From NCBI RefSeq assembly GCF_964204645.1, contig NC_134030.1, forward strand, positions 11,677,947-11,741,946: a stretch of DNA of 64,000 nt, read 5' to 3'. Shown piece by piece: positions 1 to 64,000 of this stretch (positions within the stretch are counted from its first letter, which is position 1; each line of letters begins with the position of its first letter). The notes beneath the pieces are model-generated. The model did not search any database. It saw nothing but the letters and a program-made list of their open reading frames with translations, and was not told the origin of the DNA. Origin of the DNA: Tubulanus polymorphus (Eukaryota > Animalia > Nemertea). A program made the translations under genes and the position numbers.

Positions 1-244
1 CAATAGGCGAAGTCATGAATTTAGCACTTCCAAAGGGAAGTGTAAACGGCAGTGGGTTTTGCACAGTACAGGACCTGGAAAACTGATATTGGGAAAATGG
101 ATGAATCACCAGAGGGGCGATATCATGGATAACTTGAAACATATAAATCTGGCTTCTTTCTTTACGCCTGACATCTAGAGTTGGCTAATGGCAAAATATG
201 ACAGCGCTATATGACAAACTATGGGGTAGTTAAATCAAAACATT

Positions 245-805
245 GGTGAATACAAGTTGAGAGAGACTTAAATTGATGAGTGACAAATAAGAGGTTTAAA
301 GTTTTTTACATCTAATTTGTGCTCTTTCATACGTTGGTTAAGGTTCTAACCTGTTTGTCCTATACTTTGTCGCAAACTTTACAAGGCATTATACAAATTC
401 CACAATTGAGACATTCGGATTTTGGTTTGTTTTTAATCAATATGTTGCTAAGTTTATTATTATAATTAAAGATAAGTTGTTTATCTAGTGACCAAGGAGG
501 AACTTTAGAATTCTCGAGAAAAGGTACATACGGTACAATGATAGGCTGTTCATTGGTAGCCGACGCAGGAATTCTTAAGTTATTTTTTCTAAAATTGGTA
601 AAAAATGGCCTTTAAGGAGAGCTTTTTTCAAAATGAAATCAGGTAGGCAAAGAAAAATCCTTGAGCTAAACTGAGTTTGATAATGGGGGAAGAGAAAGAA
701 AAGTAATGAAGGTAGGATTCAACGTTAGTTGGTTTCATATACACCGTGAATTTCCAGAAAGACATACCGTTAAAGATCAAACATCCAGGAAAGTTATTAG
801 GGTTT
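245..805 (-). mobile_element. Penelope-like retroelement fragment (RT C-terminus / GIY-YIG region, internally deleted)
   Basis: Colinear by eye with 52884-53750 (e.g. ggtgaatacaagtt, aggtttaaagttttttacatctaattt, tatactttgtcgcaaactttacaagg); ORF 628..870 has YMKPTNVESYLHYFS...LAQG. Confidence 0.85.
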
Positions 806-996
806 TCTGTTATTTCACAGAAAACCCTATTGATATCCGCGTGATTATTATTATTATTATTTTCTTCCACACCATTTTTACCAAAAGAACATAGGCTTTG
901 TTACCTTACTGCTGTTTCATATACAATCCATATGATATCGTTCAGCTCACTGAGATCTACAAATAGCCCGCGTGTTTTTTCACGAATCATCGTTAC

Positions 997-1450
997 AAAA
1001 GCGCTGTCGGGCCGTAAACATCGAAAATTTAGCCCCATTCAATGGGGCGACATGTTTTTCGAGTCGTCATCCCGAAATCAACCCGCAGGCCGACTGTCAC
1101 TTCGATTATCAATTCAAGTATAAATGAACTAATTTATTGCCGCAGACTTCACATTCAGTCGCGGTCTTCAAACAGTGAATTTAGCAATAGCCCATTTTCC
1201 TCATCAAATCATATTACCGATACACTGGAAATTTACTACTTTAGATTTTAAAAGCACTGTCGAGCCGTAAACATCGACGAATCGACGTGTGTTACTACAT
1301 CGACGTTCCGTGGATGAGCTGCGAGTTTCTCCTCATCATGAGAATCAAATCGAGTACAAATTAATTTATTACTACCAGTGATTTGGCTGCGGGTTTCAAG
1401 GAGTTAGTTTAACAATACCTATTTTTCTTTACCGAATTAACCGTGTATTT
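997..1450. repeat. Diverged tandem duplication, ~250-bp unit
   Basis: aaaagcgctgtcgggccgtaaacatcga (997) recurs as aaaagcactgtcgagccgtaaacatcga (1250), with further patchy matches downstream. Confidence 0.5.
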
Positions 1451-1896
1451 ACTAAGATAAATCTTTAGTGTACTGGGGAACCGTAGGCCTAAACTAAACA
1501 GGCCGAAGAGATATGGCGGAGAAAAGTTGTTATGTCGACGAGGTATCAAAATAAAAGAATATATTACTTTATTCGGCCGCGGGCTTCAACCATTTATCAA
1601 TACTCTATATTTCCTACAGTACATACCGATCATTGTCAAATGCACAAGGTATTTACTAAATACAAGTATATAACACTCTCCTATCTGTATGCTAGACTCA
1701 CACTTGACATTCGGAGTAAGCGTTCGCTGTGGGGGAAAGGAGATCGTTCGCTGTGTCGCTGTTTATCGAGTGTGTTTATCGAGTTTTACGCGACCTTAAG
1801 GCTTTAGTATGGTGGCTGATAAGATAAAAAAACACGAATATGCAAATGAGGGCGACATTACGACAAGACAAAACTAAAATAACGCGAGAAAACAAT

Positions 1897-2297
1897 GATT
1901 TTGATTTTGTCGCCCGCGACAATTCATTATTTTGGTTTTGTCGCCCGCGACAATTCAATATTTTGGTTTTATCGCCCACGACAATTCATTACTTTGGTTT
2001 TATCTCCAGCGACAATTCATTATTTTGGTTTTGTCGCCCGCGACAATTCTTCTTTTGGTTTTGACGCCCGCGACAATTCATTATTTTGGTTTTATATTTT
2101 GTTTTTGTTGCCCGCGACAATTTTTTTTCCGGTTTTGTCGCCCGCGACAATTCATTATTTTGGTTTTATCGCCCGCGACAATTCAATATTTAGGTTTTAT
2201 CGCCCGCGATGATTCATTATTTTGGTTTTGTTGCACGAGAATTCATCATCTTGGTTTTATCGCCCGCGACAATTCATTATTTTGGTTTTGTCGCCCG
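1897..2297. repeat. 31-bp minisatellite, left part
   Basis: Head-to-tail units ttttggttttrtcgcccgcgacaattcatta. Confidence 0.95.
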
Positions 2298-3447
2298 AAG
2301 AAAATTTTGAAGAAGCTTTGATCAATTACCTTGATCTTTCGTTTATATTTGAATCTACCAAAGGCCCATCAGCATAAGAAAATTGGGTCGATCTGACTCA
2401 AGATGGCCGTCCTATGACCTTTTTAGTGCCCAAAAATGTCAATTTTAGCCAGAATTCTAGGTCCTGTAGCTTCCTTCTGGTTTGCCATTTCTCATTGCAA
2501 TTGCTGATGGATATTCTTTAGAGAGGGATGTTTTATACCTGGGACAGGTATTTTTGATCAGCCAATTATGACGCAATTGGCGGCCATCATGGTGTCATCA
2601 GTACTCATTCGTAGGTGGGAATAAGTTTTTCCACAATTAATTGATACCTAAGCATATTGTGTTACTATATTCAATTGGAAAGCCCATAACGTGTTCCATG
2701 ATTTTTGTGAGTTTCAAGGTCATTGGTTTTTGTATGTGGCCATCAGGGGGCGTTGAATAATACAATAACTTAGTATCGCTATATTATATTTGTACCAAGG
2801 CATATTTTGTTACCATGATCAATGGCAAAGTTGTAGTTCATGACATCGTCTATGATTGTGGTGAGTTTTTAAGGACATTAGTTATTCCATACAGTCACCA
2901 GGGGACGTTGAATAGTAGAAAAGCTTAGTTTTTCCTTATTAGATTGGTACCTAGGCATAGTTTGTTACCATGATCCATTGCAAAGTTGTAGTTCATGACA
3001 TCGTCTATGATTGTGGTGAGTTTTTAAGGACATTAGTTATTCCATATAGTCACCAGGGGGCGCTGAATAGTAGAATGGCTTAGTATTTCCTTATTAGATT
3101 GGTACCTAGGCATATTTTGTTACTATGATCAATTGCAAAGTTGTATTTCATGACATGTACTACGATTGTGGTGAGTTTTAAGGTCATTGGGTTTTGCATA
3201 TGGTCACCAGGGGGCGTTGAATAGTAGAATAACTTAGTATTTCCATATTAAATTGGTAACGAGGCATATTTTGTTATCACAATCAATTACAAAATCATAG
3301 CTGCTCACATGTTCTTTGATTGTGGTGGGTTTCAAGGTCATTGGTTTTTGTATATGGTCACTAGAGGGCGTTATGTATTGAAATTGTTAGATTGTTGAGC
3401 ATTTGAAACCACTGCCCAAGTGAGCATGGTGTCCCTGGACCCCTAGT
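2298..3447 (+). mobile_element. 5'-truncated non-autonomous Helentron/HINE-like element with internal ~155-bp tandem repeats
   Basis: About five ~155-bp units (starts near 2641, 2790, 2944, 3099, 3253); 3' end agtgagc...gtccctggac (hairpin)...ctagttt abutting a T-run; interrupts the 31-bp array. Confidence 0.65.
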
Positions 3448-3775
3448 TTGGTTTTGTTGCCCGCGACAATTCATTATTTTGGTTTTATCGCCCGCAACAA
3501 TTCAATATTTTGGTTTTAACGCCCGCGACAATTCATTATTGTGGTTTTATCGCCCCCAACAATTCATTATTTTGGTTTTATCGCCCGCAACAATTCAGTA
3601 TTTTGGTTTTAACGCCCGCGACAATTCATTATTGTGGTTTTATCGCCTGCGACAATTCATTATTTTGGTTTTATCGCCCGCGACAATTCATTATTTTTGT
3701 TTTGTCGCCCGTGACAATTCAATATTTTGGTTTTGTCACCCGCGACAATTCATAATTTTGGTTTTGTCGCCCGTG
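3448..3775. repeat. 31-bp minisatellite, right part
   Basis: Same unit as 1897-2297 resumes right after the insertion. Confidence 0.95.
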
Positions 3776-4157
3776 GTTTTGTCGGATCATTAAGTTTTTG
3801 GTTGAACAGTGTGTTAAGGTTGTTTTGGAAATTTACTCGGTCTGGTATATTTTGGATTACTGTGTATGTCATTTGTCAGGACATTTAACAGAAGACGACA
3901 TAGGATACTACCTTGCGTGACTCCACTAGTTAGACCGTCTCATTCCAAGATGAGGCGTTCCGTTGATTTCGGTTACAAGTTTCCGTTCAGAGATAACTGC
4001 TGTGCCATTTGGGCGACCTATCATTGATACTGTTTCCTAATAGCCTGTTCAGTAATGGCTGATGTTGAGCCTTATCAAATGCATTGTTGAAATCCACCGT
4101 TGAACAGGATTCTAAGACTGTGCAGAAAACCCGTTATCGCTGCTTTGCAGCTATATT

Positions 4158-4882
4158 TTTACTATTGGATTCCCATTCCTACGTAAAGGCCAGAGATGGG
4201 TAAAGGTAGTTTAATAACACAAAAAAGTTATCAACAAAGTTAAAGGTAACTAAAGCCAGAACAATGTCAACATATCTGAGCCAAATTTTAGGGCGAATAT
4301 TAGTATAAAGAGGCAACATTTCAGATTTAACATGTTCTAGGAATAAATTAGCTAGAATAGGACTAAGAGGGTTTCCCATAGCGATACCAAATGTCTGTTC
4401 GTAGAAACAATTGTTAACTTTAAAAAAAGGATTCCGTCATACAAAAAGAGGTAAGATCGTTAATATAAAGAGATGATAATCTGCGTTTAAAAAAATCAGG
4501 AGTAGGCCCAAGAGGAACATTGGTGAAAAGGGAAGTAACATCAAACGATATAAATTTGTCGTTACCAGGGATGATATTCTTAATACGTTCAAGTAAATGT
4601 TGATTATGGCGAAGATGCGAAGAAGAAAATGAACCGAGCACAGGAGATAATTGCTTCGCGAGAAATTTAGATAACCTGTATGTAGGATTATTACCGCAGT
4701 GGAACATTATCTTTATGAATTATGGGCGGGCCTTTCATATAGGGTAAAGAAGGAAGACGTGAATGGAACTTATTCACAGTTTCTTTAGCGGAGGGGAAAC
4801 GTTTTATTATATTAGAAAGACTTCTATCAAAATTGGCTTGCATACGAGGAAGAGGATTTGATTTAAATATCTTAGGTCTCAA
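4158..4882 (-). pseudogene. Penelope-like reverse transcriptase fragment (frameshifted)
   Basis: ORFs 4179..4379, 4420..4707 and 4691..4882 match the 52950..54488 protein (FISFDVTSLFTNVP, MGNPLSPILANLF, WLRYVD). Confidence 0.92.
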
Positions 4883-5224
4883 GTGTTTGCCACCCAGCTA
4901 ACTAGCATCCATACTCCTCCGCCTTTAAGTATTTTTCACCTAAACTGAAATATAAATGAGTAAGTATAAATTTGGTTTAAGAGCGTTTTAACCTATTCAA
5001 TATGCCCACACTGTTGGGCATCCTTAACAAGAACATAAGTGAAATAGCATCTAAGTAAATGAGCTATCATTTTATAGTATAAGAAGTTGTAGAGGATAGA
5101 AAGACCTTTCAGAATCACCAAATATTTTTTACCTAATTCGAGAAATTTAACATACTTTCTCATGGAAATGACCTACATTCGACAAGAATATGAACAATTC
5201 TGCAAATGATGAGATATTAAAAGA

Positions 5225-6074
5225 TTTTAGCTCTGCTGTGACCCTCATTTTCTGTCCGTCCGTCAACTTTAGCTTCAATTTGCTACAAGTGCTACAGTTC
5301 TTTACTAATCTTAACCAAACTTGGTATGAAGCTAATATGGGCCAAGGTATATGGTTTATATATACTACAGGCCAAGGGAAAAAATGTTATAGAGCCGTTT
5401 TCCCAATTTGATCTCTAGGGGGCGCTCTGTGGGTGGTGCTTGTAAAATCTTTAAATCGCTACTTGTCCTAGAATAATAATCCGATCTTGATGAAACTTGG
5501 TTTATAGATACTACAGGCCAAGGGACAACATGTTTTATATCCGGTTTCCCAAGTTGACCTTTAGGGGGCACTGTACAGGTCACACTTGTAAAATCGAAAA
5601 ATCGCCATTCGTCCTACAATTACAGTTCGATGTTGACCAAACTTGGTATGTAGATACTATGGTCCAAGGGCTATAAACTTTTAGAGCGGTTTTCCAAATT
5701 TAATCTCTAGGGGGCGCTGTACGGGTGGCGCTTGTAAAATCTTTAAATCGCTACTTGTCCTACAATTACTATCCAATCTCAATATGAATTTATTCTGGCC
5801 ATGGGCTAAATGTTGCTGAGCCATTTTCCCAATCTGATATCTAGGGGGCGCTGTACAGGTCACACTTGTAAAATTGTTCGATTGCTACAGTCCTACAATC
5901 ATTAGCTGATATTGACAAAGCTTGGTATGTAGATACTATGGGCCAAGGGTTATAAGTTATAGAGCCATTTTCTGGATTTGAACTCTTGAGAGTGCTGTGT
6001 AGGTGGTTGTATAGAATATATAATATATAATTATAAAACAGCGGAGGTGTATCAGCCGATAGGCTGCTTGTTTT
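5225..6074 (+). mobile_element. Non-autonomous Helentron/HINE (DINE-1-like) element with ~146-bp internal tandem repeats
   Basis: 5' ttttagctctgctgt followed by a gtcc microsatellite seed; 3' inverted subTIR acagcggag, hairpin cagccgataggctg and cttgtttt; units ctagggggcgctgt at ~5414, 5561, 5707, 5841. Confidence 0.75.
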
Positions 6075-6900
6075 AACCATATTTCTGGAAAATCAAATGA
6101 AAAACAATTAACAAGAGATTGGAAAATGCATTTACCATGATAAGTTCATTCGAAGTCCAAATGGCACAATTTGTAATTCATTATGGTATGAAATGTTCGA
6201 AGCACGGAACTGGACACAGCGAACATTACATTGTTTACAATTATAACGAGTTTGTCTCCTTCCACCAGGTCTTGTTATATTGGAACAAACGGCACAGTTT
6301 GGTCGCCCAGTTTCTACATTCCATGAAAATATTTTCATGTCTGATTGTAGAACAGGTTTCCATTGATGATAACGAGATCTCGGCTTTAGGTCAGGATTGC
6401 TTTCAAAGAATTGTTCAGCATAACTGTTTGTTTGCGTAACGAGGAAATCATAGAATTAATCACCCATAAACATTCCACAATAATCAATAGGCTTTATCTG
6501 ACCAATCGGCCCTAAATCTGTTTGTTCAGTGAAATCTTTTAGCCACGTGCGATAACTTTCATCGCCCTCGAGAATCTTCCACGATAGTTTGGTAGTAATC
6601 AGGAGGTCGTTTAGCCCATTCTGACGCGGGCTCTGATCCAGACGAAGAATCAGCTTCGAGCATCGAGTTTACCTCATCGAGGTTAAATTTGGGCCGAGCC
6701 ATCAGTTCAGTTGACTTCAGTAACTTCAGGGGGCCAAAACTGATAAACTTTGAGAAATGACGATAATTTTTCTCCACATAAAGCTTAAGCCGTATGGGTC
6801 TGCAATCTGGCAGACACTGTGTAGAGATTTTCGCTGCGTAGATTTCAGACAGTTCGAACCCAACTCCAACATATGGCGATTAACCCAGTTAAAGGGTTAA
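6075..6900 (-). mobile_element. Internally deleted piggyBac element
   Basis: Minus strand begins TTAA-CCC (6900); acidic N-terminus MARPKFNLDEVNSMLEADSSSGSE; C-terminal Cys-rich domain CAVC...RRQTRYNCKQCNVRC; DDD core absent. Confidence 0.7.
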
Positions 6901-7511
6901 AGATAATTTGTTGGCATGGAACCATTCAGCCAGGTTAGTCACTGACGAAACTATTTGTGTCATCAGCGAAAAGTATTAAATGAATGGTGTCGCTGACATT
7001 TATGCAATCGTTGATCTAGATGATAAAAAAGTGAGGGCCAAGAATTGATTGAATTTGATTTTGTAGACAAAATATGAGAAAATACGTCCAAATATAGTAC
7101 AAATGCAATAATGACATGTATTAGAAATATGGAAATTGGTATCAAAATCACCCTGAAGCCAGCATAGGTGTTTCATAGCGTATATGTGTCCCTTGGATCA
7201 AAGCCCAAAATCATATTGACTTAAACAGCACAATGGTATTTATAGGCAAATAACAAGGCTGGTATAATGTACCATGGCCACTATTCAGCAAAACGTAAAT
7301 AAGATGCAAATATGATTCAATATCATATAGGTTTTGTGGATTTATATTATTTGAAGACTCGCGAGAAGAGGCAAGACATATAGTTAATGGAGCGTCCTGA
7401 AGTAGATCTGCCAAATTATGCCAATCTACAGCAGAATTAAAAACAATAGAATTTGGACTGTTAATTGACCTGTTGATGCATTTTAAAGCCACGCTGACAT
7501 TTGCACGAATT

Positions 7512-7640
7512 TGGCCTAGCTCGGTCAGTTTTGTTGGTACATACCTGAAGTTTCATAAGGACCAGGAAGGACCGGCAGTCGACCTAAAACATCGATTATC
7601 AACTCATTTTTCACTATTTCGGATTATTAAAAAATCCTTG
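7512..7640 (+). mobile_element. Fragment of the MITE family that hosts the P-like element
   Basis: tggcctagctc...tacatacctga...aggaccag...cagtcgacctaaa matches 35313-35400. Confidence 0.7.
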
Positions 7641-7999
7641 TTGACAGGCGATAACTTCAAAGAGTTTCACTGCCATCGGCAGTATTTTGATGAAAAATGA
7701 CATAATTTCCACACCAGGAAACACGTCAGTAGGAAATAGGACAAACTCCAGAAAACACTGAAGTTAATCCATCAATGTCATAGTCTCAAAAGCTTCACTA
7801 AATATTCAGTACATGCTATTACCTGTCAATCATCAAAAGTCCTTTGATGAATCGCCCTCAAGTACATGGCCTGTGGGTTATCTGTACTGGAATGGATCTA
7901 ATGAACCATCGGATACTATGAACTTTTTGTTCCCCAAATGGATCGTTAGAATGTGGTTCTACTGTAGTAGTCGTCCACGGTTTGAGAGATATCTACGTA

Positions 8000-8122
8000 A
8001 ACCGGCTATTATACGGATTGTGCACTTAAATCATAGTTTATACGGGTAATATTATCCGTATATCACTTAATCCGTACTAAATAGCTCAGCCCCTAGTGAT
8101 ACGGATTAATCGAGGTTGACTA
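8000..8122. mobile_element. pogo/Tigger-type terminal repeat region
   Basis: Repeated atacgga/tccgta motifs ending gatacggattaatcgaggttgacta. Confidence 0.45.
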
Positions 8123-8429
8123 TCATCATCACAATTTAATTTATTTTTTGAATCTCTTGATTTTCAAGATCACGATTTACATGATGGTAGTTTTCTTCAT
8201 CTCTTGAATCCACAACACAATTTTCACTCCTAACACTTTGTAAATTTTACACATCAGTTACCAACCGCCAGATGTCTTCTTATCATGTATAATTTCCTAA
8301 TTGATTATTGTTGTAAGAAATGCATTGATTGGTGTAAAATTTTGTATATTTTAACCATATGAAATTTTGGATTGAATGATTGGAAATGCAAGAAATATGA
8401 AACAACGTGTCACACACACCACATGAAAC

Positions 8430-8595
8430 CCATTCAACTTCATTACCACTCTCACACAAATTTCATTATCACTCTCTCCCTCTCTACCAAATTTATTCTA
8501 ACGCTCATCCTTGCTCGCATTCTCATCCTCACTCACAATCACGCTCTCGACCTCACTCATATTCTCACTCTCATCTTCACCTGTGACCTCACTTT
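8430..8595. repeat. Degenerate (CTCACT)n-like simple repeat
   Basis: Low-complexity ctcact/ctcatc run. Confidence 0.6.
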
Positions 8596-8699
8596 GATTT
8601 ACCATTACCGGTGCAATGTTTTCAATATTTTCAATTAATTCATCCCTTAATTCATTTGATTTTCATAGTTAGTCCGTGTCTCTTTCGTAATTAAGACCC

Positions 8700-9420
8700 C
8701 CTTCCCCGATAAGTCTACGGTCCCGTTAACATCTTTCGATTTTAATGAAGTGTTGTTTTTATGACATATCCATTCATTTGATTCCAAACCATCTCTACGG
8801 GGTTAAGTTCACAGTGTTTTACAGTCAGTATGAGGAGTTTGTATCCCTCGGAGTTTATTATGCGCTCACTCATGTACTTTCGGATCACATGAAGATTTTT
8901 GCATATGTCCATCAATGATTGTTTACCGGCTGATTTGTGGTAATTTACACCGCGTTGATCTAACCATTCCTGAAATTGAGAGTCAAACTTAAGAATTGGT
9001 TAAAACATCAAATTTTCCGTGGTGATATTCTGTGTAATGAGCCTCTACCTTAGTGCGCAACAGTGGTTTGATAATAGCCCTTATGCGTTTTCATATATAC
9101 ATTGTCGTTTTTTTTTTCATACCGCGGCAGAATTTTATGATGCCATCAGGATCCAAACAGGCGAGATGTGGTTTTGAATACTCGAAACGTACCAGTTATT
9201 TACTGGTGGTAGTCGCCAGCACCATTTTCACTTCAAAATGTAGAATGGCCCCTGGTATAAACCCATTTTTGCTAGAACTTGCAATCGAGAATTATCAAAC
9301 GAGAACCTTTGCCGTTTTGCTCTGATCGTCCACATTGTTTGCATTCAGGTTCTAATGGATTCTATTTCATTTACCAATTTTCTGTCCAATCACACATAAT
9401 GTACATGATGTTACGGATGC
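8700..9420 (-). pseudogene. Tc1/IS630-like DDE transposase remnant
   Basis: Minus-strand peptides GKGSRLII, KNGFIPGA and KHCELNPVEMVWNQM; heavily disrupted. Confidence 0.6.
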
Positions 9421-9589
9421 CACGGCGAAACAATCAGCAAAATAACGCGACGTTGAATTACGGTTAATTTTACGTTTTTTACTTTATTTTTCAACCGTAT
9501 CGAAAATGGCGGCGATACAACGACAATGACGCCCTCTATCCCGCGTATTAATTACAGAAATATGACAAACTAGATCAAGAGTCTGTAAC

Positions 9590-12500
9590 ATCCCAGGGGA
9601 CATCTCTCACCAGGGATGGTGATAATTAATTACAACACAATTTGTCGATATCAATTAAATTCGAGAATTTTCAACTCAACAGTCTATGAAGTATGTAACG
9701 TTTTAATACACATTTAAGTCTCTGAACTTATAATTAACTATTAATCAAATCGTCCGTTTTTCTTCATAAGTAAGATCAGCTTAGTAACGGAACGCTTTAA
9801 CACTTGTTTATCAGATAATTTCACACTAACGATTCTGTCGAGATTGTCCTGTCCTGGGAACACTTCCATCACCTCAGCCAACTTCCATTGGCTGCGCTTA
9901 GCGTTTTCATTTATGACAAGAACAATGTCTTCCACGGTTAGGTTTTCAGCAGCTGTCGACCATTTAAGGCGCGGCAACAGTTTATGTATATTGGTCATCC
10001 AACGTTTCCAAAACCCATCAACGAGAGAGTTACACAACTCACGACGCTTGCGAGTATTCCCAATATAGTCTTTACAGGGTATCTGGGGGCACGGTAAATC
10101 TCCTCGTCCTATGAGGAATTGATTCGGCGTAAGCAGCGGATCTTCGAGCGAGGTAGACGACACCACAGTAAGCGGACGGCTATTGAGTTATTCAGAAATT
10201 TGAGTGAAAATCGTTTCCCACTCAATAAACTACATTTTATCGGCACGAATCATATGACGCATGGACTTTTTAACCTCCTGGACCATTCTTTCAACGATTC
10301 CTTGATGGTGGGGTCCACCCGAAGGTCCAAACTTCCATTCTGTATTAAACTTTACGCAGTCTGCCCTGATCGAGGCGAAGTTGCAAGTCTCTGATCTCGT
10401 TATCAGCACCATGGAAACAAGTCGCGTTATCACTGATCATGAGACTCGGAGCGGCACGAATACTAACAAATCGTTCGAGGGCCTCTATGAAGGCTGAAGT
10501 GGTCAAATCTTGAATGCACGTAAGATGCACTGCGCGAGTAAGAGCACATGTTAAGACCGCGCAATATCCCTTCGACACAGTATTTCGGTTGACCTTTACG
10601 TTAACAGGTCCTAGATGTCAACTGCTGTAGTATAGAACGGCGGAGTGCACGGTGTCACTCTGAAATCTGGCAGGTCAGCCATCTGTTGATGTATCGGCTT
10701 TCCCTTGTATCGTCTGCATAGAGTACATTCTCGGACTACGCGGTGGTACAGACCGGTGTCACCCACTATCCAATACTTCTTCCTTACTTCAAAGGCGGTA
10801 CGAAGGTATCCACAATGCAATGCATAACGATGACGTTCACGGACAATAAGTAAGCCAATGTAACTACGTTTCAGAATCAAGTACGGATGTCTGAGCTCAT
10901 AAGACAACGGCGCATTCCGCAAGCGACCACCAACTCTATATACTCCGTTATGGTCTAAAAAATGGGTTAAGCTTCATTAGTTGATGGTTGTTGAAGTCAA
11001 GATCTTTCTGAGCTTGACGAATTTAATAGATTTCAGCCTCGCTGACCCATTTCAGAGGTGGAAGTTTAACCAGAGACGTTTAGGTAAATCTTTCAATGCG
11101 AGGATGCGTGCTGTAACCATTATAAGTCTCGTCCAACTTGAAAACCCAGTTGGGTCAACAATTGGTTCGTCAGTCGACAAAGTTGCCGCGAGGACCTTGG
11201 CATTTCTAACATGAAATTTCTTCCGTTCTAAATCCTCTTTGTCAACTAATATGTTGCCAGGGGTAACAGGCCAAGTACAAGGGGGTCTTTCAGAAATAAT
11301 GGTCCGTCGATGACCTTTAACATGTCGTCAGCCTTCACTCCTCGTGAAACTAGGTCAATTGTATTCAACTCACTGGGTACGTAATGTTCTTCCTTGATAG
11401 GGTCGTAGTCCGTAGTGATTTCACCCACACGGTAGGCTACGTATGAACGAAAGGACTTCGACTGACCACATAGCCAGCGGATAACTATCATACTATCTGT
11501 CCATATCTTAACATAGTCTATCTCGAGACGTAACGCATTCCTCACTGTGTTCATTAATCGAGTCAATATTAATACTGCTTGCAGTTCTTTCCGTGTCATA
11601 CTACTCTGTTTCAATGGGGTCAGTCTTGCTCTCGCACATACAAATGAAAGTTCTACCCAGTCGTTCACTCTGTCGGACCATCTGAGCCAGATGCCTATGC
11701 CCATGGCATCTTCAGAAGCATCACTTAGACCATGCATTGATATCTGTGGTAACGTCGGTTGACCCTTGAACTTATCTGGAACTAAACATCGTCTTATCTC
11801 GATTTTGCTCTAGTCATCTAGATAACGATTTATTATTCTCCACAGAGCATTGAGATCACTCTCTTGATTAATAGGAGTATTCCAATCCATATCATATTGC
11901 CATAACTTTTGAAGAAGTATCTTAGGTCTAATCATTACTCCAGATAACATTGCAAAAACATCATAGTAAGAAGCAGTCTTTCGTAGGATGTTTCGCTTAG
12001 TCGGGGTGAAGTCTCCAAACTTGTCAGTGCATTTCACCTTCAACGTGTCTGAGTTTATATTCCACTGAGTACCAAGCACGGACGTGTTACCCACACTAGG
12101 GCATAATTCTGAGTCGCAAACCTCAATTTTGTTGGAGAGCAACTTCCGTATCTTAAAGTTACCTTTCTCTAAGGCTGTCGTCAGGTTTGACTTCAAACAC
12201 GTCATCAAGGGATCTTTGTGAGTCACTTAAATCGTCAACATAAAACTGATTGGAAATGACATGTTGAATCTCTGGATCAGTAGGAGCGTTTTCTGAAGCA
12301 ACATGGCGTAGGGCTATGGTCGCCGCTGTCGGGAAGACTTATCTCCAAAGGTTACAGTGGTCAGTTCATACACTTGAATAAGATCTTCAGGTCTCTCCCT
12401 GAATAGGTAACGATGAAATCTGGTATCACTGTGTGTCATCTTAATGGCTTGAAACATTTTGCTTATGTCGGCTATGACTCCAACTGCAATTCCGATTTCC

Positions 12501-13945
12501 TCCAAGGTAGACTGATTTGGTAGGTACCGTCTTTTAACTTAGTTATACTTTGACGCATGCAATCACTGGCCATCTAATCAGATTCGTTAGCTTTGCATTT
12601 ACATAATTTTGGCTCAATACCCATACGTTCGATACCCAGGAAGTCTTCTAAGTCACTGATAACAGACACTTGAATCACGTTAACGGTAGCAGTTGTGTGA
12701 AGTTCATCTCTGCAGCGACCGCCCTGTACATACCAGCCAAGAATAGACCGTGACTGGATCATCTTTTCGAGGACCAACAATGTGCTCGTAAGGAAGTAGT
12801 AAGTCACTTTTTTCACTCCTAGGAGAACGTCGATGGTTTCAATGGAAGGTTCGATCACTTCAATATCAGAAAGATGAGGTTACTGTTGAATTTGATTGTT
12901 AGTAATGACTGGAAGGTCTCCACATGGCTTCTTCATTTCGGTGAATCGGACATTACGAGAGAACGTACCTTCTAAGCTTTGGAGCACACACTCTGCTACA
13001 CGAAGCCGACGGGTAGTAACATTCCCTCCAACAGTGGTGAGAGCGATGTTTTACATTTGATCATCGTTCGATTTTGGCAGGATTCCTTCTCGTATGAGTG
13101 ACACTTGGCTTCCCGTGTCTAGGAGAACTCGAACGAGAGTTTTCTTTTTTCCGCAGCAACCATACGCCATGACGGTAGGTAATGCAGCGGTTATGTGAGT
13201 TCCGTCTGATGTGGCCGGAGATACACCACAGATCTGATAAGAATTCTTCTCTTTATGTTTAAATTCACCAGCTGAAACGTCAAGTTTTTTGTTGATCCCA
13301 GTATATTGTTGTGACCCCTTTTCGAAATGTCGATAACCATCAGTTCCGTAAACCCGAGGGCAAATTGAAGCAAAGTGGGTGTCAACTCCACACGTAGGTA
13401 TTTGAGAGGGTAATATAAACTGGCAGTCTTCATAACTGTTCGGAAGTTTCCCTGCTACACAGTTGTTGTGTCCACAACGTTGACAAATAGTATTTGCCTT
13501 CAAGATGTCGAGTTTCTCCCCTTGCGTGAGAGTTCGGAATTTATGACAGCCTTTAATGAAGTGGTTGGAACTTCGCGGGTGTAAGGGACACTAATGGAAA
13601 CTGGTCTCTACTTTTATGATTGTGACTTTCTCTTTTATGATTGTCTGGATTTCTGCAGCTGCCACCAGGGGACATCGTCGAGTAATTCGATGATTTATGA
13701 AATTTTGGGACCCTCGAGTGACTTTCTGTAGATTTGACAGGCTGGACTTGGGCCAGAATCACTTTGCTATTGAATCCTCCCTCAACATCAAGAGACCCGG
13801 GTCGAGAAGTTCTGAAGACGTTCGACAAATTTCTCCATGTTCCGCAAATTCACTCTCCCTCTAATTTCATAGGACTCCAAATTCTCAATGTCAGATATCA
13901 ACGTCTCAATGTAACACGTCTCGTCGTCAAATGCCTCATCTAAGA
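9590..13945 (-). mobile_element. BEL/Pao LTR retrotransposon, degenerate gag-pol
   Basis: Order Cys knuckle, protease (LLDTGSQVSLI), RT (ADISKMF...TVTFG, FYVDD), RNase H (HGLSDASEDAMG...ARARLTPLK), integrase (HCG...CTLC, QMADLP, TCALTRAVHL, SDNAT) and DUF5641-like tail (PLLTPNQFLIGR...FWKRW); possible 3' LTR start TGTTAC at 9590. Confidence 0.92.
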
Positions 13946-14039
13946 TCTCCCATGCTTTGGTTGAGTTTACACAGATTTTAACTTTGTTTTTTTTTCTATA
14001 GACCTCTCCATGGACTCTTTAAGTTGATAGAAAATCTCA

Positions 14040-14600
14040 GCTTCATCTAAACGTTGGGAGAAGTGAAGAAACTGTTACTTTCTTCTGTAATCTCGTATGT
14101 CATCCAAGTCTTTTCCAGTCAGCCACTATTTGTTGATAAACAACTAAACTAACACGATAACTGGGCCAGCAAAGCCAAGTGGGTCATAAACTGAGGCTGC
14201 TTGTGAAACTACAGACCGTTTAGTATTTGTTGTTGTTGTAACCAGCTGAGCCTGACATAACGAAATGAGGTCATTTCTAGTAATCCAGCTCAGCTCATTC
14301 ATAGAACTGACACTTCTTCTGTGGGGTACTGAATTTCATCGACTTTCACTGCATTGCTTACCGGTTTTGAGTTCGAGACCCACTGACGTAAGTGGAAACC
14401 TGCGCCGTTGAGAATGTTTGTTGATTTGATGATTGTATGTTTGATGATTGATAATATGACAGAGCATCGACCTTTCATATCACACTTGTGAGTAGATTAT
14501 CAACGTAAAATCTGTTGATCGTATCCGCTGCGATCCAAGAATCGCTTTAATGCAAATGTTTATTCAACACTGCCGCTAGCATGACCGGGCTAGCAGTAAT
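14040..14600 (-). pseudogene. Second BEL/Pao RT fragment (different element)
   Basis: Minus-strand FYVDNLLTSV, GFHLRQWVSNS and TKRSVVSQAASVYDPLGFAGP. Confidence 0.8.
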
Positions 14601-16156
14601 TTTATTCTTTTCGGGGTCAGAAATTTCAACAAATCCGCAGGGTCGCAAAAAAAGAAAACACTGAATTTTTCCTGATTTCGTAATTACTTCTCAGTTGTTT
14701 GGTTTCTTTGGTTGCCTCGATGTTGATCCTCTGAATCCTCTAGATATCTGATTTCCTTCATATGAAACGTGTCGGGGTCATCTGGGGTCATCCTGACCCC
14801 CAGGGTTTTCAAATAAGTCTACTAAAAATGAAACTTTTTCAAATGAAATTCCAGAAATCGTTCAATTTCATTCAAGCATTTTTATTTAGTTATAAGATTG
14901 CATTTTGAGATTTTTTTTGTCACAAGATTGAATAGTATTTCTTAGCGATATTTGAGTTGGGTGTGGTATACCTCGAAGCAATGAATATGGTGCGAAACCG
15001 GCTTTTCTCGGCATGTCTCGCTTGTGCGACGGGCACCACCTATACGGTCGCTGCAGATTTAACAATCGGCGGCGGAGTTCCGCTGACGAAGGACATGAAC
15101 CTTCTCATTTAGTCTTTCCCGCGGTGGTCCTTGTGAGCATCGACCTATCTTTCTTGGGGCGTCATCGGTGCATGATTGAACCAGTTGTTCAATTAATTAT
15201 ACGAAATTTTAGTAATATGGTCAGACGAACAACAACGCCAGCAGCAGCGTTTTGGAGTTTGTACAGTTGACATTCGTAACACAATTCACAACTTTCTTCC
15301 ACCATTGATTTTCTACCGTTGTCGTCGTACTTATTGAGTTGGTCATGTAGGTCAACTCCTGACATATGGCATTGTTGTCGCAAACCACTGTTGGCTTCGT
15401 AACCGGGTTGCGTTGCCAACGGCGATTTTCTTGCGATCTTTCGTCTCTGCGACCGAACGATGAAATCATAGAAATGATTCGTTTGTCTCGCCAGTTCATA
15501 ATCATGATATTCTCGTTCCGATAAGCAATAATTCCGCCGGGCTCCATTCTCGAATTTTTTTCAGGTATACCGACCCTGTTCACTTGAATGGTACCCGTAT
15601 AGATGTCCTTTTCTGATAAAGACTCTCTACGAGCGGCAAACCACTAAACAGGCGGTCACAAAAAATATGGTGCCCACGATTGACGAATGGAGGAAAAACA
15701 CCGAGGACACTTTATCCAGTTTTGGTCAATCCCGGTTCGACAACCTGGGCGTCGTCACAGCCACAATACAACTTGGCATTGGGCAGATACCCTGCGGGCA
15801 TGCAACCGTTTTCAAAAGAAGCCCCCACTTATTTGGCTTTATGGACAATATTGTTTGTATGCCAGTCTTCCCTTGAATCCGATCATGGATTTGTTCATCG
15901 AAATCTCTTGAAATATGTTGTAGTGTCTCTGGAGATTTGTGATGAGACGGTCCAAGAGCGGAGTGATCTTATGACCCCGCGCTGGGGCAGAATCGTTCAG
16001 GTCCGTGTGACAAACATGTAGCATTGTATGAGTAACGCAAAACCGATTAGCACTCATCGCATCGGATCGTTTTCGGTCCATTTTACGATCCAGTACATAG
16101 CAACGCTGGGCAGGCCAATGATGCCCATATTAAACATGATAGTTGACTAGGGTTAA
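14600..16156 (-). mobile_element. piggyBac transposase remnant
   Basis: MGIIGLPSVAMYW, SMIGFKGRLAYKQYCP, WRDKRIISMISS, MSGVDLHDQ; minus-strand TTAA-CCCTAG at 16156; ggggtca...tgacccc subterminal palindrome at ~14780. Confidence 0.85.
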
Positions 16157-16730
16157 TCAAATAATGATATAAATATTAATAACGTCTGGGGAAACAAAAA
16201 AAAAACAAATAAAAATAATGATTTAATGGGAACAGTTGGATTTAACGAAGAAAACAAGAAATTTAAATATCTTAGTCTAAGGGAATAGTTCAGAAAACCT
16301 GATTCAGAAACTTGGTATGTAGTGTTGGTGGTTGGAAATATATTTCTAGTCGGAGAGTGGTTGATGGAGGCTGCAGATTCTGTAGAAACCATACTATATT
16401 TGGTAGGGAGAGATCACGTGGTTGAAACTTGGTAGAGGGAGAGACTAGTTAAGTTGGGGAAACAAGTAGAGGGAGAGAGTTCGAATTTTGGCAGCCACCA
16501 GTACAGTTGTCAGTAGATCCTATGAGATTGCCTGGTTGTTAGTTTATTTTTTGGAGAAGTCATCTTAAGAGGCAAGCGATCAATGGTGGGGAACCCGGGC
16601 AATTTTTGACAACTATTAAGAGGAAAAGTGAGCGCAGAAGAAAACTATAAGAACAGCGAACTCGGGGAAAATTCAAGCGCGAACGGAAGACTCAAATACT
16701 TTGGACGTGAAGAAAAATTTGACGTAAGTT

Positions 16731-18979
16731 GTGAAAATGAATGTGCCGGTCTTTAGTTTGGAAAACAGTCAAGCTACATCACCAGACTTTGTGAGTAAAA
16801 TTAATCAGTTGCAGACTCAAATTGCTACTTTGGAAGCGGGTACAACGGTAACCCCAGACGGGCTAGCTTTTAGGCTGATATTCACTTTTCTGGGGATGCA
16901 GATGAAGATATTGTAGATTTTTTGCGGGATTTTCAAATAAGAGTTGAGTTTGGGGGGTGGAAAAAGAGTAAAGCGCTGGCCGCTTTACCGATGTACTTGA
17001 AAGGGCGTGCACGAGAGTACTATTACTATTTACGATTAAACCCTCCGCTTGATGCTGAAAATAAGATCATAGAGAGATCATTAGAGGAAATTTTAGATTT
17101 GTTTAAAGAAAAGTTTGTAACTTAGCAATTTGTAACTCAGCAACAATTTTACATGTTGAGATGAATGAATGTGAGTCACTTGACTCGTATATTAGGAGGT
17201 TACTATACTTGGCTGGTAAACTTGAGAAGTCGGGTGAGGACCTGTTGCACCCATTTCTGCATGGGTTGCTACCAGCCACAAAGGCGTTTGTAATTGGGAA
17301 ATGCCCAATCAATTTTGACCAGGCGATAACTTATGCCAGATTATCGCAGGAACTTGAAAAAATATCACCGGCACAGGCATCAATCAGGTCATTGAATATA
17401 GATTATTCCCGTCAGATAGCCTTAGAGCAGGAAGTAAAAGGTTTAAATGAGAAATTGACTGAGTTGTTGCAGTTACAAAAGGGTGAAACGAGTCAAAACA
17501 AATCTCGACCGATTAGATTATCGGATGGTTGACCATACTGCGAGTATTGTCAAACGGTAGGGCATACAACATCAAGATGCCGAATATGCCATAATTGGGG
17601 TCGTCGTGGTCATATCGCCCGACAATGTCGGAGTCCACGGCAAAACTATAATAATCCGACAAGTGCCAACCGCCTACCGCAACGACAATATTCACAAGTG
17701 AGGCAACCAGCTGATAATCGATTTGATCGTTTCCGGGAAAGTTCAGTTTATCGAGATAATTCACGTGAACCGCCACCTCTAAGACAGCAAGCTCAATCAT
17801 TTATACCACGAAATAGAACGCACACAGTGAATAGTTTATATGAATTTGAGACCCCGCCTCCGGGAAACGAGTAAGGGCCTATGATTACGGGGTGAATCAA
17901 GGTCCTATAGCCACATCGGCATTTACGAACGGACATTCAGGTGAATCTAATTATGATGATAGATATGATTATTTACAAAGCTATAATGAGTTTAGAGAGA
18001 GAAACTTCCCTTCAGAATATGAGCAGAATTATTTTGAGCCTTATGCTTACGATAAGACAGACGATCGGTATGGTAATGAGTTTATTTTAACGGACAGGTG
18101 CGATGGGTATAATATGTGTAGGTCTGCTGGCGAGGATCCCAGACGAAATATGAATAGTTTAGTGTATACTGATGAATCTATGGGGGTATCCGCACTTAGT
18201 GAAAATAAACCGTTTATGAAAACAGATAGTAATTTATCGGAAAAAGTCTGTCAGAAGCAGAAAGTAAATCTGAAAGAATTGAATCGAATAGCCTATTGAA
18301 TTTAAATAGAGAAGATATTACATTGAGTTATGATGGTATGAATAATAAATTTGATAGTAAAATTAGTAATGATTGCGATAGTCAGATTGAATCTACCGCA
18401 GTAAATGATGGAGAGATAGATAATGAAAATGTTTCTAGTTTTAGCTCATACTCCGAAGGAGAGGAAAATTCAAAAATTATATCAAAGAAGGAATTAGAAG
18501 AAAAGTGTATACAAAATCAGTATGGAAGTGAAACTAAGAAAATTAAAAAACGTGTAAGTTTTGATAAGATGTCCGACGTAAATGCGGAGGTTCAAATTGC
18601 CTCAAAGATAACTCGTGAACCCAGATGTTGGGACCCTGGGGAGAATGACAAAAGGTCCGATGAAGATTTAGTAGATACATGTACGCGAAATCAATGTGAA
18701 ATGGAATCGGCGAAAATTAAGAAACATGTAAAATTCGATGAAATGTCTGAATTAGACACCGAAGAACAAAATACCTCTGAAATAGGTCGTGAATTTAAAT
18801 TGTGGGACCCTGGTGAAGAAATCATTGAAATGTGCAAGTGGGCAGCAAATAAATTACAGAAACTTCAGTGTCGAAATGAAGGAACGAACGATACTAATTT
18901 TAAGAAATGCGAAAAATTATATTCAAGGTCTGGAAATGAAATTCTAAATGATGTGTCTGAATTTTTTGACGCCTTATAA
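16731..18979 (+). pseudogene. Gypsy gag with zinc knuckles and a long acidic extension
   Basis: FSG..DED-type start, LPMYLKGRAREYY, ESLDSYIRRL..L, FLHGL; CEYCQTVGH and CHNWGRRGHIARQC at ~17535-17630; frameshifted. Confidence 0.8.
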
Positions 18980-19099
18980 AACGTTACCATTATGAAACCT
19001 AAACAATGTTAACCATTCAGCGTCATTTTACAAACGACAACCGTAGATCGATGTGCAAAACGTCACAGGTTTATGTGTACACATACAAGCTCTTTGGCA

Positions 19100-20100
19100 A
19101 AATATTATTGATAAAGATATAGAATGGCTCCCTGTGATTATATAATGACCTCTATTTGAACGTCGAAATGTTATATTGCGTTGAATATTTTGAGAAGACG
19201 TATTGTTATAGTAAAGGAAGTATGATTATATCAGGAGCGGCAGGCATAAATAGAAATGATAAGTAAATCGGATTATTCAGTTAAATGGCGGATGTATACA
19301 CGATTTGGAAGTCTGATATAAAAGTCAGACCCTGACATGGGGATGCTAGTGGAATGACGAAGCTATCTACGATCTGTGTAGGGCCGGTGTGAATTTCATC
19401 GGCGGCTGCTACAAGCGGTCTATTCAAAAACGTGTAAACATATAATTTCAATATTCAAATGTTTTAGCAAATATGTTCGATATTAGGGGTATGCAGGTTT
19501 CATGAGATTAGCAATTTATAATAGCATAGCTGTCATATACGGCTCCGCGTCCACTGATGGCATCTGATGGCAATACTTTATTGATCCTTATTACATTGAA
19601 ATTCCGGGATAATATTCCCAAATTCAATAAAGTTACAAATTTCAAAATAAGAAAATACAAAATACAAGTCACACGGGTAATTCATACAGAATAACATGAA
19701 TAAGTTATTTAAATGACAATGTCTACTTCCACCCAGACTCGAGTCTAGGATATCGAGTGACAGCCAAACCGGGCCCCGGGACCAGGCCGGCTGGCTACAC
19801 GATATGCTCAAAGTCATGATGAAGCAGACACCAGAAGAGCTCTTTCTTCAACCATGGAGGCAATGACGTTGTAGACCAGCTTAGAGGCAAAAGTGAATCG
19901 AAGTCGGTCACAAGTTGACAATTTTTTTTAAATTAGACCAGTCGAAGACTGTATCATCTACCCAATCGCCAAATCTCATAATTCCCCAAATTTCTTAAAA
20001 CTTCGATTTCAATTTTGCAATTCCACATTAGCTTATCCCTGAAATTCTACATTTTTTCGCAGGCGTCAAATAATTTATTAAAGTTAATTTTCTTGTTGAT
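19100..20100. mobile_element. Non-coding ~1-kb interspersed element inserted in the Gypsy between gag and protease
   Basis: Reverse-complement match to 25515-26480 over ~1 kb. Confidence 0.85.
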
Positions 20101-23100
20101 TGATGTTTCTGCTGGAACTTATGCTGTATCTTCTAACAATCCCAGGTTAGAATTCCAAAATAGATGCGAGGCATCTGTTACTGATCTCCAACTAGTCGAG
20201 TGTGAAGATTCCTTGTCTCAAGCCGTTATAGGTGAGGTTTCGGAATTTTTACGAGAACAGTCATTAACCTCTGAATACCCTGCAGAGGATGCTTATTTTA
20301 GTACCGAGAATGATAAACATCCAATCATCTTAGCATCTGTAGCCAGTACAGTTAACGGGAAGATAGGAAACACCCCTTATAATGTTTTAATTGACAGCGG
20401 AGCCATGATCTCTGTAATGGATAGTAGAGTTTATCATTCATCTTCTCTACTTAATAAATTACCTATCGAAGAAGCATCGTTAACCGTGGCGCATTCAGCA
20501 AATGGAACCCCTATATCTTTAGAAGGAACGGTAGATATACCGATTCAAATAGGTTCTGAGCGATTTTCTCAAACAGTATTTTTAGCGAGCCCTATACAAC
20601 AAACTTTGATTTTGGGATTAGATTTCATGAATGAAAAAGGTTGTATTAGATTTTGGTTCAGGAAATATGTCTATAGATAATGGACACCCAATAAAATTAC
20701 CAGATCAAGTTGGTTTGGGTCATCAGGCCAGAGTGAGAACTGTTAATGAAATAGTAGTACCACCGAAATCACAGTACGAAATAAGGGGTAAACTCTCGAA
20801 TTATCTTTCTGACAGCAACCAGGTTCTTTTAGAACCAGATCGCAATCTTGGATTATTATATACTCTGAGGATGAGGAATCTCACTTAGCACATCTGAGAT
20901 TAGTGTTTGAACGACTACGTGATGCGAATTTGAAATTAAAACGACTTAAATGTCATTTCTTTTCTAATAAAGTTAAATATTTAGGTTACTTAGTAACTGA
21001 ATTTGGATTGCTACCATTGGAAGAGAAAATTCATAAGATTGAAGAATGTGCTACTCCAAACTCTCTTAAAACGCTGACTCGAGAGGATTTCTTGGTCTGA
21101 CAGGATTCTTTAGATCATTTGTAAAAGATTATGCCACGATTGCTAAACCCTTAACGTTACTGCTTCAAAAGGATGTTAAATTTGAGTGGTCTGATGAATG
21201 TCAAAAATCATTCGACAATTTGAAGATGGCTCTTCAGTCAGCTCCTGTGTTAGAATTTCCTGATTTCGACAAACCGTTCATTCTGCAGTGTGATGCTAGT
21301 AACTTTGCTTGCGGAATGGTTTTAAGTCAAATTTCAGACGATGGCAAGGAGCATCCTATTTCGTATGCATCAAAACAGTTCACAAAAGCCGAACTTAATT
21401 ACAATACCACGCGCAAAGAATTAGCCGCCATACTGTACGGTGTCCGTCATTTTCGGCCATTTCTTTATGGCAAACCGTTTATCATTCAAACTGATCATGC
21501 GGCATTGTCTTACGTTAAGCGAATGAAAAATCCTACCCCACAGGTATTACAAGTGTTAGATGAGTTATCGGAGTATGATTTTGAAATTAAACACAAGCCC
21601 GGTAGAATTCACGGTAACGCAGATGGGTTAAGCAGAATGAATTTCGGATCCAACACCAAGATTTATGAATTAGCACGTGTTGATGTAGATAATATTCGCA
21701 ATGAGCAATTAAAAGACAGGCATTTATCTGACATGAAAAATTATTTGGAAAATGGTACTTTATCTGATGACGAGTCGGACGCAAGATTAGTTCTACTAGA
21801 AGCTGATCAATATAACTTGAATGAAAAAGGGGTTTTATATCATATCCCAAGGCCGTAGAAGGATGCAAACGGAGATTATTTCTTACAATTAGTAGTACCC
21901 GAATAATTAAAACAAGAAATTCCGCAATTTATACATGACGAGAATATTTCTGGGCATTTTGGTATACCTAAGACTTATTCTAGAATATATCGAAACTATT
22001 TTTGGAAGAATTTGTATCGAGATGTATCTCATTTTGTATCCAGCTGTTCTAATTGTAATCAGCGAAAGTAGTCTAATAGACGTGGTCATGCACCATTACA
22101 ACCACAGGAAATTCCTGATGGCCCTGTTGTCAAAATATCGGTAGATTGTGTGGGACCCTTGACAAGGTCAAGTGACGGGATGAACCAAATTGTGGTCTTT
22201 GTGTGTACTTTTACACGATATTGTGAAGCATTTGCGGTTCCTGATATAACTGCTCTTACTATTGCTAGAATCATGTATGATGAAATTTTCCTAAGATATG
22301 CTTTCCCTAAAGAATTATTAAGTGATCGCGGAAGTAATTTTTTAAGTGAAATTGTGGAGGAAACACTTTAATTCTCGAATATCACCCATAAGAAGACTGC
22401 ATCATTCAATCTTAAATGCAATGGTCTCTGTGAAGTTACGAACAAGTCAATTAAAACCTTATTATCTATGATGATTTCTGATAATAAAACCGATTGGACT
22501 ACTCACTTGCGTGCTGCAGTCTTTGCGTATAATACTAGTCCAATGAAGTCAATATATCGAATTATAGTCCATTTTACTATTTTATAGTCCATGTTTTTAA
22601 GGCATCCGAACATGCCGCTAGATAGTGCGTTATTGGAACCTATGTATAATCCTCTAAAGATAAACACACATGTCAGACTGGCCCGAGATAAATTACGGTA
22701 TGTTTACAAGATAGGTGCGTTCCTTACGGCACAAGCTCCATTCAAAAAGATCAGCGATAAACGTGCTATCCCGGTCAACTTTGAAGTTGGGGACCACTGT
22801 TGGGTTTTCTTTCCAAATTATAAGAAATGGTTGACTAGGAAGTTACAAAAGCGTTATCGTGGACCCTTCCAGATTGTAAAGTCAATAGGTCCCTCTACAT
22901 TTAGAGTCAAATGTGTTAAAACTGGTAAATATATGAAAAGTCCTGTAGCAGCAGATAGTTTGAAGAAGTTTGTTCACTGGGACGATCTTCCAATAGGAAA
23001 TCAAGACGCTGGTTTTGGTGAACCTTTAAGATCGGATTTAGCAAATCAGGAAGATGAGTTAGTTGATATTCCAGATGACATTTTTATAGTTAAAGAGATT

Positions 23101-23250
23101 TTAGATGATAAAGTTATCAATGGTAAACGCCATTTTAAGATATGGTGGGTGGGTTATACGAAAGGCGAGTCTACTTTCGAACCTGAGGAAAATATATTAA
23201 ACCCGAGTTTAATTGAGAACTTTTTTAAAACGAAGAAACTAAAGGAATAA
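20100..23250 (+). pseudogene. Gypsy pol: protease, RT (core deleted), RNase H, integrase with C-terminal chromodomain
   Basis: LIDSGAMISV; IIIYSEDEESHLAHL; CDASNFACGMVL...TDHAAL...HGNADGLSR; SDRGSNF; RYRGPFQI; IVKEILDDK...FKIWWVGY...TFEPEENI. Confidence 0.92.
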
Positions 23251-23303
23251 GTTTGGTTCACGGAATGTAGTAACTATATTTCGTTCTCTTTTACGATACT
23301 ACT

Positions 23304-24020
23304 ATGAGGCTTTACATTTTATTACTGGCTGTTTACATGACGACGTTGGAACCGGTTGACACTTCGGCGAATTCAGTTGTTATGTTGAATTGGGGAATTG
23401 TCTTCAATAAGTTCACAAATATTCTTAATGGTGTTTCCAAGTATAGGCATACCTTCTGTATTCCCTGGCCTAAATTTGACCTAGATATTATAACCCCTCT
23501 ATCATGCCCTATAAATTATCATTTTCACCCGTATAACGGTTGTGGGATGTTAAATACGATTATTGAGCGATTAAATTCTCAGATTAAAGAAACACGAACA
23601 CGGCTTAACGCTAATATGAATACCGTTAAATCTTTGATTCCTGTTAGGGCAAGTGGTCGTGGGAAAAGAGCTTTATTAAACTTGTAGGGAATTTTGCGAA
23701 ATCGCTTTTTGGCACAGCTACTAAGAGGATGTAGACGCACTTAGGCAACATGTCCTCAAAGTGGAGTCAGGGGTAACTTGCCTTGGCTGATCAGGTTGTA
23801 CAAGACGGCAAGTTGCTTAATTCATTCATGAACACAACTAACGAAAGGCTTGATAATGCTATGGTGGCCATCAAAGAGAATCATGAAACAATTAAGAGGT
23901 TTACCGATTCTTATAATATTTTGACTATAGAGTACCGAAATTCTCGGAAGGAAATATTTCATAAATTGGATGGTTTAAATGTCACAGTTTCGGTTTTGTC
24001 CACAATTTTCACAATAGCCG
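23304..24020 (+). pseudogene. env-like fusion glycoprotein (baculovirus F / errantivirus Env-like), frameshifted and 3'-truncated
   Basis: Signal peptide MRLYILLLAVY, NWGIVF, two Cys, furin site RGKR, then (after a 1-nt frameshift) fusion-peptide-like ALLN-VGNFAKSLFGTAT and heptad repeats. Confidence 0.8.
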
Positions 24021-25514
24021 TCCTCTTATTGGTGACACTCAGAACGCACGGCTCATATTTCTATTGTGCGCCTATCGCGCGCTGCGCGTGAATCACTTAT
24101 GTTATCTTTTCTGTAAATGTGAAGACCTCGGGGGGCATTATGTTCTCTAAAGCCCAATATTATCCCAAATTCCGGACTGTTAATAGGTTGATTTTACGGC
24201 AGAGTCGACATGTTTCAACAATTTTTAACTGTTCATTTATGAATATTTGAGGACTTATGAACTAAAAATTAGTTAAATTTTTGATATATTTTGAGAAAGT
24301 CACAAAACATTTGAGACTGCGTTGATAGAATGTCCGCCGTGCAAGCAATTAATTTCGAGGCCTAACGCAAAAAAATACATAAAGCTCGTAGTAAACGCAT
24401 ACAAAGACTGATAAAATAGCCTTTCTCAAATTATCCTCCAAAAGATTCACAACCACACTTATGTGAACCTTATGAATTAGGCCTACCAAACCAATGAGAG
24501 AAAATAATCTCAGCCCCTGAACCTCCTTGAACAAAGTGTTCAAAAACAAAATTAACAAAAGGATGTTCCATCAAAAACAAATGTCTTTTATTATCATAAT
24601 ACTCCTTGTCTTATGAAATAAGATCATAGATATTAGCATTGTGTTTTGGTTGTGTAACCAAACGAGCGTCGAAACGACGGTTGAAACGTTGCGTTACATA
24701 GTTCACGTAGGGATTTAGGTCAATTTCTTGGATGTTACTAGGAATTAGCGTTATGCGTTTTCCGATTCGGTGTTTTTTCATTAGGCGTTTTTCGAATACC
24801 GCGAGAAAACGAAACTTTTTGAAAACCAAAAACGGGCTGTTGTTCTATCCGCAGAAAATTTTTTAGTATGGCCCTAATCATCCACTATATGATATGCATA
24901 CCAAATAGATTCTTCATTCCTTGAGTCATCTTCACCCGTCAAGGGATTCAAACCTACTACGCTAAAGCTGTTCCCCGAATCACAGCGCTTGTAACAAACC
25001 GTCAGTAGACTTCTGTTGGTTTTCCCGTTAAATTGACCAATCAGCGAACGATTTACCGAACAAGGAAGTAATCGATATATGACGTCACGCGCAACAGCGC
25101 CAGTAATGAATTCACGCTTCGTGAGGCCAGGGGTCTGGTGGAAGCGAGTTCGGGAGTGATACCGGACCCCTGGCAAGCGAGGATGTCCTTGAGTCTGTAA
25201 GGCAAAATTGGCAGAATTTTAGCCCCAATATTTACACCCTCCTATGAATGTTTTTCTCAGAGTATAACATGTGTTTTTCACTTGGTTCAAGTTTTAAGTA
25301 AACAAAAACTGGCCAACCCAATTCCACACACGAAATCCTATGAATCCTATGAGATTGATAACATTTATCAAATGTTTGACTGTGATAACATTAATTTTTC
25401 TCAAACAACCTTTTTCTATCTACGGATAGGGGCTAATTACACTTAAATGGATTTCGTGATGAATTGACTGATTGAAAAATTTGTTGATATGTTTCTGAGT
25501 TCCACTCCAAAAGT

Positions 25515-26480
25515 AAACAAGAAAATTAATTTTAATAAATTATTTGACGCCTGCGAAAAATGTGTAAAATTTTTGGGATTGGCTAATGTGGAATTGCAAA
25601 TTTGAAATCGAAGTTTTAAGAAATTTGGGGAATTATGAGATTCGGCGATTGGGTAGGTGATACGAGGTCTTAGTAGTGGTCTTAATTTTTTCATTGAAAA
25701 TTGTCAATAATTGATAACTTGCAACCGACGTCATTCACTTTTGCCTCTAAGTTAGCCTGCAACTTCATTGCCTCCATGGTTGAGGAGAGCTGACTGTCTG
25801 ACTGTCTGCTTCATCTGGGACTTTGGATGATGAGCATATGGTGTGGCCTAGCCGGTCCGGTCCCGGTTTGGCTGTCACTCGATATTTCATTTAAAACAAA
25901 CTTGTTTATGCTATTCTGTATGAATTGTGCGTGTTTTGTATGTTGTATTTTCTTATTCTAAAATTTGTAACTTTATTGAATTTGGGAAATTTAAGGATCA
26001 ATAACGAATTGAATTGCCACCTAATACACATGCCACCAGAGGACGCGGAGCCGTATATGACAGCTATGCTATTATACATTGCTAATCTCATGAAACCTGC
26101 ATACCCCTAATATCGAACATATTTTCTAAAACATTTAAATAAAGAAATTATATGTTTACACATTTCTATATTGACCGCTTGTAGCCGCCGATGAAATTCA
26201 CGTCGTAGATAGCCTCGTCATTCCAACAGCATCCCCATGTCAGGGTCTTCCTTTTATATCAGACTTCCAAATCGTGTATACATCCGCCATCTTGACCGAA
26301 TAATCCGATTTACTTATGATTTCGATTTATGCCTGCCGCTTCTGATATAATCATACATCCATTACTATTACAAAACGTCTAATGATATTCAATGCAATAT
26401 AACATTTCGACGTTCAAATACCTATGGCTCATTATATAATCACAGGAAGCCATTCTACATCTGTGTCAAATATATTCTGA
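25515..26480. mobile_element. Second, inverted copy of the 19100-20100 element
   Basis: aacaagaaaattaattttaataaattatttgacgcctgcg ... cacaggaagccattctac is the reverse complement of 19100-20100. Confidence 0.85.
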
Positions 26481-27658
26481 CGAATAGCTAATGTCTATTT
26501 CAACCTGACTTGAGAGCATTCCGGGTGGCCTAGCCGGTTCCTGAACTTCGCTGAAAAAGCTGAATCACTGAAACGCTGAAACGCTGAAATAAAAACGCTG
26601 AAATTTCAGGGAATTTCCGAAAAATGCCGAAATTTTAGGGAATTCCCGAAAAACGCTGAAATCGTGCTAGGTACCAACAATACACGTTTTGAAATATTTT
26701 CCGGGCCGGTGTCCGCTGCCGAGTCCTGAACCGTGTTTTAGTCTCTACCTTCGGTTACAGAGACATGCATGGACAGTATGTGTGGAGTATACTTCTAGAG
26801 GGCCACTTGTTGGACAAATTAATTCGCTTGAAATCCGGATTTTTAATGCATACAGGCAGCATAATGCATACAGGCAGCATAATGAGGAAAACCCATTCAC
26901 TAACCGTGCAAGCCAACTTAAACACTATGCTCAATATTCCCTGCAAGACGCAAAATATCTTATTTGAACGTTCATGTATAAAACATGCAGCAACTTTTCT
27001 TTTGTCAACACGTTGATGGGCGACGGACTATGTCACTATGGTATTCTATGAAGGAGGTAAATTAAATTTGACAGCTAGTTATATAAATGATGCAGCTTTT
27101 GGACAAAAGGGATCTAACTAAATTTCTTTTTAATTCACTGTGGAATGGAATGGAATGGATTGACGCCAATGGCATGCAGTAGGCCCCTACGTATGGGTCA
27201 TACCAAAAATTCATAAAGACTAAAAATGTACAACTTTTTTGCTGACTTTTGAGGTAACTTTGAAAGCCTGTAACTCAATAAGTGTTTGGGTTATATTCAT
27301 CATGAATGTACCGCATGAAACAGAAGAACGTGCTTTTTCTAAGGGGCGTTAAATGTAATAGCCAGGAATAGCCAGAACCGTGTAATTAGCATTTATAAAC
27401 TCCTATGAATGACTTCATTTAGGCCTTCATTCACAGGCAGTTTCCCTAGCACTCAGTTCCTAATGTGAAACACAGAGTGCAGCACTAGCGTATTCCATAC
27501 ATATATGGTGGGTTACTGGCTGGGTTCCAGCTTAACACGTGGGGTTATATTTTGATCCGAGTCCGTGGGTCAACAAAAGGTTACCGACATGTGTTTTAAG
27601 ATAAATAACATATAAGCAGCAATGTTTCAGTATTCTTCTCCACACTGTAATAGTGACC

Positions 27659-28854
27659 ATGGCAAGAAAACGCAAAACAAATTCCGCTATCAAAATTATT
27701 GAATCAATATCCTTAATAGATATCTGTAAGGATGTAAAAGAGAAAATGTTGCAGACTAGACACTTAATTTTTTTTCCTCAAAGGATGGAAACTTGGGAAA
27801 AAAATGTTGAAAGAAGGAACGCTAGTGAGTGATATCATTTTTGACCTGCACAAAACATTTCAATGTTCTTATAAAATAACCCAATCCATGACGGATCCAT
27901 ATGTTAATTTCATGTTGGAGTGGAATGATAAACTTCGTCAATATTCGAGCAATTGGCCGTTTATATCTACTCCTCATGAAATGTTATGGGATCTTTTTCA
28001 AAAGGATAAAATTGAAATCGATTCAGCAGGAGCAATCATCCACAGTATCGGTGACTATGTGAGAAATTATATACAGGCCAGAATGAACATTTCTGAAGAA
28101 AGAACCGAGACGAGTATTTTGAAGCCGCAGTCAACTGCAGGACTGTATCTTGTTTCTGGTGGCTGTCTGGGACTTATGTTTTCTTTATATAAGCGTGAAC
28201 GTCGAAGGGGTAATACAGAAGCCCCGAAAAAACTTCGAGTCCTTTTGAAAATGATAATTTTGGACAAAAGCAAGTCTTCAAAATTGCCTGTTGAAGTTTG
28301 GTGCCGTGATAAAGGTGGACTTTACATATTCAAGCCAGAATTCATGGATATGGTAAAATCAATTGATACCGAAATCATGAATTGTGTAAATGTAACCGAA
28401 TTGCAAAAACATAAAAAAAGAATTATCAGGGTAAGTAAACAATGTTTTAAAATATTTTTTTATTGCTCTTAATACAAAAAATACACATCAAAATAAATTA
28501 AATGTTCATATTTTTCAGCTTACAACAGACAAAATTCTGCCAAACAAGGATCTTGAAGCAGTTTTTGTCGGACTTGTCACACAAAGTGTTGGATCTGAGG
28601 TGGCAGATGAACTGAGACTGAACATAGTTTCTGTTTGGACGGACTTTTTGCGTAAATACACTCATGCGCGCATAAATGGAATCATAAAGGGAATATACGA
28701 GAAAAAAGTAGAAAAATCTGGTAAACGCCTGAAAGGAGGATCAAGCTTAAGAGAAACGCTTTATAATCTTGGAAAGACAAGAAACCCTAAACATTCTAAA
28801 TCAACTCCTTCAACTTCTAAAAAACAATCTGTTCGTAAAGGAGATAAACGGTGA
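27659..28854 (+). CDS. Two-exon accessory gene of the P-like element (~370 aa; one frameshift near 27800); resembles a P-transposase C-terminal domain
   Basis: ATG 27659 (MARKRK); phase-0 intron 28431-28518 (gtaagt...tttttcag) joins ORFs 27804 and 28600 in frame; motifs LYLVSGG, RDKGGLYIFKP, RKYTHAR. Confidence 0.75.
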
Positions 28855-28971
28855 CATGGTTATTAATTGAATAATAATACGATTCTTCATTTGATGTATA
28901 TAAAGGTAACTAAGAAATTGGACAATACATGAACGTTTATGTTTATATATAATCTATTTTTAGTTTGTTAA

Positions 28972-31900
28972 TTATTTTTTTCTCATGAGTGGAACGTCTT
29001 GGGTATAAAGCGGTGTATCTCTGTAATAATTTCTCTTCTTTTTCTTCTGATGGCCATGGACCTCTTTTTTTAACATAACAGTTCTCCTTGCCTGTGGATA
29101 GTTCAATGACGTTAGTTTTCCACCCACGCAGTGTTTAAACTGCGAGAAGAGAGTTTCTACTGCACTGCCATTCACTGTGAGTGGGGTAATATAATATCCA
29201 GGAAATTCAGTGAGATAGTCTTTACAAAATCCAATGAACCCAAACACCATAACACGAAGTAGATCATATGTCTGAAAATATAAATAGTGTCTCCATTTCT
29301 TATAGATGCTCATTTAAAAAGATAGCCATAGGTGCTATTTCGTTGATATGTTATCTTAGTTTACCTGCCAACTAATAAATTTCTTTTGGGATGGAGAAAT
29401 CATCTGGAATTCGTCAGCAACTGAAAATAAGATAGGAACCCAAATTTGAATTAGTTAATTTCTCTATGAATTATTTCGTCTGGCAAATTTATTTTAGACA
29501 CATGTAAAATAATTTGTTATATCGGTGCATTCACTCACATTCATGGTGTAGATATTCACACCAGTCCCTGAAGTATTTATATCCTTCTGAGATGTTCAAT
29601 ATGATTGGGCTTTCCATGTCATGAATCTGGCTATTTCTTGTCATGTCATTTGGTTTTCTACTTTTCAGAAGTCCTTCTTCAAAAAGTTGGCTGCAAGCCA
29701 CCAGGTAACTTCGGGTTGCCATAACATGTTCTGATTCCAATGGGATAGGAGAATTGTCGGGATTCGCGTAACTGTAGATTCGGCAAGCACTTGCGGTTGC
29801 TATAAATAAATACAGTTCGTGAAGACTAGGTTCTGACAGTTATCTCTTAATTAAGTTTGAATTAATGTTTTTTATACCTGCATGATTTTTGCTGGTTTAA
29901 CATTTAGCTTAGTCCAGGAATCTCGTTCTATATAAGATTTGATCAATCCTGGTACCATCCGAATATGATTATCATCTCTTCTTTGAGTTTCACGATTCCA
30001 CATACTTTTTATTTCATCCCATCCGAATTCAACTCCATTCATGAAGTTTTTCGTTCCACCTGTTTGACTTGCCCACAACTGATTAATTTGATTTTTAAGC
30101 TGTAAAAAGAAACATATCAATAAAAATGAGATCCTTCAATTATACTGTAAAATACCATATTTCAACTTGGATAGAAGTGTTTGCTTACTTGATGTGATGG
30201 ACAGATGACAAAGTAAATTTTCTTTTCTGGTTCGTGGGGGTTCATCATCCAAGGTTCAACTTTATGCCGATCTTCCTGGGCATCCTTTAGACCAAAGGCA
30301 CCGTGCGGATAACCACTGAGTGTTTTTATCATCGATAGGTTGGTGCTGGCTCCATCAGTCACCACCACCCTTGTCTGCAAAGAAATTTGAAAATTAAAGA
30401 TATCTGAAGATGCTAATCAATGGGTTTCATCAAAAATTATGAATTTTTGGTTTCATTTGCAATCAACTTAAAAACTTACCCTGAATCCATACTCATAAAA
30501 GATTCTCAAGACATCATACAGACAAGCTGTCGTAAAAGCTGCATCCATTGTTGTGTGACAATTAAAATAAGGTCCAATAATATCGAAATCACTGCTTAAG
30601 TCCCTCCACAAAAACTGCAACTCATATTCAGCCGTCTCTGGTGTACATTCTCCGGATAATTCTTTGAAAATATCTTTCAAAGAAGACATTTCTGTGGCGT
30701 CCATAGCGAGCCCGTTGAGTTGTTTATTTTTACTATTCCACGCTACTTTACCGATAACTTTTACTTCATCGAGTATCAAAACTCCAGTTGAGGTTGGTGA
30801 TTTTTTGCCTTTCGATGTACACTCATTTTTCCACAAATTTTAACGGTTAAATGTGTCTTCTATATAATCATAATATGACTCCGTTCCAGGAGCCTGCAAC
30901 AGTGCAGTAGAATAGTGCTGCAGTGAACTTCGCGAGGGCAGTTTGAAAATTCCCCACTCTTGAATCGCTTCGTAGGCTGCAGGGCTTCGACAGTATATTG
31001 ACAGAGCAATTCGAAAGGTGACCATACTCCAACGGTTTCCTTTTTGTCCAGTTTCTAATTTGAAAAATTAAAATATTTTGTAAATTTTGTCTGGATTTCA
31101 CTTTTCAATTTGAATTTTGGATTAACAAATATATTGAGTTAAAAGAAGTCCAATTTTCATCTAGAATTGTGGGCTAAAGTATCCAATATTGAGAAGTATA
31201 TTGAAAATATCTAGTGGTTCAGAATTATATGAATTTTTTCATGAATTCAAAATGATAGAAATTCACTTACCATTGCGGTGCTGATCGGCTTCCCAGGTAG
31301 TTTTTATTGCTTGCAATGTGTCTTTTTCTAATTCTGCTTCCGCTAAGACAGCTTCGATATCACCAGGCTTGACGTGAGAACAAAAATCTTCCAATTCCTT
31401 ACTTTGCGTCTGTTCAAGTTCGATGGTATAGTCATTTTGAATTTTCTGTGAGGTGTTAATTAATCGACGCTTTATATTTCTAGCACTTGAACTCTTTCTC
31501 TCGATTCTCCGCTTTTTGCTTCGTGGTGTCAAATTAGTCATAGGATAGTTAGAATTTTTTTCTGAACGTCTTGCTTTAGTTTGCGGAGTAACCAATTGTT
31601 CACGCTTGTTCGTCTTTCGAAGATTGCGATAAGCATTTGAACATTCCGGACATCGAGACGTTGCTGAGGATCTTGCTTCTCGTTCTTCTACCGTGGCATT
31701 GAATCGAAGTTTGAACCATTTTTGCACTTTTTTGATATAAATGATGGCGGAATCTTTCTCTCGATAACGAACGACGGAATATACTTGATTGACGAACAAA
31801 CGCTGTCAAATTCCGGTCTGGATATTCCTGTGCAGAATACATATTCACTAGACATCCGACCAAGCATATCGTCGATTACATTCCAATCTATTCCCGTGTC

Positions 31901-32249
31901 CGATAGATATGATGTTTCGAATAATAATTCATCGCATAAGTAGTGTTTCAGAACACCAGATGTGAATATTAATATCTTCGACACGGTTGCTGGTCCTCCC
32001 GTAGTGAATCCCACATCACATATTCCTCGAGTAATCTCGAGAAAAATATCTCCAGAGCAACTTAAAAATCGTATTTGTAATAACGCAAATAGATCGTGAA
32101 TATAGTTAACTATTTCTGACAATTCCGATGGACCAGCATTAAGAGCAATTTTGCTACTACCCGTTTGAGTAGTTTTATGGTCAGTTTCTTTAGAAAGTAA
32201 TACTGGAACATAAATAACGGCGGGTTGCGCTGGAAAAAAATGTAGTCAT
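28972..32249 (-). pseudogene. Multi-exon P-element/THAP9-type transposase with a few frameshifts
   Basis: HTH NRWSMVTFRIALSIYCRSPAAY...LPSRSSL; catalytic DEVKV and TDGASTN; CPSHQLKN; DSWTKLNVKPA; FISWQ/T; NGSAVETLFSQFK; GT-AG introns at about 31270-31055, 30479-30377, 30188-30100, 29877-29801, 29537-29422 and 29365-29273. Confidence 0.9.
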
Positions 32250-35200
32250 CTTTTCAGCTTTACTTGTTGCAATTGGAAGACATTATATGAATGCGGCTTT
32301 ATAAATGTTTTGAGTTGATCAGTTTGATGGTTTCTAGGGGTATGAACACTGATATTAGTCACGGTAATTAAAAAGAGCAACTGCTATGTTTAAACCCGTG
32401 CACACAGTGATGCATGGCAACTGGTAAAACCATGAACAACTATCTTTTTCGTAGTCATACAAATTTACTTGAAAATCCATCTACTAAGATGTAATAAGTT
32501 CAATTTTTTATTCAAAGGTACTTATGAGTGGTTATGGCTTAAAACTCCCATTCATATTGCTTTTCTATATTACGGGTTGTCTAAGTCGTTATTCGAAAAA
32601 CATCAAATGAAAAAAGCCCGTGTAATTTACCTATCTGAGAAAAAACTTGTAAAACTCATTTGTTCTCGTCGGTTTAGCAATTTTAAAGGATTCGAGGTAG
32701 AGAATCGTATATATTTTCACTATCTCTATAAAATACCAAATCAAAAGAAGTTGTTTAGCCTAGTTGTTAAGTCTTTATTCGTTCCACTAATGGGTGAAAT
32801 AATGGATAAATACCACAGTAACTGAATATAAGGTCATTTTTAGGAATTAGGCTTTATACGTTTTCCGATTCGAAGTTTTTCATTGGGAATTTTTCGAATA
32901 TATACCGTGTGCAATTATGTAATTTCTCTAACTTTTTGTTATGCATTAGTAGACCATAGAGAAAACTCATAATTATACGCAAATATAATTGCATCAATCG
33001 AGATATTTCATAAAGATTCTTTGCTCCGGATACAACAAACGTGGCTTCAACCATTTAACTTAGATATTCTGACCATTCAAGATATCACTCAAGTCACACA
33101 GATTTTCCAGGTACTATAAGCTCTACAAGCTTATAGTGAGTTTACTACAGTTTTCTAAGTATCATTTGTTTATATAAACATACGCTGTTTAAATGTCTGG
33201 GTCAGCAAACACAAATAGTAACACACTCGTGTACAGTCAGACCACATGTGGTTAGGGACAGTACTGTTGTTGTGCTATGCTAATGACTTACTTATATGCC
33301 AATATTCGATTGTGGTGCCATCTGGTTACTACAGGAGTACCCAGTAAAATGCTTGTGAGGCTATGAAAATCCATGAAAAAGAAGGGAGATCTTTCGCCAT
33401 CTAGTGAGAAAGTGTGCTACTTCTCATAGTTAAGCAGCTATGATCTATATAGGAGAGATTCCACTGAGTCAAACGATACCAACATTGTATTTTTAAGTTG
33501 AATAGTAAATCTGTCATAGAATCTCAAACAAAGGGAAAATAACCCATTTTACGAGTTGTACATTTTTAGTCTTTATGAATTTTTGGTCATACTGATTAGC
33601 GTCAACCAATTAATCTAAATCGGGCTAACCATTCAACAACTGTGAATAATTTATTTGCTGTGGCGTGATAATAATTAGTTTTTTTGAAGAAATGACATAC
33701 CAACTGTTAGAAAAATGTACCGATTCTTATTTTTAGACTACTACTGAATCTATAAAAGGAGGAGTCATAGACAAAGTTGATTTGCTTAGCTGGTGACACT
33801 TCTTGTCAAGTACATCATCTCAAGTACTGGGTGTTTTGTAAGTTTAATTTCAGTATTTATTTACTAAGTGCTGTTCTCTCGGACCTCAGTGCTTTCAAAC
33901 TAGGCCCACCCCATAGGCTATATAGTCCAGGGTGCATTAGCCACTATTCTTTTATATCCGACTAAAATGCACCTTTTTCTATTTTTAGATTCAGGCTTAG
34001 AATGTGCAAATTTTTTGAGATACTGAGAAATCAGATGGCACCAGTAAACTTCAACTGCGAAATTTGCAGCAGGATAGCTGAACGACACAATTTTTAAAAA
34101 TAAAATGGCTATTCGAATGCTATTTCAATAATAACTTGATTCAACCTGAGAGAAGTAAGTCAATTGCGGATGTACAGTACACCCACTTTTCTTCCCTGTT
34201 TCCTGGTACCAGATTTTTAGTCTTAAGCTAAGCGATATTCTAAGGTATACTAGTGGATTTCATTAGAATATGAAGCAATGGAACCAGAATTCTAGCCAGA
34301 GTTAAGCGAACTATTGATTCTGATATAATGTAAGAACTGATTTCCTTTGTATACTCTTGCAGAATGTGTTATGTTTTATTTCAAGCTGTTAAATAATATA
34401 GTTAGACAAATGTCCAATTATTGGATCTTTCTTGTTGACTCGTTTAATTTTGTGAGTTAAGAGTTCCAGTCAATCCACAATGTGCAGTGCCTAGCCTTCA
34501 TCTACACTAAAGCCAAGCCTGTGTATGGGAAAAAAATATCGTTCGACTCCTATAGGCCAGACACATCAAAGCATGCAATACATTGCAGATAGTAGTCTCC
34601 GGCAAGTCGAAAGAGAAAGTGAACCAGGTTTTACCCCGTACCCTACCCGGGAACAAAGACACTTAAAGATTCCTTCCTCCTTGTAGAAATTGTAGAAATA
34701 TGGCACCCAATTGTAGCAATGCTAAGTACAGTATACTATGACGGTTGAACCTTTCTTAACGAATTTCAATGACACCGAAAATAGAATCAAAATAATCATT
34801 AGTTCCATGCTAGCACTTAATTTGGGTTATCAGGTTCAGCCTAACTGTACTTTCATTCAGCTACTACTTGTATGAGACTTGGCAATGATAAGTTGCAAGA
34901 AATCACCAAACATAAGAAAAAATATTGTGAATTAATATTACTGTGATTAAGAATTTATTCAAATGAAGTGATAACTTCATTGTTAGATCGTACCGGTATA
35001 TGCACATAAAACTATGGCAAAAAACACATCTAACAATCCACGCAATCCGCAATCGATCAAGTCGATCATGACGACGACCTTAAGGCATGTCTCTGTAACC
35101 GAAGGTAGAGCATAAAACACGGTTCAGGACTCGTCAGCGGACACCGGCCCGGAAAAAATTTCAAAACGTGTATTGTCGGTACCTAGCACGATTTCAGCGT

Positions 35201-35888
35201 TTTTCGGGAATTCCCTGAAATTTCGGCGTTTTTTCGGAAATTCCCTGAAATTTCAGCGTTTTTATTTCAGCTTTTCAGTGTTTCAGCTTTTTCAGCGAAG
35301 TTCAGGAACCGGTGGCCTAGCTCGCTTATTTTTGGTAGTACATACCTGATAAAGGTCTTAGTAGGACCAGAAAGGACTAGCAGTCGACCTAAATCATCAC
35401 TTTTTAATCCATTTGAAACTGTATTGAAGGATATCCAGGCCACCTGACAATGCTCTCAAGCCACCTGACAATGCTCTCAAGCCACTTGGCTTGAGAGCAT
35501 TGTCAGGTTACTACGTTTGATAGTACCTGAGGTCTTATTAGGTTTCTTAGGCTGAAGTTAGGTATGAAGGTTTGGAAATATATTGTTAAAATGTCAAATC
35601 ATGGAGTCGCTTTCTTTTATTTAACCCCTTGCAATGAATCCTTCAATACGAAAAAAATTGCCAGTCTTTTCTAGTCCTAATAAGACTTTGTCAGGTATGT
35701 ACCTCCAAAACTGACTGAGCTTGGCCACCTGATGTGCTCTAAAGCTAAGTTGAAATAGATATTAACGTGGGCGGCACCAGGAATGTTCTACGGGAGGGGC
35801 GGGGGGTCGAGTACGTAATATTTAACTAAAAGTTTCCGTAGGGTGGAGCCCGCTCAGGTGCGGAACGCATACAAATATCTGCCAAATT

Positions 35889-38800
35889 ATGTCTTGGAGA
35901 TGCGTTCTGACGCAATCTACTAGGCAGACCGAGTCAGCTCCTGTCTACGATGATGATCCGTTTTGCCTTGACTCAATCGAAGTAGAAGTGATTGACGCCG
36001 AAATAAATGTGACAGATGATATCGAAAGTGAAAGTGAATCGACAAAACCGTGGATCGTTCCTGTTACCGTTAACAACACGGTCATTCCGATGAAGCTCGA
36101 TACTGGAAGCGACGTCAACATCATCAGCATTCTTGACTTCAAGAAGCTGAGATCTGCAGCGAAACTGAATGACAGTAGCGTCAAATTAATCGCGTACAAC
36201 GGAGGACAAATCCCGGCCAAAGGAAGGGCGATATTATCAGTTAGAGTCAACGGATTGACACAGAACTCGCTCTTCATTATCTGTCAGAACGATGCCGTTC
36301 CGATTCTTGGCAGGAAAGCGTGCGAACAATTCGGCTTGATTAAGAGGATTTTCGCGATCGCTGGAACACCGTTAGACTATAAACATTACTTCGAGGAGTA
36401 TGCAGACGTATTTACAGGACTAGGATGTCTACCTGGAAAAGTCCACATCGAGGTTCGTGACGACATCACGCCTGTTGTCGAACCTTGTCGCAAAGTGCCA
36501 TTCGGACTAGAGGAAAACCGAACTAGAACGCCTGGAATCGATAAATGTTATATCGTGAAAGTGGACGAGCCCACCGAATGGGTTAATTCACTCGTTATCG
36601 TCAACAAACAGGATGGCAACATTCGCTTGTACCTGGATCCGAGATATCTCAACCGCGCAGTGAAACGCGAACACTTCAAACTGCCTACGCGTGAAGAAAT
36701 CTGCAAAGTTTGCAGGCAGTAGATACTTTTCGAAGCTAGATGCGCGTAGTGGTTACTGGCAACTGCAACTTGACACAGCCAGTTCATACCTTTGTACATT
36801 TAACACTCCATGTGGTAGATATCGTTACTTGAGGCTACCCTTTGGTATTTCTTGTGCTAGCGAAATTTTCCAAAGAAAAATGTATCAGTTATTTGAACAT
36901 GTTCAAGGTGTACGTAGAAGTCTCAATGGATGATATTGCAGTACATGCAAACACAAAGGCAGAACATGATAGCCATTTGAGACATGTATTTCAGATAGCA
37001 CGTGAAAATGGTTTAAAGTTTAACATTGACAAATGTTTGTTGGTGTAGATGAAATCACATTCATAGGTGATAGGTACACTGCAGAAGGCCTTAAGCCTGA
37101 TAGCAAGAAAGTTGAAGTAATCACAAAGATGGCTCGCCCAGTGAATCGCACTGAACTACAGAGTTTTTTAGGCATGATAAATAATCTGGCCAGATTCGTT
37201 CCAGATTTATCATCTAGGTCAGCTCCACTTAGCTCCTTGCTAGACAAACGTGTTCACTGGAAATGGGAACACGAGCAAGAAAAAGCTTGGCTTGAACTCA
37301 AGACATTGGTTACTAGGCAACCAGTCTTACAGTATTATGATGTTTAAACAAGCATACCAAAGTGTCAACACATGCTAGTCAAAGTGGACTAGGTGCTGTA
37401 TTGTTACAATGTGACTCACTGGATGAGGATAACTGGTTACCTGTAGCATTTGCATCTAGGGCCATGTCTGAATGTGAACAGAGATGTTCAAATAGAAAAG
37501 GAAGCTCTTGGTATAGCATTTGGTTGTGAAAGATTTCATCAATATTTGTATGGTAGAAGATTTGAGGTTGAAACAGACCACAAACCGTTGATTGCTATAT
37601 TCAAGAAAAGTCTCAACGACTGCCCAGCTAGGTTACAACGGTTAAGTGATTACAGAAGTATGATCTTGAGTTGAAGTTTACACCTGGTAAATTCATGTAT
37701 ACTGCTGATGCCCTTAGTCACAATTACATGTCACACAATGGTTACCGTGAATTGGAATTGCATGTTGATGCACAGGTAGACTTACTTATGAAGTCTGTTC
37801 CCGTGTCAGACAGAAAACTGAAAGAAATCCGGGCTGACACGGACAAGGATGATACCATGTGTAAACTTCGTCAAACCATTTTTAATGGTTGGCCATATGA
37901 AAGGTCTTGTTGTCCCATAGAATTACTTCCATTTTGGAATGTAAGAGGTGAACTGTCAGTAGTTGATGCTGTGATTTGTAAAGGTACTCGTATTGTCATT
38001 CCTAGTAGTCTGAGAAAAGACATCCTTGACCAAATACATAAAGGTCATCAAGGTGAAGCAAAGTGTAAACGAAGGGCTAGGTGTTCAGTGTACTGGCCAT
38101 TGATAAACCAAGATGTAGCAAACATGGTAAAACTATGTGATACTTGTCTCACATACCGGGATGCACGGCAAAATGAACCCTTGGCACCCCATGAGATACC
38201 TGAGATAGTCCCTGGCAGAAAGTAGCCTCTGATTTGTGTACATGTGAAAACAAAGAATATCTCATTGTGGTTGATTGTTACTCATGTTACCCCGAAGCTG
38301 TACACATTCGAGACAAAACTAGTAAGTCGGTTATAAATGGTATGAAAGGTCTATTTTCTAGGCATGGTATACCCCAGAAGGTATGACAATGGTCCATGTT
38401 GCAGTTCTGGTGAGTTTTCTCAGTTTGCAGTTGAATGGGATTTTGTTCATAACACGTCCAGCCCAGGACATCCACGTTCAAATGGGCAGGCAGAGAAAAC
38501 AGTTCAGATTGTAAAGAACATACTAAGAAAATGTGCTCATTGTGGTCAGGATCCTAGGTTAGGATTACTTGCTTATAGAACAACACCAGTGATAGATGAT
38601 TTTTCCCCAGCTGAACTGTTAATGGGAAGAAAACTGAGGTCAAACTTACCCATAACACAGGATCAGTTAAAACCTGATAATAGTAAAGAAGTTGTTAAAT
38701 GGAAGAATCACAAAAGAAAACTCAGAAACTTTAATGATAAAGGTACAAGGTCATTGTGTTCCCTAAAACAAGGTGATACTGTTAGAATTAGAGATAGTAA

Positions 38801-40013
38801 AACACACAGGTGGTCACAGAAAGGTGTCATTGTGGAAAAAGTTGCCCCAAGGTCATATCTTGTGAAAACCGAAATGGTGTTTATCGTAGAAATAGGGTTG
38901 CATTTCTTTCCACAAAAGAGAAGCCACCAAACCTGAACGCACCCCCCTGGCCTGACATAGTTCATTCTGATGTACAAGTGCTAGTAACACTGCTAAAGTC
39001 TATCCCAGTTGTTATGATCGCGGCATTTCCACTCTCAAACAGCCAGTATCAACAACAATTTAATTGATACTGACAGCTGTAAGTGGTCAAACTCACCATG
39101 AGCATCGCTGACTCGCTGGACCCCAGCTGCTTGTTACTATAGTTACAGGCAAGAGTGAATAAAGAGCAAAACTTTTCGAAGCTTACACGAAGAAAATGGA
39201 GAAATTAGCAAGGAAAAATTAGTTTGAAGTCTTGTTGCATTCAAGAGTGAATATTTTCCGAGGATACCAAAGTCAATGTTTACATTAGAAAGTGTCAGAA
39301 CTAATTTTCAAGTTGAAACATTATATTTGGACGCTGTGTAAGCAAAATAGCAACACAGAACGTACGACTCATGAGATGATAACCAAATCCACAAATAGTC
39401 ATTTGTTAACATATTTGCGCATGTCTAGCTTTGTTAAGTGCACAAAATAAGAAATTAATCCTCGAAATTCCATGCTTAAATACATTTTAAGTAATTGGTG
39501 TTCTTTGAGAATATACAAGAAGAAACCAAATCTAGAGGAATAAAGAGAAGTGAATGACCAGGATGTGAAAACTTTAGTATTATTCACTCTTGAATGTAGT
39601 AGTTGCCTGACCTCAGTTACTTGCAGGGTTGAGCACATAGAAACCACAGGGTTCCAGATCTGCGATGATATGAACTGTTTGATGCACCGCGATCATAACC
39701 ACTGGGATAGACTTTAGCAACCAGGATTCGCAACACACGCTGGCACATCATGGTAGTGAAAATGCTCATGTCCCAGTCCCTCAAGCAACCACACCACCAG
39801 TTGTAACAAACCCAAGTGTTGGTCCCAGAAGGTCAGAAAGGGTTATTAAGAAACCGGAAAGATTTATTGAAAAGAACTAGTGTTAACTGGTTGTTACATG
39901 TTTACCAGTGTAGTGTACAAGTACAGAGTTTGAATCTAAGTACTGATATTATTATTGTATCATTGTATAGTTTTATTTGTTTGCAATCTTGTTTATTTTT
40001 AAAGAAAGGGAGA
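35889..40013 (+). mobile_element. Ty3/Gypsy pol (Mag/K02A2.6-like), degenerate, ending in a polypurine tract
   Basis: LDTGSDVNII; LDARSGYWQ...FNTP...RLPFG; MDDI; IEKEAL...TDHKPL; HKGHQG...C..C; DNGP...SNGQAEK; RRSERVIKKPERF; PPT aaagaaagggaga 40001-40013 followed by TG (3' LTR start 40014). Confidence 0.93.
38991..39719. mobile_element. MITE inserted in the Gypsy integrase tail
   Basis: 33-bp TIRs tgctaaagtctatcccagt(t/g)gttatgatcgcgg; Gypsy sequence resumes afterwards. Confidence 0.8.
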
Positions 40014-41279
40014 TGTCATTACAGAAGGTATACTAATTGTTATAATATTTGTATATTTCACCCGGTGTTGATTTGACAAGAAAATAAAAACACATCGTTT
40101 TCAATCCTATGCATCGAAAGATAATGTCAAACTGCAGATATATTGATTTTCGTTGCATGAACAAAGACTTCTTGGTGACTGAGGCGTAGTCCTATGCGCC
40201 ATGAAAGATACATGTAATTTCATTAAAATTGTGCCACGGCAGCCTCCCCTTTCCGATGTATTACAAAATTGTTTTCGTGACTATTGTTAAATTCACACAT
40301 TGATTGACTATGGCCATTGTTTAAGATTAGATCAATTGCTTCTTTATTACCGATATTTCATTGCAAGTGTTTCAGTTGTACTTATTGCTAGTTCGCATTG
40401 ACATTTCGTTTGATTCTGTTGAGGTTACTGTATATATTACTGGTACTGTGATTATATTTACTTCGTATGTGTCAAAACATTCCAATTTTTATTGTTGTGG
40501 TCATTGATCTGGGAATTTCATCGAGGAAAAAATTGTAACTTTTTCAACAATTATAACAACTTTCTAGAGAACTAAATTTAGAGATTCTTTACAAATCCTG
40601 TCGCGTAATAGGACACGAGCCAAAAGGGGTTGCAGTTATGCAACTTGCAGTTTGACATAAGTTGAGTACTAAGAGCTGAAACGAAATTTGTGAATGCGAT
40701 TCTGAACCGTCCGATGTATACAACAGATTTTATATAGAGACTTTTTAGCTTTTATTTATCCCATTAAAAGAAAGTCACTAGATAACGTCAAATTATAATA
40801 ATGGTATCGCTTATATCTTAGGACGTCACAAGCATTTTCCTTCTTCCTTCTACAGATTTGCTGGTTTGGCAACTTTTGTTCAACAATTTATTGTCACTCA
40901 TACAATAACCTGTTTTAGTCCTAAACCAAGTCTTAAACATTTCCCTGCAAAGAAACGTGAAGTAAAATCTGTTCAGATGTCGTTTGACGTTAACAAGGGA
41001 TTAAATGTTAGATTGAAACAATGAACTTTTAACTGTCACTATGTTAACTATCCACTGGTTAACTCTAGCCAACTTTCGAGCAACTGGCTCCCTGGCCTGG
41101 TTTTCATAACTGCATATCAAGGTTATGCCTAGGGGTAAATCCTCAATCTGGGTGATAATATGACAACCAACATGGTAACAATGAGAAACCCTTAACCTAA
41201 CAAATTTCATAATGTTATGTCGATAAAGATTTGAATTGTTTCGGTTCAAATCCGGTATACCGTTTTAGTAGTCACAGTG

Positions 41280-41810
41280 TTACCAGTTTTCCGGATATTT
41301 CCGGAAATTGTGAAAGCCTAAAAACGACCTCGGGAATTTCCGGAAATTCGTCTGTCTGACCTGTCCACGATAATAAATATTTTTAACGATCTCTTTGTTT
41401 CTGTTGTTAAATAAATTAACTCTGTCTACTGGCCTAAAAAAATGGTTTTCGTCGATACACTGACGATAATTGCTGCTTCGCAATCACTGTGTTGGGCTAA
41501 AAATAAATTCTCCGTAGTTATACATAGACGCGCCTGAAATTGTTGCCACACGACCACTCTGTAGGGCTAGAATAATTCACTTTCACTTTGTCTATAGATG
41601 AACCTGTCGGTAGGTGTGTAGTAAGGCACGAATTCTTCGTCATTCGTGCAGCACGATGTCGATACTTGAGCTAGATATTAAAACGATCGATGTCGGAATA
41701 AAGAATAAATTTAAATGGATCTTTGAGGAGACTGATAGTGATGGGAACATTCGTTCCGAGTATGCGCGTAAATTTAGGGAACTGGGACTAGCATATTGAA
41801 TACACTGCAA
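41280..41810 (+). mobile_element. Possible hAT-like terminus plus transposase N-terminus remnant
   Basis: Repeated ttccggaaat subterminal motifs; peptide IDVGIKNKFKW...YARK...GLAY..HC resembles a BED-like start. Confidence 0.35.
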
Positions 41811-44101
41811 ATATGTAGGTCTGTGTTCGAATTATCTAAGTATAACCCTTCGCTCACGGTATTGTAAATCACTGAAGCAATATGTGCATGCATTGCTATA
41901 AAACCTTGGCATTCTGTCACCAAGAGTCAGTTTTCTATAAACCCACTTACAGTCCGGGTATATATTGTGTTGGAACGAATACGCGTTTTCCTGTTATGAG
42001 GTAAGTTTTGCTATTGCTATTCTCTTGTACGATTAGTTAATTAGGGTTTCTGCTGCTTTCGCAACCCTCTTGTAATTGTGTTGATTATTAATATTAACAG
42101 CCTATAAACGTAATTTTCAATTCTTTCAGAAACATAACTCAGCGCCTGACCATTTCGAATTAGCGTTTAGTAATCCATTATGAATTAATCCCGCGTTTTT
42201 ACCGGGTCTAAACAGCAACTAGAATATCGCAAAGAATCATCATCCATTGATAAAGCATACCCCGAAAAGCCTAAAATTTACCGGACGACCTTGGGCGTCA
42301 AACTCAACCGTAAATCACGGGTTCGGACACGGATTCGGACTAACATTAGTACTGGTCGTCTTTTCCCGCGAACAATAACTACAGCCGGTGCGCAACAAGT
42401 GTCTAATTAATGAAACAACATGGCGGATGGTTGAAATCATTTTCGGCTTCTATCGCGAGTTTTAGAAAATGAATCAATTGATTAATTCTATTCGTAAATC
42501 AATTTACGTTGGCTTCATTTCCTGAACATTTATCGCTCAAAACAACGTAATATGGTCAGAAATTGTAGGAATTTTCATACGGAATTTATATTTTACTTCT
42601 GCGTTCACTTGACGACTCGGATCGATGACAACGACAGCAGGGTTTATGTATTTAAAGGTGAGAATCCGTTAACCAGGGAATATTTTACATGATTTCGTAA
42701 GTTTCGTTTAACTTTCAATTTTCGCGACAATCGCATGATTTAAATTGGTCTCCTAAGATATCTGTCATTAAGTAATTCTTACATGTGATAGCTTAATTAC
42801 AGATGGAAAGAGGTCAGATGGCATGAAAATTGATTGTGGCTGACTAATGCGAGTAGATCAGGCGTCGATGTTTCAAAAGGTGTAGCCAAAATGCTTGTAT
42901 CATCAGGGGCAAACAAATTATCCGAAGATAAACGCCTTGTGATCGTCAGTTGATTTTGCTTTAATTTTTTCAACACACCGAGAAATTGGCCCCGAGCTGG
43001 AAAACGCGGCAGCTAGAAAAAGCTACTTCGAAATTTTTCCGCTGGGTGGAAACCGCTCGTCAAAATGCTTGCCGCAGCGGTTTCAGCTCTGCCACCAAAA
43101 AAGCTCGTGAAAAAGTTACGTCGAAATAATCAAGAGACTTGTAGACGAAAATATAACCATTTCTCCATTGTAATGTAAGTTTCAAAGCATCGATTTTTAA
43201 AATGATTTTGTTCAGCGAACAGGTAATTATATACAATTCGGTTTTTTTAGAACAAATCAAAAGAGAACGCGATTATTTCCGTTGCCAGAAAGCGTTTTAT
43301 GGGATGTAAGTTAAGAAAATCAAAAGGGGGGGCGATGGAGAACGTGGCCCAAAATATAGTTTGGTAGACGCACTGGTAAGCCAATTCTTCTACTAAGATT
43401 GATGCCTTTTTACACTCATTTAACCAATTAATATTTATGCTTCTGCTCAGATTCCGATAGCCATCCAAAAAGAAGCATATAGTAGTGGAGATTCCATAAG
43501 ACCTCAGACCACAAAAAATGAAGCTTGAAGACTGTTGATATTTTAAGAAAAACGTTGAGGGGCAAAGTCAACAACTAATTGGTAAGCCTATACCACGAAT
43601 AATCTCATGACTGAGCCACATACAACTACTATGCCTGGTTTAGTGTCATAAATTCACAATTAATCTGATATTTATTACAGCAGCTTTGAAGGTGCCAAAT
43701 GACGAAGATGATATTCACTACAGCAGCTTCGAAGGTGCCAAATCTTAGATCGGGTTACAATTTTGCATTCCACCAATCGCAATATTATCAGTTGTCTGAG
43801 TCTTCGATTGATACCAGTAATGATATGTCTCTAGTACCATATCAATAATACATGAAAAGTGATGTAACAGTTTGTTATCACAGTTGCAATCTTTACTAAA
43901 TTCAGCATTCAAGATAAATACTCTAAAGACTTATACTCTGTAAATGTATCACTTTATATTTCATGAAAATATCTACTGAAAAAGTTATACTTGTTATTTT
44001 TTTAACGTTACATTTTTGGGAAAACATTAAATAACACAATAAGTGAATTATCATTCATTCGATTCAAGTCTTAAGTCAAGTCTTATGTTTTATGCTTTGA
44101 T

Positions 44102-44745
44102 TTACACCTCATTCTTTTGATAGTTAACCTGTCCTTCATTCAGAAAATATTCCATCAAAATCTCTCGAATATTTGAACCATCAACTGGGTTTCCCTGGCG
44201 CACTTTTTCCAGTCCTTGTAATTGTACCCTTACTCTCTCTCTTTCTCCATTTCCCAGGAACAAATCCACCATTGTCACACTGTTGATCCATGTATCCCGA
44301 TGGCACATATTGGTTAACGCGAGAGGTTATCAGAAAATTATGCAATGCAATTATTGCACGGACAATTTTAGTTGCATTTTCGGGTGTATGGTTCATTTCA
44401 CCAAGAGGTAATCGGAATCTACTGGCCATTATTCCAAAACAATTTTCAGAAATTCTTCGAGGTCTACAAAACCGATAGTTGAATACAGATTCGTCAATAT
44501 TGTCATTGCACCTCGAGAATGGTTTCATCATATGTTTGCTTAATCCAAACGCTTCATCTCCGATGAAAAAGTAACCGATTTCAGGGTAGTCGCATATTTT
44601 CTCCAGCTTGGGTATACTTCACATCTGAAATATCTTGTTAAAAATCGAGTCCCTAAATATCCCAGCATCGCTTAACGAACCTGGTCGGCCAAAATCACAT
44701 AAGAAAACGCGTGTATGGGCATCTACAGTAGCTAACAGTACAATG
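44102..44745 (-). pseudogene. PIF/Harbinger transposase C-terminal half
   Basis: LATVDA...GSLSDAGIF, FIGDEAF...MKPF, FNYR...RRISENCFGIMASRFR, IIALHNFL. Confidence 0.9.
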
Positions 44746-44749
44746 CATA

Positions 44750-45688
44750 GCAGCGATAACGGGTTTCTGCCTAACTGGTTCATATATTGCTCTGGGAAGC
44801 GTAATAATTCTAATCGGTCCATAACATATGACTTATTTCCAAGAAGCGTAACCTGGGTCAACAATATGCTGGGTATGTGGATCCAGCTACAAACAAGGGC
44901 TACCACGTAAAAAGTATTGATGTTCCAAAATGGCTACGTAACCGAAGATATGGTTCTTTCAAAGTCCCCTGGTGGCAGTTGCATGATCAAGTCTGTCGCA
45001 CATGGTCTCCTTGCGCGTTTTGATCCATAATTTCGTTCGGTCCAACGCTCAGTTCAATGATACTTTCAGATTTCCGTACTGATGGGCAGTTACGTTTAAT
45101 ATGGTCTAGTGATTTACATACATGACAAAGGCCTATTTGGCGATTATCTCTGTTTGGGCAATGAAAGAATTCATGATCACTACTCAAACAGTGTTGACAT
45201 ATTTGATCACAGAATATTCTGACAGGAAAGTTTCCAATTTTTGTGAAATGCTGGATAACTTTGGTAATTTTCGCGAACTGTACATATCTAGTCGCTGTGA
45301 AGATACTCGTTCCCTTTATCACTCCTTTCTTGAGAGATCCATCGACGTACTCCCCAAATTTTGGAATAAAAGCCACGATGGCTCTATCGTCCAGTTCGAT
45401 CGGCGTATCGACGACTTTTAAATTAATGATAGTTCTATCCACATCCGACGAGGACACAACGATATTAGTTAAGTTTAGTTAGTTATTCGTTAACATATTC
45501 TAGAACATGTTTAGTTTCAATATCCGTTGTCGTTATGATACACTGAAACTTTGTCAACTGTATGGACTCACTTCATTGGTTGATCTCAACGCACTATCCA
45601 AATGAGTTATGTTTTGCCTATCAAACTGCCTCAAATCGAATTTGAGAGATTTTTCACGACACAAACTTTCCTCTGGTTGATTAGCCAT
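44750..45688 (-). mobile_element. L1/Tx1-like non-LTR retrotransposon ORF1 remnant
   Basis: RRM-like region (TSIFTATRYV) followed by two CCHC knuckles, CQHCLSSDHEFFHC and CHVCKSLDHIKRNC. Confidence 0.7.
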
Positions 45689-45899
45689 TTTAAATGTATG
45701 TTTCTTGATTGTTTGATTCCAAAAAATAACGGAGCCCTGATTTGACGTGACTCTGCACTAGGCCGCCATTTTCAACCAGCTTTAAATCACTACTTCCGGT
45801 CAAAGTAAATCATTTAAATCATTCATTTATCTAAGAAAAAAATTAAAAGATTAATAAGTAATTTGAAATACCTTACTTTGAATATTTTAGTTTTATATA

Positions 45900-47110
<1,211 letters not shown>

Positions 47111-47487
47111 ATTATTTCTATTTCGACCCTTCGACCTTTGGTATCAAACAACATATATACACTTACTTACAACATAGCGTGATACACGGAAAATCGATAC
47201 ACGGTCTATATCTGAGACTGCAGTGAAATGAGAAAAACGTGGCTTGATGGGACTCGATACCAACAGATAAAACACGTGTCATAGAATGATGGCGCAACCA
47301 ACTGGCAGCTCTGTAAACGGTGGTAAACAATGAAAATGGCTGTCTGTTCAAAGGGATTTCGTGTAGTTCTAAGGCCCAGAGTGCGTCTTGAGCACTCCAA
47401 TTTACTGGGGGACCCCCCAGATCCCCTACTCAACGTCGCGCCTCGTGGCTGGGATTGAAAGGCCGTGTGCGCGCGTGGATTACCTTA

Positions 47488-48432
47488 AGAATTGACCTTC
47501 TCATTTCAACCCCTCATAACTTCGTTACCGATCGACCGATTTACACGAAATTAGATTCGTTTCATTCCAAAGAGGTGACTTTTTCGTTTGAGACCTTCCC
47601 CGATGAAATCAGACCGGAGACGACCGAGAAATCACGACTCAAATCCGAAAAAACTGGTCAAAATATCCAAAGCCGGAATTACTAGGACGGCTTGAAGTGC
47701 TCAATTTCCGACGAAAAACGATGATTTGACGCGGTTCCCGGACGTTAATCTTCACATATCATACATCGCTGGAAAGCTTATGAACTGACCTTATTGAAAG
47801 ACGCGTTTATTTGATAATCCGTTCCGATACCCGCGACTGGCGAGCTGATAATCCAGATTGATGCGATAAATACGATTTCCAAGTGTATTCCGGCCGCCAT
47901 TAACTGCGTGGCGTCATGAGAAATCCCAGCATGCAACGCTAGATAATTGACATATTCAGTCGACCAATCACGTATCGCGAATTTATCAGTCCTCAGAGCC
48001 CGTGACGTCACACCCTCAATGGCGGTTCAGTGACGCTTAAAGTGCGTATTTATCGGTTCGGTGCGTATTATCACCTCGCTTGTCGCCGGTTTCGGAACAG
48101 ATTATCAAATAAACGCATTTTTCAATAAGGTCAGTTCATAAGCTTTCCAGCGATGTATGATATGTGAAGATTAACGTACGGGAACCGCGTCAACTCATCG
48201 TTTTTCGTCGGGAATCGACTACTCCGAGACGTGCTAGTAATTCCGGCTTTGGCTATTTTGACTCGTTTTTTTCGGATTTGAGTCGTGATTTCTCGGGCGT
48301 CTCTTATCCGATTTTGTCGCGGAAGGTCTCAAACGAAAAAGTAACCTCTTAGGAATGAAACGAAACCAATTTCGAGCGAATCGGTCGATGGGTTACGAAG
48401 TTATGAGCGATTGAAATGAGAAGGTCAATTCT
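47488..48432. mobile_element. Foldback/palindromic MITE (Kolobok-like)
   Basis: Arms ~47488-47860 and ~48070-48432 are inverted repeats (agaattgaccttctcatttcaa / ttgaaatgagaaggtcaattct); TTAA at the left boundary. Confidence 0.8.
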
Positions 48433-48607
48433 AGTATGTCAAAATGTTAGCACCCTTTTCTTTTTTTATAGGTGGTACCTAGGATACTGGGTCAAATCTT
48501 TGATTTTGGACCCCCAGCTATCGTAACGAGCCCCTGTGGCGTGGATTACCCCTATATAAAGTGGCTGGGATCGAGGGGCGGTGTACATCCATCAGTTGAT
48601 TTTTAAA

Positions 48608-48770
48608 ATCAGGATTGTAAACGTAGTCGACGAGTAGAATCGGTCGACAGTCAGGATTGTAGACATTGTCGACTAGAAGAATCAGTCGACAATCAGGGTT
48701 GTAGACATTGTCGACGATTAGAATCGGTCGAAAATCAGATTGTAGACATCATCGATGAGTAGAATCGAAC
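48608..48770. repeat. ~41-bp tandem repeat, ~4 copies
   Basis: tcaggattgtagacattgtcgac...agaatcggtcgac units. Confidence 0.85.
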
Positions 48771-49729
48771 CACTCACTTCATTAAAGAAAACCCACCACG
48801 ACGGAACCATATTGACCTATTCTTGAGTGGAACCCAAATTCCGGTAAAAGTGCAGATCCGCACCTCTCGCGGTTGACGCTCTCTAATGGTTTTTTTTAAG
48901 TATCGTAGTAGACTGAAGATCCTCCGAGGAATCCAATGGTCCTCTCTATTTTAGGATTCGACCACCAGAAATATGTTTTTTAGTCAATTTTCTGGCTCAA
49001 AATCCGTCCGTTTGTTATGCGGACGCCATCTTGGATTAGGTTATTCTAAAGTGAAAACTCTTCCTCTATCCTCGCTGAAACGACCTTGTTTATCAATTCA
49101 ATACAATCTTATTGTGAAAACTTTGGGAGTGTGCAGACGCATAAGGTCCACATATGAAGACACGCCCTTTGCTGTCAACTTTGACAGCCGACAAGGTCAT
49201 GTTACCACCTACGCACTTGTCACTCATCCGGAGCCGATCGAAAGCACGATTGAAGCATAAAAATAAAGATATTGCATAAAGGAATCAATTTTTAATAAAC
49301 AGTGAAATATATGTGGAAAATGAAATAAAACTCAATCATTTATAGCTATGCTTGTGAAAAAAATGACTTCTTATAAATGAAAAATTTATACAAGTTTAGA
49401 TCGGTCTACTGTACCATAATTCTACCATACATGTTTAAAATAAATGAATAAATGTACATGTATATTAAATAATGCAAAAATAAAGAATTTTTACTATAAA
49501 ACAATTAGTTTCTTAACATGTTTAGAACCATTCCCACACACTTGTGGAGGAGGAAATGAGGTCACTAAAAAAATTCCCAGGAAAGAATTCTACCAGTCTC
49601 TTTGATGTTACTTTTTCCCATACACCTGTAACATATTTGCCAGACCTGGCCATCATGCAACCACACCTAAACCACTTACTCAAGAGTATAAATATCTTAA
49701 ACCCGCAATGTTTCCTCACAGTCCTCAAA

Positions 49730-51575
49730 ATGTCACAAGCTCAGCTTGCAAGACAATTTCCAGATGTTAACTCAATGACGATCATTGAGTTGATACACGC
49801 TGTGACAACAAACAAGTTAGAATGTTTCCAATGGTTCCAGAATTACGGTGTACTTGCAGGAGAAATGAGATGTCATTGCGGAGCTCAAATGGTGACCCGT
49901 GTTCAAAATCGAGACAGCTGTGACTATGTTTAGCAAGGGACTTTTTGCGCGTTGCCAATTTCACAAAACTGAAAATTTGAACGATTGAATTAAACTATTA
50001 ATACCAGTTTATTTGACATCTTAATCAGTTGGATAGCAGGCACAGAGTGATATGATAATTAGTTAACAGTATACGCAGAATAGAATTAAATATCATCACT
50101 TGATTAATCATACTACATCAGATCGTAACTGAGATTGTCCTAAAATGACTTTTCTTTAACTGCATAGGCCTACTTAATACAAAGGCCTATTTCTACAAAC
50201 AAATAGGCTAATCATTAGCTGTCATTTTAGATTTAATACCTAATCTATAAAAATTGACACTCAGTACCTAATTTACGTGTTACATAAAGGTCTGATTTCT
50301 CAGCTAAGCCTAGGTACACATTTATGCCAAAACATATCTAAGATTTAACTATGAAAAATGGAGGTAACTCACCTGAAAATTCAAACAATTGAATTTATCT
50401 ATAAATACCAGTTCATTTTACGTCTTAATCAGTTGGATAGCAGGCACAGAGTGATCAAATCTGTGCTGCCAAAAACTAAGTTGATTAAGACACTTCCATC
50501 AAGAATTTAGTGACCAAAACTTCTAGCGATTGGTTCATCCAAATCTTAGTGACATATTAAGACACTAATTAACTGATGAGAGCTAAACTAGTTGCGAGGG
50601 CAGGTGAGTTGAGAGTTGTTTATATTGCTATTACATCACTTATTCAAAAACAGTGCCAGTTCGCTGGGCATACAAAATACTCAATAAACAAGACAGCCTA
50701 CTTGAGCTGCCAAAACTGTATCTGGGTAAAAGTGACAAAGCTAAGTTTAGATCCATTAATGGACATAGGAAAAATCTACAGATATGTTTTCTTAGCTACA
50801 AATGACCTGGCAAAATATTGATTACGATATTGAAACATAAAAACACAATCCGCTGTTCCAGATAAAAATACTCCTTGCTAAATATGTATGGCGTTGTCCG
50901 GCGAACCGGAACCATTCCACAAAGAGTGTGAAAGAAGGCACATGTGCCCCTTGAAAAACTAATACTGATCGTCTATTTCTGGGCTCACAACGATGTGAGC
51001 AACGCTACTATAGAATCCACGATCGGGATTTCAAAACACACAGTTATTGACTGGAACAATTTCTTGCGAGACTTGTGCGTAACAGCATTCGAGCGTAATC
51101 CTCCAGTGATTGGTGGACCAGGACTTCATGTGGAGTTGGATGAGACTCTTATCGCCAGAGCGCGACATGCCGCCAATCACCAAGTGCGACAAGTACCACA
51201 GCGATGGGTGATTGGTGGCGTGTGTAACGAAACGGGTGACGCGTTTCTCGTCGAATGTCCGGATGGGAGGAGGGATGCCGCTACCCTTCTCCCCATCATC
51301 GAAGCCCATGTCGCGAATGGGTCAATGATCTACACGGATGGCTGTTGTGCGTATCAACAATTACCGAACTTGGGTCATGGCTATGTGCACGGTTGGGTAA
51401 ACGACAATCTACATTTCGTGGACCCAAACACAGGAATCACTACGAACCACGCCGGGTACTTCGTCCGCCTTGTTAAGCTCGTACTTTGCAGAATTCACGA
51501 TTAGGCGACTCTGGACGAGGGAAAATGCATTCGAAAATGCAATCGCGTTAATTCGAAGGTTTTACGCAGTTCCAT
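49730..51575 (+). pseudogene. Merlin transposase, interrupted and lacking the catalytic E region
   Basis: MRCHCG...DY|VWRCP; VELDET; RWVIGG; IYTDG; FVDPNTGITTNH followed by a deletion. Confidence 0.9.
49929..50882. mobile_element. 954-bp non-autonomous element inserted in the Merlin transposase
   Basis: TIRs tttagcaagg / ccttgctaaa flanked by tatg on both sides; removal restores D-Y-V-W-R-C-P. Confidence 0.8.
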
Positions 51576-52023
51576 AATTGCGAATCGGGGCGCGTTCCTC
51601 GTGTTTCAGCATCTAACTGCCGTAGTTAGTTTTACGATCGATGCTGCCGCCGCCATGTTGATCGATGTGTGCAGAGCGCGACACCGGACGGATCCAAAAA
51701 ATAATCATTAAAGATCAAAATTGTACTTGTTGATTGTAATTATGTATATATTTTATCAGTGTTTAATTAAAATTATAATATCTCAAATCTAAATTCTTTA
51801 CGTTCTTCAGTCAATGTGGAAAAACAAGGTCGTTTCAGCGAGGATAGAGGAAGAGTTTTCACTATAGAATAACCCAATCCAAGATGGCGTCCGCGTAACA
51901 AACGGAAGGATTTTGAGCCAGAAAATTGACTAAAAACATATTTCTGGTGGTCGAATCCTAAGGACCATTGGATTCCTCGGAGGATTTTAAGTTTAGTACG
52001 ATATTTTAAAAATCATTAGAGAG

Positions 52024-52481
52024 TAACATTTGTGAGTAACAGCAGCTATAGGTTTAGAGCAAATTCATAGTTCCTGGTATCGTGGATAAACTCAGTTTGA
52101 ACCGAACTAATTCAGCCGTGAAAACCATTCAGTTTTGGGTCGCCAGTTCTCCATAAATCATTATTTTAATATCAGATCAGCATATGGTTTTCACATTAGT
52201 TTCACTTGCTACCAGGGACTATAATCACTGATTTAATAAATTTAAACAGTTGCTGTTATCATAAAAGGGAATTCATATAGTTGGTGCTCGCGCGACGTGG
52301 CAGTTTCGTGGCAGTTTCGCGAGTGCCTATATAAGGGAGGTCCCTGAAACAGAGGGAGAGAGAAAGAGAGGGAGAGACAGAAAGAGACAGAACACTGGAA
52401 CTGGAACAGCCATAAGCAAGTAGAAAAATAAAAGCGTAATATCAACTGGAGATGAGTCTTTCCAACTTGTCATTTACTATC
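52024..52481 (+). mobile_element. Solo-LTR-like insertion within the right Merlin TIR
   Basis: Separates gagag|cgtcaac of the TIR; contains a TATA box (cctatataagg), a GA-rich tract and aataaa, and ends in CA; no clear TSD. Confidence 0.5.
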
Positions 52482-52594
52482 ACGTCAACCGCGAGAGGTG
52501 CGGATCTGCACTTTTACCCAAATCCCTTACTGAACGAGGAGAGAATCCCGCAATGATAATAAAAAGTCCGAAAATGAAACTTCGAGATAGTAGT

Positions 52595-52642
52595 TTATTT
52601 CAATGTTTCGACTATACCCTAATAGTCATCTTCAGGAATAAT
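52595..52642 (-). ncRNA. Minimal hammerhead ribozyme motif in the Penelope pLTR
   Basis: Minus strand CTGAAGA-tgacta[loop]tagtc-GAAAC; the inverted copy at ~54785-54820 reads CTGGAGA. Confidence 0.65.
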
Positions 52643-52949
52643 GAGATACTACAGAAATTATGAGATATATATACAATCCAGAGACAAAGAGACTTATTCA
52701 AGTAATCAGAGATGATACAAACTAAAGGAAAATTAACGTAGAAACAGTTACACGCTAAATTGGTTAAAGGGAAGCAAACTAAGGGGTAATTATAAACAAC
52801 AATAGTGAGTATAAATATAAATGAAACTTAAAGTCAGTAGTAAAAAGAAAGACAAACTAGGGGGCACTTAAATTAAAACAAAGGTGAATACAAGTTAAGT
52901 CAGAGACGAAATTGATGAGAGAACAAATAACAAATAATCAAAGGGGAAA

Positions 52950-54488
52950 TCAAGTGTTGAGTTTAACCAGTTTACAGAGGAATTTTGATATAAGTTTATT
53001 ATGGGGTGAAAAACCATTGTTAAGGTTTACAACGTTGTTCGAATTTTCAATAATTAATGCAGATTCCAAAATATGTCTTCTAGTTTTATCGCTGTAAGGG
53101 TAAATTAATTCAGCATTAGCAAAATCAAAATTGTGTGAAGTCTGAAAAACATGACTAGCAACTCCGCTTTCAGGTTTAAAGTTTTTTACATCTAATTTAT
53201 GCTCTTTTATGCGTTGATTAAGATTCCGACCTGTTTCTCCTATATATACTTTGTCGCAAACTTTACAAGGTATTTTATAAATTCCACAGTTTAGGGATTC
53301 GGTTTTCGGTTTGTTATTAATCAATATGTTACTAAGTTTATTATTGTATTTAAAGATAAGTTGTTTATTTAGTGACCGAAGAGAAACTTTAGAATTCTCG
53401 AGGAAAGGTACATACGGTACAATGATAGGCTGTTTATCGGTAGCCAACGTAGGAGTTCTAAGGTTGTTATTTCTAAAATGCGTAGTACGAGCTTTAAGTA
53501 GAGCTTTTTTCAATAGGAAATCGGGGTAGGCAAGTTTTTTGAGAGACTGGTTAATATGGTGGATTTCATCGGGTAGAAATGAGGGGTCGCAAATTCTCAA
53601 AGCGCGAAGAAATAATCCTTGAGCTAAACCGAGTTTAATATCCGGAGAAGTAAAAGAGAAGTAATGGAGGTAGGATTCAGCGTTGGTAGGTTTCCTATAA
53701 ACCGCGAATTTCAAAAAGGATCCACAGTTAAAAATCAAAACATCCAGAAAGGGTATTTTACTATTAGATTCCCATTCATACGTAAAAGCCAGAGACGGAT
53801 AAAGGGAGTTTAAATATATAAGAAAGTTATCAACATTGAAGTCAAAGGGAACCAAAGCCAGAACATCGTCAACATATCTGAGCCAGATTTTAGGGTGAAT
53901 ATCAGTATAAAGAGGCAATATTTCAGATTCAACATGTTCTAGGAATAAATTAGCTAAAATAGGACTAAGAGGATTTCCCATAGCGATACCGAATGTCTGT
54001 TCGTAAAAACAATTGTTGAATTCAAAAAAGGAGTCCGTCGTACAAATAGAGATAAGGTCGATGATACAATCCGTAGGAATGCCGAAGTTAATGTTAAGTG
54101 ATGGTAATCTGCGTTTTAAGAAATCAAGAGTAGGTCCAAGAGGAACATTGGTAAAAAGGGAAGTAACATCAAATGATATAAATTTGTCGTTGCCAGGGAT
54201 AATATTCTTAATACGTTCAAGTAAGTGTTGATTGTGGCGAAGGTGCGACGGAGAGAACGAACCGAGCACCGGAGATAACTGTTTCGCGAGAAATTTAGAT
54301 AACCGGTATGTAGGAGAATTACAATTGGGGACTATAGGGCGCAGTGGAACATTATCTTTATGAATTTTGGGCAATCCATAGATATATGGTAAAGAGGGAA
54401 GACGTGAATGGAACTTATTCAGAGTTTCTTTAGCGGAGGGGAAACGTTTAATAATATCCGAAAGACTTCTGTTGAAATTAGCTTGCAT
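52950..54488 (-). CDS. Penelope RT + GIY-YIG endonuclease (uninterrupted 512 aa, N-terminally truncated)
   Basis: YGLPKIHK, FDVTSLFTNVP, GIAMGNPLSP, YVDD, GIYKIPCKVCDKVYIGETGR. Confidence 0.96.
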   Translation of the reverse strand: MQANFNRSLSDIIKRFPSAKETLNKFHSRLPSLPYIYGLPKIHKDNVPLRPIVPNCNSPTYRLSKFLAKQLSPVLGSFSPSHLRHNQHLLERIKNIIPGNDKFISFDVTSLFTNVPLGPTLDFLKRRLPSLNINFGIPTDCIIDLISICTTDSFFEFNNCFYEQTFGIAMGNPLSPILANLFLEHVESEILPLYTDIHPKIWLRYVDDVLALVPFDFNVDNFLIYLNSLYPSLAFTYEWESNSKIPFLDVLIFNCGSFLKFAVYRKPTNAESYLHYFSFTSPDIKLGLAQGLFLRALRICDPSFLPDEIHHINQSLKKLAYPDFLLKKALLKARTTHFRNNNLRTPTLATDKQPIIVPYVPFLENSKVSLRSLNKQLIFKYNNKLSNILINNKPKTESLNCGIYKIPCKVCDKVYIGETGRNLNQRIKEHKLDVKNFKPESGVASHVFQTSHNFDFANAELIYPYSDKTRRHILESALIIENSNNVVNLNNGFSPHNKLISKFLCKLVKLNT

Positions 54489-54941
54489 ACGAGGAAGAGG
54501 ATTCGATTTAAGTTTCTTATAAACACCAGGATTATCCTTTGTTTTAATTTAAGTGCCCCCTAGTTTGTCTTTCTTTTTACTACTGACTTTAAGTTTCCTT
54601 TATATTTATACTCACTATTGTTGTTTATAATTACCCCTTAGTTTGCTTCCCTTTAATCTATTTTAGCGTGTAACTGTTTCTACGTTAATTTTCCTTTAGT
54701 TTGTATCATCTCTGATTACTTGAATTAGTCTCTTTGTCTCTGGATTGTATATATATCTCATAATTTCTGTAGTATCTCATTATTCCTGGAGATGACTATT
54801 AGGATGTAGTCGAAACGTTGAAATAAACTACTAGGTCTATCTCGAAGTTTCATTTTCGGACTTTTCATTATCATTGTGGGATTCTCTCCTCATCGCGTCA
54901 ACACGGATATAGTGTTCTACCAATCGTGACCCTTACTGAAC

Positions 54942-55770
54942 AATTCGATGCATAACATACATTGATCAATTGATTACTAACGAAATTACGGACCAAAACG
55001 TCGGACGTAGGGAACATGTGTGACACACAGTAGGCCATCTGAGGTGCGTCTCAAGTCAAGTTGAAATTAAAAGTACTCCATTTTTAGGCCTTGTGTTAAC
55101 TTACCAAATATAGATAACTATGGCTGCAAGAGGTAATACGACCGCCTTCCACGAAAATTTGACTAAATTCTCCATTGCCACAACCTGTATAAGATGATAC
55201 ATGTCTTAATTTTTTCAGTCATGCATAGGCCATGCATAGAACAATTCGCCGAGAACCACCAGAAGCCTACTGTCTGTCACACATGCTCTTCGTGCGACGT
55301 TTTGGTCCGTAATTCCGTTGATAATCGGTTGATCTGTACATATTATGCATCAATTGGTTCAGTAAGGAATTTGCATTCAGAAATAAATCATGAACTGGCA
55401 GAAATTTGTTTGTGTTTTCTTCTATCAGCGATAGTTTACCTAGCATACGCTCGCGTAATGCTGAAAAACGGCTTTTATGGCCCGTCACTTGGCGCCACCT
55501 ACTGCATTTTGATATGCTAATGAGCAGGTGATGACGTCACTGTAACGTTTCCGAGCGTCCGCGGAGCGGATTTTTCAGCATTACGCGAGCGTATGCTGAG
55601 TAAACTATCGCTCATAAATGAAAACAAAAACAACTTAAGTGAAAATTGTTGTTTATTTCTGAATGCAAATTCCTCGCTGAACAAATTGATGCATAATAGT
55701 AGATAAACCGATTATTAACGAAATTACGGACCAAAACGTCGCACGGAGAGTAGGTGTGACATTCACTGAG
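54942..55770. mobile_element. Palindromic MITE family: fragment 54942-55030 plus a full copy ~55270-55760
   Basis: 55270-55470 is inverted relative to 55570-55760 around gtgatgacgtcac; 54931-55010 repeats the right arm. Confidence 0.7.
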
Positions 55771-55859
55771 AACCTTACTGTCAGTGGTATATCGCTAACG
55801 CGACCCCTGACACTAAGTCGCGGAAGCCATATACGCGGTGATTTTAAATTCTTTTTAAT

Positions 55860-56290
55860 TCAACTCTAATTATATCATCACTACTTAGCTCTCATTCATC
55901 CGATTTCAAAAAATAAACCATCATTGCAAACCTCTGATCTTTCTTGTTCTTACTGTTGTCTTTATTTAGTCATTTTGTCATCGTATTTTGTGTATGAAAC
56001 GATTTTTCATGACTTGTCAAATATCCACGAGTCGCGCAAAGCGGTATCTATTGTTGTGTTGCTAAGATATTGATTTTCTCATGCGGGCGAGTCTCGCGAG
56101 GAACCGTTTTCTGGTAAAACAAAAGCGGTACTAAAATATTTCTAGAGGCAATTTCCAGCCACTTGACCTTCAAATATATTCTTTGGAGTGTAAACAATGA
56201 CAAGATAACAACATAAGGTCAGTGTAGGTAGTTTATTTATTGAAATCGGATGAGTAGTTGCCGAGTACTGAGTGGTTAAAGTGCCGACTG
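55860..56290. mobile_element. Short palindromic MITE
   Basis: catccgatttcaaaaaataaac (55897) versus gtttatttattgaaatcggatg (56231). Confidence 0.5.
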
Positions 56291-56834
56291 AGCGACGTAA
56301 AATAACGACTGGGTGGGTGGTTCACGCGAGCTCTTTAGTATAGGCAGTATACGGAGCTCCGCGAACCGGCCATTCTCAGGACTGGGTGAAGTGTGACAGA
56401 CAGTAGCTACTCACTGCGAACTGATGGAAGCGACATGCTTTATTAATTAAAGTGGTAACCGTTTTAACAAAATGTCCATCTGCAAACCATTTCTCGATTG
56501 ATTGGCGGGCACGTTCATTAGAGCAAAAAGCATAAAAAGCGACTGAAATAACGACTAAAACACCGACAAGCATAATCATATCCATAATTCGAAAAAACGA
56601 CACGCTCAATAGTAACGGCTACTTCTAGGTTGCCATGGTTGCCGGTTTCTCGAAATAATTGTAAGTTCATTTATTCATCTTCAAGTCCGGTCTTATTTTT
56701 TTAAGACCGGACATTTTCTGTTCCAGAGAGAAGACTTAAGCTTAAGCCACAGTCTTACGTCTAATATTTTTAAGTCCGTCCATTAGTGGACTTAAATATT
56801 TAAAACCGGTCTTAACATCTAAGGAAAATACAAA

Positions 56835-58083
56835 ATGGCGCATTTACTTTTGGGTATCATTTTGCCAGCTCGAAAAGAAAGAGAATTTCTTTAGGTAACC
56901 CATTAGAAGTTTTTACCGCTGATGAGTTGAAAGAACGGTTTCGATTCAGGCCAGAGGGTATCGATTTTCTCGTGAGAACATTCGGAGCCGTGTTGACGCC
57001 TATACAGGATAACGAAAGAGGGAAACCAATCTCAGTATTTTGGCAGATTTTAATCGCGCTTCGGTTTTATGCCACAGGGCATTTTCTGCAAGTAATTGGG
57101 GATACTTTTGGTATAGCGAAGAGTTCCGTTTCACGCATAATAACTCGAGTAACAAATGCAATCGTTGACCAAATACCAAGATTTGTTAGATGGTCAACCG
57201 GTGAAAATACAAAGCGCGAGATAATGCAAGGATTCCATGAAATAGCCCATTTTCCATCAGTTATTGGGTGCATCGACTGTACACACATCCGAATACAAAG
57301 ACCACATCATCACGAAAATGACTACGGTACGTAAACCGCAAGCGGTATCATTCATTGAATATTCAAGCTGTTTGTGACAACAAAGGTAGTTAACCGTCAC
57401 CAAAGTATGATTGGCATATTTATATTTTCGTAGTTGATCAAAGAAATATTGATTCAGAAAATTGATATTTTCTAGGTCGTTTTACTAATGTAGTATCGCG
57501 CTGGCCAGGAGCCACTCACGACAGCCACATCCTGCGAACTTCACAAATCGGGAGGTAAGTTTCACATTTTCAAGAATTGTATTGAATATATATGCGCGTG
57601 TGCGTGCGTGTTACCAACTGAGGCGATTTCACTAAATATACTTTGTATTATAGGTATTTTGAGGAAAATTCTGCAATCGGAGGATTGAGAAATGGACTGG
57701 TTTTGGTAGACAGCGGTTATCCATTAAAACCGCACTTGATGACCCCATTTCATCAGCTCGGAAGAAAATTATAACAGGCCTCATCAGATGACTCGTAGCC
57801 TAATTGAAAGAACATTTGGAGTATTTGTCGTTTCCACTGTCTTCATGGCGAAATTCGTATGGGGCCAGAAAAAGTTTGTAAGATATTTTCGGCGTGCGCG
57901 GTTTTGCATAATATAGCGATCAACTTGAATGAACCTTTAAATTTTGATGAAAACTTTGAAGTCGATTTGCTAGAACAAGAGGCTGTTCGAGAAGTACTTG
58001 GAAATCGCGGGCAAGAAACAAGAAATCACATTGTTCAAGAATATTTTTTTGTAAAAATTCAACATCAAATATATATTGTTTGA
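56835..58083 (+). pseudogene. PIF/Harbinger (HARBI1-like) transposase with two introns, frameshifted
   Basis: ERFRF; QILIALRFYATG; IGCIDCTHI; introns 57386-57475 and 57555-57653; RWPGATHDS; DSGYPL..LMTP; IERTFG; CAVLHN. Confidence 0.92.
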
Positions 58084-58179
58084 GAATGTAACATTATATT
58101 ATTTATAACATGTATTGTATGGTAATATAAATTCAAAGAGTTAAACATAAAATAAATCATAACGATAACAATAATTGGC

Positions 58180-58925
58180 ATTTAATAAATTTAAATTTCT
58201 TGTTTTTTCAGTAAATTTAATTCTATTTTAAGTTTTTCGATTTCGAGGTCAGTCTTCATCATCTTTCTTTTCACATACTCCATCTGAAGCTCGATGAGCT
58301 CTGCCTGTGTCGCCGTTCTCTTTTTCTTGTTGCCTATAATCAAAAAGAATATTAAACTAAGCGTTCTATTCTAGTTCTTCAAAATTTGATTCATTTAGAA
58401 AAATATTTACCATCAGCCTTAGCTGAACTAGGCTGCTCAATTTCTGCTGCCTGTAGGCCTACTCCTGAAAAACACGTATACACGATATCAAGATACCAAG
58501 TCGGGTTGCAGATGGGATACAGTATACCGGTATGTAACGTTTCCAGTACTTACCTCCTTCAATCATAACATGCGGGACATCTCCCATAGCTGTTTCAATC
58601 AGAGTTACATTTTGGAATGGTTGATCTGCTTGGTCATCGCCTTTAAGGGTAAGAATATACTATTTATTCATAAAAGATTGAATAATTTCATACCAATATA
58701 GGGAATACCAATATAGAGCTGAAAATAACACGAAATACAATTTGTTTTATGTAGCATACTAGTACTACTCATTGCCTATTTTTTAAACAAAAAATACACT
58801 GGAATCATTTAAGCACCGTAAAAGAACTATATGTAAGCTTTACCTAGATTATTTGTCGTAATTGTGGTCAGAGGTCTTGCATTGGGAGCTTCAATATTTC
58901 CGATTTGCTCCGCTCCATCGTCTAA
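58180..58925 (-). pseudogene. 3' exons of the probable Harbinger partner (Myb/SANT-type) gene, convergent to the transposase
   Basis: Several short minus-strand exons ending in coiled-coil ELIELQMEYVKRKMMKTDLEIEKLKIEL; Myb domain itself not seen. Confidence 0.5.
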
Positions 58926-59277
58926 AATTAGAAATAATACGAATTTACGGGATTCGAACTATGCGTGAATTTAGCCATGCTAGCGTAGAATGGGAATATA
59001 CTTCATGGGAAAGAGCAGTCGCCTGACACTACGGTTTACGACGATGAGTTTATTAAATCATGTTTAATACTCGATTGCTATGGATTTAGTCGGGGATACT
59101 GTTCAGTCGTGCAATGCTAGATCGGAATATGGTTAAATATATATGTGGATAAGTCTTCGAATAGCTGTCAAGGTAGGAATCTTCCTATAAAGTCAATTAT
59201 TTTGGGATTCGATTCAAATGTTGCCAGTTAGCAGTTGCGCGCCAGTTAGCAGGTGCGTGATCAGATGACGTACTAGG

Positions 59278-59670
59278 TCAGGGTTAAGTGTCTATTGAGT
59301 TAGGGTTTAGAGGGTTAGGGTTTAGGGGGATTAGGGTTTAGAGGGTTAGGGTTTAGAGAGTTAGGGTTTAGAAGGTTAGGGTTTATAGGGTTTGGGTTTA
59401 GGGGGTTAGGGTTTAGAGAGTTAAGTGTCTATTGAGTTAGGGTTTAGAGGGTTAGGGTTTATAGTTATTTTTGTTCACTAGTATCATTAGGGTTTAGAAG
59501 GTTAGGGTTTATAGGGGTTAGGGTTTAGAGGGTAAGGGTTTAGAGAGTTAAGTGTCTATTGAGTTAGGGTTTATGGGGGTTAGGGTTTAGAGGGTTAGGG
59601 TTTAGAAGGTAAGGGTTAGGGTTTAGAGAGTTAAGTGTCTATTGAGTTAGGTTTAGAGGGTTAGGGTTTA
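59278..59670 (+). repeat. Interstitial telomere-like array (TTAGGG/TTTAGAGGG variants) with higher-order units
   Basis: gttagggtttagagg repeats punctuated four times by gttaagtgtctattgag. Confidence 0.95.
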
Positions 59671-59782
59671 GTTTTGTTTATGACGGATTTTACGATAGGT
59701 AAATGAGGATATAAAGAAATGAAAATTAGAATGAATACGGTAATAAGTAAAGATTTAAGTGTTTAATAATTGTTTGTTACAG

Positions 59783-60068
59783 ATACCTTATATCCAGCCC
59801 GGGAGAAGTGATCTTCAAATTCTCTGACTATTCCATGCCGGAAGAGTTTCAAGGATTCTTAAAACGATACTATAAAGCGCTGTTAGAAATGCACACCAAA
59901 CAAGTGGAATATAAATTTGGAGAAGATGCTTTAGCGATGTTTGGTGAATTCCACGATGACTATTACGTCAACGAAAAAAATGCGACGAATGACGACAACA
60001 AACGTGGAGTATTATCCAAAGTTCTTGGATACGTCGTTAGGCTGTCCGGTATTTTGAGAGTTAATTAG
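59783..60068 (+). pseudogene. Exon of a DUF3987/YfjI-like (helicase-related) gene
   Basis: Acceptor ttgttacag at 59782; RYLISSPGE...F..DALAMF..FHD...RGVLSKVLGYVVRLSGIL. Confidence 0.55.
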
Positions 60069-60130
60069 AGCATTAATAATAAAATTGTAAAAAGGAGCGT
60101 TTTTATTAGGATCGTTGGAATATAACACAA

Positions 60131-60405
60131 CCGTTCATACACCACGAGGAGCATCATCTGAAGACGTTAGAAAAGCACTACCGTTCATATTTACACGAAG
60201 AGGAGCACAATAGCACAGGAGCACGCGATCGTATTGCGATCGTATGCTATTCTTGCGATCGTATGCTATTCTTACAATCGTTAGAAAAGCACTTCCGTTC
60301 ATAGTTACACGAAGAGGAGCACAATAGCACAGGAGCACGCGATCGTACGCTAATCTTACGATCGTTAGAAAAGCACTACCGTGCTATAATAAAGAGGAGC
60401 ACAGT
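60131..60405. repeat. Tandem repeat with 80-115-bp units
   Basis: ttagaaaagcact.ccgt...agaggagcaca occurs three times. Confidence 0.85.
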
Positions 60406-60519
60406 AACATTACAATAGCAGTATAAAAGCATAGAATCGCAAAATCATTCAATAGCACATACTTTCTATAGAATAACGTCTATAAAAGCAAGAACATCAG
60501 AAAACATCATAAAAAATAA

Positions 60520-62252
60520 ATTCTCGCACACTCGAATTAATTTTCTATTTTTTACTCACTCGCCCCTTCAACCTTTGATATGAACCCCCCATATTCCCTA
60601 TGACTCTTAAAATATTCATATATATGAATAACATATAAATGAATAACTTTTAAAATCAATTTTAATAAAAAATTTAGTATTAAAATGGAAGCAAATAACA
60701 AGTACTACTGTCCAACATGTAAAATCAATATAGATAAATCCCAAAAAGCAAGACACAATAAAACTAGAACACATTTAGATAGACATAGTAGTGAATATTT
60801 ATATTTATATGTGTTAAATTCTTATTTTAACATGTAAAGTGTGAGTGAAATAATTTATATTTAAAACAGTGAATATTTATATTTATATGTGCTAAATTCT
60901 TATTTTTTAACATAAAAAGTGTGAGTAATGTGTGAGTTGAAGAAAATATCAATTTTAATAAAAAAATTACTTATAAATATGAATGAACAGATACTACAAT
61001 TCAAAGATATAGATTTAAATAAATTATAAAAATATTTTACAATTAAAAATTTCATTCCTATTAAAGATTTGATTGAAACTGCACGTTTCCGTTTTCAAGC
61101 GAAAAATATTACTGAATTAGTGTTTAAAAATCATTATCTAATAATAGAGTTATCGAGTGATAAAGATAAAATCTTATTCAATACAATAATTCCAAAATTC
61201 ACAACATTTGATGGAATAGTTAAACATGATTACATAATTACATAACTTAAACATAATTACAGATGAAATGCAATCACTTTTTAATAATGAAAATTCACAT
61301 AAAACATTATTTTTACACTTACGTTATTGCCCATTCAGAGAATGCTATGTTATGTTTTTCAGATTACAAGAGAAAAGATTTATCCCTGACATTCCAAATG
61401 AAGATGTGAGAATTCAAGATATTAATAAGTCATATAAAGATATAGGAACTCAATGTAATTTAGATGGTGAATTTTAGAAAATTCAATCCTAATGAAAAAG
61501 TGTATTGTTATTGCAGTGGTAAATATTTAAAATCACATAAATCAAAACATTATCAAACAGTTAAACATATCAATTATGAAAAAATAATAAATATATATTG
61601 AAATAAGATTAAGCTGTTTGTGTAGTTAAAGCATTGAGAAATTAGTTAATGAATAACTATTAGGTAATAAGTTTAATTGTTATTTGATCTGAAACATATA
61701 AAAGTTAAATATTTCTAAAATATTAAATATCTATCAATTTATTAATTTTTTTTCTTAAATAAATGGATGATTTCAGCATTCAAATTGGAAAAAGTGATTT
61801 GAAACATTATTTAGTTGCTGGAGGTTTAATATTGGCAGCATTATGTTTTTACTATGAGAACATTTCAAAAGATTTGATGAATGAAAATATAAAATTGAGC
61901 AAGAAATTAAAGAAGTTAAATGGAAACAATCACAGAAATAAAAAGAATAAAAAAGTTAATTTAGAAAATGATTTAGAGGATTAAAACAGCATCAATAATT
62001 TCATATATTTTGACTATAAAAATGAGTGAAAATAAGGTATTAGAAATATTACATCTAATATATAAAAATCAACAGAATATTAAATCAATTATAATGATTT
62101 CAGGTTTATTTTCTTTCTCAATTTACTCATTAAAACAGTTGTTAGAATTTTATGATAGCTGTAAAATTAGATACGCTGAATTGAGAGATAACATAAATTA
62201 TATTTCAGATAGATTGAATAATATTAAATGCTGTGAAATATGCAATAACTAG
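60520..62252 (+). other. AT-rich virus-like small-ORF cassette, copy 2
   Basis: Intronless packed ORFs: 60685 (CPTC...HNKTRTH zinc finger), 60979-61590 (broken; ends CYC.G.Y...KSKH..T.KH), 61763..61984 and 62010..62252 (each with one hydrophobic helix). Confidence 0.7.
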
Positions 62253-62436
62253 AAGAAACTTTAAAAGAGGACGTTCGTTTGTGAAACGCATGTAGACCCA
62301 GACACCTCCCACATTGATTGGAAAATTTGAATACCGGCTAGTCAAGTGTCATCCTACTGCGTCATTCAAAAATTATTCTTTGGAATTCAAAAATCTAGGA
62401 ATCAACCATAAATTCTGCCATAAGTTTTACATCTAT

Positions 62437-62590
62437 TCAAAAAATTGAGTAGGAGGCCGGTGAAGGTTTTAATGTTTTAAGTTAGTTCTCGTGAGACTGA
62501 ATGCAAGTGGATTTCAAAAAATTGAGTAGGAGGCCGGTGAAGGTTTAACGTTTTAAGTTAGTTCTCGTGAGACTGAATGCAAGTGGATTT
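62437..62590. repeat. Near-perfect ~77-bp tandem duplication
   Basis: ttcaaaaaattgagtaggaggccgg...gcaagtggattt occurs twice. Confidence 0.9.
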
Positions 62591-64000
62591 AGGGGTTGGA
62601 CTAGTCCTACCCTTCAGAAGCAAAAATAAATCCAAATGGCATAAAATACCCCTTTTGGTCCTATATATTCGGAGGGCCAAAGGAACCCCACCAATGTTTG
62701 CCTTGCACTTAGATAACCATAAAATAAAAGTAGTCAGGAAGTATTAATGGCAAGAAAACTTGAGTAAAATATTTATCAAACACATTTTATAACAGGATGT
62801 GATCTGTAGTCAAATGTGTGTCTGCCAGATGATGTTTCTTCTAGGCTGTTTATATCCTAGAAATTAAAAAAAAACAAAAACAACGACAATAGATATTTCA
62901 ATACATACATGTCCCCTGGACAAGAATTATTTCAGAGAGAGTCTACAAACGTGAATACTTGATTGTACAATCTAATGGCATATCAGTTGGCTCCAGTTGA
63001 AAAATCATTGGACAAAAGAAAAAATCAAAAAAAGTTTTGGCGCCAAAAAATATAATTTGTAGCCAGGTTTGTTTACACATATGCGCGATGCACGTGGTTA
63101 TATTATTGTTTACATCTGACGTCATCGGCAGATCGCAAGCCCCGCCCCACGTGTCAATCAAATGGCTTATAGGCAAAATGTTAAAAGAACCCTACTAAAA
63201 AACTATGCAGTGTAACAATCCGGGATTTTCGGTACAGAATCCGACGCCAAATACCTTTCTCTTAAAGATTTTTTGGTGTATATCGGATAAATAATAATTA
63301 TGATATTCACTTCATAAAATTTGAAGTGGATTGCTTCTGATTCATGGCGGCTGTATTTAGTCACGTAGGTCAAACTGACAGCATGTGTGTGCGTGTCGAG
63401 CGGACCAATGCGTAATTTTCAATGCTGCGAACGTCTCTAGATTCTCACAGGGCCTCTATGCGCTCACAAAGAATTAAGTTAAGTCACCATATATGTTGAC
63501 ACTCACCTTTAAAGAGACTTCGTACGGTCCTCTAAAGTTAACATCCACGATACAACGATTTAAAAAATGGCACTTCTGTCGATCACTATACCCTCTACGT
63601 CATCATAAGCAACACGTGATGTGTGATGTCACATAAACGGCATGAAGAGCATTTTTGCAAGAGGGCACGGCAAAAACTAACCAACTATTTTTAACCAAAT
63701 TCAATCCCAACTTGAAGACACCATTTCTGATGCGGAGTTTGAGGAAATCTCTAACTAACTGGCTTTAAGACGACCTTAAACGTATGTCAACCAAATCGGA
63801 AGTGCGTCATCAACCGGCAAACCGATCACATAAGGACGTTCGTCTAACGAACGTCCTACAAAGTATAAAAATGAAAAATCATTAAGGAATCACACGTATA
63901 TTCATGAATTAGATGATAGGTTTCATAATTCAAATTAAGATATATGATATTTCATAATACCCCCTTATGTCTTTATTGTCTTTAGTAGGCTTAGTACTTT

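Follow-up and report, generated by a model that had tools for sequence, protein, structure and literature searches.

A nested two-gene transposon of the P superfamily in Tubulanus polymorphus, with a partner gene resembling the transposase C-terminal domain

Within the 64,000-nucleotide stretch of Tubulanus polymorphus DNA analysed here (the window), positions 27204-33585 probably represent a decayed member of a low-copy P-superfamily transposon family with recent activity, in which a transposase gene and a convergent partner gene resembling the C-terminal domain of such transposases would act together. The P element is the textbook single-gene transposon, and no published description of a two-gene P layout was found. 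A split, two-subunit P transposase had been suggested in a preliminary description of the region. That idea gains support from a fold match, from genetic linkage and from the lineage-wide lack of the domain in cis, while the boundaries assigned to the unit proved wrong.

A two-gene transposon nested in an unrelated element

Both genes had initially been placed in a single TIR/TSD-bounded unit at 26534-35312. These TIRs and their TSD are real, but they enclose a nested composite and not one transposon carrying both genes (Table 1). The 26534/35312 pair is ruled out as the ends of the two-gene unit and bounds an abundant non-autonomous element with no relation to that unit. This outer element is non-coding, 2.4 kb long and equipped with 235-bp TIRs and an 8-bp TSD; at least 40 genome copies of it were scored, at 85-97% identity. 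An uninterrupted copy of this outer element (L016) has 27203 joined straight to 33585 and represents the empty site of the inner element.

The TIRs of the inner element are perfect over 32 bp (CAAAAATTCATAAAGACTAAAAATGTACAACT) and, together with 7-bp TSDs in two copies and the empty site in L016, agree with the TIRs and 7-8-bp TSDs of the P superfamily. On contig C4, positions 2936922-2943295 match the inner element end to end at 99%, and the TSD of the C4 copy (CTACGAT, 7 bp) differs from that in the window. Partial copies occur on contigs C5, C8, C1 and C4, those on C1 being rearranged. Two other superfamilies were considered and rejected. Membership in hAT is ruled out by the lack of Pfam matches to the BED finger or the hAT C-terminal dimerisation domain and by a TSD of 7 bp, not 8. 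Dada elements are defined by the lack of TIRs, insertion into small-RNA genes and a 6-7-bp TSD (PMC3706591); the inner element has perfect TIRs and sits in another transposable element, which rules out this assignment as well.

Table 1. Features of the nested elements and of the two convergent genes (window positions)
Feature	Position	Strand	Details
Outer TSD	26526-26533 (left); 35313-35320 (right)		TGGCCTAG, 8 bp; identical at both ends
Outer left arm	26534-27203		TIR 26534-26768; outside the two-gene transposon; final 7 bp are the inner TSD
Outer right arm	33586-35312		TIR 35085-35312
Inner two-gene P-like DNA transposon	27204-33585		6,382 bp; the real unit, both genes inside
Inner TSD	27197-27203 (left); 33586-33592 (right)		GTCATAC, 7 bp
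Inner left TIR	27204-27235	+	32 bp; 100% complementary to right TIR
Inner right TIR	33554-33585	-	32 bp
Partner exon 1	27659-28430	+	MARKRK... to ...KKRIIR; extra A at 27798 in the window copy
Partner intron	28431-28518	+	GTAAGT...TTTTCAG, 88 nt; X4 joint
Partner exon 2	28519-28854	+	LTTDKILPNK... to GDKR; RKYTHARING helix and basic tail; TGA 28852-28854
Spacer between convergent stop codons	28855-28971		117 bp; one X4 contig ends at 28922, one starts at 28952
Last transposase exon	28972-29313 (ORF limits)	-	Catalytic E in SAVETLFSQFK; conserved tail NYYRDTPLY...RKK; TAA 28972-28974
Transposase exon 5	29534-29799	-	Upper end RNA joint, lower end ORF limit; carries G loss after 29778
Transposase exon 4	29878-30099	-	LKNQINQLW...KLNVKPAKIMQ; insertion-domain part; joints 29799>29878 and 30099>30189, CT..AC
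Transposase exon 3	30189-30374	-	TRVVVTDGASTN...FVICPSHQ; second catalytic D and CxxH motif; RNA joints; PF21787 positions 113-136
Transposase exon 2	30480-31067 (upper end ORF limit)	-	GNRWS...SPAAYEAI...LPSRSSL HTH-like motif; first catalytic D (LILDEV)
Transposase N-terminal exon	31266-32249 (ORF limits)	-	Probable ATG 32247-32249, by comparison with L014

Structure, decay and expression of the two genes

The minus-strand gene, which has six or more exons, encodes three parts of a P-type transposase: the DNA-binding part, the RNase H-like catalytic part and the insertion domain. Its P-type motifs can be read directly (LILDEV, VVTDGASTN, CPSHQ/LKNQIN, KLNVKPAKIMQ and SAVETLFSQFK..GG). The profile of the N-terminal part of the TNP-like RNase H domain (PF21787) matched the window exons below the cut-off, with 18.3 and 12.8 bits at consecutive profile positions. 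On orthologous unbroken ORFs it scored above the cut-off (29.3 bits in L023 and 24.9 bits in the 678-aa ORF of L025), and 37 of 40 transposase relatives carry it. The GTP-binding insertion domain (PF21788) and the C-terminal RNase H motif (PF21789) gave no match at E<=1 on the exons of the window or of L014, their motifs being recognised by eye only; Pfam likewise returned no match of any kind, and hence no THAP domain, on the 339-aa first exon, where a C...CxxC motif occurs.

With Drosophila P and vertebrate THAP9 the element shares a TNP-like RNase H catalytic domain that is interrupted by an insertion domain, an HTH-like motif ahead of the first D, a [C/D]xxH-LLKN motif, a catalytic E in an S-x-x-E-x-x-F-S..GG helix, short TIRs with 7-8 bp TSDs and, within the system as a whole, an all-helical C-terminal domain fold. 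It differs from them in the absence of detectable THAP, PF21788 and PF21789 domains and in its signature, which is CxxH in the Tubulanus lineage and DxxH in P/THAP9. The main difference concerns the C-terminal domain, which in P and THAP9 belongs to the same polypeptide (6p5a residues 617-734), whereas in Tubulanus its counterpart would be a separate convergent gene with an additional N-terminal domain of ~150 aa.

The transposase had been described as ending about 60 aa past the catalytic E, and its stop codon indeed follows the E of SAVETLFSQFK by 60 aa; an X4 contig running continuously from 28952 to 29267 has no joint ahead of this stop. In 25 relatives that contain the catalytic-E motif and reach their natural C-terminus, 53-61 aa separate the E from the stop, the same arrangement being found at all loci examined, and the transposase closes on a short, conserved basic end peptide, HSGK-x-YRD-x-PL...RKK. 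A C-terminal domain in cis (PF12596 or PF22824) is absent from all of these full-length relatives (more than 20), so that no intact relative with its own C-terminal domain was encountered.

The plus-strand partner gene ends 117 bp from the transposase stop, close to the roughly 120 bp first reported, and its proposed splice was likewise borne out: an X4 contig joins 28430 to 28519 in frame across the GT..AG intron. The product, of ~368 aa with a basic tail, is predicted to be all-helical. The partner family comprises 72 representative clusters, all 54-486 aa long and none fused to a transposase, and lacks conserved cysteines.

In the window copy, comparison with other copies and with the read consensus reveals four frameshifts and one nonsense codon. 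The partner ORF from 27659 is broken because of the extra A in exon 1, a base absent in all four runs, and the same ORF is intact in L014. The transposase is affected by the G loss in exon 5, a missing T after 31718, an extra A at 32234 and a TAA codon at 30840-30842, which reads TAT in other copies. All exons are open in a 99% identical copy. Since its contigs are spliced, run X4 was taken as RNA. In these contigs the partner shows one GT..AG joint and the transposase three CT..AC joints; both genes are thus transcribed and spliced, in opposite directions, from a genomic copy that the contigs cannot tell apart from others.

Conserved linkage across animal phyla

The linkage of the two genes is conserved across animal phyla. 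Partner and transposase are convergent at L014, L013, L019, L020, L016+L021, L018, L023, L024, L025 and L026, at L027 in Priapulus and at L028 and L029 in Sycon. Every locus that was reached through the partner and had enough flank shows the tail-to-tail arrangement with this transposase lineage, across three diverged Tubulanus families, three ENA assemblies, Priapulus caudatus and Sycon ciliatum; partner homologues unlinked to P transposases were not seen at these loci. At the sole locus lacking a partner, which was reached via the transposase (L030 in Dysidea avara), no partner lies within 6 kb. A second partner family (A3, or family B) shares homology with the first, as shown by hhalign (92%, E 5e-7). 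At 8 of the 10 PF21789 loci in the Tubulanus genome, its members converge on transposases of the canonical P-like kind; the transposases linked to family B do match PF21789, unlike those of the window lineage.

This distribution bears directly on two alternative explanations. A purely local accident, in which a single-gene P element had its 3' end inverted or the assembly introduced an artefact, might be suspected from the decay and nesting of the window copy and from the rearranged copies on C1. It is, however, already refuted by the layout conserved in every copy, in every diverged family examined and in five other assemblies, and by the partner having a start codon, an intron and a stop codon of its own; its probability is negligible. 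Alternatively, the transposase could act on its own, with the second ORF being no more than a passenger, or a captured gene, inside the TIRs. Such a role would agree with the faster evolution of the partner, which between Tubulanus families retains 39-54% identity against 79-87% for transposase exons 2 and 6. Yet linkage, order and orientation are kept down to ~20% partner identity among sponge, priapulid and nemertean, diverged copies keep their ORFs open, and both genes are spliced and expressed. Retention this wide is not expected of a passenger gene, and this explanation is very unlikely.

Likeness to the P transposase C-terminal domain and a candidate two-protein enzyme

The partner was modelled with AlphaFold (pLDDT 84), and the predicted all-helical fold superposes on the C-terminal domain of P and THAP9 transposases. 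Over residues 155-352, the best of 48,161 PDB chains was 6p5a_B, whose residues 617-734 form the C-terminal domain of Drosophila P transposase; the match has Z 8.7, rmsd 3.1 and 115 of 118 residues aligned, a Z score that according to the tool's own note lies within the range helical proteins reach by chance. In the ESM Atlas, the first three rows were THAP9_C (PF22824) or P-transposase clusters, covering query residues 154-355 at TM 0.53. The weaker model of the A3 partner (pLDDT 65) retrieved 6p5a_B over the equivalent region at Z 6.0 and rank 17. Structural similarity to the P C-terminal domain is thus supported by both libraries.

No significant link to this domain emerged at the sequence level. 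Local profile scans gave no partner match to PF12596 or PF22824, and neither profile searches of PDB sequences nor a Foldseek search with the partner returned anything. When hhalign compared the partner with the cis domain encoded by a THAP9-like gene of Tubulanus, the GGL motif was aligned, but at 2.6% probability. A precomputed PF22824.3 label exists for the family-B member P0118, and the local PF22824.1 model did not reproduce it. The motifs had originally been said to follow the P C-terminal pattern, and a cis copy in the Tubulanus genome does contain the three blocks (Y-x-x-G-G/Y, GGL..P and a basic helix) in matching order, although no sequence match is significant.

These data also allow another reading, in which the partner is a true accessory gene, such as a regulator, a repressor or a DNA-binding or chromatin-targeting factor, that shares no descent with the P/THAP9 C-terminal domain and resembles it through convergence or chance. 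The lack of significant sequence similarity in any search would fit this, as would the Z and TM values, moderate for an all-helical protein, and the additional N-terminal domain, which has no counterpart in the resolved Drosophila domain; in structure searches the N-terminal half matches only generic helical bundles. Against it, two independent libraries place P/THAP9 C-terminal domains first for the same residues, the match recurs in the second, homologous partner family, the linked transposases lack exactly the C-terminal domain, and the motif blocks keep their order in the cis copy. An unrelated accessory gene is thus unlikely, though the most credible of the three alternatives.

The favoured explanation remains a transposase whose C-terminal module is encoded by the facing gene. 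In the Drosophila enzyme, this domain is attached through a disordered linker and is packed between two subunits, touching the RNase H domain of the first and the GTP-binding insertion domain (GBD) of the second, and it contacts both transposon and target DNA, as seen in a single cryo-EM structure (PMC7776569). Residues ~154-355 of the Tubulanus partner are predicted to have the fold of this domain, carried in cis by P transposase and THAP9, and the partner probably provides the module in trans; transposition would therefore need both gene products. Because a tail-less transposase faces a gene resembling the tail, in a layout shared from sponges to priapulids, the enzyme is probably a two-protein assembly. 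Partner and cis domain would then share common descent, transposase and partner would physically assemble, and the partner would be required for transposition.

A precedent for the functional weight of this region is the 66-kDa P-element repressor, which is produced by IVS3 retention and is a P transposase without the C-terminal part, so that activity is decided by the presence or absence of this part (PMC7776569). The repressor differs from the Tubulanus pair in that it results from alternative splicing of one gene and also loses part of the catalytic region, whereas in Tubulanus a second gene would supply the missing part. Other eukaryotic cut-and-paste transposons likewise carry a second gene inside their TIRs, namely PIF/Harbinger, with a transposase and a Myb-like ORF, and Kolobok, with Kol0 and KolX. 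Harbinger pairs its transposase with a Myb/SANT DNA-binding protein, while the Tubulanus partner has few cysteines and no such Pfam or fold match. KolX adopts a Cys-rich P2X7 cytoplasmic-ballast fold with 7 conserved Cys and 2 Zn (PMC9587614), and the Tubulanus partner does not resemble KolX, showing neither conserved cysteines nor a match to the P2X7 ballast fold. In distinction from both, the Tubulanus partner resembles a module found in cis in related transposases.

A two-subunit architecture would be an addition to the P superfamily and, by analogy, a parallel to the RAG1/RAG2 gene pair. In the Transib-derived ProtoRAG, convergent tail-to-tail genes within one TIR pair encode a catalytic DDE subunit and an obligatory partner, a layout to which the Tubulanus pair may be compared. 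RAG2, a kelch-repeat and PHD protein, did not arise from a RAG1 domain, and the two systems differ in superfamily, fold and the 5-bp TSD of the RAG1/RAG2 system.

More tentatively, two-subunit P transposases could be ancient and widespread within the superfamily, with the single-chain Drosophila P and THAP9 enzymes being fusions of an ancestral gene pair, or selection could have favoured the split as a means of regulation that ties transposition to the joint expression of two convergent genes. This possible but doubtful extension draws on the two homologous partner families in sponges, priapulids and nemerteans and on the partners found beside most P-like elements of the Tubulanus genome.

The pair could serve as a natural split system for probing the C-terminal domain, which might be left out, titrated or swapped. 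The partner family also accounts for several dozen "uncharacterized" animal proteins, among them XP_074651600.1 and XP_014679845.1. In genome annotation, second ORFs of this kind belong to transposons and are not to be listed as host genes.

Limits of the two-gene transposon and state of its copies

The two convergent genes considered here, a minus-strand P-like transposase and a plus-strand two-exon partner gene (27659-28854), were found to occupy a smaller transposon than the preliminary description proposed. The long inverted repeats and target-site duplication reported there for 26534-35312 are indeed present; the interval 26534-35312, taken as one TIR/TSD-bounded unit holding both genes, is instead a nest of three elements. 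In the other gene-bearing copies of this genome, homology to the interval was confined to 27204-33585, the best match being a copy on contig C4 (L014, C4:2936922-2943295; 99.2% identity across 6,382 bp). The same segment has TIRs and a TSD of its own, and at another locus (L016) the outer sequence occurs without the insert, window position 27203 being directly joined to 33585; the nested structure follows from these three observations. Since other copies have 27204-33585 alone and the outer element of L016 is empty, the outer TIRs were ruled out as unit boundaries. The two-gene transposon is 27204-33585.

Features of the nest and defects of the window copy (window coordinates)
Feature	Position	Remark
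Outer element	26534-27203 and 33586-35312	non-coding
Outer inverted repeats	26534-26768 and 35085-35312	arms of ~235 bp
Outer TSD		8 bp, TGGCCTAG, on both sides of outer arms
Inner TIRs	27204-27235 and 33554-33585	32 bp, perfect
Inner TSD		7 bp; GTCATAC in window copy, CTACGAT in C4 copy
Third element, short inverted-repeat (MITE-like), host of the outer element	26489-26533 and 35313-35764
Third-element arms	26489-26534 / 35719-35764 and 35311-35354 / 35686-35729
Transposase introns (minus strand)	29800-29877, 30100-30188, 30375-30479	CT..AC joints in X4 contigs
Partner defect	27798	extra A, frameshift
Transposase defect	after 29778	G missing, frameshift
Transposase defect	30840-30842	TAA in place of TAT
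Transposase defect	after 31718	T missing, frameshift
Transposase defect	32234	extra A, frameshift just past probable start codon

The outer element is present in high copy number, with at least 40 copies scored out of 458 candidates and most of these at 92-97% identity. Its TIRs consist of short GCTGAAA-like repeats, and a TIR-only version of ~315 bp was observed in L016 (3298-3612). Directly downstream of the nest lies a putative retroelement pol, a 277-aa plus-strand ORF (35889-36722) that encodes an aspartic protease motif of retroviral type (KLDTGSDVNII) and the beginning of a reverse transcriptase.

The inner element is low-copy, with two full-length and about eight partial or rearranged copies that are mutually 97-99% identical, and its activity was therefore recent. 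A cluster of rearranged, partly inverted inner-element fragments within ~80 kb of contig C1 (G000:C1:15205000-15287000) suggests local duplication or aborted transposition. Judged from the defects listed in the table, which were called against L014 and the consensus of all four read runs, the window copy is dead; in L014 every exon of both genes is open.

A P-like transposase with an early stop

Three exon borders of the transposase were set by splice joints in contigs assembled from run X4. The type of this run is not on record and it is taken to be RNA because its contigs are spliced; the expression evidence consists of these contigs, which do not distinguish genomic copies. The motif GNRWS..SPAAYEAI..LPSRSSL precedes the first catalytic D, which lies within LILDEV, and the second D lies within VVTDGASTN; a splice then joins CPSHQ to LKNQINQLW, KLNVKPAKIMQ comes later, and the motif around the catalytic glutamate (E) reads SAVETLFSQFKHCVGG. 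Searches were made with single exons, and natural uninterrupted ORFs (L014:1378-2568 and L025:11368-13404) served as longer queries. On the short exons of the window, the profile of the TNP-like RNase H N-terminal part (PF21787) gave two matches that are under the cut-off and consecutive along the profile. It scored above the cut-off on unbroken orthologous ORFs of other assemblies (29.3 bits, and 24.9 bits on a 678-aa ORF) and is present in nearly all transposase relatives. No match to THAP, to the insertion profile PF21788 or to the RNase H C-terminal profile PF21789 was obtained for this transposase in Pfam profile scans. The transposase thus belongs to a divergent P-superfamily lineage, and the 7-bp TSD of the inner element agrees with that superfamily. 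Three other memberships were ruled out: Kolobok elements have a TTAA TSD, as opposed to the 7 bp here; hAT elements have an 8-bp TSD and a hAT C-terminal dimerisation domain, at odds with the 7-bp TSD and the Pfam results; and Dada elements have no TIRs (PMC3706591), while the inner element has 32-bp ones.

The claim that the transposase ends about 60 aa past the E was borne out, the last exon ending exactly 60 aa after it. An X4 contig (28952-29267) crosses the stop codon without a joint, which excludes splicing to a further exon downstream. The stop falls at the same point after the E in diverged Tubulanus families, three ENA assemblies and Priapulus (52-72 aa). Furthermore, all 25 relatives with an E motif and a natural C-terminus stop 53-61 aa past the E, many of them full length (740-930 aa), that of Sycon ciliatum included. 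The early stop is thus a property of the lineage. The early-stopping transposases share a conserved ending, HSGK-x-YRD-x-PL...RKK; across phyla, the last ~25 residues (28975-29040, minus strand; relatives P0121-P0155) follow HSGK-x-(D/Y)YR(D/N)-x-PL...L.RKK. This terminal peptide could serve in docking or in nuclear import.

A comparator in which the C-terminal domain is encoded in cis, as in Drosophila P and THAP9, is available inside the same genome. L041 (G000:C7:12731500-12741400, minus strand) is a canonical THAP9-like gene or element with PF12017, PF21787, PF21788 and PF21789 and the AVPNIF end of the THAP domain. Its frame extends 130 aa beyond the E into ...VYVTGYMRRF..., and an additional same-strand ORF carries ...FGGLLMPTKNMITFLSTCEDVF... 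and ...YIQMRIHYALKFFNRV...KKQNHKMLK; the frames are broken between 7426 and 7100. After the E, YVTGYM, GGLLMP and a basic helix thus follow one another on the same strand, so that the motif order previously ascribed to the P/THAP9 C-terminal domain is seen here in cis.

Fold and proposed role of the partner

The splice predicted to restore the frame of the partner was recovered in an X4 contig joining 28430 to 28519. The 88-nt intron (GTAAGT...TTTTCAG) lies between ...KKRIIR and LTTDKILPNK..., which are in frame, and the spliced protein is ~368 aa long. The plus-strand ORF of L014 runs unbroken from MARKRK to GDKR (397 aa) only because this copy has lost one T within the stretch that the other copies have as an intron. 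A 180-nt skip within partner exon 1 (27825-28004) is marked by a weak joint in X4 (GT..AG; depth 4, side 26) and may reflect an alternative in-frame intron or the product of another copy. The partner stop codon (28852-28854) lies 117 bp from that of the transposase; among the X4 contigs, those of the partner extend as far as 28922 and those of the transposase begin at 28952, and the transcripts are therefore convergent.

The protein XP_074651600.1 of the nemertean T. polymorphus is 96% identical to the partner. An exhaustive HMMER search yielded 72 representative partner clusters (54-486 aa each), none of which showed a transposase fusion or a Pfam family. Conserved blocks comprise, in order, H..FF..R..W, GL.RL.GGALG.MF, LPV....RDRGGLY....F.P and HGK...KV, with ..E..RK..N.RI.EF and G..LRD.L in the second exon. 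The partner itself found no match in Pfam, in the PDB by sequence or in a protein-language-model look-up, and its identification as KolX or as the Harbinger Myb protein was ruled out.

The partner was modelled with AlphaFold2 from a 73-sequence alignment as an all-helical protein (mean pLDDT 84). The natural ORF was folded, including ~29 intron-encoded residues that correspond to the low-confidence stretch 258-274; confidence is otherwise low only in the basic tail. Foldseek returned no match for the model in the PDB. In an exhaustive VIA-align comparison with 48,161 PDB representatives, rank 1 was taken by 6p5a_B, the C-terminal domain of Drosophila P transposase (residues 617-734), with 115 of its 118 residues aligned to model residues 155-352 (Z 8.7, rmsd 3.1 Å). 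Among ESM Atlas representatives, the first row was a "THAP9 C-terminal domain" cluster (PF22824; TM 0.53, query 154-355), followed by a P-transposase cluster with PF21788, PF21789 and PF22824 and by a full-length THAP9-like cluster. Taken alone, a Z of 8.7 would fall in the grey zone for a helical protein; the match carries weight because the same family tops two libraries over the same residues and the neighbouring transposase is without that domain. The N-terminal 150 aa matched generic helical bundles only.

By sequence, no significant link was detected between the partner and the C-terminal domain profiles PF12596 and PF22824 or the Drosophila protein in profile and sequence searches, and when partner profiles were aligned by hhalign with the cis domain of L041, the result was not significant. 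Run against the worm's own genome, PF12596 and PF22824 gave nothing, or 20.8 bits, below the cut-off. At the sequence level, the one trace is PF22824.3, given as a precomputed label for P0118, a member of a second partner family (B); a local scan did not reproduce it.

In the Drosophila strand-transfer complex, a flexible disordered linker ties the C-terminal domain to the RNase H domain; the domain lies between two subunits, against the RNase H domain of one and the GTP-binding insertion domain of the other, and contacts transposon and target DNA, its basic end segment pointing at the target (PMC7776569). A module of this kind, which acts between subunits while loosely tethered, could plausibly be supplied in trans. 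Partner residues ~154-355 and the basic tail would then take the role of the C-terminal domain, the conserved terminal peptide of the transposase may, speculatively, be its docking site, and movement would need the products of both genes. No description of two-gene P elements was found in the paper library covered, where the matches were the standard P/THAP9 papers and the Kolobok accessory-protein paper.

Linkage of the two genes and a second partner family

At every locus reached from the partner with enough flank, the partner and a transposase of this lineage stand tail-to-tail. These loci cover three diverged Tubulanus families (L020, L016 with L021, and L018), the ENA assemblies ERZ25072293 (two places), ERZ25059891 and ERZ25069764, and Priapulus caudatus. 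An inversion or artefact in the window copy was ruled out. In Sycon ciliatum, reached from the transposase, an unannotated ORF of 418-435 aa matches the partner profile (E ~1e-68) in both of two places; in Dysidea avara (L030) the partner was not found within 6 kb of the transposase. At the P. caudatus locus (L027, KQ719092.1; 2313-4269 and 7149-7439), the final coding piece of the partner is found ~3 kb further along, within the region of the transposase gene on the opposite strand, where it is flanked by the matches to exons 1 and 2 of that gene, and the NCBI model XP_014679845.1 splices over the entire transposase; the layout reflects a rearrangement or else a pair of interleaved antisense genes.

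Family B accompanies a more canonical P-like transposase. At L023, the transposase (PF21787 1.6e-29, PF21789 6e-9) stops 71 aa past the E, and the convergent ORF carries ALRYAAGYVP...NRGGLF.VSDEVY.FF...LWLTIRGFS...LRKGLKRK. The family-B profile is homologous to that of the first partner family (hhalign 92%, E 5e-7, 267 columns). Its weaker model (pLDDT 65) matched all 115 residues of 6p5a_B over the equivalent region (Z 6.0, rank 17), and among the matches listed no other confined to that region exceeds this score. In Tubulanus, a family-B partner was found convergent within 1.5 kb at eight of ten PF21789 loci, six clear and two fragmentary (L032 and L034-L040, on contigs C1, C2, C3, C4, C5 and C12), and the linked transposases stop ~60 aa past the E. 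The split layout is therefore wider than one odd lineage.
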